From: Rhizobium sp. Q54
GTDB taxonomy: Bacteria; Pseudomonadota; Alphaproteobacteria; UBA2966; CAIVPW01
Assembly (NCBI GenBank): GCA_945904955.1
Contig: CAMDPO010000011.1
Coordinates: 259-64,258, forward strand
DNA length: 64,000 bases
Reading direction: 5' to 3'
In this document: in pieces, positions 1 to 64,000 of the stretch
How positions within the stretch are numbered: the stretch's first letter is position 1
How the letters are laid out: the number at the start of each line of letters is the position of its first letter
The notes under the pieces: model-generated
The model's database searches: none
Seen by the model: only the letters and a program-made list of their open reading frames with translations
Told to the model about the DNA's origin: nothing
Made by a program: the position numbers and the translations under genes

Positions 1-543
1 AACGCGTTCCCGCACTCGCGCCTCGGTGTGGTCACCGCCAGCAGTCAGCTGTTCCGCAGCATCGGTGGCACCGTTGGCGCCGCGCTGTTCGGCGGATTGC
101 TCAACGCCCGCATCGCGGATGGCCTAGCACCCCTCGCCAGCGACCCGTTCCTGCAGCGCGTGGGCACGTTAATTCCGGGCGCGGGGCAGGGGCCCCTCAA
201 TGCCAATGCCATCCAGGGAGTGCTGGGGCCGCGCGGTCAGGAGGCGATCAGTGCGGCGCTTGCGCGCCTCCCGGCCGACGTGCAGGCGCAAATCCTGCCG
301 CAGATGCAGCACTTCCTCACCGAGGTGCGCATCGTCATCAACGACGCCGTCGGCGACGTCTTCGTCGGCGGCGCGGTCCTGATGGCGCTCGCTACCGTGC
401 TGGCGTTCTTCCTGCCGCACGTCCCGATGCAGAAGTCCGAGACCTCGGCGACACGCTCCGGCAAGGAGCTCGAGGCCGAGCTCGGCCAGCTCGATGCCGA
501 ACGCGAGCCCGACCTCACCGGCACGGTCGCGCCAGCGCGCTAG
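1..543 (+). CDS. MFS-type transporter, C-terminal fragment (window-truncated 5' end)
   Basis: Reading frame is open from position 1. Hydrophobic TM segments plus a charged C-terminal tail, typical of drug-efflux MFS proteins. Confidence 0.45.
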   Translation, partial: NAFPHSRLGVVTASSQLFRSIGGTVGAALFGGLLNARIADGLAPLASDPFLQRVGTLIPGAGQGPLNANAIQGVLGPRGQEAISAALARLPADVQAQILPQMQHFLTEVRIVINDAVGDVFVGGAVLMALATVLAFFLPHVPMQKSETSATRSGKELEAELGQLDAEREPDLTGTVAPAR

Positions 544-1025
544 TCTTCGCGATAGCCGTAGAGCGGCTGGTTGCCGGTGGCGCCGTAATATTTGTACGGC
601 AGGAACTTGCCCGACAGGGTGATCTTGACCCGATCCCCTTTCGGATCGGGCTGGCGCTCCATCTGAAAGTCGAAGTCGATCGCCGACATGATGCCGTCGC
701 CGAACTCCTCCTGAATCAGCTCCTTCCACGTGGTGCCGTACACCAGTACGAGCTCGTAGAAGCGGTAGATGAGGGGATCGGTCGGCGGCATCGGGAACGA
801 ACCGCGGTACGGCGTCTCGTTGAGCAAGCGCTCCTCGGCAGTACTGAGCTCGAACAGTTTCGCTGCCGCGGCCGCTTGCGGCTTGGTCAGCTTCATCTGG
901 CCGAGCAACGCCGCCGTGATCAGGACGGGCGAGTGCCCGCCGATCTCGCTGGTGATGTGCTTCCAGGTCCAGCCGTTCTCGCGCTTGATGTCGAGAAGCT
1001 TCTCCGTCAGGTCCGTGCGCAGCAT
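540..1025 (-). CDS. cynS: cyanate hydratase (cyanase)
   Basis: 161-aa product has the conserved cyanase core (TAALLGQ...YRFYE..VYGTT.K.L..E.FGDGI.SAI.F). Length matches ~156-aa CynS. Confidence 0.85.
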   Translation of the reverse strand: MLRTDLTEKLLDIKRENGWTWKHITSEIGGHSPVLITAALLGQMKLTKPQAAAAAKLFELSTAEERLLNETPYRGSFPMPPTDPLIYRFYELVLVYGTTWKELIQEEFGDGIMSAIDFDFQMERQPDPKGDRVKITLSGKFLPYKYYGATGNQPLYGYRED

Positions 1026-1149
1026 GGGTGCTCTCCCTCATAGGTTGCGAGGAACGAGAGCAATTGAGGTGCCAGCCCGAGGGCAGGGCGCTGCGCGTCT
1101 TGACGACCGGCGCGGTTCGTTCGCGCCCAATCCGCGGGCAGCGTGCGCG

Positions 1150-1944
1150 CTAGTAGGGCAGCTCCGCGGGCGCAGGGCCAAGCTCGATCCACACCGGCGT
1201 GTGGTCCGACGCCTTCTCCCGGGCGCGCGGCTTCTTGTCGATGTCGGCGGCGACCAGCCGGTCGGCGAGGGCTGGCGACAGCAGGAAGTGGTCGATGCGC
1301 ATGCCTTCGCCCTTGCGGAACGAGCCGGCGCGATAGTCCCAGTAGCTGTAGGCGCGCGCCTCGTCCGGATGCAGGGCGCGGAACGCGTCCGTGAGCCCGA
1401 GGTATACCAGCTCGCGCCAGGCCGCCCGTGACTCCGGCCGGCACACGGCGTCCATCGCATTGGCGACCGGGTTGTAGACGTCGAAATCGGTTGGCGTGAC
1501 GTTGAAGTCGCCGCCCAGCACGAACGGCTCCTCGCTTTCCAGCAGCTCGCGCGCGTGGAGGGCAAGGCGCTTCATCCAGGCGAGCTTGTACGAGAACTTC
1601 GGCGTGTCGATCGGGTTGCCGTTCGGCAGGTAGATCGACGCGACGCGGATGCCGTTGGTCTCCGCCTCGATGTAGCGCGCGTGCTCGTCCGCGTCGTCGC
1701 CGGGCAGATCGCGGCGAATGTCGGCGATCGGGAACTTCGAGAGGATGGCGACGCCGTTGTAGGTCTTCTGGCCCAGCACCGCCGCGTTGTAGCCAAGGTC
1801 GCCGATCTCGAGCAGCGGGAAGTCCTCGTCCGTGGCCTTCAGCTCCTGCAGCAGCACGACGTCCGGATTGTTCTCGCGCAGGTACTCGACGACGTTGGGC
1901 AGCCGCGCCTTGATGGAGTTGACGTTCCAGGTGGCCAATCTCAT
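1150..1944 (-). CDS. xthA: exodeoxyribonuclease III
   Basis: N-terminus [15 protein letters not shown] and C-terminus SDHTPV are hallmark ExoIII/APE motifs. 264 aa. Confidence 0.85.
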
Positions 1945-1954
1945 CCGAGAGTCC

Positions 1955-3148
1955 TCATGCCGCCACCGCTGGCTTGCGTTGGGTCATCAGCCACAGCGTC
2001 GCGGCCGCCGTCAGCACCACGAACGGCGCGACGATCAGGTTCAGTCCGCCCCAGCCGACCGCGGCGAGCAGCGGGCCCGAGACATACGTCGCCGCCGTCA
2101 CCGTGCCGAAGATGACGAAGTCGTTGGCCGCCTGCACGGTGGCCTTCTCGGCCGGCCGATACGTCGACGTGAGCAACGTGGTGCCGCCGACGTACAGGAA
2201 GTTCCACGCGAGCCCGAGCAGGAACAGGCCCGTCCAGAACTGCGAGACGTTGGTCCCCGACAGGTTCACCGCGATGCATCCGGCGAACAGCGCCGCTCCC
2301 GCCAAAAGAATCCGCGGTGCCCCGAAGCGCGCGATCAGGCTGCCGGTCACGAACGACGGCGCGAACATCGCCAGGATGTGCCACTGGATGACGAACGCCG
2401 CCGACTCGAACGAATGGTTGTGGCTCGCCATCGCCAGTGGCGTCACCGTCATCACGAACGCCATGCCGGCATATCCGACCAGCGCGGCGCCGAGGGCGAC
2501 CAGGAACGCGGGGTTGCGCGCAATGGTGCCAAGCGGGCGCCCCTCGGCGGTCCGCTCGGCCGCGGTCGGCTTCGGGATGCGGATCAGCTGCAGGATCAGG
2601 AGGGCGAGGATCGAAACCCCGATCAGCGCCGCGAACGAGCCGGCAAACTCGGCGTCGGGAATCAAATTGCGCGTGCGCTTGGCCATCTCCGGCCCGAGGA
2701 TCGCGGCGATGACGCCGCCGGCAAGCGTGAACGAAATGGCGCGGCTCTTCCACGAGTCGATCGAGCCGTCCACCGCGGCAAAGCGATAGAACTGCCCGAA
2801 GCCGCCATTGATGCCGCTCAACATGGCGCCGGCGCAGAACGTCCAGAACGAGCCCTGCAGGATGCCCCAGGTGGCGACCGCTGCGCCGGCAACGCCGAAG
2901 GCGGCACCCAGCGTGAACCCCGCCCGCCGTCCGACCCGCGCCATCAAGAGCGATGCCGGAAACAGCGTCAGCATCACCGCGAGCTGCTGCAGCGCCGTCG
3001 GCACCGTTGCCATGGCGGGATCGCCGGCCAGCGCGCTGCCGATCAGCGCCGCCGAGGCGATCATGGTGGACATGACGACGGTGAACAGCCCTTGCGCCAC
3101 CGCCAGCACAAGGACGTTGCGCTGCGAGGTGCGCAGGTCGAGCGTCAT
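1955..3148 (-). CDS. MFS transporter
   Basis: 397 aa, ~12 predicted TM helices, glycine-rich MFS-like loops. Confidence 0.65.
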
Positions 3149-3208
3149 GGTGTGGTCATAGCCCCCGCGACCGCCGCGGGGAAGGGCCAGGGGCCCGGGC
3201 TCGCGACG

Positions 3209-3520
3209 CTAGATCGCGAAGCTCGATCCGCAGCTGCAGGACGAGGTCGCGTTCGGGTTGCCGATGGTGAACTGGCTGCCGATCATCTTCTCGACGAAGT
3301 CGATGCGCGAGCCCGCCAGGTACATCAGCGACATCGGGTCGATGGCGACGCGGGCGCCGTTCTGCTCGATGATCTCGTCGTCCTTGGCGATCTTGTCGTC
3401 GAGGCCGAAGCTGTACTGGAAGCCCGAACAGCCACCGCCCTTCACCTGAACGCGCAGGGCCGACTTGTCGGTGTCCTTGCTCATCAGGAAAGCGATCCGC
3501 TTGGCGGCGCTCTCGGTCAT
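3209..3520 (-). CDS. erpA: iron-sulfur cluster insertion protein (HesB/IscA/ErpA family)
   Basis: CSGFQY motif and C-terminal C-x-C-G-x-S-F Fe-S ligand motif. Start reassigned to internal ATG (MTESAAKR) to give a ~103-aa product. Confidence 0.8.
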
Positions 3521-3706
3521 GCTGACGGGTGGTTCGCGGGTCGGGCGCATCGGTACTCCGGGGTCAGGGCCCGGTCGCAAACGATGCAAACCCCGGACCG
3601 GACGCTAGACCTTGAATGTAAGGTCGGCCCCGGCGCTGTCAATCCAGGGCCAAAAGTGGTGGGCTTTCCTTGCCCTGTGGGCGGGCGCGGACTAGGTTCC
3701 GCGCCA

Positions 3707-4909
3707 ATGTCCAGGCCGAGGATCGTGCAGAACGCGGCGGCTCCCTATGCGAGCCGGCCCGAGCAGAGTCGCGGCCGGCTCCATGCCGAGCCGCCGAGTT
3801 CGACCCGCACCGAGTTCCAGCGCGACCGCGATCGCATCATCCACGCGGCCGCCTTCCGCCGCTTGCAGCACAAGACTCAAGTCTTCATCTACAACGTCGG
3901 CGACCACTACCGGACGCGCCTGACGCACTCGCTGGAAGTCGCCCAGATCGCCCGCTCGGCGGCGCGCGCCCTCGGCCTTGACGAGGACCTGGCCGAAGCG
4001 GTGGCGCTCGCCCATGACCTCGGCCATCCGCCGTTCGGTCATGCTGGCGAGGACGCCCTCAACGGCGCCATGAAGGATTGGGGCGGGTTCGACCACAACG
4101 CCCAGGCCCTGCGCATCGTCACGCACCTGGAGCGCAAGTACGCGACCTTCGACGGCCTCAACCTCAGTTGGGAAGCTCTCGAAGGCATGGTGAAGCACAA
4201 CGGTCCGCTGCTCGGCCCCAACAGCCGCCACAAGCCACTCCCGGCGGCGCTCGCCGCCTACGCCGCGAGCCACGACCTCGAGCTTGCGACCTTTGCCGGG
4301 CCCGAGGCGCAGATCGCCGCGCTTGCCGACGACACGGCCTACATCAACCACGACCTCGACGACGGCGTGCGTGCCGAGCTGTTCGGCCTCGACGACTTGA
4401 AGGACGTGCCTCTGGTCGGCCCCATGCTGGCCGAGGTGACGCACCTCTATCCCGGCCTCGATGTCGCTCGTGCCATGCACGAAGCCGTACGCCGACTCAT
4501 CGACCGCATGATCGGTGACATCCTCGCCGAGACGACGCTGCGTGCCGCCGAGGCGCGGCCGCAGTCCGCCGCCGACGTGCGCGCCATGGATCGTCCGCTG
4601 GTCGCCTTCTCGGCGCCGATGGCGGCCGAGGTGAAGACCCTGCGCGGCTTCTTGTACGAGAACATGTATCGCCACAGCCGCGTCAGCCGTGACGCCGCCG
4701 AAGGTGCCACCGTTGTCGCCGAGCTGTTCCGGCGCTACATCGCCGACCCGGTGGCGCTGCCCGACGACTGGCGGCCCGACGCCAACGTGGGTGTGACCGA
4801 GCGTGCGCGACGAGTCGCCGACTTCATCGCCGGCATGACCGACCGCTTCGCCCTGTTCGAACACGAGCGTCTGTTCCACTCGCGCGGACGTCAGTTCGCA
4901 GTTAGATAA
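3707..4909 (+). CDS. dgt: dGTP triphosphohydrolase-like protein (HD domain)
   Basis: HD motif (HSLEVAQI...[10 protein letters not shown]) and 400-aa length. Start chosen at in-frame ATG (MSRPRIVQ) inside a longer spurious ORF. Confidence 0.8.
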
Positions 4910-6664
4910 ATGAACTATTTCAGCCTATTACTCAGCCGTATTAAGACCGAGCTAGAGGCTCTCCAGGCGGCCGGAACGCTGCCCCCAGGCCTCGATTTCG
5001 CCGCCGTCGGCCTCGATCCGCCCAAGGATCCGAAGCACGGCGACGTCTCCACCAACGCCGCCATGGTCCTCGCCAAGCCTGCCGGCAAGTCGCCGCGCGA
5101 CATCGCCACGGCGCTGGTCGAACGGCTGAAGGCGTATCCCGACACCGAGGCCGCCGAGGTCGCCGGTCCGGGCTTCATCAACCTGCGCCTCAAGGCGCCG
5201 TTCTGGTACGCGCGCCTGGGCGAAGCGCTGCTGGCGGGTGACGCCTATGGGCGCTCTCAGTTCGGCGCACCCAAGGGTGCGATCAACGTCGAGTTCGTCT
5301 CGGCCAATCCGACCGGTCCGATGCACGTCGGCCACGCCCGCGGCGCCGTGTTCGGCGACGCCCTGGCGACGCTCCTGGAGTTCACCGGCCACGACGTGAC
5401 TCGCGAGTACTACATCAACGACGCCGGCGCCCAGGTCGAGGTGCTGGCCCGTTCCGCCTACCTGCGCTACCGCGAGGCGCTCGGCGACACGATCGAGATT
5501 CCCTCCGGCCTGTATCCCGGCGAGTACCTTAGGGATGTCGGCGAGGGCCTGGTCGCGCTCTACAAGAGTCGCTTCCACAACGCGCCCGACTCCGAATGGC
5601 TGGAGCCGTTCCGCGAGTTCGCCGTCGCCGAGATGATGGGCGAGATTCGCGACGACCTCGAGCTGCTCGGCGTGAAGCACGACGTCTTCGTTTCCGAGCG
5701 CGCCCTGGTGAAGGAGGGCAAGGTCGACGCCGCCCTTGGCGCACTCAAGGCCAAAGGCCTCATCTACGAAGGCGTGCTCGAGCCGCCCAAGGGCAAGGAG
5801 CCCGAGGACTGGGAGCCGCGCCAGCAGACCCTGTTCAAGTCGACCCAGTTCGGTGACGACATCGACCGCCCGGTGCAGAAGTCGGACGGCTCATGGACGT
5901 ATTTCGCCACCGACATCGCCTACCACGCCGACAAGATCCGGCGCGGCTTCGGCACCCTCATCGACGTGTGGGGCGCCGACCACGGCGGCTATGTGAAGCG
6001 CATGCAGGCGGCTGTGAAGGCCACGTCCGACGGCCGCGTCGGCCTCGACATCAAGCTCTGCCAGCTGGTCAAGCTGATGGAGCGCGGCGAGCCGGTGAAG
6101 ATGTCCAAGCGGGCAGGGACCTTCGTCACCCTCAAGGACGTGGTGGACCGCGTCGGCCGCGACGTCGTGCGGTTCATCATGCTGACGCGCCGCAACGACG
6201 CCCAGCTCGACTTCGACTACGCGGTGGTCACCGAAGAGTCGCGTGAGAACCCGGTGTTCTACGTGCAGTACGCGCACGCGCGCTGTCACTCGGTGCTGCG
6301 CAACGCGGCGAAGGAGATGCCCGGCGTCGATCTTTCTGCGTCGGCACTGGCCGGGGTCGAGCTTCCTCGCTTGACCCACCCGGACGAACTCGCTTTGATA
6401 AAAGTGCTCGCTAGCTGGCCGCGTTCGGTAGAATCCGCGGCCGAGGCACACGAACCGCATCGTGTCGCTTTTTGGCTGCGCGATCTTGCGGCGACGTTCC
6501 ACGCACTGTGGAGCCGCGGCAAGGAGGAGGAAGCACTGCGCTTTCTTGTCGATGGCGATCCGTCGTTGACCCTGGCCCGCATGGCACTCGTGCGCGGCTG
6601 CGCCCTTGGGCTTGCGGTTGGGCTACGCATCATGGGTGTCACCCCCCTCGAGGAGCTGCGCTGA
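4910..6664 (+). CDS. argS: arginine--tRNA ligase
   Basis: 584 aa. Class I HIGH-like motif ([12 protein letters not shown]) and KMSKR motif (VKMSKRAG). Confidence 0.9.
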
Positions 6665-7624
6665 ATGACTCCGCTCGCGCCCGTCCCCGTGCCCGCCGAC
6701 TTCGATCCGCCGCCCGAGTACCTGCGCCAAGGCCCGACACCCGTACCCACCCCGCCGCCCGAGGCGAGGAGCGGCATCGGCCGCATCACGACGGCGCTGC
6801 TCGCGGTAGTGACCCTCAGCGCCTTCGCCGGCGGCGTCTGGTTCGCCTACGACTTCGGCGTCAGCCGCGGCCTGGAATTGTCGCCGCCGCTGGTGCGCGC
6901 CGACACTTCGCCGACCAAGATGGTCCCCGTCGAGCCGGGCGGCATGGTGGTCGCCAATCAGGACAAGCGCGTCTTCGATACCATCGCTGCGTCCGCGCCG
7001 CAGGCACGCGTCGAGCAGCTGCTGCCGCCGCCCGAGATTCCGATGGCGACGCCGATGGCCGAGCCGCGCATCGTCGCCCCGCTCAATGCGATTCCGCCCA
7101 CCACCGTCGCAACGACGCCGGCCCAGACCGCGACAGCGGTGGCGATGGTCACTCCCATCCAGGACGCGCCGCCACCGGCCGCGCCCGCGCCGCGGGCCGA
7201 CGCGCCCAACGGCGTGCCGGTGCCGCCGCGCGCCGCCGTGCTCGAACCGATGCCCAACGACGGCCGTCCGCTCGCGCTGGTGCCGCCGACCACCGCAGCG
7301 CCTGCCGCTGCCGCGCCACCCGCTGCCGCCCCGCGCACCGCGACTCAGACGGCCGCCGTGACTCCGCCAGCCGCGACCGGCGCCGTCTACCGGGTCCAGC
7401 TCGGCTCCTACGGCGACGCCAAGGCCGCCCTGGATAACTGGGCGCTGCTCCAGCGCCGCAACGGCCCGACCCTCGCCGGTCTGACGCCGACCGTCACCGC
7501 CGCGACGGTGAACGGCCGCACGTTCCACCGCCTGCAGGCAGGCCCGCTCTCGTCCACCGCCGCCAACGAGCTGTGCACCCGCATCAAAGCCAACGGCACC
7601 GACTGCCTCGTCGTCCGCCCGTAG
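6665..7624 (+). CDS. SPOR domain-containing protein (Pro/Ala-rich linker)
   Basis: N-terminal TM segment, long P/A/T-rich low-complexity region, and a C-terminal ~75-aa SPOR-like fold (YRVQLGSY...FHRLQAGP). The argS-SPOR arrangement is conserved in alphaproteobacteria. Confidence 0.6.
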   Translation: MTPLAPVPVPADFDPPPEYLRQGPTPVPTPPPEARSGIGRITTALLAVVTLSAFAGGVWFAYDFGVSRGLELSPPLVRADTSPTKMVPVEPGGMVVANQDKRVFDTIAASAPQARVEQLLPPPEIPMATPMAEPRIVAPLNAIPPTTVATTPAQTATAVAMVTPIQDAPPPAAPAPRADAPNGVPVPPRAAVLEPMPNDGRPLALVPPTTAAPAAAAPPAAAPRTATQTAAVTPPAATGAVYRVQLGSYGDAKAALDNWALLQRRNGPTLAGLTPTVTAATVNGRTFHRLQAGPLSSTAANELCTRIKANGTDCLVVRP

Positions 7625-7629
7625 GGACG

Positions 7630-7668
7630 CCACGCGACTCCCTCATGCTGAGCTTGTCGAAGCATGAG
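7630..7668. repeat. palindromic REP-like element (family E, core CTGAGCTTGTCGAAGC)
   Basis: Hairpin ccctcatgctgagcttgtcgaagcatgagg. A second copy with the same core lies at 59325-59362. Confidence 0.6.
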
Positions 7669-7700
7669 GCTCATCAGCCTCACCGTTCGACCAGCGTCAG

Positions 7701-8567
7701 GTGAGGCTGCCCGCACTTCTCGTCGTGGGCCTGCTCGCCACGCTGCTTTCGGCCTGCTCCGGCGCGAACCTCATCGACGCGCTCACCCCGCGCAGCGGCT
7801 ACCGGCTCGTGTCCGACATCCCGTACGGCGAAGGTCCGCGTCGCACGCTCGACATCTACGTTCCGACGCGCCCGCTCACCGGCCCGGTCCCGGTCATCGT
7901 GTTCTTTTACGGCGGCCGCTGGGACTCCGGTTCCAAGGACGTCTACCGTTTCGTCGCCCAGGCATTCACGTCGCGTGGGTACGCCGTCGTCATCCCTGAC
8001 TATCGCCTCTACCCGGAGGTCCGCTTCCCGGAGTTCATCCGCGACTCCGCCGCCGCGGTCGCCTGGACTCACGCCCATGCCGCCGAGCACGTACCGAACG
8101 CCGGACCCCTGGTGCTCGCGGGGCATTCCGCCGGCGCTCACATCGCCGCGCTGCTGCACCTGCATCCGACGTGGCTCGCGGCCGACGTGCGCGACGCGAT
8201 CGCCGCGGCCGTCGGCATGTCAGGCCCCTATGACTTCCTGCCGATCACCGATCGGACCGCTCTCGAGGTGTTCGGCCCCGGCCCGGCCGGCCCCGACACC
8301 CAGCCGATCACCTTCGTCGACGGCAGCGCCGCGCCCATGCTGCTGATTCACGCCCGCAACGACACCACCGTCCGCCCGTACAACACGGAACACCTCGCGG
8401 CACGCATCCGCGAGGGTGGCGGCATCGCCGAAGAGCGCTACCATGACCGCCTCGCCCACGTCGGCGTGGTTGCCGCGCTGGCTGCGCCGCTCCGGACCCT
8501 CATCCCCATATTGGACGAGATCGACAGCTTCCTGCGCCGGCACACGGCCCCCAGCGCCCTGCGGTAA
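7701..8567 (+). CDS. alpha/beta hydrolase (esterase/lipase family) lipoprotein
   Basis: GTG start. Lipobox LSAC, oxyanion-hole FFYGGRW, nucleophile elbow GHSAGA. Confidence 0.7.
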   Translation: MRLPALLVVGLLATLLSACSGANLIDALTPRSGYRLVSDIPYGEGPRRTLDIYVPTRPLTGPVPVIVFFYGGRWDSGSKDVYRFVAQAFTSRGYAVVIPDYRLYPEVRFPEFIRDSAAAVAWTHAHAAEHVPNAGPLVLAGHSAGAHIAALLHLHPTWLAADVRDAIAAAVGMSGPYDFLPITDRTALEVFGPGPAGPDTQPITFVDGSAAPMLLIHARNDTTVRPYNTEHLAARIREGGGIAEERYHDRLAHVGVVAALAAPLRTLIPILDEIDSFLRRHTAPSALR

Positions 8568-8591
8568 GGCCCCGCCCCGAGGTAACGCACC

Positions 8592-9272
8592 ATGGATTTC
8601 CTACAAGCGCTCTCCGTCTGGGCGCTGCCCGTCCTGTTCGCCATCACGCTGCACGAGGCCGCGCACGGCTACGCCGCCCTGCGCTTCGGCGACGACACGG
8701 CTTTGCGTGCAGGGCGCATCTCGCTCAACCCGCTGCGTCACGTCGATCCCATCGGCACGGTGATCTTGCCCGGGATGCTGCTGCTGCTCTCGAACGGCGC
8801 CATCATGTTCGGGTTCGCCAAGCCGGTGCCGGTCGACTTCAGCCGCCTCAACAACCCCAAGCGCGACATGGTCTGGGTGGCGCTCGCCGGACCCGGTGCC
8901 AACCTGTTCATGGCCCTCGTCGCTGCCGTCGGCCTGCATCTGTCCGGGCTCATCGGCGGCGATACGGCGTCCGAGTGGGTCACCCGGAATCTGCAGAACG
9001 CCATTGTCATCAATGCGCTCCTGGCGGTCTTCAACATGATCCCGATCCCGCCGCTCGACGGGGGCAGGGTGGCCGTCGGCATCCTGCCGACCCGGGCGGC
9101 GATCGCGCTCTCGCGCGTTGAGCCGGTCGGCATCTTCATCGTGCTCGGCGTCCTGTTCCTGCTGCCCCAGGTCGGCCTCGACCCGTTTGGCGCGATCATT
9201 TGGCCGGGTGCCGAATCCCTGATAAGGTTCGTGGCACTCGTGACCGGCCATCGCATGGCCGACCTTGTCTGA
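8592..9272 (+). CDS. site-2 protease family zinc metallopeptidase (M50)
   Basis: HEAAHG zinc-binding motif in the first TM helix. Polytopic membrane protein, 226 aa. Confidence 0.7.
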   Translation: MDFLQALSVWALPVLFAITLHEAAHGYAALRFGDDTALRAGRISLNPLRHVDPIGTVILPGMLLLLSNGAIMFGFAKPVPVDFSRLNNPKRDMVWVALAGPGANLFMALVAAVGLHLSGLIGGDTASEWVTRNLQNAIVINALLAVFNMIPIPPLDGGRVAVGILPTRAAIALSRVEPVGIFIVLGVLFLLPQVGLDPFGAIIWPGAESLIRFVALVTGHRMADLV

Positions 9273-9312
9273 CAAGAATCGCTCGTAACCCTTTGGGACG
9301 CTGGCAATTTCC

Positions 9313-10116
9313 GTGAGCCGTGAGACTCCTGAGTCGGCTTCCAAGCTGACAGGCGTAGGGTCCGGGTATCCGAATCCCCTGGTCGTGGACCTCGAGGGCT
9401 ACGAAGGCGCGCTCGACGTCCTGCTGGCGCTCGCCCGCACCCAGAAGGTCGACCTCGCCAAGATCTCGATCCTGAAGCTGGCCGACCAGTACCTCGCGTT
9501 CATTACCGAGGCGCGCGAGCTGTCGCTGGAGATCGCCGCCGACTACCTGGTCATGGCGGCCTGGCTTGCGTACCTCAAGTCGCGCCTCCTGCTCCCCGAG
9601 CCCGAGGAAGACGACGAGTTGTCGGGGCCTGAGCTCGCCGCCAACCTCGCCTGGAAGCTGCAGCGCCTCGAATCCATGCGCGAAGCATCCGGCCGGCTGA
9701 TGCAGCGGGACCGCTTGGGTCGCGACGTCTTCCTGCGGGGCATGCCCGAGGGCATCCGCTCCATCCGGCATCCCAAGTGGGAATGCACGATGTTCGAGCT
9801 GCTCGAGGCGTACGCCGCCGTCTCGCGCCCTGCGTCACCGCACCCGCTGGTGGTTGGCCGCTTCGACCCGTACACCATTCGCGACGCCATCGAGCGCATC
9901 GGCCGCCTGCTCGGTGTCTCCGCCAACTGGGAGCGCATCGAGTCGTTTCTGCCCAGCGGCATGAGCGGCAGCGGCCTCGGCCAGAAGTCGGCGATGGCCT
10001 CGACCTTTGCCGCCACCCTGGAGTTGTCCAAACAGGGCCGTCTGCGCCTGCGCCAGGACCACGCTTTCGGCCCCATCCTCATCCGCGCCCAGAGACCGGA
10101 ATCCACGGAAACATGA
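9313..10116 (+). CDS. scpA: segregation and condensation protein A
   Basis: ScpA-like core (GALDVLLALARTQKVDL..I..L.DQYLAFI). Start codon uncertain (GTG). ATGA overlap with scpB. Confidence 0.75.
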   Translation: MSRETPESASKLTGVGSGYPNPLVVDLEGYEGALDVLLALARTQKVDLAKISILKLADQYLAFITEARELSLEIAADYLVMAAWLAYLKSRLLLPEPEEDDELSGPELAANLAWKLQRLESMREASGRLMQRDRLGRDVFLRGMPEGIRSIRHPKWECTMFELLEAYAAVSRPASPHPLVVGRFDPYTIRDAIERIGRLLGVSANWERIESFLPSGMSGSGLGQKSAMASTFAATLELSKQGRLRLRQDHAFGPILIRAQRPESTET

Positions 10117-10847
10117 ACGCGTCTCCCGAGCAGTCTGCTCCCGCCGAGACTCCTGCGACCACCACCGACGCTGCCCCGTCCGCCGACTCGGAGCTTGTCC
10201 GCATGGCCGAGGCGCTGCTGTTCGCCGCGTCCGAGCCGTTGGACGAGGAGAGCATTGCCGCGCGCTTGCCCGAGGGCGCCGACGTGCCCGCGCTGATCGC
10301 CGCGCTCGTCGCCACCTACGAGTCGCGCGGCGTCAACCTCGTCCAGGTCGCCGGCAAATGGCAGTTCCGCACGGCGGCCGACCTGCGCCACCTGCTTGAG
10401 CGCCACATCACCCAGGCGCGCCGCATGTCGCGCGCCGCCGTCGAGACGCTGGCGATCATCGCCTACCATCAGCCCGTGACCCGCGCTGACATCGAAGACA
10501 TCCGCGGCGTCTCGCTCAGCACCGGCTCTCTGGAAGTCCTGCTCGAAGCCGGTTGGGTCGTGCCCAAGGGCCGCCGCAAGACCCCGGGCCGCCCGGTCCT
10601 GTACGCCACGTCGGAGAGCTTCCTCGAGCACTTCGGCCTCGAATCCATGGGCGACCTGCCCGGCCTCGACGAGCTCAAGGCCGCCGGCATGCTCCAGCGC
10701 GAGCCGCCGGTTCCAACCGCCGCCGAGTCGGCTGCGGCGGACGGTGAGCACGACGACGACGGCGGGGAGGAGGGCGACGACGATGTCGACGCCGGCGACG
10801 AATCGCCCCAGCGCACCGACTCCGTCGTTCCCCTGAAGCCCCGCTAG
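10113..10847 (+). CDS. scpB: segregation and condensation protein B
   Basis: ScpB winged-helix motifs (AEALLFAASEPL..., ETLAIIAYHQPVTRADIE.IRGV) with an acidic C-terminal tail. ATG inside a longer ORF. Confidence 0.8.
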   Translation: MNASPEQSAPAETPATTTDAAPSADSELVRMAEALLFAASEPLDEESIAARLPEGADVPALIAALVATYESRGVNLVQVAGKWQFRTAADLRHLLERHITQARRMSRAAVETLAIIAYHQPVTRADIEDIRGVSLSTGSLEVLLEAGWVVPKGRRKTPGRPVLYATSESFLEHFGLESMGDLPGLDELKAAGMLQREPPVPTAAESAAADGEHDDDGGEEGDDDVDAGDESPQRTDSVVPLKPR

Positions 10848-11035
10848 ATCATAGAGTTACCGGACGATCCTCGGCCGGTACTTGATTCCCCCATCGGCCG
10901 GGCTTTGACCCGGCAGACGAGCCGAGCCTCGGGTTCGGGCGTCGCCTGCGCCTGCGCGTCCTCGCCGCGGTTGCAAAGCATTCGCAACTTCGCTAAAGCT
11001 TGTGCGAGTGATTATCAAGTACAGGTGAGCGACAC

Positions 11036-12079
11036 ATGCGAGGAGTTCCTTTGCGCAGGTTTGCCGGGTTCGCCGTCGTGGCTTCTGCCCTCATCGCGGC
11101 AGGTCCCGCCGCTGCCCAGGGCCCGGCCCCGGGCGAAGTCAACGTGTACTCGGCGCGCCAGGAGGCGTTGATCAAGCCGCAGCTCGATGCGTTCGCCAAA
11201 GCGACCGGCATCCGCGTCAACCTCATCACCGCCGGCGAAGACGCCATCATCGAGCGCATGCGCGCCGAGGCCCGCAACAGCCCCGCCGACGTTCTCCTGA
11301 CCGTCGACGTTGCCCGCCTGATCCGCGCCACCGACGCCGGCCTGCTGAAGCCGATCCGCTCCGAGGAGTTGGAGAAGGCGATCCCGTCTCAGTATCGCGA
11401 AAAGGACGGCCGCTGGTTCGCCCTCGGCCTGCGCGCGCGGGTCTTCTACTACAACCCCGAGAAGGTCAACCCGGCCGAGCTTTCGACCTACGAGGCGCTC
11501 GCCGATCCCAAGTGGCGCGGCCGCGTGTGCATGCGTTCGTCCAGCGCCACCTACAACCAGTCGCTGCTGGCGTCGTTGATCGCCCACAAAGGCGCGGTCG
11601 CGGCCGAGGCGTGGGCGCGCGGCATCGTCGCCAACATGGCGCGTCCGCCGATGGGCGGCGACCGCGACCAGATTTCCGGCGTGGCTTCCGGCCAGTGCGA
11701 CATCGGAGTCGCGAACACCTACTACTTCGTCCAGATGCAGAACGGCACCGATGCCGAGAAGGCGGCGGCCGGCAAGGTCAAACCGTTCTTCCCGGCCCAG
11801 CCCGGCGGCGGCGCTCACGTGAACGTGTCGGGCGGTGGCGTCGCCACCAACGCGCCGAACGCCGCCAACGCCCAGAAGCTGCTGGAGTTCCTGGCCAGCC
11901 CCGAGGCGCAGAAGATCTACGCCGAGGTCGTCTTCGAGTATCCGGTGCGCGCCGGCGTAGCCGTAGCGCCGCAGCTCCAGGCGATCGGCACCCTCAACCC
12001 CGACACCCTCGAGCTGTCTCTGCTCGCCGCCCATCAGGCCGAAACGATCCGCATCTTCGACCGGGTCGGCTGGAAGTGA
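11036..12079 (+). CDS. Fe(3+) ABC transporter substrate-binding protein
   Basis: Signal peptide plus FbpA/AfuA-like periplasmic binding fold (VNVYSARQ...YYNPEKV). Confidence 0.8.
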   Translation: MRGVPLRRFAGFAVVASALIAAGPAAAQGPAPGEVNVYSARQEALIKPQLDAFAKATGIRVNLITAGEDAIIERMRAEARNSPADVLLTVDVARLIRATDAGLLKPIRSEELEKAIPSQYREKDGRWFALGLRARVFYYNPEKVNPAELSTYEALADPKWRGRVCMRSSSATYNQSLLASLIAHKGAVAAEAWARGIVANMARPPMGGDRDQISGVASGQCDIGVANTYYFVQMQNGTDAEKAAAGKVKPFFPAQPGGGAHVNVSGGGVATNAPNAANAQKLLEFLASPEAQKIYAEVVFEYPVRAGVAVAPQLQAIGTLNPDTLELSLLAAHQAETIRIFDRVGWK

Positions 12080-12164
12080 TTCGGTCCTGAGTTGCTCCCT
12101 CCCTCACCGACCGCAATCGGGGCTGGCCTGCCATGGCCGGCCCCGAGCGCGTTCGTGAGCTGTC

Positions 12165-13841
12165 ATGACAAGCCTCGCTGACACCGGACTGCAGGTCGCG
12201 AAGCGGCGCGCGCGCCTGGACGGCTGGACCGTTGCTGCGCTGCTCGTCGCCGCGCTGGCGATGCTCCCTGTGGCAGTGGTCGCCGCATCGATCTTCGTCC
12301 CGAGTGGCGACGCCTGGTCGCACCTCGCCGGCACGGTGCTGGTCGACTACGTCGTCAACACCTTGTGGCTGGTGGCCGGCGTCGCGGCGCTGACCTTCAT
12401 CGTCGGTGTCTCGACCGCGTGGCTGGTGACGATGTGCGCGTTCCCCGGCCGGCGCATCCTGGAGTGGGCGCTGGTGCTGCCCCTCGCCATGCCGGCCTAC
12501 GCGGTGGCCTACACGTACGCCGAAGTGCTCGACTACTCCGGCAGCGTGCAGTCGTGGCTGCGCGCCACCTTCGGCTGGGGCCGGGGCGACTACTGGTTCC
12601 CCGAGGTGCGCTCGGTCCCCGGCGCCGTCCTCATGCTCGGCCTCGTGCTGTACCCCTACGTGTACATGCTGGCCCGCGCCGCGTTCCTGTCCCAGTCCGT
12701 GTGCCTGTTGGAGATCAGCCGCACGTTGGGTTCCGGGCCGTGGCACACATTCTTGCGCGTCGGCCTGCCGATGGCGCGCCCAGCCATTGTCACCGGCATC
12801 GTGCTGGCACTGATGGAGACCATCGGCGACTACGGCGTCGTCCAGCACTTCTCGGTGAGTACGTTCTCGACGGGCATCTTTCGCACCTGGTACGGCCTCG
12901 GCAACCTGACCGCAGCCACCCAGCTCGCCGCGCTGCTGCTCGGAGTCGTGTTTCTGCTGCTGGCAATCGAGCGGCTGGGACGGGGAGGGGCCGTGTATCA
13001 CCACACCACCACCCGCTACCGTCCGCTGCCGGCCTTCGTGCTGCGCGGCGCCAGGGCGTGGGGTGCGATCGCCGCGTGCGTCCTGCCGCTCCTGCTCGGT
13101 TTCCTGGTGCCCGCCGGACTGTTGGCGGCGTGGGCGGCGCAGACGGCGCCGCGGGTCGTCGATGACGGCTTCTGGCGTGACGCCCTCAACAGCGTGACGG
13201 TCGCGGCGCTCGCAGCGGTGCTCGCCGTCGCCGTCGCGCTCCTGCTCGCCTTCGCCGCTCGCCTGCGCCCAGGCCCGGTCACCACCTGGGCCACGCGCCT
13301 CTCGACGCTGGGCTATGCGGTGCCTGGTGCTGTCGTTGCGGTCGGCGTGATGATCCCGTTCGGCTGGTTCGACAACGCGGTCGATAGCTGGATGCGCGAC
13401 CACGTCGGCATCTCCACGGGCCTGCTGCTGTCGGGCACGCTGGCGGCGATGCTGTTCTGCTATGTGGTGCGGTTCCTGGCGATCTCGTTCAACGCGGTCG
13501 AATCGGGCATGAGCAAGATCACCCCCAACATGGATCGCGCCGCGCGCGCGCTCGGCGCCGGTCCGTGGGCGGCCCTGCGCCGCATCCACGCGCCGCTTCT
13601 GCGCGGCAGCCTGCTCACCGCGGCGGTGCTGGTCTTCGTCGACACGATGAAGGAGTTGCCGGCGACCCTGATCCTGCGCCCGTTCAACTTCGACACCCTG
13701 GCGATCCGCACCTACGAGCTTGCCTCCGACGAGCGCCTCGCCGACGCCTCGACCTACGCGCTGTCGATCGTCCTGTTCGGGCTGCTGCCCGTCGTCCTAT
13801 TGTCGGCCGCCATTGCACGCTCCCGCCCAGGTCACAGCTAA
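12165..13841 (+). CDS. iron ABC transporter permease (duplicated two-domain FbpB-type)
   Basis: 558 aa with two repeated 6-TM permease halves carrying EAA-like loops. Confidence 0.8.
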   Translation: MTSLADTGLQVAKRRARLDGWTVAALLVAALAMLPVAVVAASIFVPSGDAWSHLAGTVLVDYVVNTLWLVAGVAALTFIVGVSTAWLVTMCAFPGRRILEWALVLPLAMPAYAVAYTYAEVLDYSGSVQSWLRATFGWGRGDYWFPEVRSVPGAVLMLGLVLYPYVYMLARAAFLSQSVCLLEISRTLGSGPWHTFLRVGLPMARPAIVTGIVLALMETIGDYGVVQHFSVSTFSTGIFRTWYGLGNLTAATQLAALLLGVVFLLLAIERLGRGGAVYHHTTTRYRPLPAFVLRGARAWGAIAACVLPLLLGFLVPAGLLAAWAAQTAPRVVDDGFWRDALNSVTVAALAAVLAVAVALLLAFAARLRPGPVTTWATRLSTLGYAVPGAVVAVGVMIPFGWFDNAVDSWMRDHVGISTGLLLSGTLAAMLFCYVVRFLAISFNAVESGMSKITPNMDRAARALGAGPWAALRRIHAPLLRGSLLTAAVLVFVDTMKELPATLILRPFNFDTLAIRTYELASDERLADASTYALSIVLFGLLPVVLLSAAIARSRPGHS

Positions 13842-13842
13842 C

Positions 13843-14910
13843 GTGCTCGAACTCGCCGGAGTGAGCCGCGACTTCGCCGGCATGCAGGCGGTCGACCATG
13901 TCGACCTCGCCGTCGCGCCGGGTGAGGTCGTCTGCCTGCTCGGACCTTCCGGCTGCGGCAAGACCACGACCTTGCGCATCGCCGCCGGCCTCGAAGCGGC
14001 CGACAGCGGCGAGGTGCGTATCGGCGGCAAGGTGGTCGATGGCGGCGGCGCGTTCGTTCCGCCGGAGCGTCGTCGCGTCGGCCTGGTGTTCCAGGACTAC
14101 GCGCTGTTCCCGCACCTGACCGTGCTCGACAACGTCGCCTTCGGCCTCCCGGCGGGGCTCGATCGAGCCGAGAAGGCGAGGGCGCTCCTCTCCCGCGTCA
14201 ATCTCGCCGACCGCGCCACCGATCACCCCCACAAGCTGTCGGGTGGTGAGCAGCAGCGCGTCGCACTCGCCCGCGCGCTCGCCCCGTCGCCGCTGCTCAT
14301 GCTCCTCGACGAGCCGTTCTCCGGCCTCAACTTCCGCCTGCGCGACCGCATCGGCGAAGAGTCTCTTTCTCTACTGCGCGCCGCCGGTACGGCCACGCTC
14401 ATGGTTACCCACGATTCCGACGAGGCCATGCGTCTAGCCGACCGCATCGCCGTCATGCGGGCCGGGCGCATCGTCCAGGTCGGCCGCCCGCTCGACCTCT
14501 ACGATCGTCCGGTGGACTTGTTCGTCGCGGAATTTTTTTCCGAGATCAACAAGATAGAGACCGTTGTTGAGGGCGGGGTTGTGGATACGGGCCTCGGCAA
14601 GCTGCCCGCTTCCGGCCTTGCCAACGGCACTTCCGTCATCGTCGCCATCCGCCCCGAGGCCATCCGCCCCGGCGGTTCCGAGCCGGCACAGGTCGCCGCC
14701 GTGCATCCGATGGGCGCCTACGCCCTCGTGAAGTTGAAACATCCCGTGCGCGATATCAGATACCTCCTGCGGGTAGAGCATGGTGCCGCCCCCGAGTTCT
14801 CGGCCAAGGTCGGGGCACGGGTAGGGGTGTCGCTCGATCCGCGCGGGTGTTTTGTCTTCGCCAGCGAGGGCGACGCGTCGGGTCACGCAGCCGTCACGAG
14901 ACGGCGCTAG
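13843..14910 (+). CDS. ABC transporter ATP-binding protein (iron import, FbpC-like)
   Basis: Walker A GPSGCGKTT, signature LSGGEQQRVALARAL, Walker B LLMLLDEP. GTG start 1 nt after the permease stop. Confidence 0.8.
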   Translation: MLELAGVSRDFAGMQAVDHVDLAVAPGEVVCLLGPSGCGKTTTLRIAAGLEAADSGEVRIGGKVVDGGGAFVPPERRRVGLVFQDYALFPHLTVLDNVAFGLPAGLDRAEKARALLSRVNLADRATDHPHKLSGGEQQRVALARALAPSPLLMLLDEPFSGLNFRLRDRIGEESLSLLRAAGTATLMVTHDSDEAMRLADRIAVMRAGRIVQVGRPLDLYDRPVDLFVAEFFSEINKIETVVEGGVVDTGLGKLPASGLANGTSVIVAIRPEAIRPGGSEPAQVAAVHPMGAYALVKLKHPVRDIRYLLRVEHGAAPEFSAKVGARVGVSLDPRGCFVFASEGDASGHAAVTRRR

Positions 14911-15106
14911 GGTCCCTGTCGTCCCTCGATGGTTGGCCGCTAAGCACGCGGTGGCCAAGGCGGGGAGCCTGTCGCGACGCGCATTGCGCTGCGGCTAGGC
15001 ATTCTGCGATGATGCGTGGAATTTCCACAGGTTTCGTAGGGTCCAGGCTGGGCCTGGAAGCCTCGGTGTTTTAAGAGGGGCCATCCAAGAGGGTGGAGTA
15101 CGATTA

Positions 15107-15340
15107 ATGTTCGGACCAGGATCCTTCAGCATTTGGCACTGGCTCATCGTCCTCGCGGTCGTCGTCCTACTGTTTGGCGGCGGCGGCAAGATCTCCCGCA
15201 TCATGGGTGACTTCGGCAGCGGCCTGAAGGCCTTCAAGAAGAGCGTGAAGGACCCGGAGGAGCAGGAGGCCGAGAAGCGCAAGCTCGAGAGCGAGCGTTT
15301 GGCGAACGAGACCGCCAAGGAAGAGACCGTCAAGGGCTAG
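15107..15340 (+). CDS. tatA: twin-arginine translocase subunit TatA
   Basis: 77 aa. N-terminal TM segment plus amphipathic helix ([15 protein letters not shown]...KAFKK). Confidence 0.85.
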
Positions 15341-15396
15341 CGGTCGAACCCGAACCGGGGTCGCGCGCACTCTGGCACCGGGCGGAGAACAAACAC

Positions 15397-15951
15397 ATGT
15401 TGGGAGTCGGCTGGCCGGAGCTGATGGTCGTCGCCGTGGTCACCGTGCTGGTGGTCGGGCCGAAGGAGTTGCCGCGCGTCCTGCGCACCTTCACCATGTA
15501 CGTGCGCAAGGCCCAGGGCCTTGCGCGCGAGTTCACCTCCGGCATGGAGGACTTGGCGCGCCAAGCCGACCTCGACGACCTCACGAAAGAGGCCACTTCG
15601 CTCCAGAACCTCAGCCAGAAGCAGTTCGAGGGTCTCGATAGCGCCCTCGATCCCAATAACACCGTCGCCGGCATGTTCACCGGCACCGCCATCGGCGGCC
15701 CGCCGCCCGGCACCCAGCCCATCGGCACGCCGACCGCCGGCTCCAACCAGGTCACCGGCGGGGCCAGTGGCTCGACAGTCGGACCCATGGTCAGCGCCGC
15801 GAACTCGACGCCCGTGGCGGCCAGCAACGTAAAGTCCCTCGATAAGCCGGCCCAAGGGACCAACACGGCGCCGGAAGCCGAGCCCCGCATCGCCGGCGTC
15901 CAACCCGGCGCGGAGCCGATCCCGCTCGAAAAGCGCCGCGCCGGCGCCTAG
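15397..15951 (+). CDS. tatB: twin-arginine translocase subunit TatB
   Basis: MLGVGWPELMVVAVV..GPKELPR start is typical of TatB. Follows tatA. Confidence 0.8.
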   Translation: MLGVGWPELMVVAVVTVLVVGPKELPRVLRTFTMYVRKAQGLAREFTSGMEDLARQADLDDLTKEATSLQNLSQKQFEGLDSALDPNNTVAGMFTGTAIGGPPPGTQPIGTPTAGSNQVTGGASGSTVGPMVSAANSTPVAASNVKSLDKPAQGTNTAPEAEPRIAGVQPGAEPIPLEKRRAGA

Positions 15952-15966
15952 CACCCACGACGATCG

Positions 15967-16794
15967 ATGGCGAACCGCACCCTGGATGACGCGCAGGTCG
16001 AACAGGCCAAGATGCCCTTGCTGGAGCATCTCGCCGAGCTGCGCCGCCGGCTGCTCTATTCGATGGTCGCGTTCCTGGTCTGCTTCTTCTTCTGCTTCTA
16101 CTTCGCCAACGACCTCTTCAACTTCCTCGTCGCGCCGCTGGAGAAAGTTCTGCGCGCGCGCGGCGAGGCCGGCCAGCCCGGCGAATACAAGCTGATCTAC
16201 ACCGCGTTGACCGAGAAGTTCTTCGTCAACGTCAAGGTCGCCTTCTTCGCCGCCGCTATGGTGGCGTTCCCGGTCATCGCCTCGCAGATCTGGATGTTCG
16301 TTGCGCCGGGCCTCTATCGCAGCGAGCGCAAGGCGTTCCTGCCGTTCCTGTACGCGACGCCGCTGCTCTTCCTGCTTGGCTCGGCGCTCGTCTACTACTT
16401 CCTCATGCCGGTGGCGTGGAAGTTCTTCGTCGATTTCCAGGATGCCGGCACCGACGGCGGTGCGCCCATCGAGCTGCTGCCGCGCGTCTCCGAGTACCTG
16501 AACCTTTCCATGCGCCTCATCTTCGCGTTCGGCCTGGCGTTCGAATTGCCGGTGGCGCTCACGCTGATGGTGCGCGCCGGCCTTACCAGCGCCAGCGGCC
16601 TGGCGTCGAAGCGCCGCTACGCCATCGTCATCGCCTTCGTCGCCGCCGCGGTGCTGACCCCGCCGGACCCGCTCAGCCAGATCAGCTTGGCCATCCCGAT
16701 CATCATCCTCTACGAGATCTCGATCTGGACCGCGCGCTTCATCGAACGCCAACGCGCTCGCGAAACCGCAGCCGCCACCGGCGCCGCCGAGTAA
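15967..16794 (+). CDS. tatC: twin-arginine translocase subunit TatC
   Basis: 6-TM protein with TatC signature (HL.ELR.RL...). 275 aa. Confidence 0.85.
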   Translation: MANRTLDDAQVEQAKMPLLEHLAELRRRLLYSMVAFLVCFFFCFYFANDLFNFLVAPLEKVLRARGEAGQPGEYKLIYTALTEKFFVNVKVAFFAAAMVAFPVIASQIWMFVAPGLYRSERKAFLPFLYATPLLFLLGSALVYYFLMPVAWKFFVDFQDAGTDGGAPIELLPRVSEYLNLSMRLIFAFGLAFELPVALTLMVRAGLTSASGLASKRRYAIVIAFVAAAVLTPPDPLSQISLAIPIIILYEISIWTARFIERQRARETAAATGAAE

Positions 16795-16804
16795 TCAAAC
16801 CAAA

Positions 16805-16885
16805 GCCCTCCCCCATACCTTGGGGGAGGGCTGCGAAGCCTTGCCCGAGCGCAGCGAGGCTAGGCGTAGCTGGGTGAGGGGAGGG
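16805..16885. repeat. REP-like palindromic element (family A/D: CCCTCCCCC[13 protein letters not shown]...GCTGGGTGAGGGGAG)
   Basis: Near-identical copy at 25204-25276. Related copies at 42902-42982, 54243-54320 and 41691-41713. Confidence 0.6.
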
Positions 16886-16934
16886 AGACTCCCGCACTAG
16901 CCAAACTCCCGCACTCCGGCTACCACACCGCCCC

Positions 16935-18206
16935 ATGCTCGATATTCGTTGGATTCGCGAGGAGCCCGAGGCGCTCGACCGCGCGCTTTCCCGCCGCGGT
17001 CAGCCCCCGCGGGCCGACCTCGTGCTCGCCCTCGACAGGGCGCGCCGCGACCTGCAGACCCGTCTCCAAGAGCTGCAAAGCGAGCGCAACCGCCTGTCCA
17101 GGGAGATCGGCGCCGCCAAGGCAAAGAAGCTCGACGCCGGCGACCTGATGACCAAGGTCGCCGCGCTCAAAGACGACACCGCACGCCTCGAAGCTGAGGA
17201 GCGCGCCAAGGCCGCCGAGCTCGACGCGCTGCTCGCCGTTGTCCCGAATGTCCCCGACGCCTCGGTCCCCGACGGCAAGGACGAGACCGCCAACGTCGAG
17301 GTCCGCCGACACGGCACGCCGAAGAAGTTCGCCTTCGCGCCCAAGGACCACACCGCCCTCGGCACCGCGCTCGGGCTGATGGACTTCGACGCCGCCGCCC
17401 GCATGTCCGGCGCTCGCTTCGTCGTGCTGAAGGGCGCGCTCGCGCGTCTCGAACGCGCCCTCGGCTCCTTCATGCTCGACCTGCAGACCGGCGAGCACGG
17501 CTATTCCGAACACAACGTCCCGCACCTGGTGCGCGACGAGGCGGTGTTCGGCACCGGCCAGCTGCCCAAGTTCGCCGACGATCTGTTCAAGACGACGCTT
17601 GGCAACTGGCTCATCCCCACCGCCGAGGTGTCCCTCACCAACCTGGTACGCGAGCAGATCGTCGACGACGCGGTGCTGCCCATGCGGCTCACGGCCTACA
17701 CCCCGTGCTACCGCTCCGAGGCCGGCGCGGCGGGCAAGGACACCACCGGCATGATCCGCCAGCACCAGTTCACCAAGGTCGAGCTGGTCTCCATCACCCG
17801 GCCCGAGGACTCCGACGCTGAGCATGAGCGCATGACCCGGTGCGCCGAGACTGTTCTGGAGCGCCTGGAGCTGCCGTACCGCACGATGCTGCTGTCCGCC
17901 GGCGACATGGGCTTCTCTTCCCGCAAGACCTACGACATCGAGGTCTGGCTGCCCGGCCAGGACCGCTACCGCGAAATTTCCTCGTGCTCCAATTGCGGCG
18001 ACTTCCAAGCGCGGCGCATGAATGCGCGCTTCCGTCGCGGCGAGCAGAAACCGGAGTTCGTGCACACCTTGAATGGATCGGGACTCGCTGTCGGCCGCAC
18101 CCTGGTCGCGGTGCTGGAGAACTATCAGAACGCCGACGGCTCGGTGACCGTGCCCGCCGCCCTGCGTCCGTACATGGGCGGCATGGAGAAGATCGCTCGT
18201 GCCTAA
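16935..18206 (+). CDS. serS: serine--tRNA ligase
   Basis: 423 aa. N-terminal coiled-coil arm, class II motifs. Confidence 0.9.
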
Positions 18207-19008
18207 CACCAGCGCCGGCACACGTACCGCGGGCCTGGGCCCGCGCATCCTGCTCGCCAACGACGACGGCATCTCCTCGCCGGGCCTCGCCGTGCTGGAG
18301 GAGATCGCCCGCGGCATCTCCGACGACGTCTGGATCGTCGCTCCCGAGGACGAGCAGTCGGGCGCCGCCCACTCGCTCACCATCAACGAGCCGCTCCGCC
18401 TGCGCACGGTCGGCGAGCGCCGCTATGCCGTCCGCGGCACGCCGACCGACTGCGTCATGCTGGCCGTGCATCACATCCTGCGCGGCCAGAAGCGCCCGGA
18501 CCTCCTGCTGTCCGGCATCAACATGGGCGCCAACCTCGGCGAGGACGTCACCTACTCGGGCACCGTCGCAGCCGCCATGGAAGGTTGCCTCCTGGGCATC
18601 CGCTCCATCGCCTTCAGCCAGCTCATGCGCCTCTCGCATCCGGTGCAGTGGGGCACGCCGCGCAAGTTCGCCCCCGGCATCATCCAGCGCCTGCTGTCGG
18701 CCGACTGGCCGCCCGGCGTCCTGATGAACGTCAACTTCCCCGACCTGCCGCCCGAAGCGATCACCGGCGTCCACGCCGTCTATCAGGGCGTCCGCGACCC
18801 GGCCGACCTCATCATCGACGAGCGCACCGACGTGCGCGGCGTCCCGTACTTCTGGATCGGTTTCCGAAGAAACCCACACAAGCCATTGGAAAACACGGAT
18901 TTTGCGGTGATCGAGCAGGGCGCCATATCGGTGACGCCGCTGCGCATCAACCTGTCCGACGACGCCACCCTGGCCCAGATCAAGCCGCTGCTGACCGGCC
19001 TCAAGTGA
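18199..19008 (+). CDS. surE: 5'/3'-nucleotidase SurE
   Basis: [10 protein letters not shown]...AHSLT...GTPTDCV...[10 protein letters not shown] motifs. 8-nt overlap with serS. Confidence 0.85.
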
Positions 19009-19619
19009 CGCAAAGCCCCTCCGGCGGAGATCAGATCCGTCTCGTGATGGAGCTGCGCCGCGCCGGCATCGACGATACCGCCGTCCTCTCCGCCATCGAG
19101 CGCCTGCCGCGCGCCGCCTTCGTCACCGACGCCGAGCAGCCGCGCGCCTGGGACGACGTGGCACTCGCCGGGCTGCCGCGCCCGCTGCATGCCGCCACCT
19201 ACCTGCGCGCCCTGGCCCTCGCCGGCCGCGAGCGCGTCCTCCAGGTGCCGACCGGCAGCGGCTACCTCGCCGCGCTCGTCGCCGGCTCCTGCCGCATGCT
19301 CTACACGGTCGATGAACGCCGGCAGCGCCAGGCCGCCGAGGCACGCATCCGCGCCCTCAAGGTCCGCAACGTCGTCGGCAAGGACGGCGACCCGCTCGCC
19401 GGCTGGCCCGACCAGGCGCCCTTCGACCGCATCCTGCTCGACGGCGTCGTGCCGACCATCCCCACAGCCCTGCTGTCGCAGCTGCGCGCCGGCGGCACCA
19501 TGATTCTGGCACTGGGCGACGAACGCCTCGCGACGATCACCCGCATCGTGCGCACCGGCGACGAGTACGAATCCGAATCGATTCTGCGCACGTCGTTCGC
19601 GTTGTCAGCGCGTCACTGA
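19005..19619 (+). CDS. pcm: protein-L-isoaspartate O-methyltransferase
   Basis: GTG start overlapping the surE stop (GTGA). Motifs VPTGSGY..., PFDRILLDG, IPTALLSQLRAGG. Part of the conserved surE-pcm-nlpD order. Confidence 0.7.
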   Translation: MTQSPSGGDQIRLVMELRRAGIDDTAVLSAIERLPRAAFVTDAEQPRAWDDVALAGLPRPLHAATYLRALALAGRERVLQVPTGSGYLAALVAGSCRMLYTVDERRQRQAAEARIRALKVRNVVGKDGDPLAGWPDQAPFDRILLDGVVPTIPTALLSQLRAGGTMILALGDERLATITRIVRTGDEYESESILRTSFALSARH

Positions 19620-19682
19620 GACTCGTCATTACACTCGGACGCTGACACGCGCCGATTTGACAGCGCGACTCCTCATGACTCA

Positions 19683-20630
19683 TTGTCACCGACCATGAGA
19701 GCAGGGGGATGTTTCGCACTCGCGGCGACGCTCGCACTTTGTGCGTGTGCAATGCCCGCTCCAACTGCGTTCGTCATCGACCGCAATGCGCAACCTGCGC
19801 CCCCGCGCGCGACGCTCGCCGGCGCACCGTCCCAAGAACCGATTTCGCGCGGCGGCACCTACGTCGTGCGCTTCGGCGACACGCTATCTGAGATCGCCGA
19901 GCGCGCCCGCATCGACATGGGCCAGCTCGCCCGCCTGAACGGCATCCCTGCGCCCTACAACATTCGCGCCGGCCAGACCTTGGTGCTGCCGGGCGCGCTG
20001 ACCGCCAGCCTGGCGCCGACCGGCCAGCTGCCGCTCCTGCCCACCACCATCCAGGGCCAGATCGAAGTTCTGAGCCGTTCACCCCAAGGCTTCGCGCCGA
20101 GCACGGCTGCGCCGACTCAGGTCGCTCAGACCACGACGCGCGCCAATACCGCGCCGGGAGTTCTTGACGGCCGCGCCGGAGGCGCGCCGCGCAACGCCAC
20201 CCCGCTGCCGACACCGCCCGCGCGCTCCGCCGGCGGCCTTACCTGGCCGCTCAAGGGCCAGGTGGTCTCCACCTTCGGCAGCAAGGGCGGTGGCGTCAGC
20301 AACGACGGCATCGATATCCGCGCGCCGCTCGGCACGCCGGTGGTCGCCATCGACAACGGCGTCGTCGCCTACGCCAGCGACGAGCTGAAAGCCCTCGGCA
20401 ACCTCGTGCTCATCCAGCACTCGGGCGGCTGGGTCAGCGCCTACGCCAACGCCGGCAGCCTCGCCGTGAAGCGCGGCGACACCGTCACCCGCGGCCAGCA
20501 GGTCGCCACCGCCGGCCAGACCGGCAACGCCAAGGCCCCCGGCATCCACTTCGAGCTCCGCCGCGGCACCACCGCCGTCGACCCGATCCCGTACCTGAAC
20601 GGCGGCGGAGTGGCGCTGGCGGCGCGCTAG
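19683..20630 (+). CDS. nlpD: LysM domain-containing M23 family metallopeptidase (NlpD-like lipoprotein)
   Basis: Lipobox (LALCAC), LysM (YVVRFGDTLSEIAER), M23 core (HSGGW...GQTGNAKAPGIHFELR). Confidence 0.8.
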   Translation: MSPTMRAGGCFALAATLALCACAMPAPTAFVIDRNAQPAPPRATLAGAPSQEPISRGGTYVVRFGDTLSEIAERARIDMGQLARLNGIPAPYNIRAGQTLVLPGALTASLAPTGQLPLLPTTIQGQIEVLSRSPQGFAPSTAAPTQVAQTTTRANTAPGVLDGRAGGAPRNATPLPTPPARSAGGLTWPLKGQVVSTFGSKGGGVSNDGIDIRAPLGTPVVAIDNGVVAYASDELKALGNLVLIQHSGGWVSAYANAGSLAVKRGDTVTRGQQVATAGQTGNAKAPGIHFELRRGTTAVDPIPYLNGGGVALAAR

Positions 20631-20634
20631 CGAC

Positions 20635-20745
20635 CTTTCGTCATTGCGAGGAGCGCAGCGACGAAGCAATCCAGGCTTTGTGTTTTGTCCTGCGGGAGCG
20701 TCGCCAACCCTCCGGATTGCTTCGCTACGCTCGCAATGACGACCG
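20635..20745. repeat. large inverted-repeat REP element (family B arms GTCATTGCGAG..GCAATCCAG) between convergent genes
   Basis: Arms tcgtcattgcgaggagcgcagcgacgaagcaatccagg and ccggattgcttcgctacgctcgcaatgacga. Family B copies also at 27370-27398 and 53806-53834. Probable bidirectional terminator. Confidence 0.6.
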
Positions 20746-20748
20746 AAG

Positions 20749-21666
20749 CTATGTCAGCTTCGCGCCGAGCCGCCCCGCCAAATCCTGAATGAACTGCCAC
20801 GCGACGCGCCCCGAGCGCGCGCCGCGCAGCTGCGACCATTCGACCGCCTGGGCGTGCAGGCCGTCCGCGCGCAGCCCGTAGCGCTGCGCATAGCCATCCA
20901 CCATGGCGAGGTAGTCGTCCTGGCTGGCCGGATGGAACCCCAGCCACAGGCCGAAACGGTCCGACAGCGAGACCTTCTCGTCCACCGCCTCGCCGGGCCG
21001 GATGGCGGTCGACGCCTCGTTCTCGATCATCAAGCGCGGGATCATATGGCGCCGGTTGGACGTCGCGTAGAACAGCACGTTGTCCGGCCGCCCTTCGATG
21101 CCGCCCTCGAGAATCGCCTTCAGCGAGCGATAGCTTTCGCCGCCGTCGAACGACAAGTCGTCGCAGAACACCAGGCACCGCCGCGTGCCGTTCGCCAGCA
21201 CCGCGAGCAGGGCGGGCAGGGTGCCAATATCGTCGCGCTGCAGCTCCACCAGCGCGAGCGCGCGCGGCTGCTCCGCATTCACCGCCGCATGCACGGACTT
21301 CACCAGCGAGCTCTTGCCCATGCCTTTGGCGCCCCACAGCAATGCGTTGTTGGCCGGCAGGCCGCGCGCGAAGCGCTGGGTGTTGACGAGCAGGGTGTCG
21401 CGCTGGCCGTCGATCCCTTTGAGCAGCGCGAGCTCGGTGCGCGACGTCCGCGTGGCGGCGCGCAGGTGCGGCGCTTCCCACACGCCCCGGCGCTCCGCGC
21501 CGGCTTCCCACACAAACGCATCGGCCGCGCTCAAGTCAGGCGCGGCCGGGGCAGGGGGCGCGAGCCGCTCCAGCGCCGCGGCGATGCGCCGCAGCAGGTC
21601 CGCCTGTTCCCCGTCCGCGGGGTCCGCAGCGGGTGCCGGGGGCTTGAATTCGGATGGGCGCGCCAT
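20749..21666 (-). CDS. AAA-type ATPase, DUF815 family
   Basis: Walker A GAKGMGKSSL and Walker B-like LVFCDDLSF. 305 aa. Confidence 0.65.
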   Translation of the reverse strand: MARPSEFKPPAPAADPADGEQADLLRRIAAALERLAPPAPAAPDLSAADAFVWEAGAERRGVWEAPHLRAATRTSRTELALLKGIDGQRDTLLVNTQRFARGLPANNALLWGAKGMGKSSLVKSVHAAVNAEQPRALALVELQRDDIGTLPALLAVLANGTRRCLVFCDDLSFDGGESYRSLKAILEGGIEGRPDNVLFYATSNRRHMIPRLMIENEASTAIRPGEAVDEKVSLSDRFGLWLGFHPASQDDYLAMVDGYAQRYGLRADGLHAQAVEWSQLRGARSGRVAWQFIQDLAGRLGAKLT

Positions 21667-21796
21667 ACCTGGGTGCTAGCTCCGACTGCCTGAATTCGCC
21701 CGGATTTCCGGCCCAAATCGCCCGGGCCACCGTAGGCAAAGCAGGTGCCGGGGGTTATAGTCCGCCCCTCGTTTCAGTTCCATTCCAGAGCACCGC

Positions 21797-22213
21797 ATGT
21801 TCGTCACACCCGCCTATGCCCAGGCACAAGGCGCGACAGGCATTGAGACCCTGTGGTCCTTCCTGCCGATCATCCTGATCTTCTTTGTCCTCTACTTCCT
21901 GCTGTTCCGGCCCCAGCAGAAGAAGCAGCGCGAGCATCAGGCCATGGTCGACGCCGTGAAGCGCGGCGACCAGGTGGTCACTGCCGGCGGCATCGTCGGC
22001 AAGGTCGTCAAGGTGGGCGAAGAGGGCCGCATCACGGTCGAGATCGCCCCCAACGTGAAGGTCGAGGTGCTCAGATCGACCCTCGCCGACGTCTTGTCCA
22101 AGCCTATTCCCGCCGACGCCGGCAAGGGCAGGGGCAAGGACAAAGACAAGACCGTGCCCAAGGCGGCGGAGCCTGAGCCCGCGGCCGACGACACCCAGAA
22201 GGCGAACCCCTAG
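21797..22213 (+). CDS. yajC: preprotein translocase subunit YajC
   Basis: TM helix plus conserved GD.VVT.GGI.GKV core. Immediately upstream of secDF. Confidence 0.85.
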   Translation: MFVTPAYAQAQGATGIETLWSFLPIILIFFVLYFLLFRPQQKKQREHQAMVDAVKRGDQVVTAGGIVGKVVKVGEEGRITVEIAPNVKVEVLRSTLADVLSKPIPADAGKGRGKDKDKTVPKAAEPEPAADDTQKANP

Positions 22214-22222
22214 GCCCCACCC

Positions 22223-23845
22223 ATGTTGTATTTCGCGCGCTGGAAGGTCCTGGCGATCATTGCCGCTCTGGTTGCCGGGTTCGTGTACCTGGCGCCGAAC
22301 TTCATGCCGGTGGCGACGCGGGCCTCGCTGCCCGAGTGGTTCCCTCACAAAGCTATCAATCTGGGATTGGACTTACGGGGCGGTTCTCAGCTTTTGCTTG
22401 AAGTCGATACGCGCGCCGTGGTGCGCGAGCGGCTCACCGCCGTCGTCGACGACACCCGCACCGCGCTCCGCGAAGTTGGCATTGGCTACGCGCCGGCGCC
22501 GGCCGTGGGCGCCGACAACGTCATCCGCTTCAGCCTGGTGAAGCCGGAGGCCATCGCCGAGGCGCGGACGAAGATCGAGGCCCTCGCCCTCGCGGTGCAG
22601 ACCGGCGCGTTCGGAACCAACCAGCCCGACATCGCCGTCACCAACAACGGCGTCGAATTCGAGATCCGCCTGTCCGAGGCGGCGGCTACCCAGCGCGCCC
22701 TCAACGCCGTCCAGCAGTCCATCGAGGTCGTGCGCCGCCGCATCGACGAGACCGGCACCGCCGAGCCGTCCATCCAGCGCCAGGGCACCGGCCGCATCCT
22801 CGTCCAGCTGCCCGGTATCGACGACCCCGACCGCATCAAGCGCCTGCTCGGTCGCACCGCCAAGCTGACCTTCCAGATGGTCGACGACGGCATCTCGATC
22901 GCCGACGCGGGCGCCGGGCGCCTGCCGCCCGGCTCCGAGATCGTCGTGTCCGAGAACGAGTTCAACCTCGACGGCACGCCCATGCGCTATGTCCTGCGCA
23001 GCCGCGCCATCATCACCGGCGAGATGCTGGTCGACGCCCACCCCACCACCGACGGCCGCACCGGCCAGCCGGTCGTGTCGATGCGCTTCGATCCCACCGG
23101 CTCGCGCCGCTTCGGTGACACCACCACGGAGAACGTCGGCAAGCGCTTCGCCATCGTCCTCGACGGCAAGGTGATCAGCGCGCCCGTCATCCAGGAGCCG
23201 ATCTTGGGCGGCGTCGGCCAGATTTCCGGCAACTTCACCATTGCCTCGGCCAACGAGCTTGCCGTGCTGTTGCGCGCCGGCGCCCTGCCTGCCCCCCTCG
23301 TCGTGCTCGAGGAACGAACGGTCGGCCCGGGCCTTGGCGCCGACTCCGTGCGCGCCGGCCAGATCGCCTCGATCATCGGCCTGGTCGGCATGATCGCGTA
23401 CATGTTTGCCACCTACGGCCCGTTCGGCTTCTTCGCCAACATGGCGCTCGTCGTGAACATCGTGCTGATCATGGCCGTCATGACGGCCCTGCAGCAGGCC
23501 CTGACCTTGCCGGGCATCGCCGGCATCGTGCTCACCATGGGCATGGCGGTGGACGCCAACGTGCTCATAAACGAACGCATCCGCGAGGAAATCGCCGCCG
23601 GACGCACCGTGCTGTCGGCCCTCGAGGCCGGCTACAAGCGCGCCATGACGACCATCATCGACTCGAACCTGACGGCCTTCATCACCGGCGTGATCCTGTA
23701 TTTGCTCGGCACTGGCCTGGTGAAGGGCTTCGCCGTGACCCTCTGCATCGGCATCATCACCTCGATGTTCACCGCGGTGACGTTCTCGCGCTGGCTGACC
23801 TCGATGTGGGTGATGCGCGCGCGCCCCCGCACCATCGAGGTCTGA
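22223..23845 (+). CDS. secD: protein translocase subunit SecD
   Basis: 540 aa. Periplasmic domain and 6-TM C-terminal domain with SecD/F family motifs. Confidence 0.9.
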   Translation: MLYFARWKVLAIIAALVAGFVYLAPNFMPVATRASLPEWFPHKAINLGLDLRGGSQLLLEVDTRAVVRERLTAVVDDTRTALREVGIGYAPAPAVGADNVIRFSLVKPEAIAEARTKIEALALAVQTGAFGTNQPDIAVTNNGVEFEIRLSEAAATQRALNAVQQSIEVVRRRIDETGTAEPSIQRQGTGRILVQLPGIDDPDRIKRLLGRTAKLTFQMVDDGISIADAGAGRLPPGSEIVVSENEFNLDGTPMRYVLRSRAIITGEMLVDAHPTTDGRTGQPVVSMRFDPTGSRRFGDTTTENVGKRFAIVLDGKVISAPVIQEPILGGVGQISGNFTIASANELAVLLRAGALPAPLVVLEERTVGPGLGADSVRAGQIASIIGLVGMIAYMFATYGPFGFFANMALVVNIVLIMAVMTALQQALTLPGIAGIVLTMGMAVDANVLINERIREEIAAGRTVLSALEAGYKRAMTTIIDSNLTAFITGVILYLLGTGLVKGFAVTLCIGIITSMFTAVTFSRWLTSMWVMRARPRTIEV

Positions 23846-23848
23846 GCC

Positions 23849-24808
23849 ATGGCCTTCCGCCTCAAGCTCGTCCCGGACCGCTCCAACTTCAACTTCATGA
23901 AGTGGCGCCAGGTCGGCTTCCTGTTCTCGGCGCTGCTGACCTACGTCTCGCTCGGCATTCTGTTCACCAGCGGCCTCAACCTCGGTATCGACCTCAAGGG
24001 CGGCCTCATGATCGAGGTGCGCACCATGCAGACGCCCGATCTCGGCGCTATGCGTGCCGCCGTCGACGGCCTCAACCTCGGCGAAGCCGGCATGCAGCAG
24101 CTCGGCGCCGACAACGACGTGCTGCTGCGCCTGCCGCAGCAGCCCGGCGGCGAGCAGGCCAACCAGGAACTCGCCGCCCGCGTCAAAGTCGCCCTGGAAG
24201 AAGTGGTCGGCGCCGTCGAGTACCGCCGCGTCGAGTTCGTCGGCCCGCAGGTGTCGGGCGAGCTCATCGTCAACGGCGCGCTCGCTGTCGGCCTCGCCAT
24301 CACGGCGATGCTCGCCTACATCTGGATCCGCTTCGAATGGCAGTTCGGCATCGGCACGACGATGGCGCTGGTCTTCGATGCCGTAACCACGCTCGGACTC
24401 TTTTCGCTGCTGCAGCTCGAATTCAACCTGCCGATCATCGCGGCCATCCTCACGACCATCGGCTACTCGATGAACGACAAGGTCGTGATCTTCGACCGCG
24501 TGCGCGAGAATCTGCGTAAGTACCGCTCGATGCCGCTGATCGATCTGCTCAACCGCTCGATCAACGACACCCTCGCGCGCACCATCAACACCAGCTTCAC
24601 CACCCTCATCGCGGTGCTGGCGCTGCTGTTCTTCGGCGGCGACGTGCTGCGCGAGTTCAACCTCGCCATGACCTGGGGCGTGTTCATCGGCACGTTCTCG
24701 TCGATGTACATCGCCGTGCCGGCGCTGCTCTACCTGAGCCTCAATCGCGGTGCGGTGGCGCGCGAGCCGTCGTCCGCCGCCACTCCGGCAGCTTCGCCGG
24801 CCGAGTAG
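23849..24808 (+). CDS. secF: protein translocase subunit SecF
   Basis: 319 aa. LNLGIDLKGG motif and 6 TM helices. Confidence 0.9.
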   Translation: MAFRLKLVPDRSNFNFMKWRQVGFLFSALLTYVSLGILFTSGLNLGIDLKGGLMIEVRTMQTPDLGAMRAAVDGLNLGEAGMQQLGADNDVLLRLPQQPGGEQANQELAARVKVALEEVVGAVEYRRVEFVGPQVSGELIVNGALAVGLAITAMLAYIWIRFEWQFGIGTTMALVFDAVTTLGLFSLLQLEFNLPIIAAILTTIGYSMNDKVVIFDRVRENLRKYRSMPLIDLLNRSINDTLARTINTSFTTLIAVLALLFFGGDVLREFNLAMTWGVFIGTFSSMYIAVPALLYLSLNRGAVAREPSSAATPAASPAE

Positions 24809-25189
24809 ATGGCGGTCGAGGCCATCCCGCTGGTCGCGCGGGGCCGCCAGCAAGTCATCCAGAGCTACGGCGGCGGCGGCTTTGCCATCGCTGGCCAGCG
24901 CCATCGCGGCGACGTATTGGTCTTCCCCGAGCGCACCGTCGCCTGGGCCGGCAGCGCCGACCCATCGCTCGAGTCGCTCGCAGCGATCACCGTGGCCGAC
25001 GCCGACATCAAGCTTCTTTTGCTCGGCCTCGGCGCGAGCGGCGGCCTCGCCACGCCGGCCCTGCGCGCCGCGCTCAAGCAGTCCGGCATCGCGGTCGAAG
25101 CCATGACGACCGCCGCCGCGTGCCGTACCTTCAACGTTCTGCTGGCCGAGGAACGCCGCGTCGCCGCCGCTCTATTGGCTATCGACTAA
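24809..25189 (+). CDS. Mth938-like domain protein (DUF498)
   Basis: 126 aa. Conserved position immediately after secF in alphaproteobacteria. Start abuts the secF stop. Confidence 0.55.
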   Translation: MAVEAIPLVARGRQQVIQSYGGGGFAIAGQRHRGDVLVFPERTVAWAGSADPSLESLAAITVADADIKLLLLGLGASGGLATPALRAALKQSGIAVEAMTTAAACRTFNVLLAEERRVAAALLAID

Positions 25190-25203
25190 ACGAAACCCTC
25201 CCC

Positions 25204-25276
25204 CATGCCTTGGGGGAGGGTTGCGAGACTTGGCGCGCAGCGCCTAGTCGCAGCTGGGTGAGGGGAGAGTGAATCG
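25204..25276. repeat. REP-like palindromic element (family A/D)
   Basis: ccctcccccatgccttgggggaggg...gctgggtgaggggag, a near copy of 16805-16885. Confidence 0.6.
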
Positions 25277-25280
25277 CGTG

Positions 25281-25418
25281 ATGAACAAGTCCAAGTGGTC
25301 CGTGGTCATCTTCCTCGTCGTTGCGGTCCTCTTGGTCGCCAGCGCCGTCGGCGTCACCCATTACCTCGCAGGCACTGTCATCCTGCCGGACGAGCAAGCC
25401 GACCCGCACGCGCCCTAA
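25281..25418 (+). CDS. hypothetical small single-pass membrane protein (45 aa)
   Basis: ATG preceded by GTG, one hydrophobic helix (VVIFLVVAVLLVASAVGV), TAA stop. Sits between a REP element and the PQQ dehydrogenase. Not in the >=60-aa ORF track. Confidence 0.3.
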   Translation: MNKSKWSVVIFLVVAVLLVASAVGVTHYLAGTVILPDEQADPHAP

Positions 25419-25548
25419 GGTCCGCGACCTAGCATCGCAACGTCCGGTTGTGGTTTTCCCGCCGCCGCTTGTTGAATGCTAGACTTCGTTGTCTCGGGTT
25501 GGGAGACCTGGGTGGGAGTAGCGCGTTCGCAAGGCGCGCGCAGGGAGT

Positions 25549-27360
25549 TTGGGCATGGTCAGCCGCGGCAGGACGTGGCGGCGCGGAGTCATCTGCGCGG
25601 CGGCATTGGCTGTCTGTGCCTCGTCGCATCCGGCAGCGGCGCGTGACGTCACCGACACGCGCCTCGTCAACGCCGATGCCGAGCCCGACAACTGGCTGCA
25701 TCACCACGCGAACTACGCCGGCCATCGCTTCGGCAACCTGACCCAGATCAACGCCGGCAACGTCCGCACCCTCAAGCTCGCAGCGATGGTCCTGCTCGCC
25801 GGCCAGACCCGCGCCGAGGGCGGCCGCCAGGGTATGACGCGGCTCGAGGGCACGCCGCTCGCCGAAGACGGGTTTGTCTACGTCACCGACGGTTGGGGCT
25901 CGCTCTACAAGCTCGACTTGCGCAGCGGCAGCCGCGCCGACTTCGTCTGGAAGATGGACCCGCGCCTCGACAAGGTGTGGGCCGGCGACGTCGCCTGCTG
26001 CGGTGTCAACAACCGCGGCGCCGCGCTGTGGAAGGACCAGGTCATCTCCATCGCCTTGGATGGCCGCCTGTTCGCGGTCCACAAAGACTCCGGTCAGATC
26101 ACCTGGGAGCGCAAGGTCGCCGATCCCGGCGTCGCCGAGACGCTCACCACCGCGCCCCTCGTCATCCGCGACATGGCAATCGTCGGCCCCGCCGGCGCCG
26201 AGTACGGCATCCGCGGCTGGTTGGAGGCCACCGACCTCGTCAACGGCACGCCCATCTGGCGCACCTACACGATCCCGGCCAAAGGTGAGAGGGGTAACGC
26301 GACCTGGGCGGACACCTACAACGCCTGGGAAACCGGCGGCGGCTCCATCTGGGTGACCGGCACCTACGATCCGCAGATCAACCTGATGTACTGGGGCACC
26401 GGCAATCCGGCGCCGCAGATCGACGCCGAGTATCGCCCGGGCGACAACCTCTACACCGACAGCCTGCTGGCGATGGATCCCAACACCGGCGCCATCAAGT
26501 GGTTCTTCCAGTACACGCCCAACGATCCGTTCGATTACGACGAGGTCGCCGAGCATCCGCTCATCGACCTCGACATTGGCGGCACCATGCGCCGGCTGGT
26601 CACCCACGCCGGCCGCAACGGATTCTTCTACGGCTTCGATCGCGTTTCCGGCGAGTTCCTCTACGGCCGCCAGTACCCGAACCTCGTCACCTGGACCAAC
26701 GGCCTCGATCCCAAGACCGGGCGCCCGCTCGCCTACAACCCGAACACCGCGGTGCAGCAATACAACCTCGGCACGGTGCCGCGCCGCGGCGTCGTCGGCG
26801 TGTTCTGCCCGGCGCTCGCCGGCGGCAAGAACTGGGAGCCGTCGTCCTACAGCCGCACCCTGCGCACGGTGTTCACGCCGTCCACCGAAGGCTGCTCGGC
26901 CTACGTCGCCGAGAACGACGGCCACTTCGAGGGCAAGCTCGGCGGCACCTTTCGGAAGCGCGCCATGTGGGACGGCCGCGCCCCGGCGCCGCCCGACACG
27001 CCGCTGCCGCTGGCGCAGACCGCGTTCTCCCTCAACGCCATCGACCCGCGCACCGGCGAGGTGCGCTTCAAGCTGATGCAGGACGTCAAGACCTGGGGCG
27101 TGCTCGCCACTGCCGGCGGCATCGTGTTCGGCGGCAACCAACTCGGCGACGTCTTCGCCCTGGACGCACGCACCCTCAACACCCTGTGGACCTTCAACGT
27201 CGGCACCCCCATCCAGGCGCCACCCATGACCTTCGCGGTCGGCGGCCGCCAGTACGTCGCCATCATGGCCGGCGGCGCCGCCGGCGCCGCCCAGCGCGTC
27301 CTGCGCAACTCCACGGCGTTCTTCACGCCATCCAACTACGTCTTCTTTTTCGCGCTATAA
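25549..27360 (+). CDS. PQQ-dependent dehydrogenase, methanol/ethanol family (8-bladed propeller), paralog 1
   Basis: Signal peptide, vicinal disulfide CC (DVACCGVNNRG), tryptophan-docking repeats, active-site FDYDE. 603 aa. Confidence 0.8.
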   Translation: MGMVSRGRTWRRGVICAAALAVCASSHPAAARDVTDTRLVNADAEPDNWLHHHANYAGHRFGNLTQINAGNVRTLKLAAMVLLAGQTRAEGGRQGMTRLEGTPLAEDGFVYVTDGWGSLYKLDLRSGSRADFVWKMDPRLDKVWAGDVACCGVNNRGAALWKDQVISIALDGRLFAVHKDSGQITWERKVADPGVAETLTTAPLVIRDMAIVGPAGAEYGIRGWLEATDLVNGTPIWRTYTIPAKGERGNATWADTYNAWETGGGSIWVTGTYDPQINLMYWGTGNPAPQIDAEYRPGDNLYTDSLLAMDPNTGAIKWFFQYTPNDPFDYDEVAEHPLIDLDIGGTMRRLVTHAGRNGFFYGFDRVSGEFLYGRQYPNLVTWTNGLDPKTGRPLAYNPNTAVQQYNLGTVPRRGVVGVFCPALAGGKNWEPSSYSRTLRTVFTPSTEGCSAYVAENDGHFEGKLGGTFRKRAMWDGRAPAPPDTPLPLAQTAFSLNAIDPRTGEVRFKLMQDVKTWGVLATAGGIVFGGNQLGDVFALDARTLNTLWTFNVGTPIQAPPMTFAVGGRQYVAIMAGGAAGAAQRVLRNSTAFFTPSNYVFFFAL

Positions 27361-27369
27361 CAGATCGTT

Positions 27370-27398
27370 GTCATTGCGAGCGAAGCGAAGCAATCCAG
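27370..27398. repeat. REP element family B (GTCATTGCGAGCGAAGCGAAGCAATCCAG)
   Basis: Perfect hairpin with GCGAAGCGAAGC loop region. Matches 53806-53834 and the arms of 20635-20745. Confidence 0.6.
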
Positions 27399-27400
27399 TG

Positions 27401-28000
27401 ATGGCTAGATCATTCGCCTTCGGTGCGGCTGTGGCCGCGGCGCTGTGGATCGCTCCCGCGTCCGCCAACCACGAACCCGACTACGCCGAGCGCGTGCGCT
27501 ACTGCGCGACCCTGTCGTACGCCCTGGTCGAATCGATCATCACTTTCCGGGAAAGCATCGACGTCGCCATCGACGCGACCGGCGTGCTGCCCAACGCCAC
27601 CGACCAACGCATCATGGACGTCGTCGCGCGCGCCACCAGCGCCGGGGCCGGACGCATGTTCGACAATCTCAGTGAATGCTTGATCGCGCTGGGCGACGAC
27701 CTCGAGCGCGAGGAGAACGCCAACCTCGCTGCCCAGGGCATCGCCGTCGAGATCGACTTCGCCATCGAGGAAGTCGGCGCGGTGTTCACCACCATCGAGG
27801 AAGGCGAGGGCACCCTGCGCCGCAAGTGGGGCGCCGCCGGTGCCGCCCAGGCCGCGAGCGCCCTGCAGACGTTCCGCGACTTCGCCCTCGACCTCGAAGG
27901 CTACCTGGAAGAGGCCCGCGATTTCGTCGCCGTCCTCGTCGAGCGCACCGCGCCGGAAGGCGTCGTGCCGCCGCCCGACACCCCGCTGCGACCGCTCTAG
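27401..28000 (+). CDS. hypothetical periplasmic protein (signal peptide, predicted all-helical)
   Basis: Start reassigned to ATG after the REP element (MARSFAFGAAVAAALWIAPASA signal). No recognisable motifs. Sits between the two PQQ dehydrogenases. Confidence 0.45.
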   Translation: MARSFAFGAAVAAALWIAPASANHEPDYAERVRYCATLSYALVESIITFRESIDVAIDATGVLPNATDQRIMDVVARATSAGAGRMFDNLSECLIALGDDLEREENANLAAQGIAVEIDFAIEEVGAVFTTIEEGEGTLRRKWGAAGAAQAASALQTFRDFALDLEGYLEEARDFVAVLVERTAPEGVVPPPDTPLRPL

Positions 28001-28078
28001 CGCCACTTCGCCTTCCCGGCACGGGGGGAGGGCAGGGTGTGAGGAGCAACCAACGCGCGCGGCAGCGCGCCCTTGCGT

Positions 28079-28882
28079 CTACCGCGCTGTCCCCGCTACC
28101 TCGCCGTCCGGCATCACCGTGTCGACAATCGTCGCACCGGCAAACACCGTGTCGATCGTCGTCGCGCCCTGTAGCCGCGCGTTGGTGAGATTGGTGTCCA
28201 TGAGATTCGCGCCCGTCAGGTCCGCCCCATAGAGGTCCGCGTCCGTCAGGTTGGCGCCCTCCAGATTGGTGCCGCGCATCGTCGCGAACGGCAGGTCGGC
28301 GACTTCCAGGTTGGCGCCGCGCATGTCGAGGCGCCCGAGGTTGACCTGATCGAACCGCGATCCGCCCAAGTACGCGTTGCGGAACACCGTGCCGCCCACC
28401 GCCGCGTTGCGAAAGTCGGCGTCGATGAACTTGGCGCCTTCGAACGTCGCGCGCTGCAGCCGCGCCCGAATCAGAATCGTCTCGACGCCGTACGCCCCGC
28501 CGAAGTTCGCGCCGGTGCCATCCGCCAGGTACAGGTTGGCGCGCGTCAGCGTCGCCTCGCTCAGGTCGGCGCCGCGCACGTTGGCGCGCGACAGGTTGGC
28601 GCCCTCGAGGTCCGCGCCCTTCAGGTTGGCGCCTTCCAGGTTGGCGAGATAGAGGTTCGCCGCACCCAGGATGGCGCGCTCCAGGTTGGCGCCCTTCAGC
28701 TGGCGCCGCTGCAGGTCGGCGCCCTCCAGCGCACATCCGGCGCAATCATTGCTGTGCCCTGACAGGAACGCCGCCTCGCGCTCGCCAACCGGAGGAGTGG
28801 GTGGGGCCGGGGCCTGCGCAACGGCAGAGCCTGCGGCGACCGCCGCCGCGAGAGCACATCCAAGGAATCGAGCCGGCGCCAT
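28079..28882 (-). CDS. pentapeptide repeat protein with N-terminal signal peptide (periplasmic)
   Basis: About 40 tandem A(D/N)LxG/ANLxx pentapeptides. Start reassigned to MAPARFLGCALAAAVAAGSAVA (signal-like), 64 bp divergent from PQQ dehydrogenase 2. Confidence 0.7.
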   Translation of the reverse strand: MAPARFLGCALAAAVAAGSAVAQAPAPPTPPVGEREAAFLSGHSNDCAGCALEGADLQRRQLKGANLERAILGAANLYLANLEGANLKGADLEGANLSRANVRGADLSEATLTRANLYLADGTGANFGGAYGVETILIRARLQRATFEGAKFIDADFRNAAVGGTVFRNAYLGGSRFDQVNLGRLDMRGANLEVADLPFATMRGTNLEGANLTDADLYGADLTGANLMDTNLTNARLQGATTIDTVFAGATIVDTVMPDGEVAGTAR

Positions 28883-28946
28883 CGCTCCATCGTACCGGGC
28901 GGCCCCTGTTTGACCCACCCCCAGGCGGATGAAATAGTCGCTCGCA

Positions 28947-30773
28947 ATGACCCGGGCATTTCTCACCTCGACGGTTGCCGCTTTGGCGCTCGCCTTCGCG
29001 TTGCCCGCCACTGCCCGCGACATGACCCAGGCGCGCCTTGAGAATGCCCACACCGAGCCCGACAACTGGCTGGTGGTGAACGGAACCTATGCCGCGCAGC
29101 GCTACGCCAACCTTGGCCAGATCACCACGGCCAACATCCGGGATCTCACGCCGCGCATGATGGTGCTGCTCGGCGGCCAGATCCCGGCCCAGGGCGGCCG
29201 CTATGCCGTGACGCGCCTTGAAGGCACGCCGCTTGCCGAGGACGGATTCCTGTTCGTCTCCGATGGCTGGGGCGCCATCTACAAGATCGACGTGCGCTCC
29301 GGCACGCGCGCCGACTTCGTCTGGAAGTATGAGCCGCAGGTCGACAAGGTGTGGGCCGGCGACGTCGCCTGTTGTGGCATCAACAACCGCGGCGTCGGTC
29401 TGTGGAAGGACAGCGTCATCTCCGTCTCCCTCGACGGCCGCCTGCACCGCATCCACAAGGAGTCGGGGCAGGTCATCTGGGAGCGCAAGATCTACGACCC
29501 CGGCATCGCCGAGACGCTCACCGTGGCGCCGCTCGTCATCCGCGACCTCGCCATCGTCGGCTCGGCCGGCGGCGAGTACGGCATCCGTGGCTCCCTCGAC
29601 GCCACCGATCTCAATACCGGCAAGCAGGTTTGGCGCACCTTTACGGCCGGCGGCAATGACCGCGACCCCAACGAGAAGGCCAAGGCCACCTGGCTCGACA
29701 CCTACAACGCGTGGGAATCCGGCGGCGGCTCGATCTGGCAGACCGGCACCTTCGATCCGAGGCTCAACCTCACGTACTGGGGCACCGGCAATGCCGGGCC
29801 CGACTACGATCAGGAGTACCGTCCCGGCGACAACCTCTACGTCGCCTCGCTGCTGGCGCTGAATCCCGACGACGGCTTCATCAAGTGGTTCTTCCAATAC
29901 ACGCCGGGTGATCCGTTCGACTTCGACGAGGTCGCCGAGCACCCGCTCATCGACATCGAGGGCCGCACCCTCGTCGTGCACGCCGCGCGCAATGGCCACT
30001 TCTACGGCTTCGATCGTGCCACCGGCGCGTTCCAGTACGGCAAGCAGTATCCGACCGTGGTGACCTGGTCGGGCGGCATCGATCCGAAGACCGGACGTCC
30101 GATGACCTACGTGCCGGGTGCGCCGCTGCAAAAGTACGCGCCGGGCACGGTCGCCGACCGCGGCGGCGCCGTCGGCATGTTCTGTCCGGCCATCACCGGC
30201 GGCAAGAATTGGGAGCCGACGTCCTACAACCCGCAGCTCCGCACGATCTTCGTCACCTCGAATGAGGGCTGTACGGGCATGCGCACGGTGACGCGCCTCA
30301 ACCACTTCGAGGGCAAGCTCGACGGCACCAGCAAGAAGCGCTCGGCGTGGACCGGCGGCGCCACGCTCAACAACCAGCAGATGCTGGAGCGCGGCGTTAC
30401 CGACACGCGTCCCGTCACGATGGCCGGCAACTCGCTCAACGCCATCGACGTCACCAACGGTGAGGTGAAGACCAAGATCATCGTCAAGGCGAAGCTTTGG
30501 GGCACGGTCTCCACCGCCGGCGGCCTGACCTTCGGCTGCGACCAGTTCGGCGACCTGATGGCCTACGACAGCACCAACCTCGCGCCCTTGTGGTCCTTCA
30601 ACGTGGGGAGTCCGTGCGGCGCGCCGCCGATGTCGTACGCGTTCGGCGGCAAGCAGTACGTTGCCGTGCTGGTCGGCTACTCGCCGCCCAACACCCAAAC
30701 CGCCACCCAGGGCGGCCGCCCCGGCGCCAACCTGATGACGCCGTCCAACTTCCTCGTCGTGTTCGGGCTCTAG
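28947..30773 (+). CDS. PQQ-dependent dehydrogenase, methanol/ethanol family, paralog 2
   Basis: About 65% identical to paralog 1. Signal peptide, ACCGINNRG, active-site FDFDE. 608 aa. Confidence 0.8.
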   Translation: MTRAFLTSTVAALALAFALPATARDMTQARLENAHTEPDNWLVVNGTYAAQRYANLGQITTANIRDLTPRMMVLLGGQIPAQGGRYAVTRLEGTPLAEDGFLFVSDGWGAIYKIDVRSGTRADFVWKYEPQVDKVWAGDVACCGINNRGVGLWKDSVISVSLDGRLHRIHKESGQVIWERKIYDPGIAETLTVAPLVIRDLAIVGSAGGEYGIRGSLDATDLNTGKQVWRTFTAGGNDRDPNEKAKATWLDTYNAWESGGGSIWQTGTFDPRLNLTYWGTGNAGPDYDQEYRPGDNLYVASLLALNPDDGFIKWFFQYTPGDPFDFDEVAEHPLIDIEGRTLVVHAARNGHFYGFDRATGAFQYGKQYPTVVTWSGGIDPKTGRPMTYVPGAPLQKYAPGTVADRGGAVGMFCPAITGGKNWEPTSYNPQLRTIFVTSNEGCTGMRTVTRLNHFEGKLDGTSKKRSAWTGGATLNNQQMLERGVTDTRPVTMAGNSLNAIDVTNGEVKTKIIVKAKLWGTVSTAGGLTFGCDQFGDLMAYDSTNLAPLWSFNVGSPCGAPPMSYAFGGKQYVAVLVGYSPPNTQTATQGGRPGANLMTPSNFLVVFGL

Positions 30774-30869
30774 GGAGCTACGACCCGTTCCTTCCCAGCA
30801 GGCGCAGCAGGACTAGCGGGAGGTTTGGCGCGCAGGCGTACCCCGCCCAGAAGCGCGTAGAATGCACGC

Positions 30870-31652
30870 ATGTGCAGGGTTTTCTCGTACGCCTCCGTAC
30901 TCTTCGTTGCGCTGATCGCGGCGTCCGCCTTCGCGCAGGATGCCGCCACGCCGCCGCTCGTGCGTGCGCCGGATGCCGCCCGTCCCGTTGGCGATCTGCG
31001 CGAGCTTGCGGTAGGGAAGCACGCGCGCGAACTTCCGCTCGAAGGCTACTACGCCTTCGCCTGCGGCTCGAACGGCGGCACGCCCTTGGAGCAGCTCGAC
31101 GACTGGACTGGATTCGCCACCTGCGCGCGCGATCGCGCCACCGACCTCTACGAAGTCTACGTCGAGTACGATGACGAGGGCGAATACGCCGCGCGCATGC
31201 TGCTCGAGTTGTTCGGCGAGCAGGACGGCCGCCTCGGCCTGCGCAAGTATTACGGCACCAAGGTCGCCGGCCACCCGGTCGTGCTCTCGGTGCTGTTCGA
31301 CGAACGCGGCACCGCCCAGGCGATCCGCGCCGTCACCGACCAGCGCGCCGACCTCGACTACCGCCGCAACGCCTACCTGCTGCGCGTGCCCCTGATGAAT
31401 GCCTTCGGCGCCGAAGGGTGGGGCTGCCAGAATCCGCCGCTAGCGAACGGCGAAACGCCCATCGGTGAGTTCTTCGTGAAGATGCGCTGCGAGAAGATCG
31501 CTCCCAGCGGCCGCCGCATGGTGGTCGAGGCGCACCTCTACCGGAAGCCAGGCCAGACCGGCTACGACCGCACCGGCACCACGCTCGAGGGCGACTTCTT
31601 CAGCCAGGGCCGCTGGGAGATTTGGAACCCGGAATACCGGCCCGCGCCCTAG
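30870..31652 (+). CDS. hypothetical secreted protein (260 aa, 4 Cys)
   Basis: Signal peptide MCRVFSYASVLFVALIAASAFA. No recognisable domain. Codon usage fits the host. Confidence 0.45.
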   Translation: MCRVFSYASVLFVALIAASAFAQDAATPPLVRAPDAARPVGDLRELAVGKHARELPLEGYYAFACGSNGGTPLEQLDDWTGFATCARDRATDLYEVYVEYDDEGEYAARMLLELFGEQDGRLGLRKYYGTKVAGHPVVLSVLFDERGTAQAIRAVTDQRADLDYRRNAYLLRVPLMNAFGAEGWGCQNPPLANGETPIGEFFVKMRCEKIAPSGRRMVVEAHLYRKPGQTGYDRTGTTLEGDFFSQGRWEIWNPEYRPAP

Positions 31653-31656
31653 ACCC

Positions 31657-31672
31657 GCGCGGCGAGAGCGTC
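31657..31672. repeat. 16-bp direct repeat GCGCGGCGAGAGCGTC (left copy) flanking a low-GC cassette
   Basis: Exact second copy at 32579-32594. Confidence 0.6.
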
Positions 31673-31818
31673 AGCGGGGGATTCACGAGGCGCGTGGTCC
31701 GCGAGAATTGCGCCACGGACAACTCCGACTTCATCGCCCATCGAGTTTAACAAACTGCGGGCTACGAGTAATCTGCGTCCTACTGTGAACTCCAGTTTCG
31801 GACCGTCGAGGAATTCAG

Positions 31819-32097
31819 ATGGACGTGACGAATGCCGTAGATGCCGCGAAGACTTGGTTCAGGGCGACGATGAAAGACGAGAAAATTGAAAATCTCGGCC
31901 TCGAAGAGGTTGAGTTCAACCCTGTGGATCGCGTCTGGCAGATAACTCTGGGCTTTAGCCGACCGTGGAACAGCGTCCGCGACGCAGTCACTACGATCAC
32001 CGGGGAGGCACTCCCCAAGCGGACCTATCGGGTGATCACGCTGCAGGACCATGACGCAAAGGTTCTCGCGATGAAGCGTCGCGAGGCAGCAGAGTAA
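31819..32097 (+). CDS. hypothetical 92-aa protein (putative cognate partner/antitoxin of downstream PIN protein)
   Basis: Lower-GC codon usage. TAA stop directly abuts the GTG start of the PIN gene. Confidence 0.4.
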   Translation: MDVTNAVDAAKTWFRATMKDEKIENLGLEEVEFNPVDRVWQITLGFSRPWNSVRDAVTTITGEALPKRTYRVITLQDHDAKVLAMKRREAAE

Positions 32098-32574
32098 GTG
32101 TCGAAGGTCGTCGCCCTCGACGCCAATCTCGTCGTACTGCTCGTGGTTGGCCTCGCCAACCCGGCGTGGATATCCACCCACAAGCGCCTTCGAGCGTACG
32201 GCACACGAGACTACGATCTCTTGGTGCGACTACTGCAGAACGCCCGAGAAGTAGTGGTAACCCCCAGCGTCCTGACGGAAGCGTCCAACCTGGTCTCCCA
32301 AATCGAAGGCGACCGCAGGACGAAGGTCATGAAAGAGTTCCGCGCCTTCATTGGGAGGACGAAAGAGCTATTCCAGGAAAGCGCGTCAGTTTCGTTAAGA
32401 AAAGAGTTCGTCCGCTTGGGATTGTGCGACTGCGCCCTTCTTGAGTTGAGCAAGGACGACACGGTGGTCCTTTCTGCAGATCTCGATCTGTATTTGGCGG
32501 CCAGCCGCGCCGGGTACACTGCGGTCAACTTTACTCATGCGAGAGTTGAAGCTGGAATTCTGGACCGACCTTAG
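32098..32574 (+). CDS. PIN domain-containing protein (VapC-like putative ribonuclease)
   Basis: Conserved acidic positions consistent with a PIN fold (ALDANLVV D8; TPSVLTEASN; CDCALLE; SADLDL). 158 aa. Lower GC than surroundings. Confidence 0.5.
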   Translation: MSKVVALDANLVVLLVVGLANPAWISTHKRLRAYGTRDYDLLVRLLQNAREVVVTPSVLTEASNLVSQIEGDRRTKVMKEFRAFIGRTKELFQESASVSLRKEFVRLGLCDCALLELSKDDTVVLSADLDLYLAASRAGYTAVNFTHARVEAGILDRP

Positions 32575-33122
32575 CCAAGCGCGGCGAGAGCGTCGTCCAG
32601 AACGGCGACCAGGCGCGGATCGTCCGGAGTGACATCGGGCGCGAAGCGCGCCACCGCGGCGCCGTCGCGGCCGACCACGAACTTTTCGAAGTTCCACAGG
32701 ACGTCCGATGCCGAGGCGGGACCGAGGCCGTGTCCGCTCAGCTGCTCGCGCAGCTTGCCGCCGCCCTCGTGCTGCGGCCGCGCGGCGATCATCGCGTCGT
32801 ACAGCGGGTGGCGGTCGGGCCCGACGACCGTGATCTTCTTGAACATCGGAAACTCGACGCCGTAGTTGATGCTGCAGAAGGCAGCGATTTCCGACTCGGT
32901 GCCCGGCTCCTGGCGGCCGAAATCATTCGCCGGAAACCCGAGGATCTCGAGTCCGCGTCCGCGCTTCTCGACATAGAGCCGCTGCAGCGCCTCGTACTGC
33001 GGCGTCAGTCCGCACTTCGAGGCGACGTTGACGACGAGCAGGACTTTGCCGCGGTACTCGCCAAGGGTCGCCGCGCGCCCGTCGATGCGGGCGACGGGGA
33101 TCGAATAAAGGCTGCTGGTCAT
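32571..33122 (-). CDS. glutathione peroxidase
   Basis: Catalytic Cys motif (LLVVNVASKCGLTPQY), FPANDFGRQEPG, WNFEKF. 183 aa. Confidence 0.85.
   Translation of the reverse strand: MTSSLYSIPVARIDGRAATLGEYRGKVLLVVNVASKCGLTPQYEALQRLYVEKRGRGLEILGFPANDFGRQEPGTESEIAAFCSINYGVEFPMFKKITVVGPDRHPLYDAMIAARPQHEGGGKLREQLSGHGLGPASASDVLWNFEKFVVGRDGAAVARFAPDVTPDDPRLVAVLDDALAALG
32579..32594. repeat. 16-bp direct repeat GCGCGGCGAGAGCGTC (right copy, inside gpx 3' end)
   Basis: Exact match to 31657-31672. Confidence 0.6.
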
Positions 33123-33156
33123 GTTGTTCTCAGGCCGAGGCGTTCGGCAGCCCCGG

Positions 33157-33633
33157 CTAGCAGTTCTGAAAGTTGGCCTTCTTGCACGCTGCCGCCATGT
33201 CGCGGGCCTTCGCCTGGTCCGGGCGCGTGAGCTTGGGCTCGAGTCCGACGCGGTCGATCTCGCGCTCCTCGTCCTTCTCGGCGGCGAGCGTGTACCACAT
33301 CAACGCCTTGACGAGGTCCTCTGCGACGCCCGCGCCGCGCTCGTACATCACGCCGACCAGGGACATTGCCTGCACCTCGCCCTGGGCGGCCGCGAGCCCA
33401 TAGAGTCGCGCCGCCTCGGACAGATTGCGCTCGACGCCGCGGCCGAAGGCGTACTGCAGGCCGAGCGCGATCTGGGCGCCGGGGTGGCCCGCTTCGACCG
33501 CGATCTTGAACAGCCGCTCGGCGTTGGCGTAGTCGCCCTTGTCGTAGGCGTCGAGGCCGTCCTCGTAGGGACCGGCGATCGCCGGCCCAGCAATCAGCCC
33601 GGCCACCAGCAGAGCGAGCAGCCGGGCGCGCAT
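33157..33633 (-). CDS. Sel1 (TPR-like) repeat periplasmic protein
   Basis: Signal peptide plus Sel1 repeats (GDYANAERLFKIAVEAGHPGAQIALGLQYAFGRGVERN...). Internal ATG chosen inside a 386-aa GC artefact ORF. Confidence 0.6.
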   Translation of the reverse strand: MRARLLALLVAGLIAGPAIAGPYEDGLDAYDKGDYANAERLFKIAVEAGHPGAQIALGLQYAFGRGVERNLSEAARLYGLAAAQGEVQAMSLVGVMYERGAGVAEDLVKALMWYTLAAEKDEEREIDRVGLEPKLTRPDQAKARDMAAACKKANFQNC

Positions 33634-33635
33634 GG

Positions 33636-34268
33636 CTACGAGATCAGGTCGGCGAAGTGGCGCATGCCGAGCATCGCGAACAGCATCGGCAGCGACAGCA
33701 TCAGGTTGGTGCGCGAGGCGAGGAACGCCATGCGCGCGGCCTTCTTCTTCTCGTCGTCGGTGGCGGTGACGATGCCGAGCGCCTTCTTCTGGTTCGGCCA
33801 GATGATGAACCAGACGTTGAAGGCCATGATCAACGCGAACCAGATGCCGAAGCCGATGATCGACGTATCGGCGCCGCGGTCGGTGAGGCCGAGGGCGAGG
33901 GCATCGACGATGTAGCCGCCGGCGCCCGCCAGGACCACGCCGAACAGCACGGTCGAGGCGGCCGCCCAGCGGAACCACCACAGCGCGCGCGGCGCGATGA
34001 ACTTGCTGACCGCCGGTTTCAGCTCGGCGGGAATCTCCGCCATGCTCGGCACCTGCACGAAGTTGAAGTACCAGAGCAAGCCGATCCACATGATGCCCGA
34101 CACCACGTGCGCCCACCGCGCCACGAACATGGCGATGCCGCCATGGCCTTCGGGCAGCGGCGCGCCGACGCCATGGTCGGCGATGCCCATGACCAGGAAC
34201 ACCATCACGACGGTGAGCACCAGGCCGAGCACCACGGTGGTTTGCAGCGAATCGAACGGACTCTTCAT
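33636..34268 (-). CDS. hypothetical integral membrane protein (4-5 TM; resembles membrane domain of PuuD/HemJ-like proteins, no heme c motif)
   Basis: WIGLLWYFNFV...RALWWFRWAAAST pattern. No CxxCH. Confidence 0.4.
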   Translation of the reverse strand: MKSPFDSLQTTVVLGLVLTVVMVFLVMGIADHGVGAPLPEGHGGIAMFVARWAHVVSGIMWIGLLWYFNFVQVPSMAEIPAELKPAVSKFIAPRALWWFRWAAASTVLFGVVLAGAGGYIVDALALGLTDRGADTSIIGFGIWFALIMAFNVWFIIWPNQKKALGIVTATDDEKKKAARMAFLASRTNLMLSLPMLFAMLGMRHFADLIS

Positions 34269-34354
34269 GACGGAACACCTCGTTGCGCGGACGCGCGCAG
34301 GCGGCGATGGTAGTCACAAAATGTAGTGCCCCGCAAGGATAGGGCCGCCGCTAT

Positions 34355-35086
34355 GTGGTATGCAGAACCGTGACAAAGGACGTGATCTCCGACCTGGTTC
34401 GCGACGGTGATCGCGACCGCTTCTGGTGCGTCCAGTTCGCGCCACCGGCCGCCCGTCCCGCCCTGCTGGCGGTGCTCGCCTTCGCCCTCGAGGTGAACGC
34501 CGTGTCGTCGCGCACCACCCGCGAGCCGATGATGGGCGCCCTGCGCTTCGCCTGGTGGCGCGAGGCTCTCGACGCGATCTTCGCCGAAGGTCGCATCCCG
34601 TCGCACCCGGTTCTGGAGGCGCTCACCGCCGTCGTGCGCACCCACGGCCTGGCGCGCGAACTCCTCGACCAGCTGATCGACTCCGCCGAGATGACCGCCA
34701 CCGGCGGCGCCCAGGATTTCGAAGGCCTGGTCGCCCGCTGCACCACCGAAGGCGCCGCGCCGCTCTCGCTGTGGCTGCGCATCCTCGATGCCGAGAGCCG
34801 CGCTACCCAAGCGGCCGTCACCGCGGCCGGCACCGCCTGGAGCCTGACCCGCCACGCCCACGGCCGCACCGATCGCGACGCGGTGCTGGCGCTCGCTGCC
34901 GAGACCATCGCGCGCGGCCGCTCCCAGCGCCCGGATATATTGGACGCCGCGATCCCGGCGCTGCTGCCGATGCCGCTCGCCGCGCGCTCCCTGCGCCTCC
35001 TGAAGAAGGGCAGGGACCCCGCCGCCGACAACCGCGTCCTGCGCCAGCTCAGCCTGCTCGGCTACGCGCTATTCAGCAGCTACTGA
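34355..35086 (+). CDS. squalene/phytoene synthase family protein (putative; start uncertain)
   Basis: [11 protein letters not shown] motif resembles trans-isoprenyl diphosphate synthase-fold proteins. Weak. Confidence 0.4.
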
Positions 35087-36421
35087 AGCCTCACCGGCCG
35101 CGAGCCACCCACCGAAATCCGCCCGCGCCCGTTTGACCATCGCACTCTTGCGATCGTCCTTGCGCCCGGCGCCCGGCACTTCCGGAAACAACCCGAAGTT
35201 CGCATTCATCGGCTGGAAGTCGCCGATCGACCCAAGGGTGATGTGATTGACCAGCGCGCCCATCGACGTCGTCGCCGGCGGCGCCACCGGCACCGCGCCG
35301 CGCCGCTCGGCCGCGGCGAAGCGTCCCGTCAGCAATCCCATCGCCGCGCTCTCGACGTAGCCCTCGACGCCGGTGATCTGCCCGGCGAAGCGAATGCTCG
35401 GCCGCGCCTTCAGCCGCAGCGTCCCGTCGAGCACCTTGGGACTATTCAGGAAGGTATTGCGATGGATGCCGCCGAGCCGCGCAAAGTTCGCGTCGGCCAG
35501 TCCGGGAATGGTGCGGAACACCCGCACCTGGTCGCCGTACTTCATCTTGGTCTGGAAGCCGACGATGTTGAACAGCGTGCCCAGCGCGTTGTCCTGGCGC
35601 AGCTGCACCACCGCCCACGGCCGCCGCCCGGTGCGCGGATCGTCGAGTCCGACCGGCTTCATCGGCCCGAAGCGCAGCGTCTCGCGCCCGCGCTCGGCCA
35701 TCACCTCGATGGGCAGGCAGCCGTTGAAGTACGGCGTGTCCTTCTCCCACTCCTTGAACTCGGTCTTCTCGGCGGCGAGCAGCGCGTCGATGAACGCCTC
35801 GTACTCGTCCTTGTTCATCGGGCAGTTCAGGTAGTCCTTGCCGCCGCCCTTGTCGTAGCGCGACTGCATCCAGGCGATGCTGCGGTCGACGCTCTCGCCA
35901 TGCACGATCGGCGCGATCGCATCGAAGAACGCCAGCGAGCCCTCGCCCGTCAGCGAGCGAATGCCATCCGCCAGGGCCGGGGAGGTCAGCGGCCCCGTCG
36001 CGATGATCACCGAGTCCCACTCCGCCGGCGGCAGTCCCGCCACTTCCGTGCGCTCCACCGTGACGCGCGGATGGTCCACGAGCGCACGCTCGACTGCTTC
36101 GGCAAACCCGACTCGATCCACCGCCAGCGCCGCCCCCGCCGGCACCCGATGCGCATCCGCCGCGCGCAGGATCAACGACCCCGCCCGCCGCAGTTCCTCG
36201 TGCAAGAGTCCCACCGCGTTGGTGTCCGCATCGTCCGACCGGAACGAGTTCGAGCACACCAGCTCGGCCAGGCTCGCCGTCACATGCGCCTCGGTCTTCT
36301 TCACCGGCCGCATCTCATGGATCACCACCGCCAACCCCGCTTCGGCGATCTGCCATGCGGCCTCCGACCCGGCCAGCCCGCCGCCGACGATGTGGACGGG
36401 TTGGATGGGAACGAGGGTCAT
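35069..36421 (-). CDS. trmFO: methylenetetrahydrofolate--tRNA-(uracil54-C5)-methyltransferase TrmFO
   Basis: FAD-binding N-terminus [16 protein letters not shown]. 450 aa. Confidence 0.9.
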
Positions 36422-37176
36422 GAGTTCGTGCCGCCCGAAAATGGGGAAACGCCAGCGACGCGATTGTGAGCTGTCCGTGTAGCTAGATCCTCTTTGCTCG
36501 GAACTAGCGGGCGGCCATCAAAGATCGGGCGCTGGATAGAGAAATTGTTGCACAGGTGGTCAACGAAAAGTCGGGCGTCTCGGCAAAGGCCATTCGCATT
36601 CTCCAAACAAATCATGGCCTCCGGCGCGGCTGAACGGCCGTCGTTCGATAGCGCAGTGAGTGGTTCCGCGGGCATTCGGTCCGCGGGTACTTTGCGAGCC
36701 ATTGACGCAAGCATTCGGAGCCGCGTGTAAAACTGGATCACCTTTTCCGCTGTTCCGGTTTGGAGCAGCCCGAGGTTGGGCAAGGTCGCCTCATAGACGA
36801 CCGTGTCCTCATCGACCGTGCGTAGGACCTTGATTGCCAGGCGAACAGGCAGGTCTGGCTCAGAGAACATCATCTGCGAATATGCGCCCATGATTTCCGC
36901 CGTCAGCACGACGGCTATTGAGCTGGCCTCGGCCTTGTGCCGCGTGTTCAAGATGTGGAGTTCATGCGCTCGTTGTTGCGCATTGAGATGGACATTTTGT
37001 CGATTCGTTAGCCAGCTGGCCAAGAACGCAGCGCCAATGGCAGAAAGCGCGCTGACGAGCGCGGCTCCCCAGATCGGCGCAGAGGCGGGGTCAAATGCCG
37101 CGGCCAAGAACTGGTCTATCGCCGCAGCGCCGGGCGTTTCCGATACCGGTGGAACCAGTCCGCTCTGGTTGCTCAT
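36418..37176 (-). CDS. hypothetical single-pass membrane protein (252 aa), lower GC
   Basis: Hydrophobic segment [22 protein letters not shown]. Stop overlaps the trmFO start (ATGA). 15-nt gap to the upstream protease gene. Confidence 0.45.
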
Positions 37177-37191
37177 CTTGGTCTCACGACG

Positions 37192-38166
37192 CTATCGCAG
37201 GCCGATCGCGACCAGACCGTTCCCGCGGTCTTCAAAGATGACACTCTCAAGGCCTCCCACGGGTGGGGGAAGTTCACCATCGCGCATCTTCTCGTATAGC
37301 GTGCGATACCGCGTCTCGTCGGTTACAGGCCAAGCGTCCGGAACAAGCAGTCCGAGCGCAGGCCAGATGGCCCCCACAACGGACTCTCCCGCTATCAACG
37401 AATTGTTGGGGGCCTCCACCGGGGAGGCATCGGCGCACACTACCCCGCAGGCGGCAACTGCTTCGCCGTCGCGCCACCGGTAAACGAAACCGCCGCTCAT
37501 TCCGGCTGCGGCGGGTATCGACGTGGTGAAGCACGGCCAAGACCCTAGTCTGTGGCCGTCCGGAAGGTTCGCTGTGACGACTCCCATTCGCACACTTACC
37601 AGACGGTAGACTGACAGCGTCTGACCTCTGCCAGTTGCAGCGTCGGGGGCTCGCGTTTCGTCGAGAGACATGTCTGCGAAAGACACCATTCCAACGCGAT
37701 CACCTACGTCTGGGACAGCCAGATCAAGCGGGATGTGGACCTTGTTGAGCGGTGGGGCCTTCTGGTCCGGCGGCGCTCCAACGATGCACGTAGCGATATC
37801 CAGAGGCTCGTCATAGTAGCCGTGGTAGACGGCAAGCATCGCGCCCTGCTCGCGATCGGGAGTCCACAGCGCGCGCAGCTTGTGCAGCAACGGAGATGGT
37901 CGAGCCTTGTTGAAGAAGATGGCTGAGGCGGCGTGCTTCTGTGCGGATTGCTTCCGCGCCACTCCATCCTCCAACACGTGCTTCGCGGTAAGGGCGACCG
38001 CCCACTGTTCCGTGCCAGTCACGAAGAACCCCGTGCCCTCAAGGGAAGGCTCCTTGGATGGTCCAAAGGCCACGAAAGAAATCAGCGCGGGCCGGAACGC
38101 GTCAATGAGAGGTCCGTTCGATGTCTCGATCCACCACCGACCGCGCCGATCCCCGGGAATAGGCAC
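37192..38166 (-). CDS. trypsin-like serine peptidase (S1 family), cytoplasmic, lower GC
   Basis: Catalytic triad context: His (LTAKHVL), Asp (LDIATC), Ser (GMSGGFVY, GDSGG-like). No signal peptide. Start 7 nt after the uvrA stop. Confidence 0.55.
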   Translation of the reverse strand: MPIPGDRRGRWWIETSNGPLIDAFRPALISFVAFGPSKEPSLEGTGFFVTGTEQWAVALTAKHVLEDGVARKQSAQKHAASAIFFNKARPSPLLHKLRALWTPDREQGAMLAVYHGYYDEPLDIATCIVGAPPDQKAPPLNKVHIPLDLAVPDVGDRVGMVSFADMSLDETRAPDAATGRGQTLSVYRLVSVRMGVVTANLPDGHRLGSWPCFTTSIPAAAGMSGGFVYRWRDGEAVAACGVVCADASPVEAPNNSLIAGESVVGAIWPALGLLVPDAWPVTDETRYRTLYEKMRDGELPPPVGGLESVIFEDRGNGLVAIGLR

Positions 38167-38173
38167 GGCGACC

Positions 38174-41059
38174 CTACGACGCCTTCCGCCGCTTGCCCTG
38201 AATGTCCGTCTTCTGGACCGTGCGCGTCCCCGCGCCGCGCGCCAGCACCGGCGCCAGGTACTGCCCGGTGTAGCTGCCGCTCGTCGCCGCCACTTCTTCC
38301 GGCGTGCCGACCGCGACGATGTGGCCGCCCTTGTTGCCGCCCTCGGGCCCCAGGTCGATCAGCCAGTCGGCGATCTTGATGATGTCGAGGTTGTGTTCGA
38401 TCACCACCACCGTATTGCCGGTCTCGACCAGAGCCTGGATCACCTCGATCAGCTTGCGCACGTCCTCGAAGTGCAGCCCCGTCGTCGGCTCATCCAGGAT
38501 GTACAGCGTCTGCCCGGTGCTGCGCCGGCTCAGCTCGCGCGACAGCTTGATGCGCTGCGCCTCGCCGCCGGACAGCGTCGTCGCCTGCTGGCCGACGTGG
38601 ATGTACCCCAGGCCCACCTTCTGCAGCATCTCCATCTTGTCGCGGATGCTCGGCACCGCGCTGAAGAACTCCGTCGCCTCGTCGATGGTCATCTCGAGCA
38701 CATCGGCGATCGACTTGTCCTTGAAGGTGATCTCCAGGGTCTCGCGGTTGAAGCGCTTGCCCTTGCACACGTCGCACTGCACGTATACGTCGGGCAGGAA
38801 GTGCATCTCGATCTTGAGCAGGCCGTCGCCCTGGCACGCCTCGCAGCGCCCACCCTGCACGTTGAACGAGAAGCGCCCCGGCTTGTAGCCGCGCGCCGTG
38901 GATTCGGGCAGCTGCGCGAACCAATCGCGCATCGGTGTGAACGCGCCGGTGTAGGTCGCGGGATTGGAACGCGGCGTCCGCCCGATTGGCGACTGGTCGA
39001 TGTCGACGACCTTGTCGAGGAACTCCATGCCCTCGATCGCTTCGTGGACGCCCGGCGCATCGCGCGTGCCCATCAGCCGCCGCGCCACCGCCTTGTAGAG
39101 CGTCTCGATCACCAGCGTGCTCTTGCCGCTGCCGGAAACGCCCGTCACGCACGTCAGCGTTCCCAGGGGAATCGCCGCCGACACGTTGGCGAGGTTGTTC
39201 TCCTTCGCCCCGATCACCTTGAGGAACTGCCCGGGCTTGCCCGGCCGCCGGTGCGCCGGCAGCGGCACCTGGCGCACGCGGCTCAGGTACTGCCCCGTCA
39301 GCGACTCCGGACTCTTCAGGATCTTGGCCGGCGGTCCTTCGGCAATGATGCGGCCGCCGTGGATGCCGGCGCCGGGCCCCATGTCGATGACGTGGTCGGC
39401 AGCCATGATCGCATCCTCGTCGTGCTCCACCACGATCACCGTGTTGCCGATGTCGCGCAGGCGCACCAGCGTCGTCAGCAGCCGCGCATTGTCGCGCTGG
39501 TGCAGCCCGATCGACGGCTCGTCCAGCACGTACAAGACTCCCGTCAGCCCCGAGCCGATCTGCGAGGCCAGGCGAATGCGCTGACTCTCGCCGCCCGACA
39601 GCGTCCCCGATTGCCGCGCCAGGGTCAGGTAGCCCAGGCCCACGTTGAGCAGGAACCCCAAGCGCTCGTTGATCTCCTTCAGCACCCGCTCGCCGATCTC
39701 GTTGTGCTTGCCCGACAGCTTCTTGGGCAGTTCATTGAACCACTTGACCGCCGCCTCGATCGACATCGACGACGTGTCGGCGATGTTCATGTTGGCGATC
39801 TTCACCGCCAGCGCCTCCGCCTTCAGGCGGTCGCCGTGGCACGCCTCGCACGGCGCCGTGTTCTGGAAGCGCGACATGTCCTCGCGCGCCCAGTTCGATT
39901 CGGTGGTGCGAAAGCGCCGCTCCATGTTGGGGATGATCCCCTCGAACGGCTTCTTCGAGCTGTACTTGTTGTTGCCCTCGTTGAAGCTGATGGTGATCGG
40001 GTCATCACCCGATCCGTGCAGGATCACGTGCTGCGCGGCGTCGGACAGCTCGCCCCAGGGCGTGCGCATGCTGATCTTCAAATGCCGCGCCAGGCTCTGC
40101 AGCGTCTGCAGGTAGAAATGCGAGCTCGACCGCTGCCATGGCGCGATCGCGCCGTCCTCCAGGCTCAGCCGCGTATCCGGCACCACCAGGTTCGGATCGA
40201 AGAAGATGCGCGTGCCCAATCCGTCGCACACCGGGCAGGCGCCGTACGGATTGTTGAACGAGAACAGGCGCGGCTCGATCTCCTCGATGGTGAAGCCGGA
40301 GACAGGGCAGGCGAACTTGGCCGAGAACACCGTGCGCTCGCCGGTATCCACGTTCTCCGTGAAGATGATGCCATCGGCGAGCCCCAGCGCCTGCTCGACC
40401 GAGTCGGCCAGCCGGTTGCCGAGGTCCGGCTTCACCACGACGCGGTCCACCACGACCTCGATGTCGTGCTTGATCTTCTTGTTGAGCGCCGGCACCGCGT
40501 CGATCTCGTAGACCGTGCCGTCCACCTTGACGCGCTGGTAGCCGCGCTTCTGCAGGATCGCCAGCTCCTTGCGGTACTCACCCTTGCGGCCGCGCACCAG
40601 CGGCGCCAGCAGCAACAGCTTGGTGCCCGCCGGCATCGCGTTGATGCGGTCCACCATCTGGCTCACCGTCTGGCTCTCGATGGGCAGGCCGGTAGCGGGC
40701 GAGTAGGGGATGCCGATGCGCGCATACAGCAGGCGCAGGTAGTCGTGAATCTCCGTGACCGTGCCCACCGTCGAGCGCGGATTCTTCGATGTCGTCTTCT
40801 GCTCGATGGCGATGGCCGGCGAGAGGCCCTCGATCGACTCGACATCCGGCTTCTGCATCAATTCCAGGAACTGCCGCGCATACGCCGACAAGCTCTCGAC
40901 ATAGCGCCGCTGCCCCTCGGCGTAGATCGTGTCGAACGCCAGCGTGGATTTGCCCGACCCCGACAGCCCGGTGATGACCACCAGCCGATCGCGCGGAATC
41001 ACCACGTCGATGTTCTTGAGATTGTGCTCCTTGGCACCGCGGATGGTGATGTTCTGCAT
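38174..41059 (-). CDS. uvrA: excinuclease ABC subunit A
   Basis: Two ABC ATPase modules, zinc fingers, [17 protein letters not shown] start matching E. coli spacing. An in-frame ATG 33 nt upstream (41092) is also possible. Confidence 0.9.
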
Positions 41060-41200
41060 CAGGCTGAGACGTGAGGGTTTGGGCGGCTTCACAAGCGCCC
41101 TTAGGTAGACCGGAACCGGTCATTGTAAAGGTTCGCGGCGACGAATTGCGAATCCCGGACCCACCTATTAGGGTGCTCGAAACTCGCGCGGGGAAATCAC

Positions 41201-41686
41201 ATGGCAGGCAGCGTCAACAAGGTCATTCTTGTGGGTAACTTGGGCAAGGACCCGGAGGTCCGCCGCACCCAGGAAGGCTCACCCATCGTCCACTTGAGCG
41301 TGGCCACGTCCGAGTCCTGGCGCGACAAGAACAGCGGTGAGAAGAAAGAAAAGACCGAGTGGCACCGCGTCGTGATCTTCAACGAGAACATCGCCAAGGT
41401 CGCCGAGCAGTACCTGAAGAAGGGCGCCAAGGTGTACATCGAGGGCCAGATTCAGACCCGCAAGTGGCAGGACCAGTCCGGCGTCGACAAGTACACCACC
41501 GAGATCGTCGTCCCCCGCTTCAACGGCGTCCTCACCATGCTCGATAGCCGCGCCGGCGGCAGCGGTGGCCCCAGTGGCGGCGGCGGCCGCGACTTCGGCG
41601 GCCCCCCCGACGACATGGGCGGCGGTGGTGGCGGCAACGGCCCGAAGGGCCAAGCCCCCGACCTCGACGACGAAATCCCGTTCTAA
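41201..41686 (+). CDS. ssb: single-stranded DNA-binding protein
   Basis: OB-fold N-terminus ([17 protein letters not shown]), Gly-rich linker, acidic tip DDEIPF. Divergent from uvrA. Confidence 0.9.
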
Positions 41687-41690
41687 GAAT

Positions 41691-41723
<33 letters not shown>

Positions 41724-41767
41724 ATAGCCGACACAGTCACGGTGCCCCACTCGATCGGAGACTCCGC

Positions 41768-42349
41768 ATGGCCAAAGTCGGCAACATCGTTATCTACCGC
41801 CCAAAGGACGGCCACGAGAGCGACCTCCTCGAGCTGGTGAAGAAGCATTGGCCCGCCGCGCGCAAAGCCGGCCTCACCACCGACGATCCCGCCCGCGTCT
41901 GGCGCGCGACCGACAAGCGCACCGGCAGGGTCTCCATCCTCGAACGCTTCTTCTGGGCAGACGCCGACTCTTCCTCGCGCGCCCACCACACCCCTGCCGT
42001 GCAGGCCGTGTGGGGCCCGATGGACGCAGTCCTCGAAGACATGACGATCCTCGTCATCGAAGAAGTCGCCGGCCACCCGCCCGCGAAGAAGTCACGCGCA
42101 AAGACCGCCGCCGCACCGAAGCGCGCCAAGAGCGCCGCCAAGCCGAAGCCCGCCAAGAAGAAGGCCGCGGCATCAAAGCCCCGCGCCAAACCCCGCCGCA
42201 AAGCGAAGCCCGCCAAGCCGCTCGCCAAGCGTCGCGCGATCAGCGCAGCAGGGGCGCGCAGCGCCCCTCCGGGGCGCCGCGCCCCTTCGGCGCGCGGCCG
42301 CGGCCGCCGCGCCACGCGCACCACGCGTAAAGGCACCCGCCGCCGCTGA
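41768..42349 (+). CDS. ABM-like (antibiotic biosynthesis monooxygenase fold) domain protein fused to Lys/Ala/Pro-rich histone H1-like C-terminal tail
   Basis: N-terminal ~110 aa resemble ABM/Dabb ferredoxin-like fold (IVIYRPK...ILERFFWADADSSSRAHHTPAVQAVWGPM). C-terminal 80 aa are KAAxKPK repeats. High GC3. Confidence 0.45.
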   Translation: MAKVGNIVIYRPKDGHESDLLELVKKHWPAARKAGLTTDDPARVWRATDKRTGRVSILERFFWADADSSSRAHHTPAVQAVWGPMDAVLEDMTILVIEEVAGHPPAKKSRAKTAAAPKRAKSAAKPKPAKKKAAASKPRAKPRRKAKPAKPLAKRRAISAAGARSAPPGRRAPSARGRGRRATRTTRKGTRRR

Positions 42350-42396
42350 GGTCGATCGCCGCCGCCTTGACTTCGGCATTTTCGTATATACGTTAA

Positions 42397-42675
42397 ATAA
42401 CGAGCTGGGACGAGCGGAAGCGCCGCAAGACCCTCGCCGAACGCGGCCTGGACTTCGCGGACGTCGATGACCTATTCGCGGGAATTCATTTCACGCGCCG
42501 CGACGATCGCCGTGACTACGGCGAAGCGCGGTTCATCACCGCGGGCTACGTCGGCGAGCGCTTCGTGGTCGTTGTCTGGACTCCGCGCGGCGTCGACCGG
42601 CGAATCATCTCGATGAGACATGGGCATGCCGAAGAAGAATCCCTCCACCAAGCGAGCATGGGTCGATCCGGATGA
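42397..42675 (+). pseudogene. brnT: BrnT-family (DUF497) ribonuclease toxin gene with ATA in place of start codon
   Basis: Frame reads I-T-S-WDERKRRKTLAERGLDFADVDDLF...FVVVVWTPRG.DRRIISMR. No ATG/GTG/TTG at the 5' end, and a TAA stop immediately upstream. Confidence 0.45.
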
Positions 42676-42895
42676 CGCACCGGCCCTCACCAAGGAGTGG
42701 TTCGAATCCGCGGCCGCCTTCGAAGGCGGCAAGCTGGTTCGCCGCGGCAGGCCGTTGTCGGCGGCGCCAAAGCAAGCGGTGAGCATTCGCCTCGATCCCG
42801 ATGTCCTCGCGTTCTACCGCGCGACCGGTACCGGCTGGCAATCCCGCGTCAACCAGACGCTTCGCAAAGCAGCGAAGCTGAAAGCGCGACCGTAA
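42620..42895 (+). CDS. brnA: BrnA antitoxin (DUF4415)
   Basis: C-terminal SIRLDPDVLAFYRATGTGWQSRVNQTLRKA matches the BrnA/DUF4415 signature. Overlaps the brnT 3' end. Confidence 0.6.
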   Translation: MGMPKKNPSTKRAWVDPDDAPALTKEWFESAAAFEGGKLVRRGRPLSAAPKQAVSIRLDPDVLAFYRATGTGWQSRVNQTLRKAAKLKARP

Positions 42896-42901
42896 CTCCG
42901 A

Positions 42902-42982
42902 TCCCTCCCCCGCTTCAGCGGGAGAGGGTTGCCCTCAGGCTTTGGCGCTTCAGCGCCTAGCGAAGGCTGGCTGAGGGTGCTG
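42902..42982. repeat. REP-like element family A/D
   Basis: ccctcccccgcttcagcgggagaggg...ggcgcttcagcgcctagcgaaggctggctgagggtg. Sibling copy at 54243-54320. Confidence 0.6.
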
Positions 42983-43013
42983 GGTTATTTGTCGGCGGCG
43001 ACGAATCCCGCGA

Positions 43014-43673
43014 CTACGCCATCGCCGGCCGCACCACCGCCGCTGCCCGGAACCGCGTGCGGATGATCCACTCCGCCACTGCGATGTTGATTCCCCACCC
43101 GGCCGCCATGCACACCGTCCGTCCGAACTCGTTCTGGATGCTCGAGAACACGAAATACGGAATGTGCGTCAGCACCTGTGTCCCCGCGCCGATTCCCAAA
43201 GCGTAGGCGCGGATCATGTTGGCGCGATGCGTGGGAACATCGCGCCGCCGCGCGGCGGCGAACCCCATGACCAGGAACGCGACCATGGCAACGCCCACCG
43301 CCATGCGGATGGCATAGAGCGTCATGCCGGTATCGAGTGGCGGCGGCGGATAGAACTGCGTCATCCACAGCCCCGTCAGCGCCGCGACGAGTCCGAACGG
43401 AACCAGGGTCCGGCCTGCGCCGCGATGCCACTGCGGCCGGCTGCGCCGCAGCCCTGGATGGAACTGGAATGCGCCGAGCACGCAGTAGATCGTGACGGCG
43501 ATGATGTGCAGCACGACGGGCAGCGGCGCGCTGACGAACCGCGCGTTGGCATCGGTGATCTCTGCTCCCCCGGCCAGCTCCACGACGCGCGCCGTGCCGG
43601 CGATGACCGGGACGATGCTGAGCAGGATCAGCCCGGCCGGAATCAGCCAATAGGGCCTGGTGCTCGTTGCCAT
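43014..43673 (-). CDS. DUF2306-like integral membrane protein
   Basis: 219 aa, ~6 TM helices. Internal ATG (MATSTRPYWL) chosen inside a 415-aa GC artefact ORF. Confidence 0.45.
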   Translation of the reverse strand: MATSTRPYWLIPAGLILLSIVPVIAGTARVVELAGGAEITDANARFVSAPLPVVLHIIAVTIYCVLGAFQFHPGLRRSRPQWHRGAGRTLVPFGLVAALTGLWMTQFYPPPPLDTGMTLYAIRMAVGVAMVAFLVMGFAAARRRDVPTHRANMIRAYALGIGAGTQVLTHIPYFVFSSIQNEFGRTVCMAAGWGINIAVAEWIIRTRFRAAAVVRPAMA

Positions 43674-43774
43674 GTCTCGGACGCTCCCCTGGTGTCTCCG
43701 GGCATGCTTCTCCCGGCGCGGCCCTACAGTTCGATCGTCGTACTGTTTGAGAGTTCGGAGAGGCTGCGGCTGCG

Positions 43775-44590
43775 CTAGCGCCCGTTCAGTCTCTGCTCCG
43801 CGCTCGATCGTTGCTGTGGCGAGAGTCTCGCGCCCACCAGCGCCAGCATCTGCCGGGCGCCTTCGTGTCCTTGGCCCGCCGCGCGCGTCAACCACACGAA
43901 CGCTTCGACGTCGTCTGGCGGAATTCCATTGCCGCCGCGCTCGTACAGCGAGCCGAGGTTGTACTGTGCATCGGCGAGCCCTTGCCGGGCTGCCTGGCCG
44001 AACCATTTGGCCGCCTCGTCGCCGGTCACCACCGGAACGCGCCCATCGGCGAACAGCACGCCGAGATTGTTCTGTGCGCGCGCATTGCCGGCAGCCGCCG
44101 CCGCCTCGTACGCGCTCCGCGCCGCCGCGAAATCCCCGGCGCGCTCGTGCAGAACGCCCGCCGCGGCCGCCGCATCGGGGAACTTCTGCGCTGCCGCCGC
44201 CGTGTACCAGCGCAGCGCTTCGCCATTCTGTCCGGCAAGCTCCAGCGCGCGCCCATACCAATACTGACCCTCGGCGTGGCCGTGATCCGCCGGCTCACGC
44301 AGGAACGCGGTCGCTTGTGCGGTCTGCGGCGCACCGGCAGCACCACTCAGCAGCAAATCGGCGAGCAGGTACTGCAGACGATGCGGCGCCACCGCGGCGG
44401 CCGGCGCCCACGCCTTCGCCGCGCCGGCGAGATCGCCGCGCCGATAGAATTCGTATCCGTCGAGAATTGCTTGCAGAGCGGAGTTGGGCAGGCGGCGCGC
44501 CCGGTCGGCATCCGCGTCGGCCCACGCGCCGCTCAGCGGCGCGAGAGCCGTGCACAGCAGCAAAAACGCCGCGCGCATGGACGTACGCAT
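43775..44590 (-). CDS. Sel1 repeat family periplasmic protein
   Basis: Signal peptide and several Sel1 repeats (AEGQYWYGRALE..., AQNNLGVLFADG..., AQYNLGSLYERG...). Confidence 0.65.
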   Translation of the reverse strand: MRTSMRAAFLLLCTALAPLSGAWADADADRARRLPNSALQAILDGYEFYRRGDLAGAAKAWAPAAAVAPHRLQYLLADLLLSGAAGAPQTAQATAFLREPADHGHAEGQYWYGRALELAGQNGEALRWYTAAAAQKFPDAAAAAGVLHERAGDFAAARSAYEAAAAAGNARAQNNLGVLFADGRVPVVTGDEAAKWFGQAARQGLADAQYNLGSLYERGGNGIPPDDVEAFVWLTRAAGQGHEGARQMLALVGARLSPQQRSSAEQRLNGR

Positions 44591-44753
44591 ACTAAATGCT
44601 GAGCCCCCGAAGCCCCGTGTCTCAGCCTGTAGCGTAGCCCTGGGCCCCTCGCAAGCGGTTTTGGGCCCGGCTGTTCACCGCGCGCACCCCCGTCTTGGCT
44701 TATCACGCCTTCGGCGTGCGGCGCCGCCGGGCAGAGGAGTAGGCTCCTCCCGC

Positions 44754-47700
44754 ATGCTCTTCCCCGTGCGCCCGCCCGACGACGAGGGCCTCGAAGGCAG
44801 CGCGATCTCTGCGAGGCGCGCCCTGCGGTCCGCCTATCGCATGGACGAGCGCGCGTGCGTGCTCGAACGCGCCGAACGCGCGCGACCGTCCGCTGCCGAA
44901 AAAAGCAGCACCGACCAACTCGCCCGCGAACTGGTCGCCGCCGTGCGCGCCCGCCACGCCGGAGGCGTGCTTTCCGCACGACGCACCTTCGGCATCGAGG
45001 CCTTCCTGCGCGAGTACGGCCTCGATACCCGCGAGGGCATCGTCCTGCTGTGCGTCGCCGAGGCGCTGTTGCGCATCCCTGACGCCGCCACCGCCGATCG
45101 CCTGATTCGCGACAAGATCGGTGGCGCCGAATGGGATCGCCATCTCGGCCAGTCGCCGTCGCTGTTCGTCAACGCTTCGACCTGGGGCCTGATGCTGACG
45201 GGCAGCATTGTGCGCTTCGAGCCCGGGGATGGCGCCGTGCGCCGCGTCCTCGGCCGCGCCGGCGAGCCGGTCGTGCGCGCCGCACTGCTCCAGGCGATGA
45301 AGATTCTGGGACATCAGTTCGTGCTCGGCCGCACCATCGCCGAAGCGATGTCGCACGCGTCCGCCGACGAGAAAAAGGGCGTGCGCTTCTCCTACGACAT
45401 GCTTGGCGAAGGCGCGCGCACCGAAGGCGACGCTCAGCGCTATCTCGAACGCTACGCCCATGCCATCGCCGCCCTCGGCGCACCCAACCGCGGCACGACG
45501 ATTGCCGACCGCCCCGGCATCTCCGTCAAGCTCTCCGCGCTGCACCCGCGCTACGAGTTCGCCAAGCGGCACCGCCTGCACAACGAGCTGCTGCCGCGCA
45601 TCATCGAGCTCGCCGCGCTGGCGCGTACCCACAACGTCGGCCTGTGCATCGACGCCGAGGAAGCCGACCGCCTCGAGCCGTCCCTCGACCTCATCGAACG
45701 CCTCGCCTACGACCCGGCGCTGGCGGGCTGGGACGGCCTCGGCCTCGCCGCCCAGGCCTACCAGAAGCGCGGCCTGCCGCTCATCGCCTGGCTCGACGAT
45801 CTCGCCGTCGCTACCCGCCGCCGCCTCATGGTGCGCCTGGTAAAGGGCGCCTACTGGGACACCGAGATCAAGCGCGCCCAGGAATCCGGCGTCGAAGGCT
45901 ACCCGGTGTTCACGCGCAAGGTTTCAACCGACGTTTCGTACCTCGCGTGCGCGCGCGCCTTGTTCGCTGCTGGTGATCGCCTCTACCCGCAATTTGCGAC
46001 CCACAACGCTCATACCGTCGCGGCGGTGCTGGCCATCGCGGGACGTCGCACCGACTTCGAATTCCAACGCCTCCACGGTATGGGCGAAGCGCTCTACGAA
46101 GAACTTCGGTCTCGCCGCAAAGTCTCCGTGCGCGTGTACGCCCCCGTCGGCGCCCACGAAGACCTGCTGCCGTATCTCGTGCGCCGTCTGTTGGAGAACG
46201 GCGCCAATACCTCGTTCGTGAATCGCATCCACGACGAGTCGATTCCCATCGAGAAGCTGATCGCCGACCCCGTCGACCACGTCGCGCAGCTGAAGTCGAT
46301 CCCGCACCCGCGCATCCCGCTGCCGCGCGACCTCTACGCACCCGAGCGCGCCAATGCCCGCGGTCTCGACCTCACCGACCCCGACCACATCGCCACCCTG
46401 CGCAAGCAACTCCCCGAAAAGCACGCCTGGCGCTCCGCTCCCATCGTCGCCGGCAAGCGCATCGAAGGGCCGGGCAGGCCGGTGAACAACCCTGCCACCG
46501 GGGAGACCATCGGCACCGCAATTCCGGCGAACGCGGCGACCGTTGACCGCGCCATCACCATCGCCCACGGCGCGGCAGACGCTTGGGATCACACGCCTGC
46601 CGCCGAGCGCGCCGCCACCCTGCGGCGCGCCGCCGACGCGATGGAAGCGGCGATGCCTGAATTCCTCGCCCTGTGTGTGCTCGAAGGCGGCCGCACCTTC
46701 CCCGACGCCGTCGCCGAGACGCGCGAGGCCGTGGACTTCCTGCGTTACTACGCCGCCCGCGCCGAAGAGTTGTTCGCGCGCCCGCGTCCGCTGCCCGGTC
46801 CCACCGGCGAGAAGAACGAGCTGTGGCTGCACGGCCGCGGTGTGTTCGCCTGCATCAGCCCGTGGAATTTTCCCCTGTCGATCTTCATCGGCCAGGTGGC
46901 CGCCGCGCTCGCCGCCGGCAATGCCGTCCTCGCCAAGCCCGCCGAACAAACGACCCTCATCGCCTGCCGCGCCGTCGAGCTCCTGCACGCCGCCGGCATC
47001 CCCACGGATGTCCTGCACTTCGTCCCCGGTCCCGGCAGCGAAGTCGGCGCGCGCCTCGTCGCCGACCCCCGCGTCGCCGGCGTCAACCTGACCGGCTCGA
47101 CCGAAACCGCCGCCAGCATCCATAAGAGTCTCGCTTCGCGATCTGGTCCGATTGGCGTGCTGCTCGCCGAGACCGGCGGCCTCAACGCCATGATCGCCGA
47201 CTCGTCCGCACTCACCGAGCAACTGGTGGACGACGCCGTTCTCTCCGCCTTCGACTCCGCCGGCCAGCGCTGCTCCGCGTTGCGGCTCTTGTTCATCCAG
47301 GACGAAGTCGCCGACAAAACTCTCACCATGCTCGCCGGCGCCATGGCCGAGCTCGCCGTTGGCGATCCGCGCTGGCTCGCCACCGACGTCGGCCCGGTCA
47401 TCGACGCCCGCGCCCGCGACCAACTGCTGCAGCACATCGAAGACATGCGCCGCACCCAGCGCGTCGTCTTTCAAACGCCCGTCGCCCCCTCGCGCGGCTC
47501 GTTCGTCCCCCCGACTCTCGTCGAGATCGACTCCCCGCGCGCGCTGACGAAAGAAGTGTTCGGCCCCATCCTCCACGTCGTCCGCTTCGCCGCCGGCCGC
47601 CTCGACGAGGTGTGCGCCGCCATCAACGCCAGCGGCTACGGCCTCACCCTCGGTGTCCACAGCCGCATCGACGAAGTCGTCCACGAAGTCCGGTCGCGCA

Positions 47701-47915
47701 CCAAGGTCGGCAACCTCTACGTCAACCGCTCCATCATCGGTGCGGTGGTAGGCGTGCAGCCATTCGGTGGCGAAGGGCTTTCCGGCACTGGGCCAAAGGC
47801 CGGCGGCCCGTATACCCTGCTGCGCTACGCCACCGAGCGCGTCATCAGCACCGACACGACCGCAGCGGGCGGCAACGCCACCTTGTTCGCGGTCGCAGGA
47901 GAAGAAGAACCATGA
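44754..47915 (+). CDS. putA: bifunctional proline dehydrogenase / L-glutamate gamma-semialdehyde dehydrogenase PutA
   Basis: 1053 aa with PRODH barrel plus ALDH domain (catalytic Cys in GQRCSA). ATG (MLFPV) within a longer TTG-initiated ORF. Confidence 0.85.
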
Positions 47916-48847
47916 GCGACCCGCGCGACGTCTCTCTCATCGGCGTGCCGACCGACATCGGCGGCGCCCAGCCCGGCTGCTCGATGGGCCCCGAAGCCCT
48001 TCGCGTCGCCGGCATCGACGTGGCGCTGCGCCGCCTCGGCCATCGCGTCACCGACATGGGCAACGTCTCCGGACCGCCCAATCCGAAAGCCGAGCCGGTC
48101 GATGGCTACCGCCACCTCGACGAGGTGCGTCAGTGGTGCCGCGCCACCCGCGATCTCGTCTACGAGAGCCTCGCCGCCGGCCGCCTGCCCATCGCCATGG
48201 GCGGCGACCATTCCGTCACCATCGGCTCGATCGCCGGCATCGCGCGCTGGTGCGCCAAGCAGCAAAAGCCCCTGTCGCTGCTCTGGCTCGACGCCCACGC
48301 CGACTTCAACACCCCCGAGACGTCGCCGTCCGGCAACATCCACGGCATGCCCGTCGCCATCGTCGCGGGGCAGGGGCCGCGCACTCTCGTCAGCCTCGCC
48401 ACCGTCGTGCCCATGGTGCAGCCGTCGCGCATCCTGCAGGTCGGCGTGCGGTCTATCGACGCGAGCGAGAAGCCGCTCGTCCTCGCAAGCGGCGTGCAGA
48501 TCTTCGACATGCGCCAGGTCGACGAGAGCGGCATGCGCCATGTCATGGACACCGTCCTCGACCAGCTCTCCGGCCACGGCGGCCATGTGCATGTGAGTCT
48601 CGACGCCGACTTCCTCGACCCGGTCATCGCGCCCGGCGTCGCGGTGCCGGTGCCCGGCGGCCCGACCTACCGCGAGGCGCAGCTGTGCATGGAGATGATC
48701 TACGACTCCGGCCTGATGGGCTCCCTCGACCTCATGGAGGTCAACCCCGCCTACGACGACCGCAACCGCACCGCCACCGTCATGGTCGAGCTGGTTGCGT
48801 CGCTGTTCGGCCAGCAAATCCTGTCGCGCCGCCAGGTCGTCTACTGA
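47912..48847 (+). CDS. rocF: arginase
   Basis: Mn-binding motifs ([20 protein letters not shown]). 311 aa. ATGA overlap with the putA stop. Confidence 0.85.
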
Positions 48848-50076
48848 TGCGCACGGCGAGCGACCTGATCGACCTCGAACGCCAATTCGGCGCGCGCAAC
48901 TACCACCCGCTCGACGTGGTCCTCACGCGCGGCGAGGGCGTGTGGGTGTGGGACGTCGACGGCGAGCGCTACCTGGATTGCCTGTCGGCGTACTCCGCCG
49001 TCAACCAGGGCCACTGCCACCCGAAGATTCGCGAAGCACTCATCGAGCAGTCCCAGCGCCTGACGCTCACCTCGCGCGCCTTCCGCAACGATCAGCTGCC
49101 GCTCTTCTACGAAGAGATCTGCGCGCTCACCAACTCGCACAAAGTCCTGCCGATGAACTCCGGCGCCGAGGCCGTCGAGACCGCCATCAAGGCCGTGCGC
49201 AAATGGGCCTACGAAGTGAAGGGCGTTCCGCAAGACCGGGCCGAGGTCATCGTCTGCGCCAACGCCTTCCACGGCCGCACCATCACCATCGTCGGCTCGT
49301 CCACCGACCCGCTCGCGCGCACCTCGTTCGGCCCGTTCACCCCCGGCTTCCAGGTCGTCCCGTTCGGCAATGCCGATGCCCTCGCGGAGGCGATCACCCC
49401 CAACACCGCCGCGTTCCTGGTGGAACCGATCCAGGGCGAAGCCGGCGTCATCCTGCCGCCGCCCGGCTATTTCAAGCGCGTGCGCGAGCTGTGCACGCGC
49501 CACAACGTCGTGCTCGTCCTCGACGAAATCCAAACCGGCCTCGGCCGCACCGGCAAGCTGCTCGCCGAAGAGCACGACGGCATCGAGGCCGACGTCACGC
49601 TCATCGGCAAAGCCCTCGCCGGCGGCTTCTATCCGATGTCGGCCGTGCTCTCGAATCTCGAAGTCCTCGGCGTGCTCAAGCCCGGCGAGCACGGCAGCAC
49701 CTTCGGCGGCAACCCGCTCGCCTGCGCCATCGCCCGCGCATCGCTGCGCGTCCTCACCGAGGAGCGCATGATCGACAACGCGGCGGAGCAGGGTGCCTAC
49801 TTCCTGTCCGAGCTGCAAAAGCTCCGCTCCAACGTCGTGCAAGAGCTGCGCGGCCGTGGCCTGATGATCGCTCTGCAGCTCGTCCCCGATGCCGGCGGCG
49901 CCCGCCGCTACTCCGAGGCCCTCAAGAACGCCGGCCTCCTGTGCAAGGAGACCCACACCGACACCCTGCGCTTCGCCCCGCCGCTCGTCATCACGCGCGA
50001 CCAAGTCGACTACGCGCTCGAGGCGATCTCGACCGTCTTGAGAACCCTCGCCCCGCACGGGGAGAGGGCAGGGTGA
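48847..50076 (+). CDS. rocD: ornithine--oxo-acid aminotransferase
   Basis: Class III PLP aminotransferase ([16 protein letters not shown] Lys in [10 protein letters not shown]). Conserved N-terminus YHPL.VV. ATGA-type overlap with rocF. Confidence 0.85.
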
Positions 50077-50160
50077 GGGGCAACAGAATCGTGGGTGCGT
50101 GGCAGCAGTTTGTTTGACCCTCACCCCGGCCCTCTCTCCCTTCGCAGGGAGAGGGAGCAG
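50049..50160. repeat. composite MITE-like inverted-repeat element (family C: GGGGAGAGGGCAGGGTGAGGGG ... CCCTCACCCCGGCCCTCTCC)
   Basis: Copies at 57066-57152 and 59190-59300. Partial copies at 56690-56712 and 28015-28047. Confidence 0.6.
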
Positions 50161-50300
50161 GCCGCCCCAGGCGTCCCGATTCCCTTAGGTGGATCAACGG
50201 CTTGGCGCTGGCCCAAACCCCCAAACTCTGGTAGTCTGACGTCAGCAGATTCGCCACATCTGGCGCGCCCGCCGCGCCGCCGTTTTCAGGCCCTGATCGT

Positions 50301-53150
50301 TTGACCGATACCCCGCCGCCACCCGCCGCCCGCGACGTTTTCCCGATCAGCGTCGAGGAGGAGATGCGGCGCTCGTACCTCGATTACGCCATGAGCGTAA
50401 TCGTGTCGCGCGCGCTCCCCGACATCCGCGACGGCCTCAAGCCGGTGCATCGCCGCGTCCTCTACGGCATGCGCGAGGGCGGCTACACGTCCGACAAGCA
50501 CTACCGTAAGTGCGCCCGCGTCGTCGGCGACATCATCGGCAAATACCATCCGCACGGCGAGTCGTCGGTCTACGACGCCCTCGTGCGCATGACCCAAGAC
50601 TTCTCCATGCGCCTGCCGCTGCTCGACGGCCAGGGCAACTTCGGTTCCATGGACGGCGATCCGCCGGCGGCCATGCGCTACACCGAGGTGCGCCTGCTCC
50701 CGGCCGGCGAGGCGCTGCTCGCCGACATCGACCTCGACACCGTCGACTTCCAGCCGAACTACGACGAGACCGAGCGCGAGCCGCTCGTGCTGCCCTCGCG
50801 CATCCCGAACTTGCTGGTCAACGGCGCCGGCGGCATCGCCGTCGGCATGGCGACCAACATCCCCACGCACAATCTCGGCGAGGTGATCGACGCCATCTTC
50901 GCCTACATGGAGAAGCCCGAGATCACCATCGACGAGCTGATGGCGTTCATCCCCGGCCCGGACTTCCCGACCGGCGGCGTCATCCTCGGCAACGCCGGCG
51001 CGCGCAGCGCCTACCACACCGGCCGCGGCTCCATCACCATTCGTGGCCGCGTCCATATGGAGGAGCTCGCCAAGGAACGCACGGCCATCATCATCGATGA
51101 CATTCCGTTCCAGGTGAACAAGGCCAAGATGATCGAGGCGATCGCGCTCGCCTCGCGCGAGAAGCGCATCGAGGGCATCTCTGAGATCCGCGACGAATCC
51201 TCGCGCGAAGGCGTGCGCGTCGTCATCGAGGTGCGCAAGGACGCGACGCCCGAGATCGTCCTCAACCAGGTCTACCGCCTGTCCGACCTGCAGACCAACT
51301 TCAGCTTCAACATGGTGGCCCTCACCGAAGGCCGCCCGTCGCTCCTCGACCTCAAAGCATTCATCGCCGCCTTCGTCGCCTTCCGCGAAGTCGTCATCAC
51401 TCGCCGCACGCGCCACGTGCTCGACAAGGCGCGCGAACGCGCCCAGATCTTGGTCGGCCTCGCCATCGCCGTCGCCAACATCGACGAGGTCGTCAAGCTC
51501 ATCCGCCGCTCGCCCGACCCGGCCGAAGCGCGGCGGCTCCTGATGGAGCGCGACTGGCCGGCCGCCGACGTCACCGGGCTCTTGGAGCTGATCGACGATC
51601 CGACTCAGCGCCTCAGCCCGAAGGGCACGTACCGGCTGAACGACGCCCAGGCGCGCGCCATCCTCGACCTGCGCCTGCAGCGCCTCACCGGCCTCGAGCG
51701 CACCAAGATCGACGAAGAGCTCAAAGAGCTCGCCGACAAGATTCGCGGCTACCTCGACATCCTCGCCAGCCGCGCGCGCCTGCGCACGGTGATGCGCGAC
51801 GAGCTGCTCGACGTGAAGAAGAAGTTCGCCACCCCGCGCCGCACCGAGATCGGCCAGGCAGTCGGCGAGACCATCGACGAAGACCTCATCGAGCGCGAGG
51901 ACATGGTCATCACGGTGACCCAGTCCGGCTACATCAAGCGCACGCCGCTGTCGGTCTACCGCGCCCAGCGCCGCGGCGGCAAAGGCCGTACCGGCATGGC
52001 GACGCGCGAAGAGGACGTGGTGACGGAAGTCTTCGTCGCCAACACCCACACCGAGGTGCTGTTCTTCTCGACCATCGGCAAAGTCTACAAGACCAAGGTC
52101 TACAAGCTGCCGCTCGCCAGTCCGCAAGCCAAGGGCAAGGCGATGATCAACCTGTTGCCCCTCACCGAGGGCGAGATGATCGCCGCCGTGATGCCGTGGC
52201 CAGGCGGCGCCATGGCCGGCGGCGAGACGATTGCCGACCGCGTCAGCGGCATGGGCCTGTTCTTTGCCACCGCCAAGGGCAACGTCCGCCGCAACGCGCT
52301 CGCCGACTTCGCCAACATCCGCCCCTCCGGCGTCCTCGCCATCGACACCCGCGAAGGCGACCGCCTCATTGGCGTGCGTCCGTGCAACGCCGACCAGGAC
52401 ATCCTGCTCGCCGCGCGCAACGGCAAGTGCGTGCGCTTCCCCGTCGCCTCCATGCGCATCGCCCGGCGCGGCCGCTCGTTCGGCGTGCGCGGCATGCGCC
52501 TGACCGAGGGCGACGAGGTCATCTCCGTGTCCGTGCTCGGCCACGTCAAGGCCGAGACCGAGCAGCGCGACGAGTACCTGAAGGCCGTCAGCGCCCGTCG
52601 CCGCCTCGCCGGCGGCGACTACACCGGCCGCGAGGACGACCGCGCCCGCGACGCGGAGACCGCCGCCAAGCTGGACTCCGACGAAATGAAGGCGATGGGG
52701 CAGAAGGAAGAGTTCGTCCTCTCCGTCACCCAGAACGGTTTCGGCAAGCGCACGTCCGCCTACGAGTACCGCATCACGTCCCGCGGCGGCTCCGGCATCA
52801 CCAACATCGACACCTCGGCGCGCAACGGCAAAGTGGCTGCCTCGTTCCCGGTCGAAGACGGCGACCATGTCGTCATGATGTCCGACGGCGGCCGCATCAT
52901 CCGCATGTCGGTGGACGACATCCGCGTCGCCGGCCGCAACACCCAGGGCGTCACCCTGTTCACGACGGCCGAGGGCGAAAAGGTCGTGTCCGTCGCCCAC
53001 CTGTCGCGCCCCGGCGACGACGACGCCGCCGCCACCGAGAAGCCGCCGGAGAGCGCCGCACCCGAAGAAGAATCGGTGGAAGAAGAGATCGTCGAGGAGG
53101 AGATCGAGGAGGACGTCCCCGACGCCGAAGTCGAGGAAGAGGACTCCTAG
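50301..53150 (+). CDS. gyrA: DNA gyrase subunit A
   Basis: TTG start. N-terminal [27 protein letters not shown] and catalytic Tyr region, 949 aa with an acidic tail. Confidence 0.9.
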
Positions 53151-53758
53151 TGGTTGGCCCGAAGGTCGTCCGCGCCGAAACGTCGCGCGGGCCGCGCGCC
53201 ATCGGCGCGACTCGCGCCGCCGGCTCCCGGCGCGGCAAGCGCGTCGCGGTCTATCCGGGCACGTTCGACCCGATCACCAACGGGCACATGGACATCATCA
53301 GCCGCGCCACCAAGGTCGCGGACCACCTGATCATCGGCCTCAGCGAGCACTCGTCCAAGACGCCGCTCTTCAGCCGCGACGAGCGCCTGGAGATGATCTC
53401 CGCCGAGATCGAACCGGTGCGGGGCCTCAACGGCGCCGAGATCGAAGTCCGCATCCTCGACCGGCTGCTGATGACGTTCGTGCAAGACGTCGGCGCCAGT
53501 TTCGTCATCCGCGGCCTGCGCGCCGTCTCCGACTTCGACTACGAGCTACAGATGGCCGGCATCAACGCCCGGCTCAACCCCGAAGCCGAAACCATCTTCC
53601 TCATGGCGTCCGAACAAAACCTGTTCATCGCCTCGAGCCTGGTGCGCGAGATCGCCGCCCTGGGCGGCGACGTCTCCAGCTTCGTCTCCCCCCGCGTCCA
53701 CGAACGCCTGAAATCCCGCTTCGCCGAGAATCAGACCCGCGCCCAACGCGCGCGCTAG
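53150..53758 (+). CDS. coaD: phosphopantetheine adenylyltransferase
   Basis: VYPGTFDPITNGH nucleotidyltransferase motif. The only in-frame start is a GTG overlapping the gyrA stop, giving a ~33-aa N-terminal extension. Start uncertain. Confidence 0.7.
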   Translation: MVGPKVVRAETSRGPRAIGATRAAGSRRGKRVAVYPGTFDPITNGHMDIISRATKVADHLIIGLSEHSSKTPLFSRDERLEMISAEIEPVRGLNGAEIEVRILDRLLMTFVQDVGASFVIRGLRAVSDFDYELQMAGINARLNPEAETIFLMASEQNLFIASSLVREIAALGGDVSSFVSPRVHERLKSRFAENQTRAQRAR

Positions 53759-53805
53759 GTGGATCGGAAGCGCGCGCGGCGCGCGCGACAAGTCTCTCCT
53801 GCGGC

Positions 53806-53834
53806 GTCATTGCGAGCGCAGCGAAGCAATCCAG
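53806..53834. repeat. REP element family B (GTCATTGCGAGCGCAGCGAAGCAATCCAG)
   Basis: Matches 27370-27398. Confidence 0.6.
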
Positions 53835-54242
53835 CTCTGTCCACGCGCGCCAGTCTCCCGCTGCTCCTCACCCTGAGCCCGTCGAAGGATGAGCTCGTGA
53901 GCCGCGCCGCCGCGACCCTCACTATGACCTGTGCCACGGCACGCTCCATCAGGTCACGGCCTTAACGCACCTCCGCATGCAACGACGGCAACCCGGGCAA
54001 CGACCTCCAGCTGCCCGCCGACAAGCTCATGGGCGACATGAGCGGCGACGCCAACGCGCCGGACGAGGACAACGAGTCCGAGGAGCCGGGCGAGGGTGAC
54101 GACGAGTCCGGCGACGACGAGTCCAAGGACAAGTCCGAAACCGCTCAATGGCACCGCGGACCCCGCATCCAGCCGCCGTCGCGCGGCTGGATGCGCCGAC
54201 GCGCCCACGTACCTTAGAAATCCCTCGTCCGCTCCACGTTCA

Positions 54243-54320
54243 GTCCCTCGCCCGCTTCAGCGGGAAAGGGTTGCCGCAGCTTGGCGCGTCAGCGCCTAGC
54301 GCAGGCTGGGGGAGGGTGTG
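54243..54320. repeat. REP-like element family A/D
   Basis: ccctcgcccgcttcagcgggaaaggg...ggcgcgtcagcgcctagcgcaggctggggg, sibling of 42902-42982. Confidence 0.55.
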
Positions 54321-54355
54321 TTGTCTTGTCGCTCATGGAGCACCGGACCCGCTGA

Positions 54356-54589
54356 CTACGAGTTCGCGGCTCCATCCCCCAGCAGAGCACCCCTCACCTT
54401 CGCCGCGGTCACCAAACAGTCTGCCAGCACGTTCGCCCCGAGACCGGTCCCGGATCGAGCGCACGCCGCCCGATCGGCGACGAACCTCTCCATTGCCACC
54501 GCATTCCGCGCGCCGATCACGTTCGACCACGCGAATCCGATCACGGTCCCAACAAGCGCAGTGACGAGCAGCAGACGGGCAGGGGTCAT
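54356..54589 (-). CDS. hypothetical small secreted/membrane-anchored protein (77 aa)
   Basis: GGAGG located 8 nt upstream of ATG (MTPARLLLVTALVGTVIGFA signal-like N-terminus). Divergent from an AT-rich promoter region. Confidence 0.3.
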   Translation of the reverse strand: MTPARLLLVTALVGTVIGFAWSNVIGARNAVAMERFVADRAACARSGTGLGANVLADCLVTAAKVRGALLGDGAANS

Positions 54590-54660
54590 GGGAGCCTCCG
54601 GCAACGCTACGGCTAGATGTTCATGAAATGTTCACTATGTCAAATGCAGCGCAGTGTGTA

Positions 54661-54688
54661 TTGACAGCGATACATATCGTAGTATATC
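54661..54688 (+). promoter_or_regulatory. putative sigma70-type promoter (TTGACA-16nt-TATATC) in an AT-rich divergent control region
   Basis: Only AT-rich island in the neighbourhood. TTGACA hexamers are present on both strands. Perfect 8-bp palindrome TTCATGAA and direct repeat ATGTTCA-N4-ATGTTCA at 54616-54640. Confidence 0.35.
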
Positions 54689-54724
54689 CATGCGGTAACT
54701 CAACGCTTTCCGGAGCCGCCTCCC

Positions 54725-55534
54725 ATGCTCACCCAACACGAATCGTCACGCGGCCGTGATCTGCATATCCACGGCATATCCAATGCGCCCGAACCCCCAC
54801 TCGCCGCCCCGCCGAGCCGCAAGCCGCGCGGCAAACCCTTCGGCACCGATGGCCACTACGGCGGCCGCCCGCCCGGTTCGCGCAACAAGACCACCCTGCT
54901 CGCCGAGTCGTTGCTCGACGGCGAGATGGACAACATCGTGCGCCGCACCATCGACCACGCCATGGCCGGCCATCCCACCGCCATGCGTCTGGTGGTGGAG
55001 CGCCTCGTGCCGCGCCGCAGCCGCCGAGCACCGTTCGAGCTGCCGCCCATCCACACCAAGGACGACGCCATCGAAGCGATGAAACGCGTGCCGGCCCTCG
55101 TCGCCGCGGGCGAGCTCGATGCGCGCGAAGGCGCCTCGCTGGCCGCGACGCTCGACCAGACCTACCGTGCGCTGCAGCACGCCGAGAACAGTGCCCAAGC
55201 CGCAGAACTGATCCGCAACCTCCGGTTCGGGCAACCCACGCAGGAAGAAGAAGTCAGCGCGGAACCGCCGCCGGCCGCCTCCGAACCCGCGGCGGAAGAG
55301 GTGCCCCAGGCCGAGCCCGAACCCGACGCGGTCGTCACTAGCGCCGCCGATGCCGACGCCCTGGAGCTGCCGACCAGCTACATGGACGGCGACGGCGCCG
55401 AGCGCGCCCGCCGCGAGCTCGGCCTCGACCCGCGCGCCGACGGCATGCTCGCCGTCCTGGAGAACCCGGACCTGGTCGCGCCGCGCCTCATTTCCTGGAA
55501 CCGGCAGCGAAGCACGTCCGCAGGCACGGGCTAG
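54725..55534 (+). CDS. DUF5681-like protein (phage-associated; G-R-P-x-G-S-R-N-K motif)
   Basis: N-terminal KPRGKPFGTDGHYGGRPPGSRNKTTLLAESLLDGEMDN resembles DUF5681 proteins of alphaproteobacterial prophage/GTA-like regions. Acidic Pro/Glu-rich middle. Confidence 0.45.
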   Translation: MLTQHESSRGRDLHIHGISNAPEPPLAAPPSRKPRGKPFGTDGHYGGRPPGSRNKTTLLAESLLDGEMDNIVRRTIDHAMAGHPTAMRLVVERLVPRRSRRAPFELPPIHTKDDAIEAMKRVPALVAAGELDAREGASLAATLDQTYRALQHAENSAQAAELIRNLRFGQPTQEEEVSAEPPPAASEPAAEEVPQAEPEPDAVVTSAADADALELPTSYMDGDGAERARRELGLDPRADGMLAVLENPDLVAPRLISWNRQRSTSAGTG

Positions 55535-55574
55535 CCGCCGCAACGTCCCCACGGTGTGCTAGGAAGCGCCGCCC

Positions 55575-56705
55575 ATGGACGTGAGCACCTTCGACTTCGA
55601 TCTGCCGCGCACTCTCATCGCCCAGCGCCCGGCGCGGCCGCGCGACGCGGCGCGCCTGCTCGAAGTCCGTCCCGATGCGCTCGTCGACCGCCGCGTCACC
55701 GAGCTGGCCGAGTGCCTGCGCCCCGGCGACCTGCTCGTTTTCAACGACACCCGCGTCCTGCCCGCGCGCCTGACCGGCACCCGGGCCGCGCCAAGCGTCG
55801 CGCCGGAGGCGCGCAACCAACGCACGACCGCCAGCATCGAAGTGACCTTGAACCGCGCGCTGGGAGGAGGGCAGTGGAGCGTCCTCGCTCGCCCCGCCAA
55901 GCGTCTGCGCCCCGGCGACGTGGTGACGTTCGATGATCTCCGCGCCGAAGTCGTCGATCGCCACGAAGGCGAAGTCATCCTCGCCTTCGCCGGCGGCGAC
56001 ACCGCCTTGTTCGCGGCTGTCGAGCGCATCGGCGCCATGCCGCTGCCGCCCTACATGGGCCGCGACGCCGACGCCGCCGACCGCGACGACTACCAGACGA
56101 TGTTCGCGCGCGTGCGCGGCGCAGTCGCCGCCCCCACCGCCGCGCTGCACTTCACCCCGCGCGTCATCGCTGCGCTCGAATCCGCCGGCATCGCCCGCAC
56201 CTTCGTGACGCTCCACGTCGGCGCCGGTACATTCCTGCCGGTGACCGCCACCGACACCGACCAGCACCACATGCACCCCGAGTGGGGCGAGGTACCGCCG
56301 TCCTGCGTCGCCGCCGTGCGCGCCACCCGCGACCGCGGCGGCCGCGTCGTCGCCGTCGGAACCACTGCCTTACGCCTCCTGGAAACCGCCGCGTCGGACG
56401 ATCGCACCGTGCGCACCTTCCAGGGCGACACCTCGATCTTCATCACCCCCGGCTACCGTTTCCGCGCCGTGGACCTGTTGCTCACCAACTTCCACCTGCC
56501 GCGCTCGACCCTCTTCATGTTGGTCTGCGCCTTCGCCGGCACCGCGCAAATGCAAAGCGCCTACGCCCACGCCAAGTCGAGCGGCTACCGCTTCTACTCC
56601 TACGGCGACGCAACCCTGCTGCACCCCGCGTCCCCTCCCCCTGCGTCGCGCGGGACGCGCGCTGGGCGCGCGGAGCGCGCCTCCGGCACGACGGGGGAGG
56701 GCTAG
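55575..56705 (+). CDS. queA: S-adenosylmethionine:tRNA ribosyltransferase-isomerase
   Basis: F.F.LP..LIAQ.P N-terminus and FHLP.STL motif. 376 aa. Confidence 0.85.
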   Translation: MDVSTFDFDLPRTLIAQRPARPRDAARLLEVRPDALVDRRVTELAECLRPGDLLVFNDTRVLPARLTGTRAAPSVAPEARNQRTTASIEVTLNRALGGGQWSVLARPAKRLRPGDVVTFDDLRAEVVDRHEGEVILAFAGGDTALFAAVERIGAMPLPPYMGRDADAADRDDYQTMFARVRGAVAAPTAALHFTPRVIAALESAGIARTFVTLHVGAGTFLPVTATDTDQHHMHPEWGEVPPSCVAAVRATRDRGGRVVAVGTTALRLLETAASDDRTVRTFQGDTSIFITPGYRFRAVDLLLTNFHLPRSTLFMLVCAFAGTAQMQSAYAHAKSSGYRFYSYGDATLLHPASPPPASRGTRAGRAERASGTTGEG

Positions 56706-56721
56706 GGTGAGGGTCAAGAAA

Positions 56722-57057
56722 ATGTCTGACCTGACTCCGATCGCGCGTCGTTTGCGCGCGGACCCGACCGAGGCCGAGAAGCGCCTTTGGTCGCGCCTCC
56801 GCGCTGGCCAACTCAACGGCCTCGTCTTCCGCCGCCAGGAACCCATCGGCCCGTACGTCGTCGACCTCGTCTGCACCCGCGCGCAGCTCGTCGTCGAAGT
56901 CGATGGTGGCCAACACGCCGACAGCCCCAGCGACGTCGAACGCGACGCCTACCTGCGCGACCGCGGCTACCGCGTCCTTCGCATTTGGAACAACGACGTC
57001 ATGAGCAACACCGACGGCGTGCTGCAGCGCATCGCCGAGGTCGCAGCGGAACAATGA
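56722..57057 (+). CDS. DUF559 endonuclease-domain protein (Vsr-like fold)
   Basis: ARRLR..T.AE..LW..LR...GL.FRRQ..IG.Y.VD..C....LVVE.DG..H pattern. ATG chosen after the upstream REP sequence. Confidence 0.6.
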   Translation: MSDLTPIARRLRADPTEAEKRLWSRLRAGQLNGLVFRRQEPIGPYVVDLVCTRAQLVVEVDGGQHADSPSDVERDAYLRDRGYRVLRIWNNDVMSNTDGVLQRIAEVAAEQ

Positions 57058-57065
57058 GTTCTCTT

Positions 57066-57152
57066 GCCCCTCTCCCTAACCCTCTCCCCATGCGGGGAGA
57101 GGGGACTCCGTCCCGACTCCCTCCCCCTGCAAAGGGGGAGGGCAGGGTGAGG
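57066..57152. repeat. composite MITE-like element family C
   Basis: cccctctccctaaccctctccccatgcggggagagggg...ccctccccctgcaaagggggagggcagggtgagggtc. Confidence 0.55.
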
Positions 57153-57178
57153 GTCATGCAAACTTGCGCGCAGCGCAC

Positions 57179-58297
57179 ATGACTTCCTTCCACTTCACCC
57201 TCCACAAGACCGACGGCCTTGCCCGCCTCGGCACCCTGCACACCGCTCATGGTGCCGTGCAGACGCCGACCTTCATGCCCGTCGGCACCGCGGCGACCGT
57301 GAAGGCGATGGCGCCCGACGACATCCTCGCCACCGGCGCCGAGATGATCCTCGGCAACACCTATCACCTCATGCTGCGCCCGACCGCCGAGCGCATCGAT
57401 CGGCTCGGCGGCCTGCACACGTTCATGGGTTGGTCGCGTCCCATCCTCACCGACTCCGGCGGCTACCAGGTCATGTCCCTCAGTGCGCTGCGCCGCATCG
57501 AGGAGTCCGGCGTCACCTTCCGCTCCCACATCGACGGCAGCGAGCATGTGCTGACCCCCGAGCGCGCCGTCGAGATCCAGCGCCTGCTCGGCTCCGACGT
57601 CACCATGGTGCTCGACGAATGCCCGCCCTTCGGCGTCTCCGAGGACGAGCACGCCGCCTCCATGCGCCGTTCCATGCGCTGGGCCGAGCGCTGCCGCGCC
57701 GCCTGGACGCCGCGCGACGGATACGGCCTGTTCGGCATCGTCCAGGGCGGCACCTTCCCCGATCTGCGCGCCGAGTCGGCCGCCGCCCTGCAGGCCATTG
57801 GCTTCGAGGGCTACGCCATCGGCGGCCTCGCCGTGGGCGAGGACGCCGCCACCATGCTGTCCACCACCGAGTCCACCACGGCCCACCTGCCGGCCGACCG
57901 GCCGCGCTACCTTATGGGGGTGGGCAAGCCCGATCAGCTGGTAGGCGCGGTGCTACGCGGCATCGACATGTTCGACTGCGTGTTGCCGACGCGGTCCGGA
58001 CGCACCGGCCAGGCGTTCACGCGCCACGGCACGTTGAACCTGCGCAATGCCTGCCATGTAGACGACACAAGTCCACTCGATGCTGACTGCCGGTGCCTCG
58101 CCTGCTCAAACTTTACGCGCGCCTACCTCAGTCACCTGACGCGCACCGGGGAGATTCTGGGAGCGATGCTGCTAACCCGTCACAACATCACGTTCTACGA
58201 GGATGTGATGGCCGAACTTCGCACCGCCATCGCCGCAGGCAATGCTGCAGCGTGGTCGGAGACATTCTTGGCGCGCTACCGTGAGACGCCCCGATGA
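57179..58297 (+). CDS. tgt: queuine tRNA-ribosyltransferase
   Basis: Start at MTSFHF by alignment to the E. coli Tgt N-terminus. Zinc site CxCxxC...H ([17 protein letters not shown]). queA-tgt linkage. Confidence 0.9.
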
Positions 58298-59184
58298 CGG
58301 ATGCAGCAGAGTTTCGCCGGCATTCGCAGGACGCCTTGGCGCGCGGCAATCTCGACCTCGCCGTAGCGTACCTGCAGACCGCCCTGCGACAGGATCCCGC
58401 CGATCGGGAGTCCTATCACACACTGGGGCGCCTACTGCGGTTGGCAGGACGCGGGGACAGTGCGGCTGCTTGGTACAAAGCGTGCCTGCATCGCTACCCC
58501 GATGACTCGGTAGCGCGCATGGGCCTTGCTGCGTTGGGTCAGGGACCCGCCCCCGACCGTCTGCCCGACGATGTCGTCTTGTACATCTTCGATCGCAACG
58601 CCAAAGTCTACGAGACCAACATGGAAGGGTTGGCGTATCGGATTCCCGAAACGCTCACCCCCATGTTGGCGGCGGAGAAGGGCACCGCGCGCGGCGATCT
58701 CGACATCCTCGACTTGGGGTGCGGCAGCGGCTGGTGCGGACCGCTGTTGCGTCCATTCGCGCGTCGCCTGGTCGGCCTCGACCTGTCGCCCGCCATGCTC
58801 GACCTCGCCCGCGCCAAGAACGCCTACGACGAGCTTGTCGAAGGCGAGATTCTCGGTGCTCTGCAGGGTGGCCGCCTCGGCACGTTCGATGCCATCGTCG
58901 CCGCCAACGTCGTCCTCTACTTCGGCAAGCTGGAACCGCTCGCCGAGGCCATCACCAAGAGCCTCAAGCCCTCCGGCGCCTTCGTCTTCGACGTCGAGAA
59001 GGGCGCCACCGATCGCGCCGAGTTCCACTCGGCCGGCCGCTTCACCCACGGCCGCCAGCTCCTGGAGCGCGTCTTCGCGCCGCCGCTCTACGCCCGCTCC
59101 CGCATCCAGGAAACCGTCATGCGCACCGAGGCCGGCCGCCCGGTGCACGCTCTGTGCTGCGTCGCAACCGCGCCCGCCGCCTAG
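58294..59184 (+). CDS. class I SAM-dependent methyltransferase with N-terminal TPR-like segment
   Basis: SAM motif [11 protein letters not shown] and motif post-[12 protein letters not shown]. 296 aa. Confidence 0.6.
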
Positions 59185-59189
59185 CCACT

Positions 59190-59300
59190 ACCCCTCGCCC
59201 CGCATGGGGAGCGGGCAGGGTGAGGGGCAAGAGAATCATCGTTCTCGCGCAGCTTGTTGACCCTCACCCCGGCCCTCTCCCTATGCAGGGAGAGGGGGTA
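59190..59300. repeat. composite MITE-like element family C
   Basis: Near copy of 50049-50160, including the internal core gcaaSagaatc...ttgaccctcacccc. Confidence 0.6.
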
Positions 59301-59324
59301 GTCAACCCCGCGGCGGCACGCAAA

Positions 59325-59362
59325 CCCTCACGCTGAGCTTGTCGAAGCGGGAGGCTCAATAC
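59325..59362. repeat. REP-like element family E (core CTGAGCTTGTCGAAGC)
   Basis: ccctcacgctgagcttgtcgaagcgggagg, paired with 7630-7668. Confidence 0.55.
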
Positions 59363-59396
59363 GCTAGAGTAGGCGAGGTTTTTTTCTGGAGATTCG

Positions 59397-59819
59397 ATGC
59401 GCACGACTGTTGCAGACGTCCTGCGTCGCCGCACCGGCAAGGTCGTCACGACCACCCCCGGCGTCCTCCTCGGGGACGCCGCCCGTGACCTCGCCGCGCG
59501 GGACATCGGCTTCCTGCCGGTATGTGATGCCAAGGGCGCCCTGGTCGGCGTCCTGTCCGAGCGCGACATCGTCAAGGTGCTCGCCAATGAGGGCGCCAAG
59601 GTCGCCACCGTCAAAGTGGAAGAGGTGTTCACGCGCGAGGCGGTCACCTGCACGCCGAGCACCGACGTGCACGGCGCCATCGCCGTGATGCACGAGAAGC
59701 GCATCCGCCATCTGCCCGTCATCGACGGCGGCAAGCTGATCGGCGTCGTCAGCCTCAATGATCTCGTCATCCACCTGCTGCGCGAGGCGGAGCAGGTGGT
59801 CGAACCGTTCGTTTTGTAG
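59397..59819 (+). CDS. CBS domain pair protein
   Basis: Two CBS motifs (FLPVCDAKGALVGVLSERDIV, HLPVIDGGKLIGVVSLNDLV). 140 aa. Confidence 0.7.
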   Translation: MRTTVADVLRRRTGKVVTTTPGVLLGDAARDLAARDIGFLPVCDAKGALVGVLSERDIVKVLANEGAKVATVKVEEVFTREAVTCTPSTDVHGAIAVMHEKRIRHLPVIDGGKLIGVVSLNDLVIHLLREAEQVVEPFVL

Positions 59820-60328
59820 TGGAGGAGGGTACCGTGCCTGACATGAAGGGCAACGTCATGTCCGCCGACGTGGCGCGCCGCTGGTCCGATGATCTGCAGC
59901 GCCGCGTCTTCGCCGGCACCCTCAATCGCTTGTCGGTCGAGGACTGGAACGAGCTGCTGTGGCGCGCCCGCGTGCGCGAGTACAAGTACAACGACCAGCT
60001 CTTCAAGCAGGGCCAGGTGCCCGACGGCCTCTACATCGTCACCGACGGCGAGGTGCGCATCGAGCGCACCGACCACCAGCGCTCCGCCCATCTGGCGCGC
60101 CTCGGCCCGGGCAGCGTGCTCGGCGAGATGTCGTTCCTCGACCAGTCCGGCGCCTCCGCCTCGGTCGCCGCCGACGGCAAGGTCGAAATCCTCTACGTCG
60201 AGTCCAAGGACCTCACGGCCCTGCTGGAGGGTGACCAGGGCTTCGCCGCCCGCTTCTACCACTCGCTGGCCACCACCCTGTCGCGCCGCCTGCGCGCCAC
60301 CAACGAGTTGATCCTGGGACGCTTCTAG
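59819..60328 (+). CDS. cyclic nucleotide-binding domain protein (stand-alone CAP-effector-like domain)
   Basis: cNMP-binding beta-roll (FKQGQVPDGLYIVTDGEVRIER...GPGSVLGEMSFL). GTG start overlapping the CBS gene stop. Confidence 0.6.
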   Translation: MEEGTVPDMKGNVMSADVARRWSDDLQRRVFAGTLNRLSVEDWNELLWRARVREYKYNDQLFKQGQVPDGLYIVTDGEVRIERTDHQRSAHLARLGPGSVLGEMSFLDQSGASASVAADGKVEILYVESKDLTALLEGDQGFAARFYHSLATTLSRRLRATNELILGRF

Positions 60329-60345
60329 GGCTATCAGACAGCGAC

Positions 60346-60420
60346 GGGCGCGTAGCTCAGTGGTAGAGCGGCAAACTTTTAATTTGTAGGTCCCGGGTTC
60401 GAACCCCGGCGCGCTCACCA
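60346..60420 (+). tRNA. tRNA-Lys (anticodon UUU)
   Basis: Cloverleaf: 7-bp acceptor stem GGGCGCG/CGCGCTC, D-arm GCTCAGTGGTAGAGC, anticodon loop CUUUUAA, T-arm CCGGGTTCGAACCCCGG, 3' ACCA. Confidence 0.85.
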
Positions 60421-60534
60421 AGTCTCCTCGCCGGCGGGCGTGAGACACCCCAGATAGAGATCAGGCTGGAACGCTCTCCCGTCCGCCGGACCGTGTGCCG
60501 CCATTCCCGTCCCGAGGCCAGATTCCCGCGCCGC

Positions 60535-61068
60535 CTACGCCTTGCGGAAGGACAGCACCACCTCGCCCAGCCGGAAGCCGAACTTGCTCATGACCGAGTG
60601 GTTCAGCATCACGCGCGAATCCTGCAGGTACATCCAATCGTCGAACGTGACGTTGTAGGTGCGCCCATCCACCTCGAGCGCGAGGCGGTACACCCACTGC
60701 AACGCATTGCCATAGGCTCGGCCCTGCGCGGTGCCGATGACGTCGCCCGCGGTCCCGGTATAGGTGTGCGCATCGGACTTGTGGATGGTCCACACGCGGC
60801 GCGAGGCGGTGCCGTCGGCGTAGGTGAAGTTCTCGTCGAGCACCAGCGCGTCGCCCTGAGTCGAACCCTCGATCGCCACCGTGAAACGGCGCACGACGCG
60901 GCCGGAACGATCGGCAAAGTAGCCCCACGCATCGACGCGGCCGTTGAAGTACTCGTAAAGATCGAGCGTGGGCTTTTCGGAGGCATATACCTCGGGCGAG
61001 ACGCCGGCGCACCCTGTAACGAACAGGATCGGCGCGGTCAGCAACGCAAGCAGGCGCGGGTATTTCAT
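60535..61068 (-). CDS. DUF3833 family lipoprotein
   Basis: Start MKYPRLLALLTAPILFVTGCAG (lipobox), 177 aa. Start overlaps the MFS stop (ATGA). Confidence 0.5.
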   Translation of the reverse strand: MKYPRLLALLTAPILFVTGCAGVSPEVYASEKPTLDLYEYFNGRVDAWGYFADRSGRVVRRFTVAIEGSTQGDALVLDENFTYADGTASRRVWTIHKSDAHTYTGTAGDVIGTAQGRAYGNALQWVYRLALEVDGRTYNVTFDDWMYLQDSRVMLNHSVMSKFGFRLGEVVLSFRKA

Positions 61069-62321
61069 GGCAACGCTCCTTGGGGTCGGGGGCGAACGGT
61101 GAGGGGAAGCAGGCCTGCGGCGAAGACCTTGAGCGCGCAAGGGATCAGGCAGTATGCAAGCTGCAGAGGCGCTGCAGAGGCGGGTTGGCCGGGCACGTAG
61201 CCAAGCGCGCTGACCAGCGGCAGACCAATGCCCGCCGCGGCCGCCAAGGTCAGCTTCGCGGCCAGGGTCCAGACGCCGAAGTAGCTAGCCGCCGCGGCCT
61301 CGTGCCCGCGTTCGCGCAGCGCGTCGGTGAGCAGAGCGGCAGGCAACGCGAGGTCGCCGCCGAGCATCAGACCGCTGGCGACGCACACAACCAGGAATGG
61401 CAGCAAGTCTCCGGGGCCAAGGGCTGTTGCCCCCACGAAGGCCGCGGCGCCGAGCAGCATCGATAGCTGCCACGCGCGCCAACTGCCGAGGCGGCGCGCG
61501 AGCGCCAGCCAAGCGGGTAGGCCGATCGCTCCACCGGCGAAGTAGGCCAGCAGGAACTGTGCGCCGAATTGCGGTGCACCGAGGACGTCGGCGACGAACA
61601 GCAGGGCGAGTGTGGCGGGCAGCGCGTTGGCGATGCCGTTCACGACGAACGCAGCGAGCAACGGTGCGAAGGGGGCGCGGGCGAACTGGCGCAGCGCGTC
61701 GGTCCACGACGGGCGCGCCGCGGGCGCCACTCCTTGGCTGGTTGGCACAGCCGACAAGGCGAGGGCGACGCCGAGCGGCGCCACAACCGCAAACACCAGC
61801 GAGCTTTGGGCGAGCGCGGCGGCCGCATCGGAGGCGACGAATTGCGGGGCCGCGGAGGCGAGCAGGATGCCCGCCAGGCCGAACCCCTCGCGCCACACGG
61901 CAACCCGGGCGCGATCGGCGCTGGTGGCACCGAAGGTTGCGCCGAGGGCGAGGTGCGCGATGGCGGCGCTGCTGTACCCGAGGTAAGCGGGCAGCAACGA
62001 CAGCATCAGCCACGCAATGCCGGCAGTGCTCCGCCACGGCGGGTGGAACACCAGCACGAGGCCAAGCGCGAGCAGACTGACGCCGGCGAAGATGACCAGC
62101 CGCGGGCGTCGCAGCCGGTCGATCAGAATGCCGAGCCAGGGATCGACGAGCGCGTCGGCGGCGCGCGCCACCAGCAGCGCAATGCCGATGCCCGCGAGTT
62201 GGGCGCCGTACGAGTCGGAATAGATGCTGGCGACATGGATGTAGAGCGGCAGGGCGCCCGCCGCGAGCGGCAGCGCCAAGACGGCATAGGCGGCCAGCGC
62301 GCCGCGCGACAGGCCAGTCAC
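61065..62321 (-). CDS. MFS transporter
   Basis: 12 TM helices. GTG start (VTGLSRG) overlapping the stop of the upstream CHI-like gene (GTGA). Confidence 0.6.
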   Translation of the reverse strand: MTGLSRGALAAYAVLALPLAAGALPLYIHVASIYSDSYGAQLAGIGIALLVARAADALVDPWLGILIDRLRRPRLVIFAGVSLLALGLVLVFHPPWRSTAGIAWLMLSLLPAYLGYSSAAIAHLALGATFGATSADRARVAVWREGFGLAGILLASAAPQFVASDAAAALAQSSLVFAVVAPLGVALALSAVPTSQGVAPAARPSWTDALRQFARAPFAPLLAAFVVNGIANALPATLALLFVADVLGAPQFGAQFLLAYFAGGAIGLPAWLALARRLGSWRAWQLSMLLGAAAFVGATALGPGDLLPFLVVCVASGLMLGGDLALPAALLTDALRERGHEAAAASYFGVWTLAAKLTLAAAAGIGLPLVSALGYVPGQPASAAPLQLAYCLIPCALKVFAAGLLPLTVRPRPQGALP

Positions 62322-62878
62322 GGTGCGCCCGTCGCAAGAAGCTGGGCGCGGACCCCTGCGTCGCGGGTACGCCGGTCGAGCCAGATACCGAAGAACGCGC
62401 GGGAGAAATCGTCCCCCGGCAGATCGGCGCGGACCACCCCGTTGTAGAACAGGCGCATGCCGACCCCGGGAACGTGCATTCCAGCGAGCTCTGTTCCCGC
62501 TTCTACGTCGGGAAACGCGGCGAGCATGCGCGCATGCCATTGCGCAAGCTGTTCGGGCGCCGGCGTGTGCAGGCGGCCGATCTCCGCGCGCGATGCGTCG
62601 GCAATCGCGCGCCCAGGGATGGCGCGGGTGTAGTGCAGGCGCAGCACGAACGGAATCGAATAGTCCACGGCTCCGGCGGGCATCGTGCGGTCCACCCAGA
62701 GCGCCGCGTCATATAAGGCGATGCCGAACCACCGGGCCGTGGCCGTGCCACGTAACTCCGCTGCGGGCAGCGATTCAGCGATGGCGACTGGCAGAGGCTC
62801 CGCGCGCGCCGACACCCCGGACAGCAGAAGGCAGGCCAGCACCAGACAGAGGGGCGCGCGGCCCTGCAGAATGCCCAT
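62318..62878 (-). CDS. chalcone isomerase-like family periplasmic protein
   Basis: Signal peptide plus LRGTATARWFGIALYDAALW (G.G.R....ALY CHI-fold signature). 187 aa. Confidence 0.5.
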   Translation of the reverse strand: MGILQGRAPLCLVLACLLLSGVSARAEPLPVAIAESLPAAELRGTATARWFGIALYDAALWVDRTMPAGAVDYSIPFVLRLHYTRAIPGRAIADASRAEIGRLHTPAPEQLAQWHARMLAAFPDVEAGTELAGMHVPGVGMRLFYNGVVRADLPGDDFSRAFFGIWLDRRTRDAGVRAQLLATGAP

Positions 62879-62949
62879 ACCCCTGCATACGACCGCAGTG
62901 GCCGTATGGATCAGGTGATCCGGACAGAGATCTCGTGCGTATTCAACAC

Positions 62950-63708
62950 ATGGTAGCCCCAAAGCGTGTGGCGTGGATCACGGGCGCGAGTTCGGGAATC
63001 GGCCGCGCCCTGGCGCTGCGCATGCAGGCCGACGGTTGGACCGTGGTGGCAAGTGCCCGGCGGGCGGACGTTTTGGCCGGTCTTCGCGGCGCCGAGGGTC
63101 CCGCGATCGTGCCGCTGGCGCTGGATGTCACGGACGCCGCGGCGGTGACGCAGGCGGTGCAACGCGTCCGCTCCGAAGTAGGGCCAATCGACGTGGCGGT
63201 GCTGTCGGCCGGAACGTACGTTCCGATGCGCGCCAAGGAATTTTCCGCCCGCGTCGTGCAGGACACCCTGTCGCTCAACACGCTTGGGGTGGCGCACTGC
63301 CTGGAGGCCTTGCTGCCGGGCATGTTGGAGCGCGGCAGCGGGCGCATCGTCGCGGTGGCGTCGTTGGCGGGCTATCGCGGCATGCCGACGTCGGCCGCCT
63401 ATGGCGCGAGCAAGGCGGCGGTGATCCACATGCTGGAGGCGCTGCAGCCGGAACTGGCCGGGACCGGCGTCATCCTGCAGGTGGCCAATCCCGGCTTCGT
63501 GCGTACGCCGCTCACGGACCACAATACGTTCCCGATGCCATTCCGCATGGAACTTGAGGGTGCGGTTGCGGCGTTGTACGCTGGCATGCAGTCGGCCCGG
63601 TTCGAAATAGTCTTCCCGCGTTCCCTCGCGCTGATTCTAAAGGTGGCGCGCCTGCTCCCGATCGGACTCTACCTGCGCCTCATGCGCCGGATCGTGCCTA
63701 AGGACTGA
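62950..63708 (+). CDS. SDR family oxidoreductase
   Basis: TGASSGIGRALA Rossmann motif, catalytic YGASKAA. 253 aa. Confidence 0.75.
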   Translation: MVAPKRVAWITGASSGIGRALALRMQADGWTVVASARRADVLAGLRGAEGPAIVPLALDVTDAAAVTQAVQRVRSEVGPIDVAVLSAGTYVPMRAKEFSARVVQDTLSLNTLGVAHCLEALLPGMLERGSGRIVAVASLAGYRGMPTSAAYGASKAAVIHMLEALQPELAGTGVILQVANPGFVRTPLTDHNTFPMPFRMELEGAVAALYAGMQSARFEIVFPRSLALILKVARLLPIGLYLRLMRRIVPKD

Positions 63709-63850
63709 CGCTTGAACGCGACAAGTTCCGCACCCGCGGGTGAGTCACCGCGAAGTGATTCTGCCGCACTCTTTGGGGCCAACGCCCTCATACCAATCTC
63801 CCAACGGCACGACCGCATCCGGGCCCCTCTGACGGCGCTGCGCTGCCGCC

Positions 63851-64000
63851 ATGTCGGACCCCTCCGCATCAGCCAGCGCGCCGCTGAAAGGGACTGAGAT
63901 GGAAACGGGACTCTGGTTCTGGCTTGCGTTCCTGGCATTCACGGGGGCGCTGCTTGCCTTCGATCTCGGCGTGCTGCACCGGCGGGATCATGTCATCCGC
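63851..64000 (+). CDS. TerC family membrane protein, N-terminal fragment (runs off window)
   Basis: WFWLAFLAFTGALLAFDLGVLHRRDHVI is a typical TerC/Alx start. An alternative ATG at 63899 is possible. Confidence 0.45.
   Translation, partial: MSDPSASASAPLKGTEMETGLWFWLAFLAFTGALLAFDLGVLHRRDHVIR

Follow-up and report, generated by a model that had tools for sequence, protein, structure and literature searches.

Two paralogous PQQ dehydrogenases with lanthanide-type active sites and a recurrent pair of secreted candidate accessory proteins

The locus described here lies within a window of 64 kb, the whole stretch of DNA that was analysed, and is built around two genes for periplasmic type-I quinoprotein dehydrogenases, PQQ1 (25555–27360, plus strand) and its paralogue PQQ2 (28947–30773, plus strand), separated by a gap of 1586 bp. 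On the 5′ side of PQQ1 are a 45-aa open reading frame (25281–25418, plus strand) taken from the ORF list, which encodes a putative single-pass transmembrane (TM) peptide ending in DPHAP, and a conserved non-coding motif, CCGCCGCTTGTTGAATGCTAGACTT (25462–25486, plus strand), found by alignment of relatives. Between the paralogues lie u199 (27401–28000, plus strand), predicted to be a secreted, acidic four-helix-bundle protein, and, on the minus strand, a gene for a putatively secreted pentapeptide-repeat protein of 267 aa (28079–28882) with an N-terminal CxxC cap and a C-terminal MPDG. The latter gene is divergent from PQQ2 and exactly 64 bp away from it, and the spacer contains a weak sigma-70-like promoter match (28910–28938, plus strand) picked up in a promoter scan. 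Downstream of PQQ2 is u260 (30870–31652, plus strand), predicted to be a secreted, Cys-rich alpha/beta protein and the first of an unannotated family associated with PQQ-dependent alcohol dehydrogenases (PQQ-ADHs).

A check of the reading frames confirmed all six, with boundaries that differ by no more than a few codons from those given in an earlier sequence-only reading of this DNA, which also had the 1.6-kb spacing of the paralogues and the 64-bp divergent spacing right. Its figure of about 65% identity between the paralogues was too high, since BLASTP gives 58% over 589 residues. Translation of PQQ1 could begin at 25549, although the ATG at 25555, preceded by an AGGGAG Shine-Dalgarno sequence, is the better start and yields the 601-aa database protein P0001. 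For PQQ2, a start at 28947 supplies a signal peptide that is missing from the database gene call (583 aa). All five larger proteins carry a putative Sec signal peptide as judged by eye, with a basic N-terminus, a hydrophobic core and an AxA-type site.

Both dehydrogenases match PF01011 far above the Pfam cutoff of 26.7 bits (PQQ1, 170 bits; PQQ2, 157 bits). They also align end to end with TIGR03075 (positions 3–527 of 530), at 468.2 and 433.4 bits vs a cutoff of 480.05. This shortfall, together with the second-best NCBIfam match, which is to the acido-empty-quinoprotein model TIGR04528 (360 and 301 bits), would suit non-catalytic, PQQ-free ‘empty’ propellers, a reading that would also account for the lack of an electron-acceptor gene close by. 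The TIGR04528 scores are, however, far under that model's own cutoff of 650, and the catalytic residues are all in place: the segments ACCGVNNRG, GAEYG, GTGNP, FDYDE and RNGFFY of PQQ1 align with the corresponding residues of PedH (6zcv), so that the vicinal Cys-Cys, the metal-binding Glu and Asn, the catalytic Asp, the extra Asp of the D-x-D motif and the PQQ-binding or stacking Arg are kept, and PQQ2 has the same residues. The dN/dS ratios are 0.12 for PQQ1 (compared with its orthologue in L007) and 0.09 for PQQ2, against 0.08 for the comparator secD, and the related enzyme of Skermanella, named a methanol/ethanol-family dehydrogenase in RefSeq, has a cytochrome c of its own. Both genes are thus intact and under purifying selection, and it is very improbable that they encode empty homologues.

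The two enzymes have many close relatives, none of them among the solved structures. Proteins of the same clade are about 50% identical or more to them (over 7000 matches at E <1e-30) and score 650–1400 bits, whilst the best relatives of known structure reach 204–278 bits for PQQ1 and 176–255 bits for PQQ2, and identity to any solved enzyme is at most about 35–38%. A collection of 72,556 plasmids gave a single Skermanella match at 50.7% identity, with all others at 35% or less. The gap in bit scores (at most 278 vs at least 650) and the drop in identity among plasmid matches place both dehydrogenases outside the XoxF1-5, MxaF, ExaA-PedE and PedH clades, as judged by bit scores and identity. 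On this measure PQQ1 and PQQ2 belong to a large uncharacterised clade found mostly in Alphaproteobacteria.

The active-site motif of the clade is close to uniform. The D-x-D signature reads DYD in PQQ1 and DFD in PQQ2, at the position of DFD in PedH. It is found in 119 of the 120 closest homologue clusters, the remaining one having E-x-D; the vicinal cysteines are present in 117 and the haem-attachment motif CxxCH in none. Among the relatives tested, only L011_a departs from D-x-D (EYD). An extra aspartate at this position is reported to accompany lanthanide coordination in every enzyme assayed so far, and the same survey describes metal use as heterogeneous within some PQQ-ADH families (PMC11996626), which leaves room for enzymes that are calcium-dependent despite D-x-D. 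Given the near-invariance of the motif and its alignment with the lanthanide-binding Asp of PedH, calcium dependence seems unlikely here, and the clade is probably lanthanide-using; D-x-D is an indicator and not a proof.

The neighbouring genes fall into two groups. Searches of Pfam and NCBIfam gave no match for the 45-aa ORF, u199 or u260; the pentapeptide-repeat protein matches PF00805 at 157 bits. The u260 family has at least 562 relatives in public metagenomes, is unannotated and shares four invariant cysteines; its predicted alpha/beta structure has no convincing relative among known folds. For the pentapeptide protein, homology searches of a 5.8-billion-protein set, of plasmids by tblastn and of PDB sequences returned generic repeat proteins only, and orthologues were collected via synteny and by tblastn on fetched loci. 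Among such linked homologues the CxxC is present in 32 of 39 and an MP[DN]G motif in 41 of 46. The dN/dS ratios are 0.15 for u260 and 0.20 for the pentapeptide gene.

A scan of genome contigs found four loci, all of them close relatives of the one described here. In its nearest relatives the block is invariably flanked by secDF-DUF498 and UrateOxN-SQS-trmFO; vertical synteny could therefore be enough to account for its conservation within the lineage, and the pentapeptide, u260 and u199 genes might be passengers caught between housekeeping genes with no functional tie to the dehydrogenases. A wider sample argues otherwise for two of the three. In a tally of 80 metagenome loci, u260 lies directly 3′ of an in-clade PQQ-ADH gene in 28 of the 29 that have enough upstream DNA for this count, and an orthologous secreted pentapeptide gene is found 3′ of u260 in 34 of 45, directly adjacent in 20. 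Tandem dehydrogenase paralogues recur in the same cluster type (7/80 loci). Synteny was also compared in L003, L006, L007, L008, L010, L011, L012, L018, L020, L021 and the P0180 contig. L011 has the order PQQ-PQQ-u260-pentapeptide at a different chromosomal site, Devosia has PQQ-u260-pentapeptide with the last two genes overlapping by 4 bp, and the module is present again in L012, Skermanella, L018, L020, L021 and the P0180 contig, the last of which additionally encodes a TonB receptor, a MoxY-like two-component system, a cytochrome c and PqqD. The cluster is defined here by a u260-family gene 3′ of an in-clade PQQ-ADH gene and on its strand, together with a nearby gene for an orthologous pentapeptide protein of the CxxC…MPDG type. 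The window has this arrangement, with PQQ2 and u260 on one strand and the pentapeptide gene divergent from PQQ2.

The u260 and pentapeptide genes are thus found with PQQ-ADHs of this clade at many unrelated chromosomal sites and also on a plasmid, and because of this conserved linkage we take both to belong with the dehydrogenase system and not to be passengers; judged by gene neighbourhood, the pair goes with the clade in numerous bacteria of soil and fresh water. The tie may not be exclusive: in L018 and L021 no eight-bladed PQQ-ADH is encoded within 7 kb of u260, so its partner need not be a PQQ-ADH alone. The sequence-only reading had allowed that neighbours lacking conservation would count against it; u260 and the pentapeptide gene are widely conserved, and u199 and the 45-aa ORF are found only in close relatives. 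As an account of all three genes, chance synteny is very unlikely: it is largely refuted for u260 and the pentapeptide gene and stands for u199.

The comparison of relatives indicates that u199 and the 45-aa ORF are lineage-restricted. The former is fast-evolving by dN/dS comparison, and its predicted structure is a confident four-helix bundle that matches generic bundles only; a b562-like haem carrier was considered for it, and no motif supports this. L007 has a copy of the 45-aa ORF (56% identity) 5′ of its PQQ1 orthologue, and L003 has two copies in tandem; among the relatives compared, L006, L008 and L010 lack it. Its membership of the system is uncertain. The motif CCGCCGCTTGTTGAATGCTAGACTT is shared by the window, L003 and L007, with partial conservation in L008, and could possibly be a promoter or operator; an Rfam scan of the locus, this element included, gave no matches. 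In the 64-bp spacer the promoter match reads TTGACC-17-AATAGT with an extended TG, and since one such site was seen against 0.6 expected, we treat it as a lead only. Promoter and terminator scans of the locus as a whole gave background levels.

No cytochrome gene accompanies the dehydrogenases in the window. In stop-to-stop frames of at least 40 aa over the 64 kb, CxxCH occurs twice, once in UvrA and once in a non-coding frame (GC3 0.42), and neither is a plausible cytochrome; five cytochromes of the cluster type, taken from related loci and used as tblastn queries, likewise had no match in the window, not even a gene relic. The observation that the small and unannotated ORFs of the locus have no CxxCH therefore extends to effectively the whole window. 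The absence of a cytochrome is nevertheless not a trait of the system as a whole. L010, the nearest relative that has a single dehydrogenase copy at this secDF…trmFO site, has a cytochrome c gene (12351–12803 of L010) between those for the dehydrogenase and u260, an order also seen in many more distant loci, and a homologous cytochrome c, of a single-haem family with no NCBIfam equivalog, stands beside u260 in L010, L012, L018, Skermanella and 12 metagenome loci. Nine metagenome loci encode a TAT-Rieske protein, and at least four, each with no less than 1.5 kb of sequence 5′ of the PQQ gene, encode neither partner; L011 likewise has neither. On this distribution the cytochrome-less state is one of three variants (cytochrome c, TAT-Rieske, neither), and the locus a lineage variant with no sign of a new enzyme type.

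Orphan quinoprotein ADH genes whose products use cytochromes encoded elsewhere are common. As the cytochrome gene is gone from the locus in this lineage, the acceptor is most likely a c-type cytochrome encoded outside the visible 64 kb, which we assume in what follows. The three partner states, with the Rieske variant accompanied by a 130-aa protein, could also mean that loss of the cytochrome is functional and not a relocation, with electrons passing to a non-cytochrome partner or along a thiol relay made of u260 and the pentapeptide protein; the loci with neither partner, the frequent CxxC of the pentapeptide homologues and the four invariant cysteines of u260 would all suit such a scheme. 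Invariant cysteines in Sec-exported proteins are, however, most simply explained as structural disulfides, and most loci that encode the pair also encode a cytochrome c or Rieske protein, so the pair does not replace them. We know of no PQQ-ADH that uses a thiol relay, and consider an outlet of this kind improbable.

Taken together, the data are best accounted for by a periplasmic module for the oxidation of alcohols (or of aldehydes or polyols), based on two functional type-I PQQ dehydrogenases whose active sites carry the extra Asp that marks lanthanide-dependent enzymes. Substrate electrons would reduce PQQ and then leave through a soluble periplasmic acceptor, which in relatives is a cluster-encoded single-haem cytochrome c or TAT-Rieske protein and whose gene would have been lost from the locus in this lineage. 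The PedD-like protein, presumably a beta-helix with its CxxC at the N-terminus, and u260 would be part of the same system and act on the enzyme in the periplasm. Both appear to be Sec-exported and have no haem-attachment motif. On the strength of their linkage, we picture them as helping the enzyme to mature, loading its cofactor or metal, handling disulfides or docking a partner, and not as carrying electrons themselves. To this proposal as a whole, two lanthanide-type paralogues with an accessory pair and an acceptor encoded elsewhere, we give a probability of about 0.68. A narrower version, in which u260 and the PedD-like protein are a dedicated maturation or docking pair (for example, for lanthanide or PQQ loading or the handling of the catalytic vicinal disulfide) for a clade with interchangeable electron outlets (cytochrome c, TAT-Rieske or a housekeeping carrier), is tentative and, in our view, more doubtful than probable; if true, it would give a first functional handle on PedD and bring to light a Rieske-coupled quinoprotein ADH.

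Lanthanide-dependent PQQ dehydrogenases are, to our knowledge, the only lanthanide enzymes. Many uncharacterised families of them have been surveyed, and their accessory proteins and electron acceptors are almost undescribed. The cluster found here, an in-clade PQQ-ADH with a Cys-rich secreted protein and a PedD-like protein, is recurrent and has cultivable carriers in Devosia and Skermanella; it offers a testable route to PedD function and adds u260 to the protein families in need of annotation. That one clade is paired with cytochrome c, with a Rieske protein or with neither bears on how these enzymes are linked to respiration.

The window enzymes share an eight-bladed PQQ propeller and vicinal disulfide with XoxF and MxaF, and D-x-D with XoxF. 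They score only 182–240 bits against XoxF and MxaF structures, vs at least 650 within their own clade, and the cytochrome cL (MxaG/XoxG) and the periplasmic binding protein MxaJ/XoxJ of the xoxFGJ and mxaFJGI clusters are absent from the window; no small-subunit ORF of the MxaI kind was apparent on inspection. Among solved structures, both paralogues score best against the type II quinohemoprotein ADH IIB from P. putida HK5 (1kv9), with 278 bits for PQQ1 and 255 for PQQ2 across the catalytic propeller; this enzyme is assigned to Keltjens ‘type 4’ in the supplement of PMC8561711. ADH IIB has a C-terminal haem c domain and D-F-T, whereas the window proteins have no CxxCH and have D-x-D. The annotated plasmid PQQ-ADH loci examined in Stutzerimonas, Burkholderia, Azoarcus and Azospirillum contain no pentapeptide gene. 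PQQ-ADH families with the lanthanide motif and no assigned substrate are described as abundant in soil and water metagenomes (Keltjens 2014, types 3–9; PMC11996626; bioRxiv 10.64898/2026.07.10.737718), and the clade of the window is almost certainly one of these or a neighbour of one. Those surveys classify enzymes, and their accessible text makes no mention of the u260/pentapeptide pair or of the choice between cytochrome c, Rieske and neither.

The nearest precedent for the gene arrangement is the ped/exa clusters of Pseudomonas, in which a secreted pentapeptide gene, pedD (PP_2673)/PA1981, stands beside pedE/exaA (PMC12997753, PMC7188995). It is described there as co-regulated with pedE, and its truncation as causing a growth defect on alcohols (PMC12997753, PMC7188995). 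The PedF/ExaB cytochrome c550, the binding protein PedG, SoxYZ- and SoxH-like relays, the aldehyde dehydrogenase PedI, the regulators PedS/R and the pqq genes of the ped cluster have no equivalents in the window, u260 is without a counterpart as judged by the ped gene table of PMC12997753, and the window enzymes score only 263 and 231 bits against PedH. They nevertheless share D-x-D with this lanthanide-type paralogue, and the pairing of a type-I quinoprotein ADH with an adjacent secreted pentapeptide gene is the same, here divergent at 64 bp; several related metagenome loci, too, have a pentapeptide gene that diverges from the gene for a PedH-like ADH (412 bits to 6zcv). The likeness of our pentapeptide protein to PedD is one of gene arrangement, pentapeptide repeats and putative secretion. 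The suggestion that the locus matches no described MDH, XoxF, ExaA or PedH locus is therefore only partly right: the difference in cytochrome and XoxGJ stands, whilst the pairing with a pentapeptide-repeat protein was already known from ped/exa.

The locus is best read as a functioning periplasmic oxidation module, in which two probably lanthanide-dependent dehydrogenases are served by dedicated accessory factors and electrons leave through a cytochrome encoded elsewhere; we would give this reading roughly two chances in three. All six open reading frames (ORFs) named in the sequence-only reading were found in the window: a 45-aa transmembrane ORF (25281–25418), the dehydrogenase gene PQQ1 (best start the ATG at 25555, preceded by AGGGAG, end 27360), the 199-aa ORF u199 (27401–28000), a pentapeptide-repeat gene on the minus strand (28079–28882), the second dehydrogenase gene PQQ2 (28947–30773) and the 260-aa ORF u260 (30870–31652). 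Pfam and NCBIfam confirmed both PQQ propellers and the pentapeptide-repeat gene, and gave no match for the 45-aa ORF, u199 or u260. The PQQ1 product equals the database protein P0001. The spacer between the divergent pentapeptide gene and PQQ2 is exactly 64 bp, as had been claimed, whereas the paralogues share 58% identity rather than the ~65% first estimated. In the public annotation, PQQ2 (583 aa, from 29022 instead of 28947) begins 3′ of the signal peptide and the pentapeptide gene (310 aa) begins well upstream; with the ATGs at 28947 and 28882 as starts, each protein has a signal peptide and the divergent spacer measures 64 bp. The remaining genes of the window are housekeeping genes (tatABC, serS, secDF, trmFO, uvrA, ssb, putA, gyrA, queA and tgt).

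Both dehydrogenases give full-length alignments to the methanol/ethanol PQQ family, at 468 (PQQ1) and 433 (PQQ2) bits against a curated cutoff of 480. Their best solved relative is the catalytic domain of quinohemoprotein ADH IIB (1kv9; 278 and 255 bits), with PedH at 263 and 231 bits, XoxF structures at about 210–240 and those of ExaA and MxaF at about 180–217. Aligned with PedH, both keep the vicinal Cys-Cys, the Glu and Asn that bind the metal, the catalytic Asp and the Arg that binds PQQ, and they have the additional Asp found in lanthanide enzymes, as DYD in PQQ1 and DFD in PQQ2; calcium dependence is thus the less likely alternative for the metal. Since dN/dS against orthologues in a related metagenome-assembled genome (MAG) is 0.12 for PQQ1 and 0.09 for PQQ2, similar to secD (0.08), both genes are judged to be functional, and it is less likely that these proteins, scoring below the family cutoff, are empty propellers. 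More than 7000 database clusters match the dehydrogenase family at E < 1e-30. The 120 closest are 49–100% identical to PQQ1, with a median length of 591 aa; D-x-D is found in 119 and E-x-D in one, the CC pair in 117 and a haem motif in none of them. The plasmid collection holds one Skermanella protein at 50.7% identity, everything else being at or below 35%. By sequence comparison, the PQQ1/PQQ2 group is a discrete, uncharacterised clade. In locus L011, the first of the tandem dehydrogenases (5925–7853) has E-Y-D in place of D-Y-D at the catalytic/metal position.

Searching metagenomes with the u260 alignment recovered at least 562 relatives, and linkage was counted over 80 metagenome loci retrieved with this alignment. 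In 28 of the 29 loci with enough upstream DNA, u260 is preceded within 2.5 kb by a same-strand dehydrogenase of this clade, and in 34 of 45 with enough downstream DNA it is followed within 6 kb by a pentapeptide orthologue (directly adjacent in 20 of the 34). Tandem in-clade dehydrogenases occur in 7 of the 80. In 7/22 loci the pentapeptide gene diverges from an additional dehydrogenase gene; the one compared with solved structures, in L040, is PedH-like (412 bits to 6zcv) and, like five similar genes, shows ~35% identity to PQQ1 and has DYD. Homologues of u260 also adjoin in-clade dehydrogenases in genomic settings unrelated to one another, in varying order: PQQ-PQQ-u260-pentapeptide (minus strand) in an ALAD/rhomboid neighbourhood in L011; PQQ, cytochrome c (minus strand) and u260 in L012; PQQ, cytochrome c, a u260-like gene, a 135-aa gene and then an Fe-S/molybdopterin oxidoreductase on a Skermanella chromosome and plasmid; a TAT-Rieske gene divergent from PQQ-u260-pentapeptide, with a 4-bp u260/pentapeptide overlap, in Devosia; Rieske, its 130-aa secreted partner, PQQ, SNase (minus strand), u260 and pentapeptide in L020; and TonB receptor, MoxY-like two-component system, cytochrome c, PQQ, u260, a 254-aa minus-strand gene and PqqD on a JGI contig. 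In L018 and L021, u260 and the pentapeptide gene accompany a redox protein and lack an 8-bladed dehydrogenase within 7 kb. That the neighbour genes are mere passengers is less likely than that they belong, as their linkage suggests, to the dehydrogenase system.

In some loci the pentapeptide gene is surrounded by two or three paralogous copies of u260 (L021:5141–7744, L060:8001–16173), and L021, with no 8-bladed enzyme within 7 kb, has a six-bladed GSDH-type PQQ enzyme nearby. Staphylococcal-nuclease-like genes (PF00565) adjoin u260 in three otherwise unrelated loci (L018:8684–9184, L020:6475–6987 and the P0180 contig), two of which also contain HbpS-like genes (PF03928).

For u260 and the pentapeptide gene dN/dS is 0.15 and 0.20. 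The pentapeptide orthologues are alike in having a signal peptide, in the FLxG...CxxC cap at the N-terminus (32/39) and in MP[DN]G at the C-terminus (41/46). The u199 protein is confidently predicted to form a four-helix bundle, at a pLDDT of 88.4. It has just 14 relatives in a set of 1.84 billion representatives, its dN/dS is 0.54, and it is a lineage-specific addition. At L003/L009:11832–12482, the u199 homologue 3′ of the PQQ1 orthologue is broken by an in-frame stop, identically in four independent contigs, and is followed by a second, diverged paralogue (12514–13098). The 45-aa ORF is kept in L007 and L003 only.

The window is part of an ENA metagenome contig (ERZ27280329). Its relatives are alphaproteobacterial MAGs, and in all close ones the block is flanked by secDF-DUF498 and UrateOxN-SQS-trmFO, with variable content: the two-dehydrogenase layout in L007 and L008; a PQQ1-type gene, pentapeptide (minus strand) and u260 in L006; and a single PQQ2-type gene, cytochrome c (minus strand), u260 and pentapeptide (minus strand) in L010. 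In a neighbour-joining tree the PQQ1-type and PQQ2-type genes form separate groups, and the tandem duplication of L011 is an independent one. Between the dehydrogenase and cytochrome c genes of L010, a 38-aa stretch (12096–12197) matches the PQQ2 C-terminus (residues 540–577) at 50% identity and resembles the remnant of a tandem copy that was lost. About 70 nt 5′ of PQQ1, the non-coding motif CCGCCGCTTGTTGAATGCTAGACTT (25462–25486), kept in L007 and L003 and partly in L008, has no Rfam match and could be a promoter or operator. Back-to-back ORFs of 92 and 158 aa (31819–32574), neither with a Pfam match, separate u260 from the glutathione peroxidase gene and are missing from the same site in L007, a 94%-identical relative; because local GC falls to ~0.65 there, a small recent insertion is suggested.

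The sequence-only reading was also right that a c-type cytochrome is missing. In any frame of at least 40 aa, the whole 64 kb contain only two CxxCH motifs, one in UvrA and one in a non-coding frame (GC3 0.42), and as neither marks a cytochrome the absence is real. Three redox contexts accompany the system: a dedicated single-haem cytochrome c (12 loci plus L010, L012, L018 and Skermanella), which carries additional conserved Cys and lacks an equivalog in NCBIfam; a TAT-exported Rieske protein with the 130-aa partner (9 loci plus Devosia, L020 and L021); and neither (at least 4 loci plus L011 and the window lineage). Because the cluster cytochrome of L010 is absent from the window, electrons would exit through a cytochrome encoded outside the locus, a non-cytochrome outlet being less likely. 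In the oxidation module that we favour, PQQ1 and PQQ2 would carry out periplasmic oxidation as probably lanthanide-dependent quinoproteins, with u260 and the pentapeptide protein as putative dedicated periplasmic accessory factors. The sequence data establish the gene content, the conserved active sites, the selection on the genes, the linkage counts and the lack of a cytochrome; we infer the module's metal, substrate, accessory function and electron acceptor.

In Devosia-type loci a ~204-aa TAT-signal Rieske protein, usually with the 130-aa secreted partner, adjoins the in-clade dehydrogenase where cytochrome c stands elsewhere (L015:4312–4926, minus strand; L020:3281–3919; L024:5226–5837; also L037, L039, L048, L055, L077, L085, L091, L102 and L105). 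On an Azoarcus sp. KH32C plasmid, a Rieske gene lies immediately 5′ of a PQQ-ADH from a different clade. The Rieske protein may accept electrons from quinoprotein dehydrogenases in place of a cytochrome.

The claim that the locus matches no described one is only partly right. It is not of the mxa/xox type, but it shares with the ped/exa systems the published placement of a pentapeptide gene beside that of a quinoprotein ADH. According to two reports (PMC12997753; PMC7188995), the genes for PedD (PP_2673) and PA1981 lie directly 5′ of pedE and exaA, PedD abundance tracks PedE in the lanthanum response, truncation leads to poorer growth on short-chain alcohols, and the function of PedD is still unknown. 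Many uncharacterised lanthanide-motif families have likewise been recognised already (PMC11996626; bioRxiv 10.64898/2026.07.10.737718), so PQQ1 and PQQ2 by themselves are additions to a known enzyme type. What appears new is the u260 family, its tight tie to a PedD-like protein and this dehydrogenase clade, and the three alternative redox contexts. Through the widespread, unannotated accessory pair that it brings to light, the locus is of somewhat more note than an orphan dehydrogenase, within a known kind of system.

Follow-up and report, generated by a model that had tools for sequence, protein, structure and literature searches.

Clades of PQQ dehydrogenase that are predicted to depend on lanthanides have reportedly been set out in the types of Keltjens 2014 and by Huang et al. 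2019. Among the described enzymes, XoxF and PedH/ExaF are lanthanide-dependent, whereas MxaF and the quinohaemoprotein alcohol dehydrogenases are of the calcium type. The Asp at the second position after the catalytic one (the +2 Asp) is essential in XoxF1 and ExaF both for binding La3+ and for activity, as judged from the D320A and D319S variants, respectively (Good et al., bioRxiv 10.1101/2020.02.25.964783). Without a lanthanide supply, XoxF1 binds Ca2+ and is then nearly inactive (bioRxiv 10.1101/2020.02.25.964783). The resulting D-x-D motif is used as a lanthanide marker in 14 of 17 PQQ dehydrogenase families (PMC11996626). The +2 Asp can be called experimentally necessary, but its sufficiency is not proven, as the motif also occurs in the membrane glucose dehydrogenase, an enzyme with a biochemical characterisation (PMC11996626).

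The window considered here, meaning the whole 64-kb stretch of DNA that was analysed, contains two genes whose products carry this motif, paralog 1 (par1) and paralog 2 (par2). Both proteins are probably secreted, eight-bladed quinoprotein alcohol dehydrogenases with Ln3+-PQQ as the most likely cofactor, and the clade that they come from is large and uncharacterised.

The two dehydrogenases and their clade

The genes of the locus are as follows.

25549..27360, + strand: par1, a PQQ-dependent alcohol dehydrogenase of the periplasm, 603 aa if read from the TTG at 25549
27368..28000, + strand: 210-aa acidic secreted protein, probably helical, starting 8 bp after par1; no family match
28079..28882, − strand: periplasmic pentapeptide-repeat protein (start MAPARF...), divergent from par2
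28947..30773, + strand: par2, the second PQQ-dependent alcohol dehydrogenase, 608 aa including a Sec-type signal peptide
30870..31652, + strand: 260-aa secreted (periplasmic) protein with four invariant Cys, the conserved neighbour of the clade

Translation of par1 probably begins at the ATG at 25555, in agreement with the database protein P0001 (601 aa). N-terminal signal peptides are predicted from the sequences of both dehydrogenases and would direct their export. The two proteins are 58% identical, and par2 has orthologs that are distinct from those of par1, namely P0015 (88%) and P0014 (82%). Recent duplication was rejected as the origin of the pair, given this level of identity and the closer orthologs that each member has elsewhere. 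Recent foreign acquisition was likewise rejected, as the GC content of the dehydrogenase genes (0.65–0.70) is that of the window and related MAGs show synteny at this locus. An Rfam scan of the window returned only a tRNA and a terC element, both distant from the dehydrogenase locus.

Both proteins match Pfam PF01011 (E 1e-49 for par1, 1e-45 for par2) and NCBIfam TIGR03075 (E 3e-140 and 1e-129). The TIGR03075 scores of 468.2 bits (par1) and 433.4 bits (par2) lie just under the curated cut-off of 480.05 bits, and another member of the same clade, P0076, clears it with 577.6 bits. The pair are thus divergent members of the family rather than non-members. The fold is equally plain: an AF2 model of par1 (pLDDT 90.7, pTM 0.90) was matched by Foldseek to all solved PQQ alcohol and methanol dehydrogenase structures with a TM of ~0.8, the best match being the lanthanide enzyme PedH (6ZCV), with a TM of ~0.81 to PedH, XoxF, and ADH IIB. 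The Pfam match and the model together identify an eight-bladed PQQ beta-propeller.

By sequence comparison, the clade of par1 and par2 (marked by ACCG and NDP[FY]D[YF]DE) is large and distinct from XoxF, ExaF/PedH, and the quinohaemoproteins, with about 33–40% identity to every solved enzyme. In a neighbour-joining distance tree, built without support values, it falls outside the XoxF/MxaF group, and PedH groups far off with other representatives. This placement and the scores under the TIGR03075 cut-off agree with the proposal of the first-pass annotation that the enzymes form a divergent subgroup. Cultured members of the clade exist in Skermanella, with the protein WP_201082443.1, and in Devosia. 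None of the solved structures is from a clade member, and no assayed or characterised member was found in the literature.

The D-x-D motif, the metal site, and the PQQ contacts

The residues on which the metal assignment depends are listed below.

25996..26001, + strand: par1 Cys150-Cys151 (TGC TGC), followed by Gly, versus Asp in all solved references
26200..26202, + strand: par1 Glu218, metal ligand, equivalent to Glu172 of XoxF SolV and Glu177 of MxaF; preceded by Ala217
26404..26406, + strand: par1 Asn286, metal ligand, equivalent to Asn256 of XoxF SolV and Asn261 of MxaF
26533..26541, + strand: par1 Asp329-Tyr330-Asp331 (GAT TAC GAC), context NDPFDYDEV; Asp329 is the catalytic/metal Asp and Asp331 the predicted lanthanide ligand
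26614..26616, + strand: par1 Arg356, PQQ-contacting, equivalent to Arg326 of XoxF SolV and Arg331 of MxaF; Lys in the quinohaemoproteins
29370..29375, + strand: par2 Cys142-Cys143 (TGTTGT), vicinal pair
29574..29576, + strand: par2 Glu210, metal ligand, preceded by Gly like the lanthanide reference structures
29790..29792, + strand: par2 Asn282, metal ligand by alignment
29919..29927, + strand: par2 Asp325-Phe326-Asp327 (GAC TTC GAC), context GDPFDFDEV; D-F-D is also the triplet of XoxF1 AM1 and PedH

The annotation that first drew attention to the locus had read D-Y-D in par1 and D-F-D in par2 and had noted a vicinal Cys-Cys pair in both. The two motifs are indeed in frame with their open reading frames (25549–27360 and 28947–30773, both on the + strand), and the Cys pair lies in DVACCG[VI]NNRG in each protein. 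The reference motifs that it quoted also hold up: MxaF (1LRW) has WDYAG with D303/A305, XoxF SolV has WDYDG, and XoxF1 AM1 and PedH have WDFDG.

Residue equivalences were taken from HMMER pairwise alignments to PedH (6ZCW/6ZCV) and ADH IIB (1KV9) and from a MAFFT alignment with eight PDB sequences. Numbering rebuilt from the PDB sequences reproduces the published ligands (E172, N256, D299, and D301 in 4MAE; D320 in 6OC5). In these alignments, D331 of par1 and D327 of par2 share a column with D301 of XoxF SolV (4MAE), D320 of XoxF1 AM1, and the corresponding Asp of PedH, which is the alignment result that the lanthanide proposal had called for. The same column holds A305 in MxaF and Thr in ADH IIB, ADH IIG, and qhEDH, so that none of the five calcium-type structures aligned has Asp there. 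The match is not due to chance: the column is conserved, and D-[YFHL]-D is kept in all but one of the nearest 120 homologs in the database (119 of 120). The flanking residues had been described as atypical; this is true relative to XoxF, but not within the clade itself, where YTPNDP[YF]D[YF]DE is the consensus.

The remainder of the active site is similarly intact. C150-C151 of par1 and C142-C143 of par2 align with C103-C104 of MxaF, and both paralogs keep the Glu, the Asn, the catalytic Asp, and the PQQ contacts that correspond to Arg109, Thr159, Trp243, Arg331, and Asn394 of MxaF. In par1, the conserved PQQ contacts are E100, C150-C151, R156, T200, W268, R356, N428, and W516. Metal and PQQ residues are invariant or nearly so across 70 clade members.

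For metal identity, substrate, and electron acceptor, we infer the following scheme. PQQ would be stacked between a Trp and the Cys-Cys disulfide in each enzyme, and the metal would be held via Glu, Asn, and two Asp (E218, N286, D329, and D331 in par1; E210, N282, D325, and D327 in par2). The second Asp would supply the extra carboxylate that binds a trivalent rare-earth ion in the lanthanide-dependent relatives, and it is for this reason that Ln3+-PQQ is judged the most likely cofactor. By analogy with the same relatives, the enzymes would oxidize an alcohol to an aldehyde in the periplasm. The alcohol is probably not methanol specifically, and nothing in the data points to methanol as the substrate.

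The intact site also bears on whether the proteins are catalysts at all. They could be inactive or “empty” quinoprotein homologs, comparable to the acidobacterial “acido-empty-quinoprotein” group: TIGR04528 is the second-best NCBIfam match (360 and 301 bits), their sister group in the tree is without the Cys-Cys pair and differs in its ligands, and no pqq genes occur in the window. Both scores nonetheless fall far short of the 650 bits set as the TIGR04528 cut-off, none of the PQQ and metal residues is missing and all are conserved clade-wide, and many bacteria take up PQQ instead of making it (PMC12124388). A non-catalytic role is thus extremely improbable.

The residue before the ligand Glu also bears on the metal. 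This is Ala in all five calcium reference structures and Gly in all three lanthanide ones, and it is Ala in par1 and Gly in par2. The clade is itself divided, with 78 Gly and 37 Ala among 120 members, as are the wider relatives with D-x-D (35 Gly, 19 Ala). Gly before Glu is said to be a defining rule for the lanthanide class in Keltjens 2014. The Ala of par1 and of the 37 clade members, as in the calcium references, was counted against the lanthanide reading. So was the distance to the closest solved structure, which is about 35–40% identical.

The two enzymes could accordingly be calcium-dependent or metal-promiscuous quinoprotein alcohol dehydrogenases, with a +2 Asp that is ancestral to most of the superfamily and imposes no need for a lanthanide in this clade. 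Among the wider relatives, 94 of 117 representatives have D-x-D, a majority that may reflect inheritance by default instead of a specific adaptation. Ala217-Glu218 of par1 fits this account, as do the D-x-D of the membrane glucose dehydrogenase and the binding of Ca2+ by lanthanide-starved XoxF1. The Ca2+-loaded XoxF1 is almost inactive, however, and in both enzymes that have been mutated the +2 Asp is needed for La3+ binding and activity. Its absence from the calcium-type structures and the Gly-Glu of par2 point the same way, and a calcium or promiscuous enzyme is therefore considered unlikely, while lanthanide dependence remains the preferred reading of the site.

Conserved neighbours and significance

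The 260-aa protein is found beside the dehydrogenase clade in every locus with enough flanking sequence. It has no family match and no detectable match among solved structures, and it is unrelated to XoxJ of S. meliloti (hhalign probability 0.2%). Its homolog in Skermanella is a 226-aa neighbour of the dehydrogenase. The 210-aa protein was also considered as a homolog of this Skermanella protein, and the two proved unrelated; it is fast-evolving, its counterparts in the closest MAGs being 65%, 49%, and 33% identical. In Devosia as well as in the close lineage, the pentapeptide-repeat gene is conserved next to dehydrogenases of the clade.

Loci of the clade usually also have a mono-haem cytochrome c, and homologous cytochromes of this kind are encoded beside clade members at five metagenomic loci as well as in Skermanella. 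These neighbourhoods suggest that electrons from the enzymes would pass to a small, soluble c-type cytochrome. Within the 64-kb window, no genes for c-type cytochromes, PQQ biosynthesis, lanthanide uptake, or C1 metabolism were found, and the only CXXCH open reading frame encodes UvrA. The gene for the cytochrome acceptor in this genome would consequently have to sit outside the window. The lack of cytochrome c, pqq, and uptake genes from the window was likewise counted against the lanthanide reading.

A speculative and rather unlikely extension of these observations is a three-component periplasmic system made up of the dehydrogenase, the mono-haem cytochrome c, and the 260-aa four-Cys protein. 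The last of these might serve in clade-specific maturation, metal loading, or docking, and would be analogous, but unrelated, to XoxJ/MxaJ. The cytochrome gene would have been lost from the locus in the lineage of the window, where the 210-aa protein directly follows the first dehydrogenase.

D-x-D is a standard and very common lanthanide predictor, and the assignment of par1 and par2 is a sound but ordinary annotation. If it is correct, an uncultured freshwater alphaproteobacterium possesses two alcohol dehydrogenases that depend on rare earths and are of a type from which no enzyme has ever been purified. This would add to an already strong picture of lanthanide enzymes as widespread beyond methylotrophs and, because both the marker and the reasoning from it are standard in the field, would not change it. 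The 260-aa four-Cys protein is the most interesting by-product of the analysis. The clade is a reasonable target for biochemistry, being large, with cultured members, no solved structure, and a strictly co-located partner without known fold.

Comparison with described quinoprotein dehydrogenases

The XoxF enzymes (clades XoxF1–5; 4MAE, 6OC5, 6DAM, 7O6Z) resemble the window proteins in fold, in the four metal ligands that the protein supplies (the diagnostic Asp among them), and in the PQQ contacts. The D-Y-D, the Cys-Cys pair, and an Arg rather than a Lys at the PQQ contact are shared among the paralogs and the XoxF/MxaF proteins, as would be expected of true XoxF-type methanol dehydrogenases serving lanthanide-dependent methylotrophy. 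This is very unlikely to be their nature. Identity to XoxF and MxaF is only 32–34% (33–34% for XoxF), which is below that to ADH IIB and PedH, and the clade lies outside the XoxF/MxaF group in the distance tree. XoxF reads HDEWDYDG where the window proteins read NDPFDYDE, and two Trp positions of methanol dehydrogenases (W265 and W540 of MxaF) are replaced by Ile/Tyr and Gly/Pro. No xoxG, xoxJ, formaldehyde-oxidation, or C1-assimilation genes occur in the window, whereas the S. meliloti xoxF locus has such genes, and the Skermanella homolog clusters with a molybdenum aldehyde oxidoreductase and an iron alcohol dehydrogenase. The XoxF-like character suggested by the first-pass annotation thus does not extend to descent.

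The quinohaemoprotein alcohol dehydrogenases (ADH IIB, 1KV9; ADH IIG, 1YIQ; Comamonas qhEDH, 1KB0) share the AEYG[VI]RG Glu loop and the GDNLY segment, and 1KV9 gives the top sequence score for par1 (E 1e-81, about 40% identity over trimmed columns). In contrast to the window proteins, they are calcium enzymes, in which Thr occupies +2 and the PQQ contact is Lys, not Arg. Their C-terminal cytochrome c domain is likewise absent from the window proteins (603 and 608 aa), which lack CXXCH; the alignment to 1KV9 stops at residue 524 of its 668.

Like the window proteins, PedH/ExaF (PQQ-ADH type 2b; 6ZCW, 6ZCV) is a soluble quinoprotein of the periplasm with eight blades and no haem domain. Common features are the Cys-Cys pair, the Glu/Asn/Asp/Asp metal site (with D-F-D as in par2), the PQQ-contact Arg, and the “GTGNPAP” Asn loop. 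PedH is the second-best match by sequence as well as the best by Foldseek, yet identity is only about 35–36% and the clades are separate. PedH has CCD and DFDG where the window proteins have CCG and DYDE, and a Trp before the catalytic Asp in place of F/Y; its Trp after NPAP is replaced by an insertion in the window proteins. The neighbours differ too, being the 260-aa four-Cys protein and the pentapeptide-repeat protein in the window. Finally, the predicted lanthanide-dependent PQQ dehydrogenase clades of a metagenome survey (Voutsinos et al. 2025, PMC11996626) are similar in that D-x-D in an eight-bladed PQQ dehydrogenase is read there, as in the first-pass annotation, as a lanthanide marker.

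A pair of PQQ dehydrogenase genes among housekeeping genes

Two genes in the window, here called par1 and par2, are identified by sequence as encoding PQQ beta-propeller dehydrogenases, each with an N-terminal signal peptide. Both match Pfam PF01011 (E 1e-49 for par1 and 1e-45 for par2), and both score slightly below the curated cut-off of 480 bits for NCBIfam TIGR03075, "PQQ-dependent dehydrogenase, methanol/ethanol family" (468 and 433 bits, respectively). An AlphaFold2 model (70 homologs; pLDDT 90.7, pTM 0.90) gives a TM of ~0.8 with every solved PQQ alcohol/methanol dehydrogenase, PedH ranking first. The sequence 'DVACCG[VI]NNRG' is common to the two proteins. Since codons re-read in both frames match the motif positions and residues of the first-pass annotation, these are exact. 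The start of par1 is likely the ATG at 25555, which gives database protein P0001 (601 aa).

Features of the window
25549-27360, plus strand: par1, 603 aa from TTG
25996-26001, plus strand: par1 Cys-Cys pair
26533-26541, plus strand: par1 D-Y-D, codons GAT TAC GAC, context NDPFDYDEV
27368-28000, plus strand: 210-aa acidic secreted protein, starting 8 bp past par1; no family match
28079-28882, minus strand: periplasmic pentapeptide-repeat protein, divergent from par2 (Pfam PF00805, E 3e-43)
28947-30773, plus strand: par2, 608 aa
29370-29375, plus strand: par2 Cys-Cys pair
29919-29927, plus strand: par2 D-F-D, codons GAC TTC GAC, context GDPFDFDEV
30870-31652, plus strand: secreted protein of 260 aa, its four Cys invariant in the family
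31819-32097 and 32098-32574, plus strand: two abutting small ORFs, 92 and 158 aa; no family match
60346-60417, plus strand: the one tRNA (Rfam)
63811-63866, plus strand: terC RNA element (Rfam, 40.7 bits, slightly above the gathering score of 39.9)

The locus runs from par1 through the 210-aa, pentapeptide-repeat and par2 genes to that of the 260-aa protein, and is set among housekeeping genes, with tatBC, serS, surE, yajC-secDF and DUF498 on its upstream side and gpx, trmFO/gid, uvrA and ssb on its downstream side. The dehydrogenase genes have a GC content typical of the window, and related MAGs keep the same site, with one dehydrogenase in some and two in others. No pqq, lanthanide uptake or C1 genes were found in the 64 kb, nor any c-type cytochrome, the sole CXXCH within a real gene being that of UvrA. 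The terC element and the tRNA are unrelated to the dehydrogenases.

A low-GC stretch (0.57-0.59 versus ~0.68) at ~31600-32600 holds the two small ORFs. It is absent at this position in L006 and L007, two related loci, and has the look of a small two-gene cassette that was inserted, perhaps a toxin-antitoxin pair.

Place in the family

In PDB-sequence searches, par1 matches the quinohaemoprotein ADH IIB best (1KV9; E 1e-81), followed by PedH, a lanthanide enzyme (6ZCV/6ZCW; E ~1e-77), with XoxF and MxaF ranking below them (E 1e-70 to 1e-57). Over trimmed columns, par1 and par2 share 32-34% identity with XoxF and MxaF, 35-36% with PedH, and 35-40% with quinohaemoproteins. In a neighbour-joining tree of 117 sequences (50%-identity representatives, references and clade members; distance-based and without support values), they and their relatives form a separate clade. 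Judged by sequence, the two enzymes are thus not XoxF, and the first-pass description of them as XoxF-like is not supported for descent; nor is methanol as a substrate. Its "divergent subgroup" is borne out by the separate clade and the TIGR03075 scores.

This clade is large. A word-indexed search gave 7270 matches, the best 120 of which each share 49% identity or more with par1; among these 120, D-x-D is kept in 119 and CCG in 116, with a consensus of YTPNDP[YF]D[YF]DE. The motif flanks, earlier called atypical, are therefore a clade signature: they are unlike those of XoxF but usual among their own relatives. CCG is frequent in the wider family as well (117 aligned relatives). Cultured members of the clade include Skermanella and Devosia. 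The window corresponds to a metagenomic contig (ENA ERZ27280329, 78 kb), and its closest relatives (94% protein identity) are lake MAGs named 'Rhizobium sp. Q54' or 'Alphaproteobacteria bacterium'. Because par1 and par2 are only 58% identical and closer orthologs of each are found elsewhere, they are old paralogs, and a recent duplication is ruled out.

The neighbouring sister group in the tree (representatives P0123-P0150) keeps D-Y-D-E and is without the Cys-Cys pair. Its Glu and Asn metal ligands are often replaced by Asp or Gln, and its members may have another kind of metal site or be non-PQQ proteins.

Conserved neighbours

Partner conservation was followed by tblastn over all fetched loci. 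The most promising lead is the 260-aa protein, whose family adjoins a clade member in all independent loci with flanks of sufficient length, among them those of close MAGs, L009, L017, L018, L019, L020, Devosia and Skermanella (three records plus plasmid pTT6-1). It is not in the S. meliloti xoxF locus. Although its AF2 model is confident (pLDDT 85.5), the protein has no Pfam or NCBIfam match, no PDB fold (Foldseek, E <= 0.001) or PDB sequence match, and no similarity to XoxJ.

Members of the 260-aa family elsewhere
L003:12351-13031 (Skermanella)
L012:7001-7732 (Devosia)
L017:9225-9875
L018:8695-9435

A homologous mono-haem cytochrome c adjoins the dehydrogenase in Skermanella, L017, L018, L019 and L020; the window and its nearest relatives lack it. 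On a single metagenomic contig, at L019:3798-9904, there are three tandem clade dehydrogenases (613, 612 and 609 aa), with two mono-haem cytochromes c flanking them. In L017, a more distant relative, the cytochrome c gene lies directly 3' of the dehydrogenase, in the place of the 210-aa gene. The 210-aa protein is probably helical and is fast-evolving, with identities of 65%, 49% and 33% across the nearest MAGs; its gene is duplicated in locus L016. The pentapeptide-repeat protein recurs beside the clade in close MAGs and Devosia (L012:7729-8496).

In Skermanella, a module of dehydrogenase, cytochrome c and 260-aa family protein is followed by a 2Fe-2S protein and a molybdopterin oxidoreductase (L003:13515-16281, L011:13166-15931), with an iron-type ADH and a PepSY protein nearby. 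This neighbourhood suggests an alcohol-to-aldehyde-to-acid route; given the oxidoreductase and iron-type ADH, alcohol-to-acid metabolism fits, methylotrophy less so.

The second aspartate and the predicted metal

The sequences of eight solved enzymes were rebuilt from HMMER alignments and compared with par1 and par2 by MAFFT. The rebuilt numbering agrees with the published ligands (Glu172, Asn256, Asp299 and Asp301 in XoxF of SolV, 4MAE; Asp320 in XoxF1 of AM1, 6OC5). Residues E218/N286/D329/D331 of par1 and E210/N282/D325/D327 of par2 share columns with the four XoxF metal ligands. The diagnostic column is Asp in both XoxF references and PedH, Ala in two MxaF, and Thr in three quinohaemoproteins. 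Independent pairwise HMMER alignments gave an identical Asp pairing, in line with the first-pass proposal that the second Asp corresponds to XoxF Asp301. Further PQQ contacts are kept (Glu55, Arg109, Thr159, Trp243, Arg331, Asn394 and Trp476, MxaF numbering), and the active site, vicinal Cys-Cys included, is intact. Alignment and modelled fold thus support the second Asp as the probable equivalent of the lanthanide ligand.

The motif is not unusual among PQQ dehydrogenases. D-x-D occurs in 94 of the 117 aligned relatives. In a published survey of 6,328 marine PQQ dehydrogenases, 61% carry it, and in 14 of 17 families it is present in all or the majority of members (PMC11996626); DYD is named 'the signature' in a review (PMC11845868). 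Since the motif is common and already used in this way, the first-pass inference applies the field's standard to one more sequence. The marker is not proven sufficient, as a biochemically characterised membrane glucose dehydrogenase carries D-x-D too (PMC11996626). A mild caution, though no refutation, comes from the residue preceding the ligand Glu, which is Gly in all three lanthanide references and par2, versus Ala in all five calcium references and par1. The clade is split at this position (78 Gly versus 37 Ala), as are wider relatives with D-x-D (35 versus 19).

Rare-earth dependence of par1 and par2 is nevertheless a well-founded prediction, and a fairly probable one. In XoxF1, D320A abolishes La3+ binding and activity, and in ExaF, D319S abolishes efficient function (bioRxiv 10.1101/2020.02.25.964783). 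Both XoxF1 and PedH carry D-F-D, a triplet identical to that of par2.

Follow-up and report, generated by a model that had tools for sequence, protein, structure and literature searches.

A two-gene cassette encoding a predicted PIN-fold protein inserted within the final codons of a gene for glutathione peroxidase with duplication of the target sequence

Results

The window (i.e., the whole 64-kb stretch of DNA analyzed here) contains a gpx gene for glutathione peroxidase and a convergent gene for a 260-aa protein, between which lie two small open reading frames (ORFs) bracketed by a short direct repeat. The features of the locus are as follows.

30870..31652, plus strand: 260-aa gene, left host flank (ORF; no Pfam or NCBIfam match)
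31647..31672, strand not applicable: left repeat copy, the original gpx 3' end, now displaced (minus-strand reading DALAARV-stop)
31657..32578, strand not applicable: 922-bp block missing in relatives (906-bp insert at 31673-32578 and one copy of the repeat)
31673..31747, plus strand: left insert end, a 25-codon open frame with stop TAA (translation; 63% GC)
31748..31818, plus strand: leader and presumed promoter region, untranslated, 51% GC (GAGGAA 7 nt before the ATG)
31819..32097, plus strand: 92-aa partner, presumed antitoxin (ORF, homologues, predicted structure)
32098..32574, plus strand: 158-aa protein with a predicted PIN fold, presumed nuclease toxin, GTG start (invariant D8, E61, D111, and D128)
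32569..32594, strand not applicable: right repeat copy, the live gpx 3' end (exact 16-mer at 32579-32594)
32571..33122, minus strand: gpx (glutathione peroxidase), target gene and right host flank (PF00255, E 1.4e-35)

A perfect 16-bp direct repeat had been proposed at this locus, and two exact copies were confirmed: GCGCGGCGAGAGCGTC occurs at positions 31657-31672 and 32579-32594 and nowhere else in the window. The left copy begins 4 nt past the stop codon of the 260-aa gene, and the right copy sits within the last codons of gpx. When extended leftwards, the repeat reaches 26 nt at 85% identity (31647-31672 and 32569-32594; 4 mismatches; spacing, 922), and both of the extended copies include a minus-strand stop codon. 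Mismatched pairing of flanks from unrelated loci, upstream with downstream, gave in 1,500 cases no exact match longer than 13 nt, which excludes a chance origin of the 16-bp repeat. With up to 2 mismatches allowed, the 16-mer had 7 matches in the window (0.9 expected), of which the five nonexact ones represent dispersed GC-rich sequence and no REP family. Among 107 fetched loci, the exact 16-mer was present only in contigs of the same organism.

The block between the repeats (906 bp) has a GC content of 57%, compared with 68% on either side, close to the ~55% originally given for a low-GC cassette. Its only ORFs are the two abutting genes of the original prediction; the TAA stop of the 92-aa ORF directly abuts the GTG start of the 158-aa ORF, and the stop codon of the latter is separated from the right repeat by only 4 nt. 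The stated lack of a transposase likewise held, and the ORFs and sequence of the block also revealed no integrase and no terminal inverted repeats. No attC-like hairpin was detected, and the noncoding part of the insert showed no significant structure (z, -0.11). The module leader contained no sigma-70 consensus match and no unusual hairpin; a scan for promoter and terminator consensus sequences found nothing and is uninformative. The 25-codon open frame at the left insert end had no match in the window or in the fetched loci; by analogy with a hyuA tail inside the insert of another locus (L083; see below), this frame may represent the end of a neighboring gene that formerly lay upstream.

Independent assemblies from 7 metagenome samples contain the filled-site structure; samples in which this organism occurs include ERZ27280329 and ERZ27280213. 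All seven contigs encoding the identical 260-aa protein carry the module, and neither a circular form nor a within-population empty site is on record. The empty-site junction for this locus would read ...CCCTAGACCC-16-mer-GTCCAGAAC..., and the junction of a circular form would read ...CCTTAGCCAA-16-mer-AGCGGGGG....

Empty sites, proposed earlier as a check on the insertion, were found in three related lineages (L009/L098, L099, and L100), whose gpx genes are 90%, 86%, and 86% identical, respectively, to that of the window. In these lineages, gpx adjoins the 260-aa gene and the stop codons of the two genes overlap (that of the 260-aa gene being TAG); the module is absent, a sequence like the 16-mer occurs once only, and exactly 922 bp are missing. 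Over 8.7 kb, L009 aligns collinearly with the window at ~90% identity, and its sole large gap corresponds to window positions 31657-32578. The module is also missing in the more distant relatives L010 and L011, whose local gene order differs; orthologues of the 260-aa protein in L009 to L011 are 77 to 87% identical. The module is thus inserted into the last codons of gpx, and the target sequence is duplicated.

The gpx genes of the relatives end in AARA or AAPA, the stranded left copy reads AARV, and the live gpx of the window ends in AALG. The insertion and its direction are supported by the empty sites, by the AARA/AAPA-type ends that the empty relatives share with the stranded left copy, and by the insert's low GC (57%, compared with 68% for the flanks). 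The left repeat copy is the original gpx end, now displaced, and the live gpx closes in cassette-side DNA. Its last two codons and stop (LG-stop) come from insert-side DNA and overlap the stop codon of the PIN gene. Different C-terminal residues are also present in gpx homologues at 79 to 90% identity. Identity to L009 drops slightly in the last 100 nt of gpx (84%, compared with ~90%), which decides nothing, and the GC3 profiles along gpx and along the ilvC gene of L017 (see below) are flat, with no imported 3' patch. No donor in which the module adjoins gpx was found among 95 loci, and the closest PIN relatives (P0003 and P0004) lie in other contexts.

Regarding the 158-aa protein, the PIN fold first suggested by its sequence agrees with a confident AF2 model (pLDDT, 95.7), with the structural matches of that model, and with an acidic quartet (D8/E61/D111/D128) that is invariant in 55 homologues. 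The top matches in a Foldseek search of the PDB (1o4w, 2fe1, and 1v8o) are PIN-domain proteins, as are most of the remaining matches, including archaeal PIN proteins, VapC20 of M. tuberculosis, and the VapBC complexes of the F plasmid, Rickettsia, and Salmonella. The protein is accordingly predicted to have a PIN fold. At the sequence level, it fell below the threshold in every Pfam, NCBIfam, and PADLOC model, and subthreshold hits among the 55 family members were limited to PIN (6 members; best E, 0.0037) and PIN_3 (3 members; best E, 0.0025). A family profile compared with PDB sequences likewise had no real match, and a fold search was needed.

The 92-aa partner, described as unrecognized in the original prediction, remained so in every library tried (no match in Pfam, NCBIfam, or PADLOC). 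Its predicted structure consists of one helix and a four-stranded antiparallel sheet, for which no PDB structural match below an E value of 0.01 and no DNA-binding module of the RHH, AbrB, HTH, or Phd-like type was found. The family carries the invariant motif NLGLEE...W.IT.GFSRPW...R and is large and unannotated, with ~3,000 representative clusters at 50% identity. In 77 of 80 metagenomic loci, the partner gene immediately precedes the PIN gene, with a gap of 0 to 53 nt or an overlap of no more than 4 nt, and the pairing persists at 30 to 36% identity on cyanobacterial plasmids. These distant cyanobacterial homologues are the only plasmid-borne ones; the module family as a whole is spread patchily across phyla, mostly among housekeeping genes, and no phage-borne copy was found.

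Analogous scars exist at other insertions of the module family. Duplications between the flanks that exceeded the null (highest score, 15 in 400 mismatched pairings) were found in the window, L083, L030, L017, and the L014/L016/L019 group, each with a different sequence; repeats were thus seen in only ~5 of ~55 lineages. The exact repeat blocks in these five lineages are 16, 16, 17, 18, and 18 bp, while the imperfect duplications extend to 31 nt in L083, 45 nt in L017, and ~170 nt in L030. Three of the four repeats outside the window consist of neighbor sequence (i.e., the last 13 codons of ilvC, the first 10 codons of hyuB, and a cyclase upstream region). In L017, the tail of ilvC is duplicated, and 6 of the 7 codons that differ between the copies are synonymous or stop-for-stop. 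Because the differences are mostly synonymous, the two copies are best read as orthologous segments of two lineages and not as an in-place duplication. In the relative L048, the module follows ilvC and the duplication is absent.

Fragments of former neighbors were also seen at these insertions. The duplication in L083 covers the first 31 nt of hyuB, and a 3' remnant of hyuA lies inside the insert; the donor-type order hyuA-module-hyuB occurs in L036, L062, and L028. The insert of L019 holds 100 codons of murG, and the module of L104 adjoins a full-length murG. In L081, the module lies beside a tRNA-Met gene, whose 3' end recurs on the far side as an imperfect 24-nt copy. Scans of the repeat-flanked sister loci for tRNAs and Rfam families found a tRNA near L081 only and no Rfam match. 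A near-identical 687-bp core with different flanks in L037 and L053 was given no evidence value; it is cut off inside both ORFs, and an assembly chimera or gene conversion is possible.

Discussion

Because the repeats at the other insertions differ in sequence and length and derive from neighboring host genes, we favor a homology-guided, recombinase-free insertion. We consider it probable that the module was acquired horizontally, that it was inserted without a recombinase of its own by way of homology to a neighbor gene, and that it represents a VapBC-like pair whose antitoxin has an unrecognized fold. The insertion point would be the shared, overlapping stop codons of gpx and the convergent 260-aa gene, where incoming DNA would recombine with the chromosome at a short stretch that matches the 3' end of gpx exactly. 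This DNA could have been a small circle that entered by a single crossover (Campbell-type) or a linear fragment with a homology anchor in gpx and an illegitimate join at the other end. Either route would generate a direct repeat of 16 bp (up to 26 bp) and leave the original gpx tail stranded on the left; the insert would supply a new gpx tail, so that gpx would stay intact. Post-segregational killing may select such rare integrations. In the window, the homology outside the exact 16-mer amounts to only 6 of 10 nt, and a plain 16-bp target duplication is possible at this site. The failure to find a gpx-linked donor, the flat GC3 profile of gpx, the presence of repeats in only ~5 of ~55 lineages, and the lack of a recorded circular form or within-population empty site also speak against the proposed reading.

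Insertion accompanied by long duplication of the target has been described for restriction-modification systems (Furuta, Abe and Kobayashi 2010, PMC2853133). The gpx locus shares with such insertions a module that is present in one genome and absent in a relative, a repeat that occurs once at the empty site, the lack of a transposase, an integrase, and inverted repeats, and an insert GC content below that of the genome. Furthermore, the start or stop codon of the target gene frequently falls within the repeats in those systems, leaving the gene intact, as at gpx. The cutoff used by the Kobayashi group was a duplication of >30 bp (PMC2853133); the window repeat (16 bp exact, 26 bp imperfect) falls below this value, whereas the duplications of L083, L017, and L030 exceed it. 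The cargo also differs, since the module comprises a PIN gene and its 92-aa partner, with no methyltransferase and no restriction enzyme. As an addition to the Kobayashi-type picture, the present loci provide evidence that orthologous genes in an earlier host were the source of one repeat copy and of some of the insert ends. A limited literature search found no description of target-duplication insertion for toxin-antitoxin cassettes.

A second parallel is homology-facilitated illegitimate recombination in natural transformation, which was reportedly described by de Vries and Wackernagel in 2002. A one-sided homology anchor combined with an illegitimate join would explain the donor-type ends, the neighbor fragments, and the variable duplications, whereas the experiments on that process used longer anchors and usually involved deletion of recipient DNA. 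Compared with an integron gene cassette, the module has no attC hairpin at the cassette end.

As for function, gene order and fold suggest that the pair acts as a toxin-antitoxin system. Like VapBC, it forms a two-gene operon in which the small partner comes first and the genes abut or overlap, and the second gene encodes a predicted PIN fold with four conserved acidic residues. In contrast to VapBC, the protein has no membership in a curated PIN/VapC family (PF01850 and its relatives, or NCBIfam; best E, 0.0025 to 0.0037), and the partner is a compact helix-plus-sheet domain without an antitoxin DNA-binding module. A phage-defense or stress effector pair, in which a PIN nuclease would work with a sensor or regulator and not as part of an addiction module, would be a rather unlikely but still credible alternative; the history of its insertion would then have nothing to do with post-segregational killing. 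The degree of conservation of the partner is unusually high for an antitoxin, a DNA-binding fold is lacking, and the cyanobacterial plasmid copies lie between DUF499 and DUF1156 genes, near other PIN/DUF433 genes and macro-domain genes. In L092, the pair is followed by a gene for a 1,101-aa protein with a GGGKTH (P-loop-like) motif. In L007 and L008, an in-frame TAG occupies the position of the invariant W50 codon in the partner gene; with the PIN gene seemingly intact, this is odd for an essential antitoxin. However, the pair has no PADLOC match, the search for phage-borne copies was negative, and there is no conserved third gene, as L074, L087, and L092 have large but mutually unrelated ORFs downstream of the PIN gene. 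The mostly housekeeping contexts and the tight antitoxin-then-toxin layout, which is typical of type II toxin-antitoxin systems, also argue against a defense role.

With respect to the mode of entry, the repeats could be the attL and attR sites of a tyrosine or serine recombinase acting in trans, in which case the block would be a CIME-like remnant (integrase-less and mobilizable in cis) or a satellite specific to the gpx 3' end. The geometry is that of classical integrative elements (i.e., a direct repeat taken from the 3' end of the target, with the gene end swapped for one supplied by the element), and the tRNA-Met arrangement of L081 fits the same pattern. We nonetheless judge this improbable. 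The block contains no integrase, and the loci have no common att core; the other repeats differ in sequence, length, and target (the ilvC 3' end, the hyuB 5' end, and the cyclase upstream region), so that a new recombinase specificity would be required each time. Moreover, the inserts carry ragged fragments of former neighbors and not the defined ends of an integrative element.

A true target-site duplication, produced by a ~16-bp staggered cut that an unknown transposase would make in trans, or that the PIN nuclease would make on its own, would turn the module into a minimal self-inserting element. The clustering of the exact repeats at 16 to 18 bp in five lineages is consistent with this mechanism, as is the absence of any other enzyme encoded in the block, and PIN-like domains include DNA nucleases. 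Such an origin is very unlikely, however, given the lack of terminal inverted repeats or conserved termini and the imperfect extension of the duplications to 31, 45, and ~170 nt, which differs from the fixed duplications of DNA transposons and insertion sequences. In addition, the L017 copies differ mostly by synonymous changes, and the inserts have uneven edges that include pieces of hyuA and murG. By calculation, the longest exact match that chance would produce between 1 kb of DNA and a 5-Mb genome is about 16 to 17 nt, and repeats of this length are equally consistent with short-homology capture. The boldest form of this idea, in which the PIN/92-aa pair would be a minimal, autonomous selfish element whose nuclease, under the guidance or regulation of the 92-aa protein, cuts gene ends, drives integration, leaves 16- to 18-bp duplications without a transposase or an integrase, and doubles as an addiction module, strikes us as highly improbable. 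Of the original proposal of an insertion with duplication, the insertion stands, whereas the evidence across the family argues against a fixed-length, transposase-type duplication and against a single att core, since the repeats range from 16 to ~170 bp and differ from one another.

It is extremely doubtful that the module is ancestral and that the relatives lost it by recombination between the repeat copies. Recombination between 16-bp repeats would give exactly the empty site observed, but the module is absent in three lineages of decreasing relatedness and in L010 and L011, the insert has a GC content 11 points below that of the flanks, and the module family is patchy across phyla. The stranded left gpx tail, moreover, is sensible only as a by-product of insertion, so that an insertion would be needed in any case.

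Finally, although short GC-rich matches are commoner in a GC-rich genome than in random sequence, the probability that the 16-mer is a coincidence or a dispersed REP-like repeat is negligible, as it is gpx coding sequence and both readings are ruled out by its copy number (two exact copies in 64 kb, and otherwise only in same-organism contigs), by the 13-nt null maximum, and by the agreement of the repeat edges with the 922-bp indel to the base.

Toxin-antitoxin modules are known as patchy and "mobile", and records of how a bare two-gene cassette enters a chromosome with no vehicle are rare. The locus described here offers a clean pair of a filled site and an empty site, and at the sister insertions the module carries scraps of its former neighbors and lands by the orthologous gene in a new host. 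Together, these loci provide concrete evidence, at the level of sequence, for what would be the recombinase-free, homology-guided spread of an addiction-type module, a process previously argued mainly for restriction-modification systems. They also bring to light a large, unannotated family of 92-aa partners that is closely linked to a clade of PIN nucleases missed by current family libraries. The partner and this PIN clade may represent a new antitoxin fold or a new defense pair.

A direct repeat brackets a low-GC gene pair at the end of gpx

Exactly two copies of the 16-mer GCGCGGCGAGAGCGTC are present in the 64-kb window, spaced by 922 nt, one just past a 260-aa gene and the other in the end of gpx. 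The two copies enclose two abutting genes, arranged as follows.

30870-31652: 260-aa ORF, TAG stop
31657-31672: left 16-mer copy, starting 4 nt past this stop
31819-32097: 92-aa ORF, ending in TAA, between the repeat copies
32098-32574: 158-aa ORF, with a GTG start directly after the TAA of the 92-aa ORF, between the repeat copies
32579-32594: right 16-mer copy, in the last codons of gpx
32571-33122, minus strand: gpx, glutathione peroxidase (PF00255; E 1.4e-35)

With mismatches, the repeat extends leftward to 26 nt (85% identity; CCCTAGACCC and CCTTAGCCAA precede the 16-mer). Beyond the exact 16-mer, the copies match weakly (6/10 nt), and a minus-strand stop codon is found in both at matching positions. 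The original prediction described the enclosed cassette as low in GC, and the composition agrees (block, 52 to 63%; outside, 65 to 73%; averages, 57% versus 68%). A dispersed (REP-type) element and a chance match between the flanks were both rejected as explanations for the 16-mer, given its two copies only in the window and a longest exact match of 13 nt among 1,500 mismatched upstream/downstream flank pairings from unrelated loci.

Empty sites point to an insertion in the window's lineage

Several comparison contigs have gpx abutting the 260-aa gene, without the gene pair. One of these, a contig of a metagenome-assembled genome (L009; 260-aa ortholog, 87% identical), is collinear with the window (~90% DNA identity over 8.7 kb), and its sole large gap corresponds exactly to window positions 31657-32578, which comprise the 906-bp block and a single copy of the repeat. 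In L009, the convergent gpx and 260-aa gene have overlapping stop codons (CCTTAGG) and a single copy of the sequence, GCGCGGCGAGgGCGTC; the CCTTAG of the window repeat region is also present at the empty site. The same arrangement was found in L098 (gpx, 90% identical; near L009), L099 (86%), and L100 (86%), where the gpx C termini read ...DALAARA or ...DALAAPA. On the minus strand, the left repeat copy reads DALAARV-stop, like the gpx ends of these relatives, and is therefore the stranded original gpx tail. The live window gpx ends in ...DALAALG-stop, with its last two codons and stop derived from insert-side DNA and overlapping the stop codon at the end of the 158-aa ORF. Identity of gpx to L009 is 84% in the final 100 nt (versus ~90% elsewhere), and the GC3 profile along gpx is flat.

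Because the block is absent in three related lineages, has a foreign-looking composition, and is accompanied by a stranded gene tail, insertion in the window's lineage is the parsimonious direction of the event. On these alignments, the 16-bp repeat is duplicated target sequence. No within-population polymorphism was seen, as the block is present on all seven recorded contigs that encode an identical 260-aa protein.

A second indel lies nearby, L009 being ~430 bp longer between a PQQ-dehydrogenase gene and the 260-aa gene (window, 30785-30935; L009, 3430-4009). In two contigs with more distantly related 260-aa genes, gpx does not adjoin the gene, which is followed by a Urate_ox_N-type membrane protein gene (L010, 3475-3760) or by unrelated sequence (L011, 4768-5047), so this junction varies across the wider group.

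The PIN protein and its 92-aa partner

The 158-aa protein, first read as a PIN protein, had no match at threshold in Pfam, NCBIfam, or PADLOC; a few homologs reached subthreshold PIN or PIN_3 matches. Its AlphaFold model is confident (pLDDT, 95.7), and PIN-domain proteins are the top-ranked PDB structural matches and dominate the rest of the list, including AF0591, PAE0151, PAE2754, Mycobacterium tuberculosis VapC20, and several VapBC complexes (target-normalized TM-score, ~0.62 to 0.70). Together with the acidic residues D8, E61 (within a TEASN motif), D111, and D128, which are invariant in an alignment of 55 homologs, these matches confirm a PIN fold at the level of modeled structure and active site, though the protein is a member of no curated family.

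The 92-aa protein, as initially noted, is unrecognized: it had no family match in any library tried, and its model (pLDDT, 89; a single N-terminal helix packing against an antiparallel sheet of four strands) had no PDB match below E 0.01 and contained no RHH, AbrB, HTH, or Phd-like module. The family carries a sharply conserved motif (NLGLEE...W.IT.GFSRPW...R). A profile search against 1.84 billion representative proteins returned 2,966 clusters at an E value of ≤0.001 (1,131 at ≤1e-10), and nearly all of the best 150 of these 2,966 matches were stand-alone proteins of 90 to 100 residues. The PIN profile recovered 80 metagenomic loci, of which 77 had a 92-aa homolog 0 to 53 nt upstream of the PIN gene or overlapping it by ≤4 nt, and the pairing is kept in homologs on cyanobacterial plasmids (hhalign probability, 98.3%). 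No phage-borne copy of the pair was found in the collection searched.

On the plasmids (L096, NZ_CP046156.1, and L097, NC_019742.1; 1-5390 in both), the distant homologs (30 to 36% identity) lie between DUF499 and DUF1156 genes; the L096 pair also adjoins a DUF5615 PIN-like/DUF433 pair and a macro-domain gene, a neighborhood that looks like a defense island. On a 5.2-Mb metagenomic contig (L092, 4526-7831; also L093), a 1101-aa ORF with a GGGKTH (P-loop-like) motif and no Pfam match begins 25 nt downstream of the pair. The sample also yielded a second copy of this region, with a DDE transposase insertion upstream; large ORFs downstream of the module in L074 and L087 are unrelated to the 1101-aa ORF.

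Since the small partner comes first, the coupling is tight, and the PIN nuclease comes second, we infer by analogy that the pair is a VapBC-type toxin-antitoxin. VapBC is the nearest family, having the PIN fold, catalytic residues, and operon layout in common with the window pair; however, the pair lies outside the VapBC sequence families, and the 92-aa partner does not have the VapBC antitoxin architecture. In a Rhodospirillaceae metagenome-assembled genome (L007, 3722-3985; also L008), the 92-aa homolog is interrupted by an in-frame TAG in place of the invariant W50 codon, beside a PIN gene that looks intact, with catalytic residues kept. An indispensable antitoxin would not be expected to show this; the explanation is a partner that can be dispensed with in this genome, a silent PIN gene, or readthrough of the stop.

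Scars at sister insertions

Upstream and downstream flanks of 69 loci (~55 lineages) were scored by their best ungapped local match, for which 400 mismatched pairings gave a highest null score of 15. Five lineages exceeded all null values: the window (16), L083 (25), L030 (23; the duplication is actually ~170 bp at ~80% identity), L017 (19), and the L014/L016/L019 group (18). The five repeats all differ in sequence. Scars were seen in about one lineage in ten; scarless lineages may represent older insertions, vertical inheritance, or insertion without duplication.

The L017 repeat is the final 13 codons of ilvC (ketol-acid reductoisomerase), reading WIAKNKLVDKNKN-stop in the live copy and RIAKNKLVDKAKN-stop in the copy stranded past the PIN stop. 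Outside the exact 16-mer, six of seven codon differences are synonymous or stop-for-stop, so the copies are orthologous coding segments of two lineages rather than in-place duplicates of a single sequence that later decayed. In a relative, L048, ilvC is followed at the same position by a homologous module, with no duplication and a different downstream region, which is a donor-type arrangement.

The L083 repeat consists of the initial 31 nt of hyuB (2 mismatches), and in the stranded left copy, the ATG shares bases with the stop of an upstream oxidoreductase gene (TGATG). Just inside that copy, ~32 nt of the insert encode SGLRYIELIR-stop, the hyuA C terminus, and the order hyuA-module-hyuB occurs in three other lineages (L036, L062, and L028). 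The module thus left a hyuA/hyuB context with ~30 nt of each neighbor and landed at hyuB in a genome without hyuA there. Similarly, the first 75 nt of the window insert (31673-31747; 63% GC, followed by 71 nt of 51% GC) form a 25-codon open frame (SGGFTRRVVRENCATDNSDFIAHRV) ending in TAA, which may be the tail of a gene beside the module in a previous host; it had no match in the window or the comparison loci.

The repeat-bounded insert of L019 contains 100 codons of the murG 3' end. A homologous module adjoins full-length murG in L104, where the 18-mer is single copy and diverged, and close relatives of L019 (L018 and L025) have only the left copy. As the sister loci are mostly metagenomic contigs, individual cases may be chimeric assemblies; the window structure itself is supported by seven metagenome samples, in which the identical arrangement was assembled independently.

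Two further loci were recorded. In L081, a tRNA-Met gene lies beside the module, and the 3' end of the tRNA is imperfectly repeated over 24 nt on the far side of the module (2398-2480 and 3486-3509), a geometry that does not fit simple integration at a tRNA 3' end. L037 (2298-2984) and L053 (44-730) share a 99% identical, 687-bp module core with unrelated flanks, truncated inside both ORFs in L053; it could be an assembly chimera or the result of gene conversion between modules.

Proposed capture by homology to a neighboring gene

We propose that incoming DNA recombines by homology to a neighboring host gene, through a gene segment brought from the previous host. A small circle (0.85 to 1.2 kb) could enter through one crossover within the longest stretch of identity, or a linear fragment could be anchored by homology at one end and joined illegitimately at the other, with the join located within the anchor region. 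Either route would produce a direct repeat and would leave the live gene with a donor-type end, the recipient's own end stranded, and the insert with ragged boundaries. Were the module addictive, transient recipients would be selected to keep it, which would enrich for rare integrations.

The window 16-mer may instead be a chance microhomology between incoming DNA and the genome, because the longest chance exact match between 1 kb of DNA and a 5-Mb genome is ~16 to 17 nt by our own arithmetic. The original prediction had offered target-site duplication or site-specific insertion; insertion with target duplication stands, but a single site-specific recombinase is argued against by cores and targets that differ at each insertion. 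Transposase-type duplication is likewise argued against, as the insertions have no conserved ends, inverted repeats, or fixed length.

Homology-based capture can be compared with the long-target-duplication insertions of restriction-modification systems, in which one genome carries the insert and a relative lacks it, the flanking repeats have a single counterpart at the empty site, and the insert includes no other mobile element and has a lower GC content (PMC2853133). The window insertion works in the same way; however, since its repeat is below the authors' 30-bp cutoff (PMC2853133) and its cargo is not a restriction-modification system, it is not classed with that set. In the papers checked, chosen because their titles name toxin-antitoxin systems, "long target duplication" appeared only for restriction-modification systems or in reference lists.

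The observation is genuine, and the original reading was essentially right. VapBC-like modules and recombinase-free insertion of addiction modules are already known; the window insertion is a clean case of a bare, toxin-antitoxin-like PIN cassette that was captured at the end of a gene with duplication of the target, and the comparisons with other loci show that the module family spreads by such capture. Its practical offshoots are a large unannotated family of 92-aa partners and a testable model for the movement of toxin-antitoxin cassettes.

Follow-up and report, generated by a model that had tools for sequence, protein, structure and literature searches.

The 64,000-nt window analysed here, from Rhizobium sp. 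Q54, carries a horizontally acquired two-gene islet (positions 36421-38176; Table 1). Its insertion point is the uvrA-trmFO junction, a few bases long, at which related lineages have the two genes overlapping or abutting. The first gene encodes a predicted PA-clan serine protease, cytoplasmic as far as sequence and model indicate, with an invariant His63-Asp123-Ser224 triad. The second encodes what appears from database searches to be a near-orphan single-pass membrane protein. Our preferred reading, to which we assign a probability of roughly 0.4, is that of an acquired islet whose protease is perhaps a conflict-type gene and whose membrane protein is a local partner or a passenger.

Table 1. 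The inserted block, its flanking genes and the corresponding empty sites in related lineages
Feature	Position	Strand	Basis or identity
Inserted block, two genes	36421..38176	-	1,756 bp; filled versus empty site alignment
uvrA, upstream flank	38174-41092	-	ORF; UvrA Pfam domains on identical contig
Trypsin-like serine protease gene (predicted), 324 aa, GTG start	37192..38166	-	Trypsin_2, triad, AF2
Catalytic codons (predicted)	H63 37980-37978; D123 37800-37798; S224 37497-37495	-	
Single-pass membrane protein gene (predicted), 252 aa	36418..37176	-	ORF; one hydrophobic stretch
Transmembrane helix (predicted), codons about 33-56	37009..37080	-	Hydropathy scan, alignment with homologue
trmFO, downstream flank	35069-36421	-	ORF
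Empty site, L143 (nearest relative)			TrmFO 97% identical; ~91% DNA identity
Empty site, L144			TrmFO 95% identical
Empty site, L145/L146			TrmFO 85% identical
Empty site, L147/L148			TrmFO 85% identical

The ORFs of uvrA, the protease, the membrane protein and trmFO all lie on the minus strand and follow each other closely. Read directly from the sequence, the uvrA stop codon (TAG, 38176-38174) is followed by 7 nt and then by the protease GTG at 38166. The protease stop (37194-37192) is separated by 15 nt from the membrane-gene ATG at 37176, and the TGA of the membrane gene (36420-36418) overlaps the trmFO ATG (36421-36419) in the sequence ATGA. The initial annotation had described two genes packed between uvrA and trmFO with these spacings, and had proposed a check of synteny in relatives. 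In four related lineages uvrA directly abuts or overlaps trmFO and both genes are missing; thus, the module is a 1,756-bp insertion. Neither gene is present at any of 80 alphaproteobacterial trmFO loci. In L143 and L144, trmFO starts with a GTG that overlaps the uvrA stop (GTGA). With the junctions marked by slashes, the empty site of L144 reads GGCGTCG/TGACGCTCGTTCCC and the filled site of the window GGCGTCG/TAGGGTCGCC...GAACTCA/TGACCCTCGTTCCC, the insert boundary being ambiguous by 1 nt (T). The new uvrA stop codon (TAG) and the new trmFO start codon (ATG) both come from the insert, so that both flanking genes are intact. The two ORFs make up the whole insert, which is coding sequence over its full length.

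Like small genomic islets, the block has atypical GC3 and codon usage, is present in one lineage and absent from its close relatives, and occupies an interval that holds unrelated cargo in other Alphaproteobacteria. Unlike them, it went into a junction at which stop and start codons overlap, no intergenic DNA remains, both flanking codons are regenerated, and it has no integrase, tRNA or repeats. Thus, foreign composition and an empty orthologous site identify it as an islet and mobility signatures do not. We found neither a target duplication nor terminal repeats, inverted or direct, at the insert, and no recombinase, integrase or transposase gene and no tRNA within it. A transposon or integron was rejected based on the missing target duplication and terminal inverted repeats, and a recombination tract around the insert based on the identity to L143, which is uniformly ~91-92% across uvrA and trmFO.

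In 400-nt windows, GC is 0.58-0.635 across 36.4-38.2 kb versus 0.67-0.71 in the flanks, a dip far beyond chance. The GC dip reported in the initial annotation is therefore real, although its value of 57-60% is somewhat too low for the protease gene (0.624; membrane gene, 0.590). GC3 is 0.656 in the membrane gene (z -7.9) and 0.686 in the protease gene (z -6.9) against 0.889 +/- 0.030 in 39 other genes of the window. The two genes have codon-adaptation indices of 0.35 and 0.37 against 0.70 +/- 0.06 (z -5.7 and -5.5), where all z-scores refer to ORFs selected for typical high GC3. The windowed GC and codon-adaptation scan suggested earlier thus finds both genes atypical (z -5.5 to -7.9). A foreign, lower-GC module is upheld, given that the genes are clearly neither universally conserved at this position nor native in codon usage. 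This usage is unameliorated, which implies that the block arrived recently. Co-transfer of the pair is favoured, since every empty site lacks both genes and the two are similar in composition.

A consensus scan identified no promoter-like sites in the insert and terminator-like sites at chance level, without excess. As the insert is also coding throughout, read-through from uvrA most likely accounts for the transcription of both genes, and the membrane gene is most likely translationally coupled to trmFO. No LexA-type box (GTTC-N7-G(T/A)TC) was found upstream of uvrA, and we do not claim SOS/LexA control.

The protease consists of the protease domain and short extensions only, including one of ~75 residues at the C terminus. 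It matches Pfam Trypsin_2 (PF13365; 28.3 bits versus a cutoff of 27.6) over residues 44-238 and profile positions 1-143 of 144, and the same domain is matched by 33 of 33 aligned homologues (best E 5.9e-10). The motifs TAKHV (H63), LDIAT (D123) and GMSGG (S224) are present; H63, D123, S224 and G222-M-S-G225 are invariant in the 33-sequence family alignment. The AF2 model (pLDDT 89.4, pTM 0.89) predicts a PA-clan fold with confidence. Foldseek matches in the PDB are led by uPA, DegS, MucD and V8 protease (E 1e-7 to 3e-9), with 214 PDB chains at E<=0.001 and 11-17% identity to the structural matches, and a PDB sequence search with the family profile gave no match at E<=0.01. By inspection the protein has no signal peptide or membrane anchor, and in the model residues 1-60 are folded into the domain (pLDDT 86-96). 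The S1-type protease with an intact H/D/S triad and no signal peptide that had been proposed at the outset is thus borne out by Trypsin_2, the alignment and the predicted structure.

The window protease resembles its Foldseek neighbours among the HtrA/DegP/DegS/MucD (S1C) and V8/Glu-specific (S1B) proteases in the predicted double beta-barrel PA-clan fold, the His-Asp-Ser order and the GxSGG motif around the nucleophile. It differs from them in lacking a PDZ domain (none at E<=1) and export, and in carrying a conserved N-terminal DPxxRxW segment, a conserved WPCFTTSIP motif and the C-terminal extension. Thus, it has neither the PDZ domain nor the export signal or anchor expected of HtrA/DegP/DegS (S1C). 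A housekeeping role, in which regulated proteolysis or quality control (HtrA/DegS-like, or processing of a membrane anchor) was recruited into a DNA-damage operon, would fit the presence of DegS and MucD among the structural neighbours and the embedding of the block in the uvrA transcription unit. However, the missing PDZ domain, signal peptide and membrane anchor, the absence of the block from all close relatives, the sporadic, horizontally transferred rather than lineage-conserved family, and the lack of a LexA-type box upstream of uvrA make such a role highly improbable.

The protease family is rare: among 5.8 billion proteins there were 97 hits, none of them more than 48% identical to the window protein. 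Its members, about 325 aa long, share the signature DPxxRxW ... TAKHV ... WPCFTTSIPxxxGMSGG ... ACGVVCAD. Its hosts range from 41 to 69% GC and include Burkholderiales and Rhizomicrobium, and in most of the high-GC hosts the gene has a lower GC than its locus (for instance, 0.54 versus 0.67 and 0.49 versus 0.62). The triad and ~30 invariant positions are kept in 33 sequences at ~40% identity, which indicates strong purifying selection on catalysis. Among 50 loci with readable neighbours (up to three ORFs on each side, all-against-all BLASTP clustering) there is no conserved neighbour; only near-identical contigs share neighbours. A 254-aa gene following the Ideonella homologue was considered as a partner and rejected, as it is unrelated to the 252-aa protein of the window. 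No relative turned up in IMG/VR scanned with the family alignment or, by tblastn, in phage and plasmid collections, and PHROGs gave nothing meaningful. We therefore rejected a viral or plasmid origin.

Some homologues lie beside defence genes, namely a PifA-like KAP NTPase (E 2e-65) and genes encoding NsnA/GmrSD-like (3e-33), NucC-like (8e-15), PDC-S46 (9e-142) and SIR2-PNTD-like proteins, and IS630-like and Mutator-family transposases occur near some others. The homologue in L009 follows a 1,633-aa NACHT protein with three tyrosine recombinases, an arrangement that is not general. Many homologues are found among plain housekeeping genes (ClpX/SelB, ClpB/PyrD, rpoD, GreB/RNase R, AnmK and chorismate synthase), so that the defence-island neighbourhood, seen in about 5-6 of ~16 informative loci, is anecdotal and not a statistic. 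Together, these loci show, to judge from their sequences, a family of patchily distributed, solitary and usually low-GC islet genes, some of them in defence or mobile-element neighbourhoods.

Like the protease, the membrane protein agrees with its first description, of one N-proximal transmembrane helix and no recognisable domain. The hydrophobic stretch, at residues ~33-56, comprises ~24 residues and is rich in small residues, and based on the positive-inside rule the C-terminal part of ~195 residues is predicted to be cytoplasmic. Pfam, NCBIfam and PADLOC identified no domain and PHROG gave no meaningful match; a hit to OpcA_G6PD_C (E 0.0056, 17.6 bits, cutoff 27.7) was dismissed as a chance match. 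In a word-indexed search of 5.8 billion proteins the protein matched only itself, and an exhaustive HMMER search of 1.84 billion representatives added a single further gene (P0099/P0100, 35-42% identity), which is solitary and disrupted in both of its assemblies. The transmembrane helix is the best-conserved part (~67% versus 40% overall with this only homologue, by our count from the alignment). The AF2 model is all helices at low confidence (pLDDT 60), and Foldseek gave nothing below E 0.1, the matches to OspC and designed helical bundles (E>0.19) being uninformative.

The islet could also be neutral cargo, that is, a foreign fragment that entered by illegitimate recombination, was tolerated as uvrA and trmFO were preserved, and is now decaying with no selected role. 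This would agree with the lack of mobility or targeting machinery, target duplication and terminal repeats, with the disruption of the sole homologue of the membrane protein, with the apparent splitting of the protease homologues in L129 and L134, and with the recent arrival that its codon usage implies. However, both ORFs are intact and the protease sequence is identical in three independent assemblies. The purifying selection on catalysis also speaks against decay, and a cytoplasmic protease that was useless, unregulated and co-transcribed with uvrA would probably carry a cost; thus, we regard neutral cargo as unlikely. Within the population, amino-acid variants number two in the membrane protein (L204F and S244F) and none in the protease, too few for dN/dS.

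Trypsin-like proteases are paired with effectors in several defence modules, namely the trypsin-MBL pairs in Avs2, Hachiman and Lamassu and the protease-Pepco, protease-EACC1 and protease-gasdermin modules (10.1101/2025.11.14.688446, PMC12799240). In these, protease and effector co-evolve and a sensor is fused or adjacent (10.1101/2025.11.14.688446, PMC12799240), and proteolytic licensing of membrane effectors is an established defence logic (10.1101/2025.11.14.688446). The window pair has several features in common with such modules. A gene for a predicted trypsin-fold protease lies directly beside one for a small protein that is not an enzyme and has a potential for membrane association; the block is mobile by horizontal transfer; and defence genes surround some of the protease homologues. 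The family also has weak links to defence trypsin domains, as 11 of its 33 aligned members weakly match the PADLOC model of protease-type LmuA (best E 2.8e-5) and 7 of the 33 match PDC-S45. The differences are that no sensor (STAND/Avs, HamA, LmuA or RT) is fused or adjacent to the window protease, whose neighbours are uvrA and trmFO, and that the partner is not homologous to the known effectors (MBL, alpha/beta-hydrolase, Pepco, EACC1 and gasdermin, bGSDM), none of which is encoded by an adjacent gene. The partner also appears to be a constitutive alpha-helical single-pass membrane protein instead of a soluble, latent pore former.

The two window families neither co-occur nor co-evolve across genomes. 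They were found together at none of the 50 protease loci and at neither of the 2 membrane-protein loci. The closest sampled homologues are only 40-48% identical, so that the donor clade is unsampled and this absence is not fully decisive. The search of a defence database proposed in the initial annotation was negative in that PADLOC gave no meaningful hit for either protein; the protease matched only LmuA (E 0.0078 over 26 residues) and the membrane protein nothing, and we rejected the known defence families for the pair. Lamassu membership is likewise not indicated, given that the window protein has no significant LmuA match and no SMC-like LmuB/LmuC neighbour. Thus, the foreign two-gene module and the protease call of that annotation stand; its defence or abortive-infection role as a protease plus membrane effector finds no support in co-occurrence or in homology to known modules, as far as sequences can tell. 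What still speaks, indirectly, for the pair is that protease homologues occur beside defence genes and that both genes arrived as one tightly packed block.

A genuine two-gene cassette would nevertheless work by analogy with the protease-gasdermin, protease-Pepco and protease-EACC1 modules. The triggered protease would cut the membrane protein within its helical domain on the cytoplasmic side. The membrane protein would then oligomerise via its small-residue transmembrane helix and permeabilise the inner membrane, causing abortive infection. The single block with genes 15 nt apart on one strand and of matching atypical composition, the predicted cytoplasmic location of most of the membrane protein, within reach of the protease, and the conservation of its transmembrane segment are consistent with this, as are the defence neighbours of some homologues and the precedent of proteolytic licensing (10.1101/2025.11.14.688446). 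However, the two families co-occur nowhere else, the co-evolution and the fused or adjacent sensor of known modules are both absent in the window, and the membrane protein, with its all-alpha, low-confidence model, is unlike gasdermin, Pepco, EACC1 or any PADLOC model. Such a cassette is therefore doubtful.

In the reading that we prefer overall, an acquired islet with a possible conflict-type protease, the protease gene would be a self-sufficient accessory gene, as in phage defence or abortive infection. Its product would be an endopeptidase that stays latent in the cytoplasm until a trigger makes it cut a host or invader protein. The membrane protein would be dispensable for it, because the protease is maintained without this protein everywhere else. 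We put forward this role of the protease tentatively. Lit of E. coli e14, a zinc metalloprotease, cleaves EF-Tu in response to the T4 Gol peptide. Like this single-gene abortive-infection protease, the window protease is a cytoplasmic protease encoded by an acquired gene, solitary for the family in most genomes; unlike Lit, it belongs to another predicted catalytic class and fold, and no prophage context was seen. It is possible, if unlikely, that the membrane protein serves as the local partner of the protease in this lineage, either as a cytoplasm-facing substrate or as a membrane effector; otherwise, it would be a co-transferred passenger. We consider it quite unlikely that the pair is an undescribed minimal, sensor-less protease-membrane effector cassette of the abortive-infection type, from an unsampled donor clade and with its dosage following uvrA expression, or, more broadly, that the ~325-aa family is a new stand-alone defence protease.

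The established part is ordinary in kind, a small acquired islet whose two products are a trypsin-like protease, so far uncharacterised, and an orphan membrane protein. The protease family is rare, sharply conserved and uncharacterised, and behaves like a solitary mobile conflict gene. If the protease were a single-gene defence protease, or the membrane protein its substrate, this would add a sensor-less member to the proteolysis-gated immune modules, at present a hypothesis. The insertion itself is unusually clean: two core genes overlapped by 4 nt at their stop and start codons, and the foreign DNA that entered there regenerated both codons. As a natural and well-defined case, it illustrates how an existing operon takes in new genes with no mobility machinery in sight.

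The low-GC two-gene block that the initial annotation had described between uvrA and trmFO was borne out in its ORFs, gaps and overlap. Read from the sequence, the uvrA stop codon (TAG) is followed after 7 nt by the GTG start of the 324-aa protease ORF, 15 nt separate the protease stop from the ATG of the 252-aa membrane-protein ORF, and the TGA of the latter shares bases with the trmFO ATG (ATGA). The module is embedded within the uvrA-trmFO unit, where it leaves no space for signals of its own, and the protease is intact. In 400-nt windows, GC is 0.58-0.635 across 36.4-38.2 kb versus 0.67-0.71 in both flanks; the dip had been put at 57-60%, and the sole correction concerns the protease gene, at 62% GC. 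GC3 is 0.686 for the protease gene and 0.656 for the membrane gene, compared with 0.889 +/- 0.030 in a reference set of 39 window genes, and the codon-adaptation index, trained on the same 39 genes, is 0.37 and 0.35, versus 0.70 +/- 0.06 (z-scores for both measures and both genes, -5.5 to -7.9).

Features of the uvrA-trmFO locus and of other sites in the window
Feature	Position	Strand	Type
uvrA	38174-41092	minus	ORF
Protease, 324 aa	37192-38166	minus	ORF, GTG start
Membrane protein, 252 aa	36418-37176	minus	ORF, ATG start
trmFO	35069-36421	minus	ORF, ATG start
Insert	36421-38176		1,756 bp, 1-nt ambiguity
Small ORFs, 92 aa and 158 aa	31819-32574	plus	second low-GC islet
LexA-type direct repeat	54619-54633	plus	exact alphaproteobacterial repeat
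ORF with weak DUF5681 match	54725-55534		ORF

A second low-GC islet in the window consists of two abutting small ORFs, the second starting at the base after the first (GC3 0.70 and 0.69; codon-adaptation z about -5), with no Pfam matches. The pair is toxin-antitoxin-like in layout, and by eye only the 158-aa protein looks PIN-like.

Scanning 185,579 species-representative genomes with TrmFO gave 80 alphaproteobacterial loci, with a top TrmFO identity of only 72%. Same-strand uvrA lies upstream of trmFO in ~22 of them, with 0 to ~6 kb of unrelated genes between, and a homologue of either module gene occurs in none of the 80. Nearer relatives were drawn from the protein database: uvrA and trmFO share 4 nt in locus L143 (TrmFO 97% identical, ~91% DNA identity), the same GTGA junction is found in L144 (95%), and the two genes abut in L145/L146 and L147/L148 (85% in each pair). 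Alignment of empty and filled sites gives the junctions GGCGTCG/TGACGCTCGTTCCC (empty) and GGCGTCG/TAGGGTCGCC...GAACTCA/TGACCCTCGTTCCC (filled), the insert replacing both the uvrA stop (TGA to TAG) and the trmFO start (GTG to ATG). No target duplication, terminal inverted repeat or recombinase gene was found at the insert, and identity to L143 is uniform along both flanks, so that no recombination tract is visible. The same filled site is present in three independent assemblies. Because uvrA and trmFO are adjacent in all sampled relatives and the codon usage is foreign, insertion rather than loss is the parsimonious direction; both genes were gained recently, by horizontal transfer, as one block. 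Empty sites and foreign codons decisively contradict the alternative that the initial annotation had allowed, of a module conserved at this position with native codon usage.

Same-strand uvrA-trmFO linkage is common across the Alphaproteobacteria (loci L019-L087), with direct adjacency in L060, L075, L085 and L087 and up to ~6 kb of unrelated genes elsewhere, mostly at native GC. Since the content of the interval varies across these loci, the junction repeatedly accepts cargo.

The call of an intact-triad trypsin-like protease holds. Its Pfam Trypsin_2 match scores 28.3 bits (threshold 27.6), all 33 aligned homologues match Trypsin_2, and H63, D123 and S224 are invariant among them. The same holds for a DPxxRxW segment close to the N-terminal end, for WPCFTT ahead of the GMSG nucleophile motif, and for C240, G241 and A245 of the ACGVVCAD motif that follows it. 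The confident AF2 model (pLDDT 89.4, pTM 0.89) has as Foldseek neighbours the PA-clan proteases uPA, DegS, MucD and V8 (11-17% identity), and no PDB sequence matches the family profile. The protein, which belongs to Trypsin_2 and the PA clan, lacks a PDZ domain and a signal peptide, and its ~75-residue C-terminal extension matches no assigned domain; it falls outside the HtrA-type proteases and Lamassu. We conclude that it is a predicted catalytically competent cytoplasmic serine endopeptidase of an uncharacterised subfamily. C212 and C240 (window ~37531 and 37447) are invariant across the family alignment and C244 (~37435) nearly so (at least 90%); these cysteines of a predicted cytoplasmic protease may bind metal or serve a structural or redox function.

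A search of 5.8 billion proteins returned 97 matches to the protease, the best non-self match being ~46-48% identical, with named hosts in Burkholderiales (Ideonella, Piscinibacter) and Rhizomicrobium, and a metagenome scan added 48 loci. No member was found in IMG/VR, phage and plasmid collections or PHROGs, and no neighbour family recurs across 50 readable loci, near-duplicate contigs aside. For the majority of high-GC hosts, the protease gene is poorer in GC than the locus around it (0.54 versus 0.67, 0.56 versus 0.69, 0.49 versus 0.62). Neighbours at some loci are housekeeping genes (rpoD, ClpX/SelB, ClpB/PyrD, AnmK, chorismate synthase; also P-type ATPase/GreB/RNase R and NtrYX-like); others are of defence type (PifA-like KAP NTPase, NsnA/GmrSD-like, NucC-like nuclease, PDC-S46, SIR2-PNTD-like) or mobile elements (IS630-like and Mutator-family transposases), and one homologue lies near a 1,633-aa NACHT protein and three tyrosine recombinases. 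About 5-6 of ~16 informative loci have a defence or mobile-element context, an anecdotal count. The protease-type defence model LmuA is matched weakly by 11 of 33 members, and PDC-S45 by 7 of 33. Two copies look split, with truncated or overlapping ORFs (L129, 6001-6980; L134, 5658-7033), and are either pseudogenes or assembly errors. The profile is that of a solitary accessory gene, often gained and lost; it is compatible with a conflict or defence role and no proof of one. Regulated proteolysis of a housekeeping kind is very unlikely.

The membrane protein had no matches in NCBIfam or PADLOC, nothing of note in PHROGs, and in Pfam a single weak, below-threshold match to OpcA. A word-indexed search returned only the protein itself, and exhaustive HMMER against 1.84 billion representatives gave two proteins (P0099 and P0100, 35-42% identical) that represent a single gene of a different organism in two versions. 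There the gene is solitary in a 0.51-GC islet (locus GC 0.64), with no protease nearby; in one assembly it is broken at its 5' end by IS elements (DDE_Tnp_1; L094, 7000-8612) and in the other by an additional ~170 bp beyond codon ~172 (L093, 8001-8870). The best-conserved segment is the single transmembrane helix (residues ~33-56), which is rich in small residues, and the basic residues after it suggest an N-out, C-in topology. The AF2 model is all-helical (pLDDT 60) and yielded nothing useful in Foldseek. The few population variants of the module alter amino acids of this protein (L204F, at window 36567, and S244F, among four cluster members), numbers too low for interpretation; the protease sequence is identical in all assemblies. 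That the whole module is neutral cargo is unlikely.

Known protease-effector defence modules include trypsin-MBL, alpha/beta-hydrolase, Pepco, EACC1 and gasdermin types, and their hallmarks are co-evolution of protease and effector and a sensor that is fused or adjacent (10.1101/2025.11.14.688446; PMC12799240). What the window pair shares with them is its layout alone: effector homology, co-occurrence and a sensor were all tested for and not found, and for this reason we do not file it among them. It could nonetheless work in such a way; a true protease-effector cassette is improbable, and a new sensor-less protease-membrane module quite improbable.

Read-through from uvrA would express the module genes, with translational coupling to trmFO. 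No LexA-type box lies upstream of uvrA; an exact repeat (GTTCATGAAATGTTC) occurs elsewhere in the window, ~90 nt upstream of the ORF with the weak DUF5681 match, and the number of such repeats across the 64 kb is not above chance. The protease would act autonomously, as at loci where it is solitary, and we favour, at a probability of roughly one in three, an autonomous protease that is most plausibly a latent conflict-type endopeptidase. The membrane protein is a doubtful local partner, as substrate or effector, and may instead be a passenger. The defence-type function first proposed for the pair stands as a hypothesis to which weak and indirect support is given. What is new is a genomic islet with a protease of an uncharacterised Trypsin_2 subfamily, the kinds themselves being already known.
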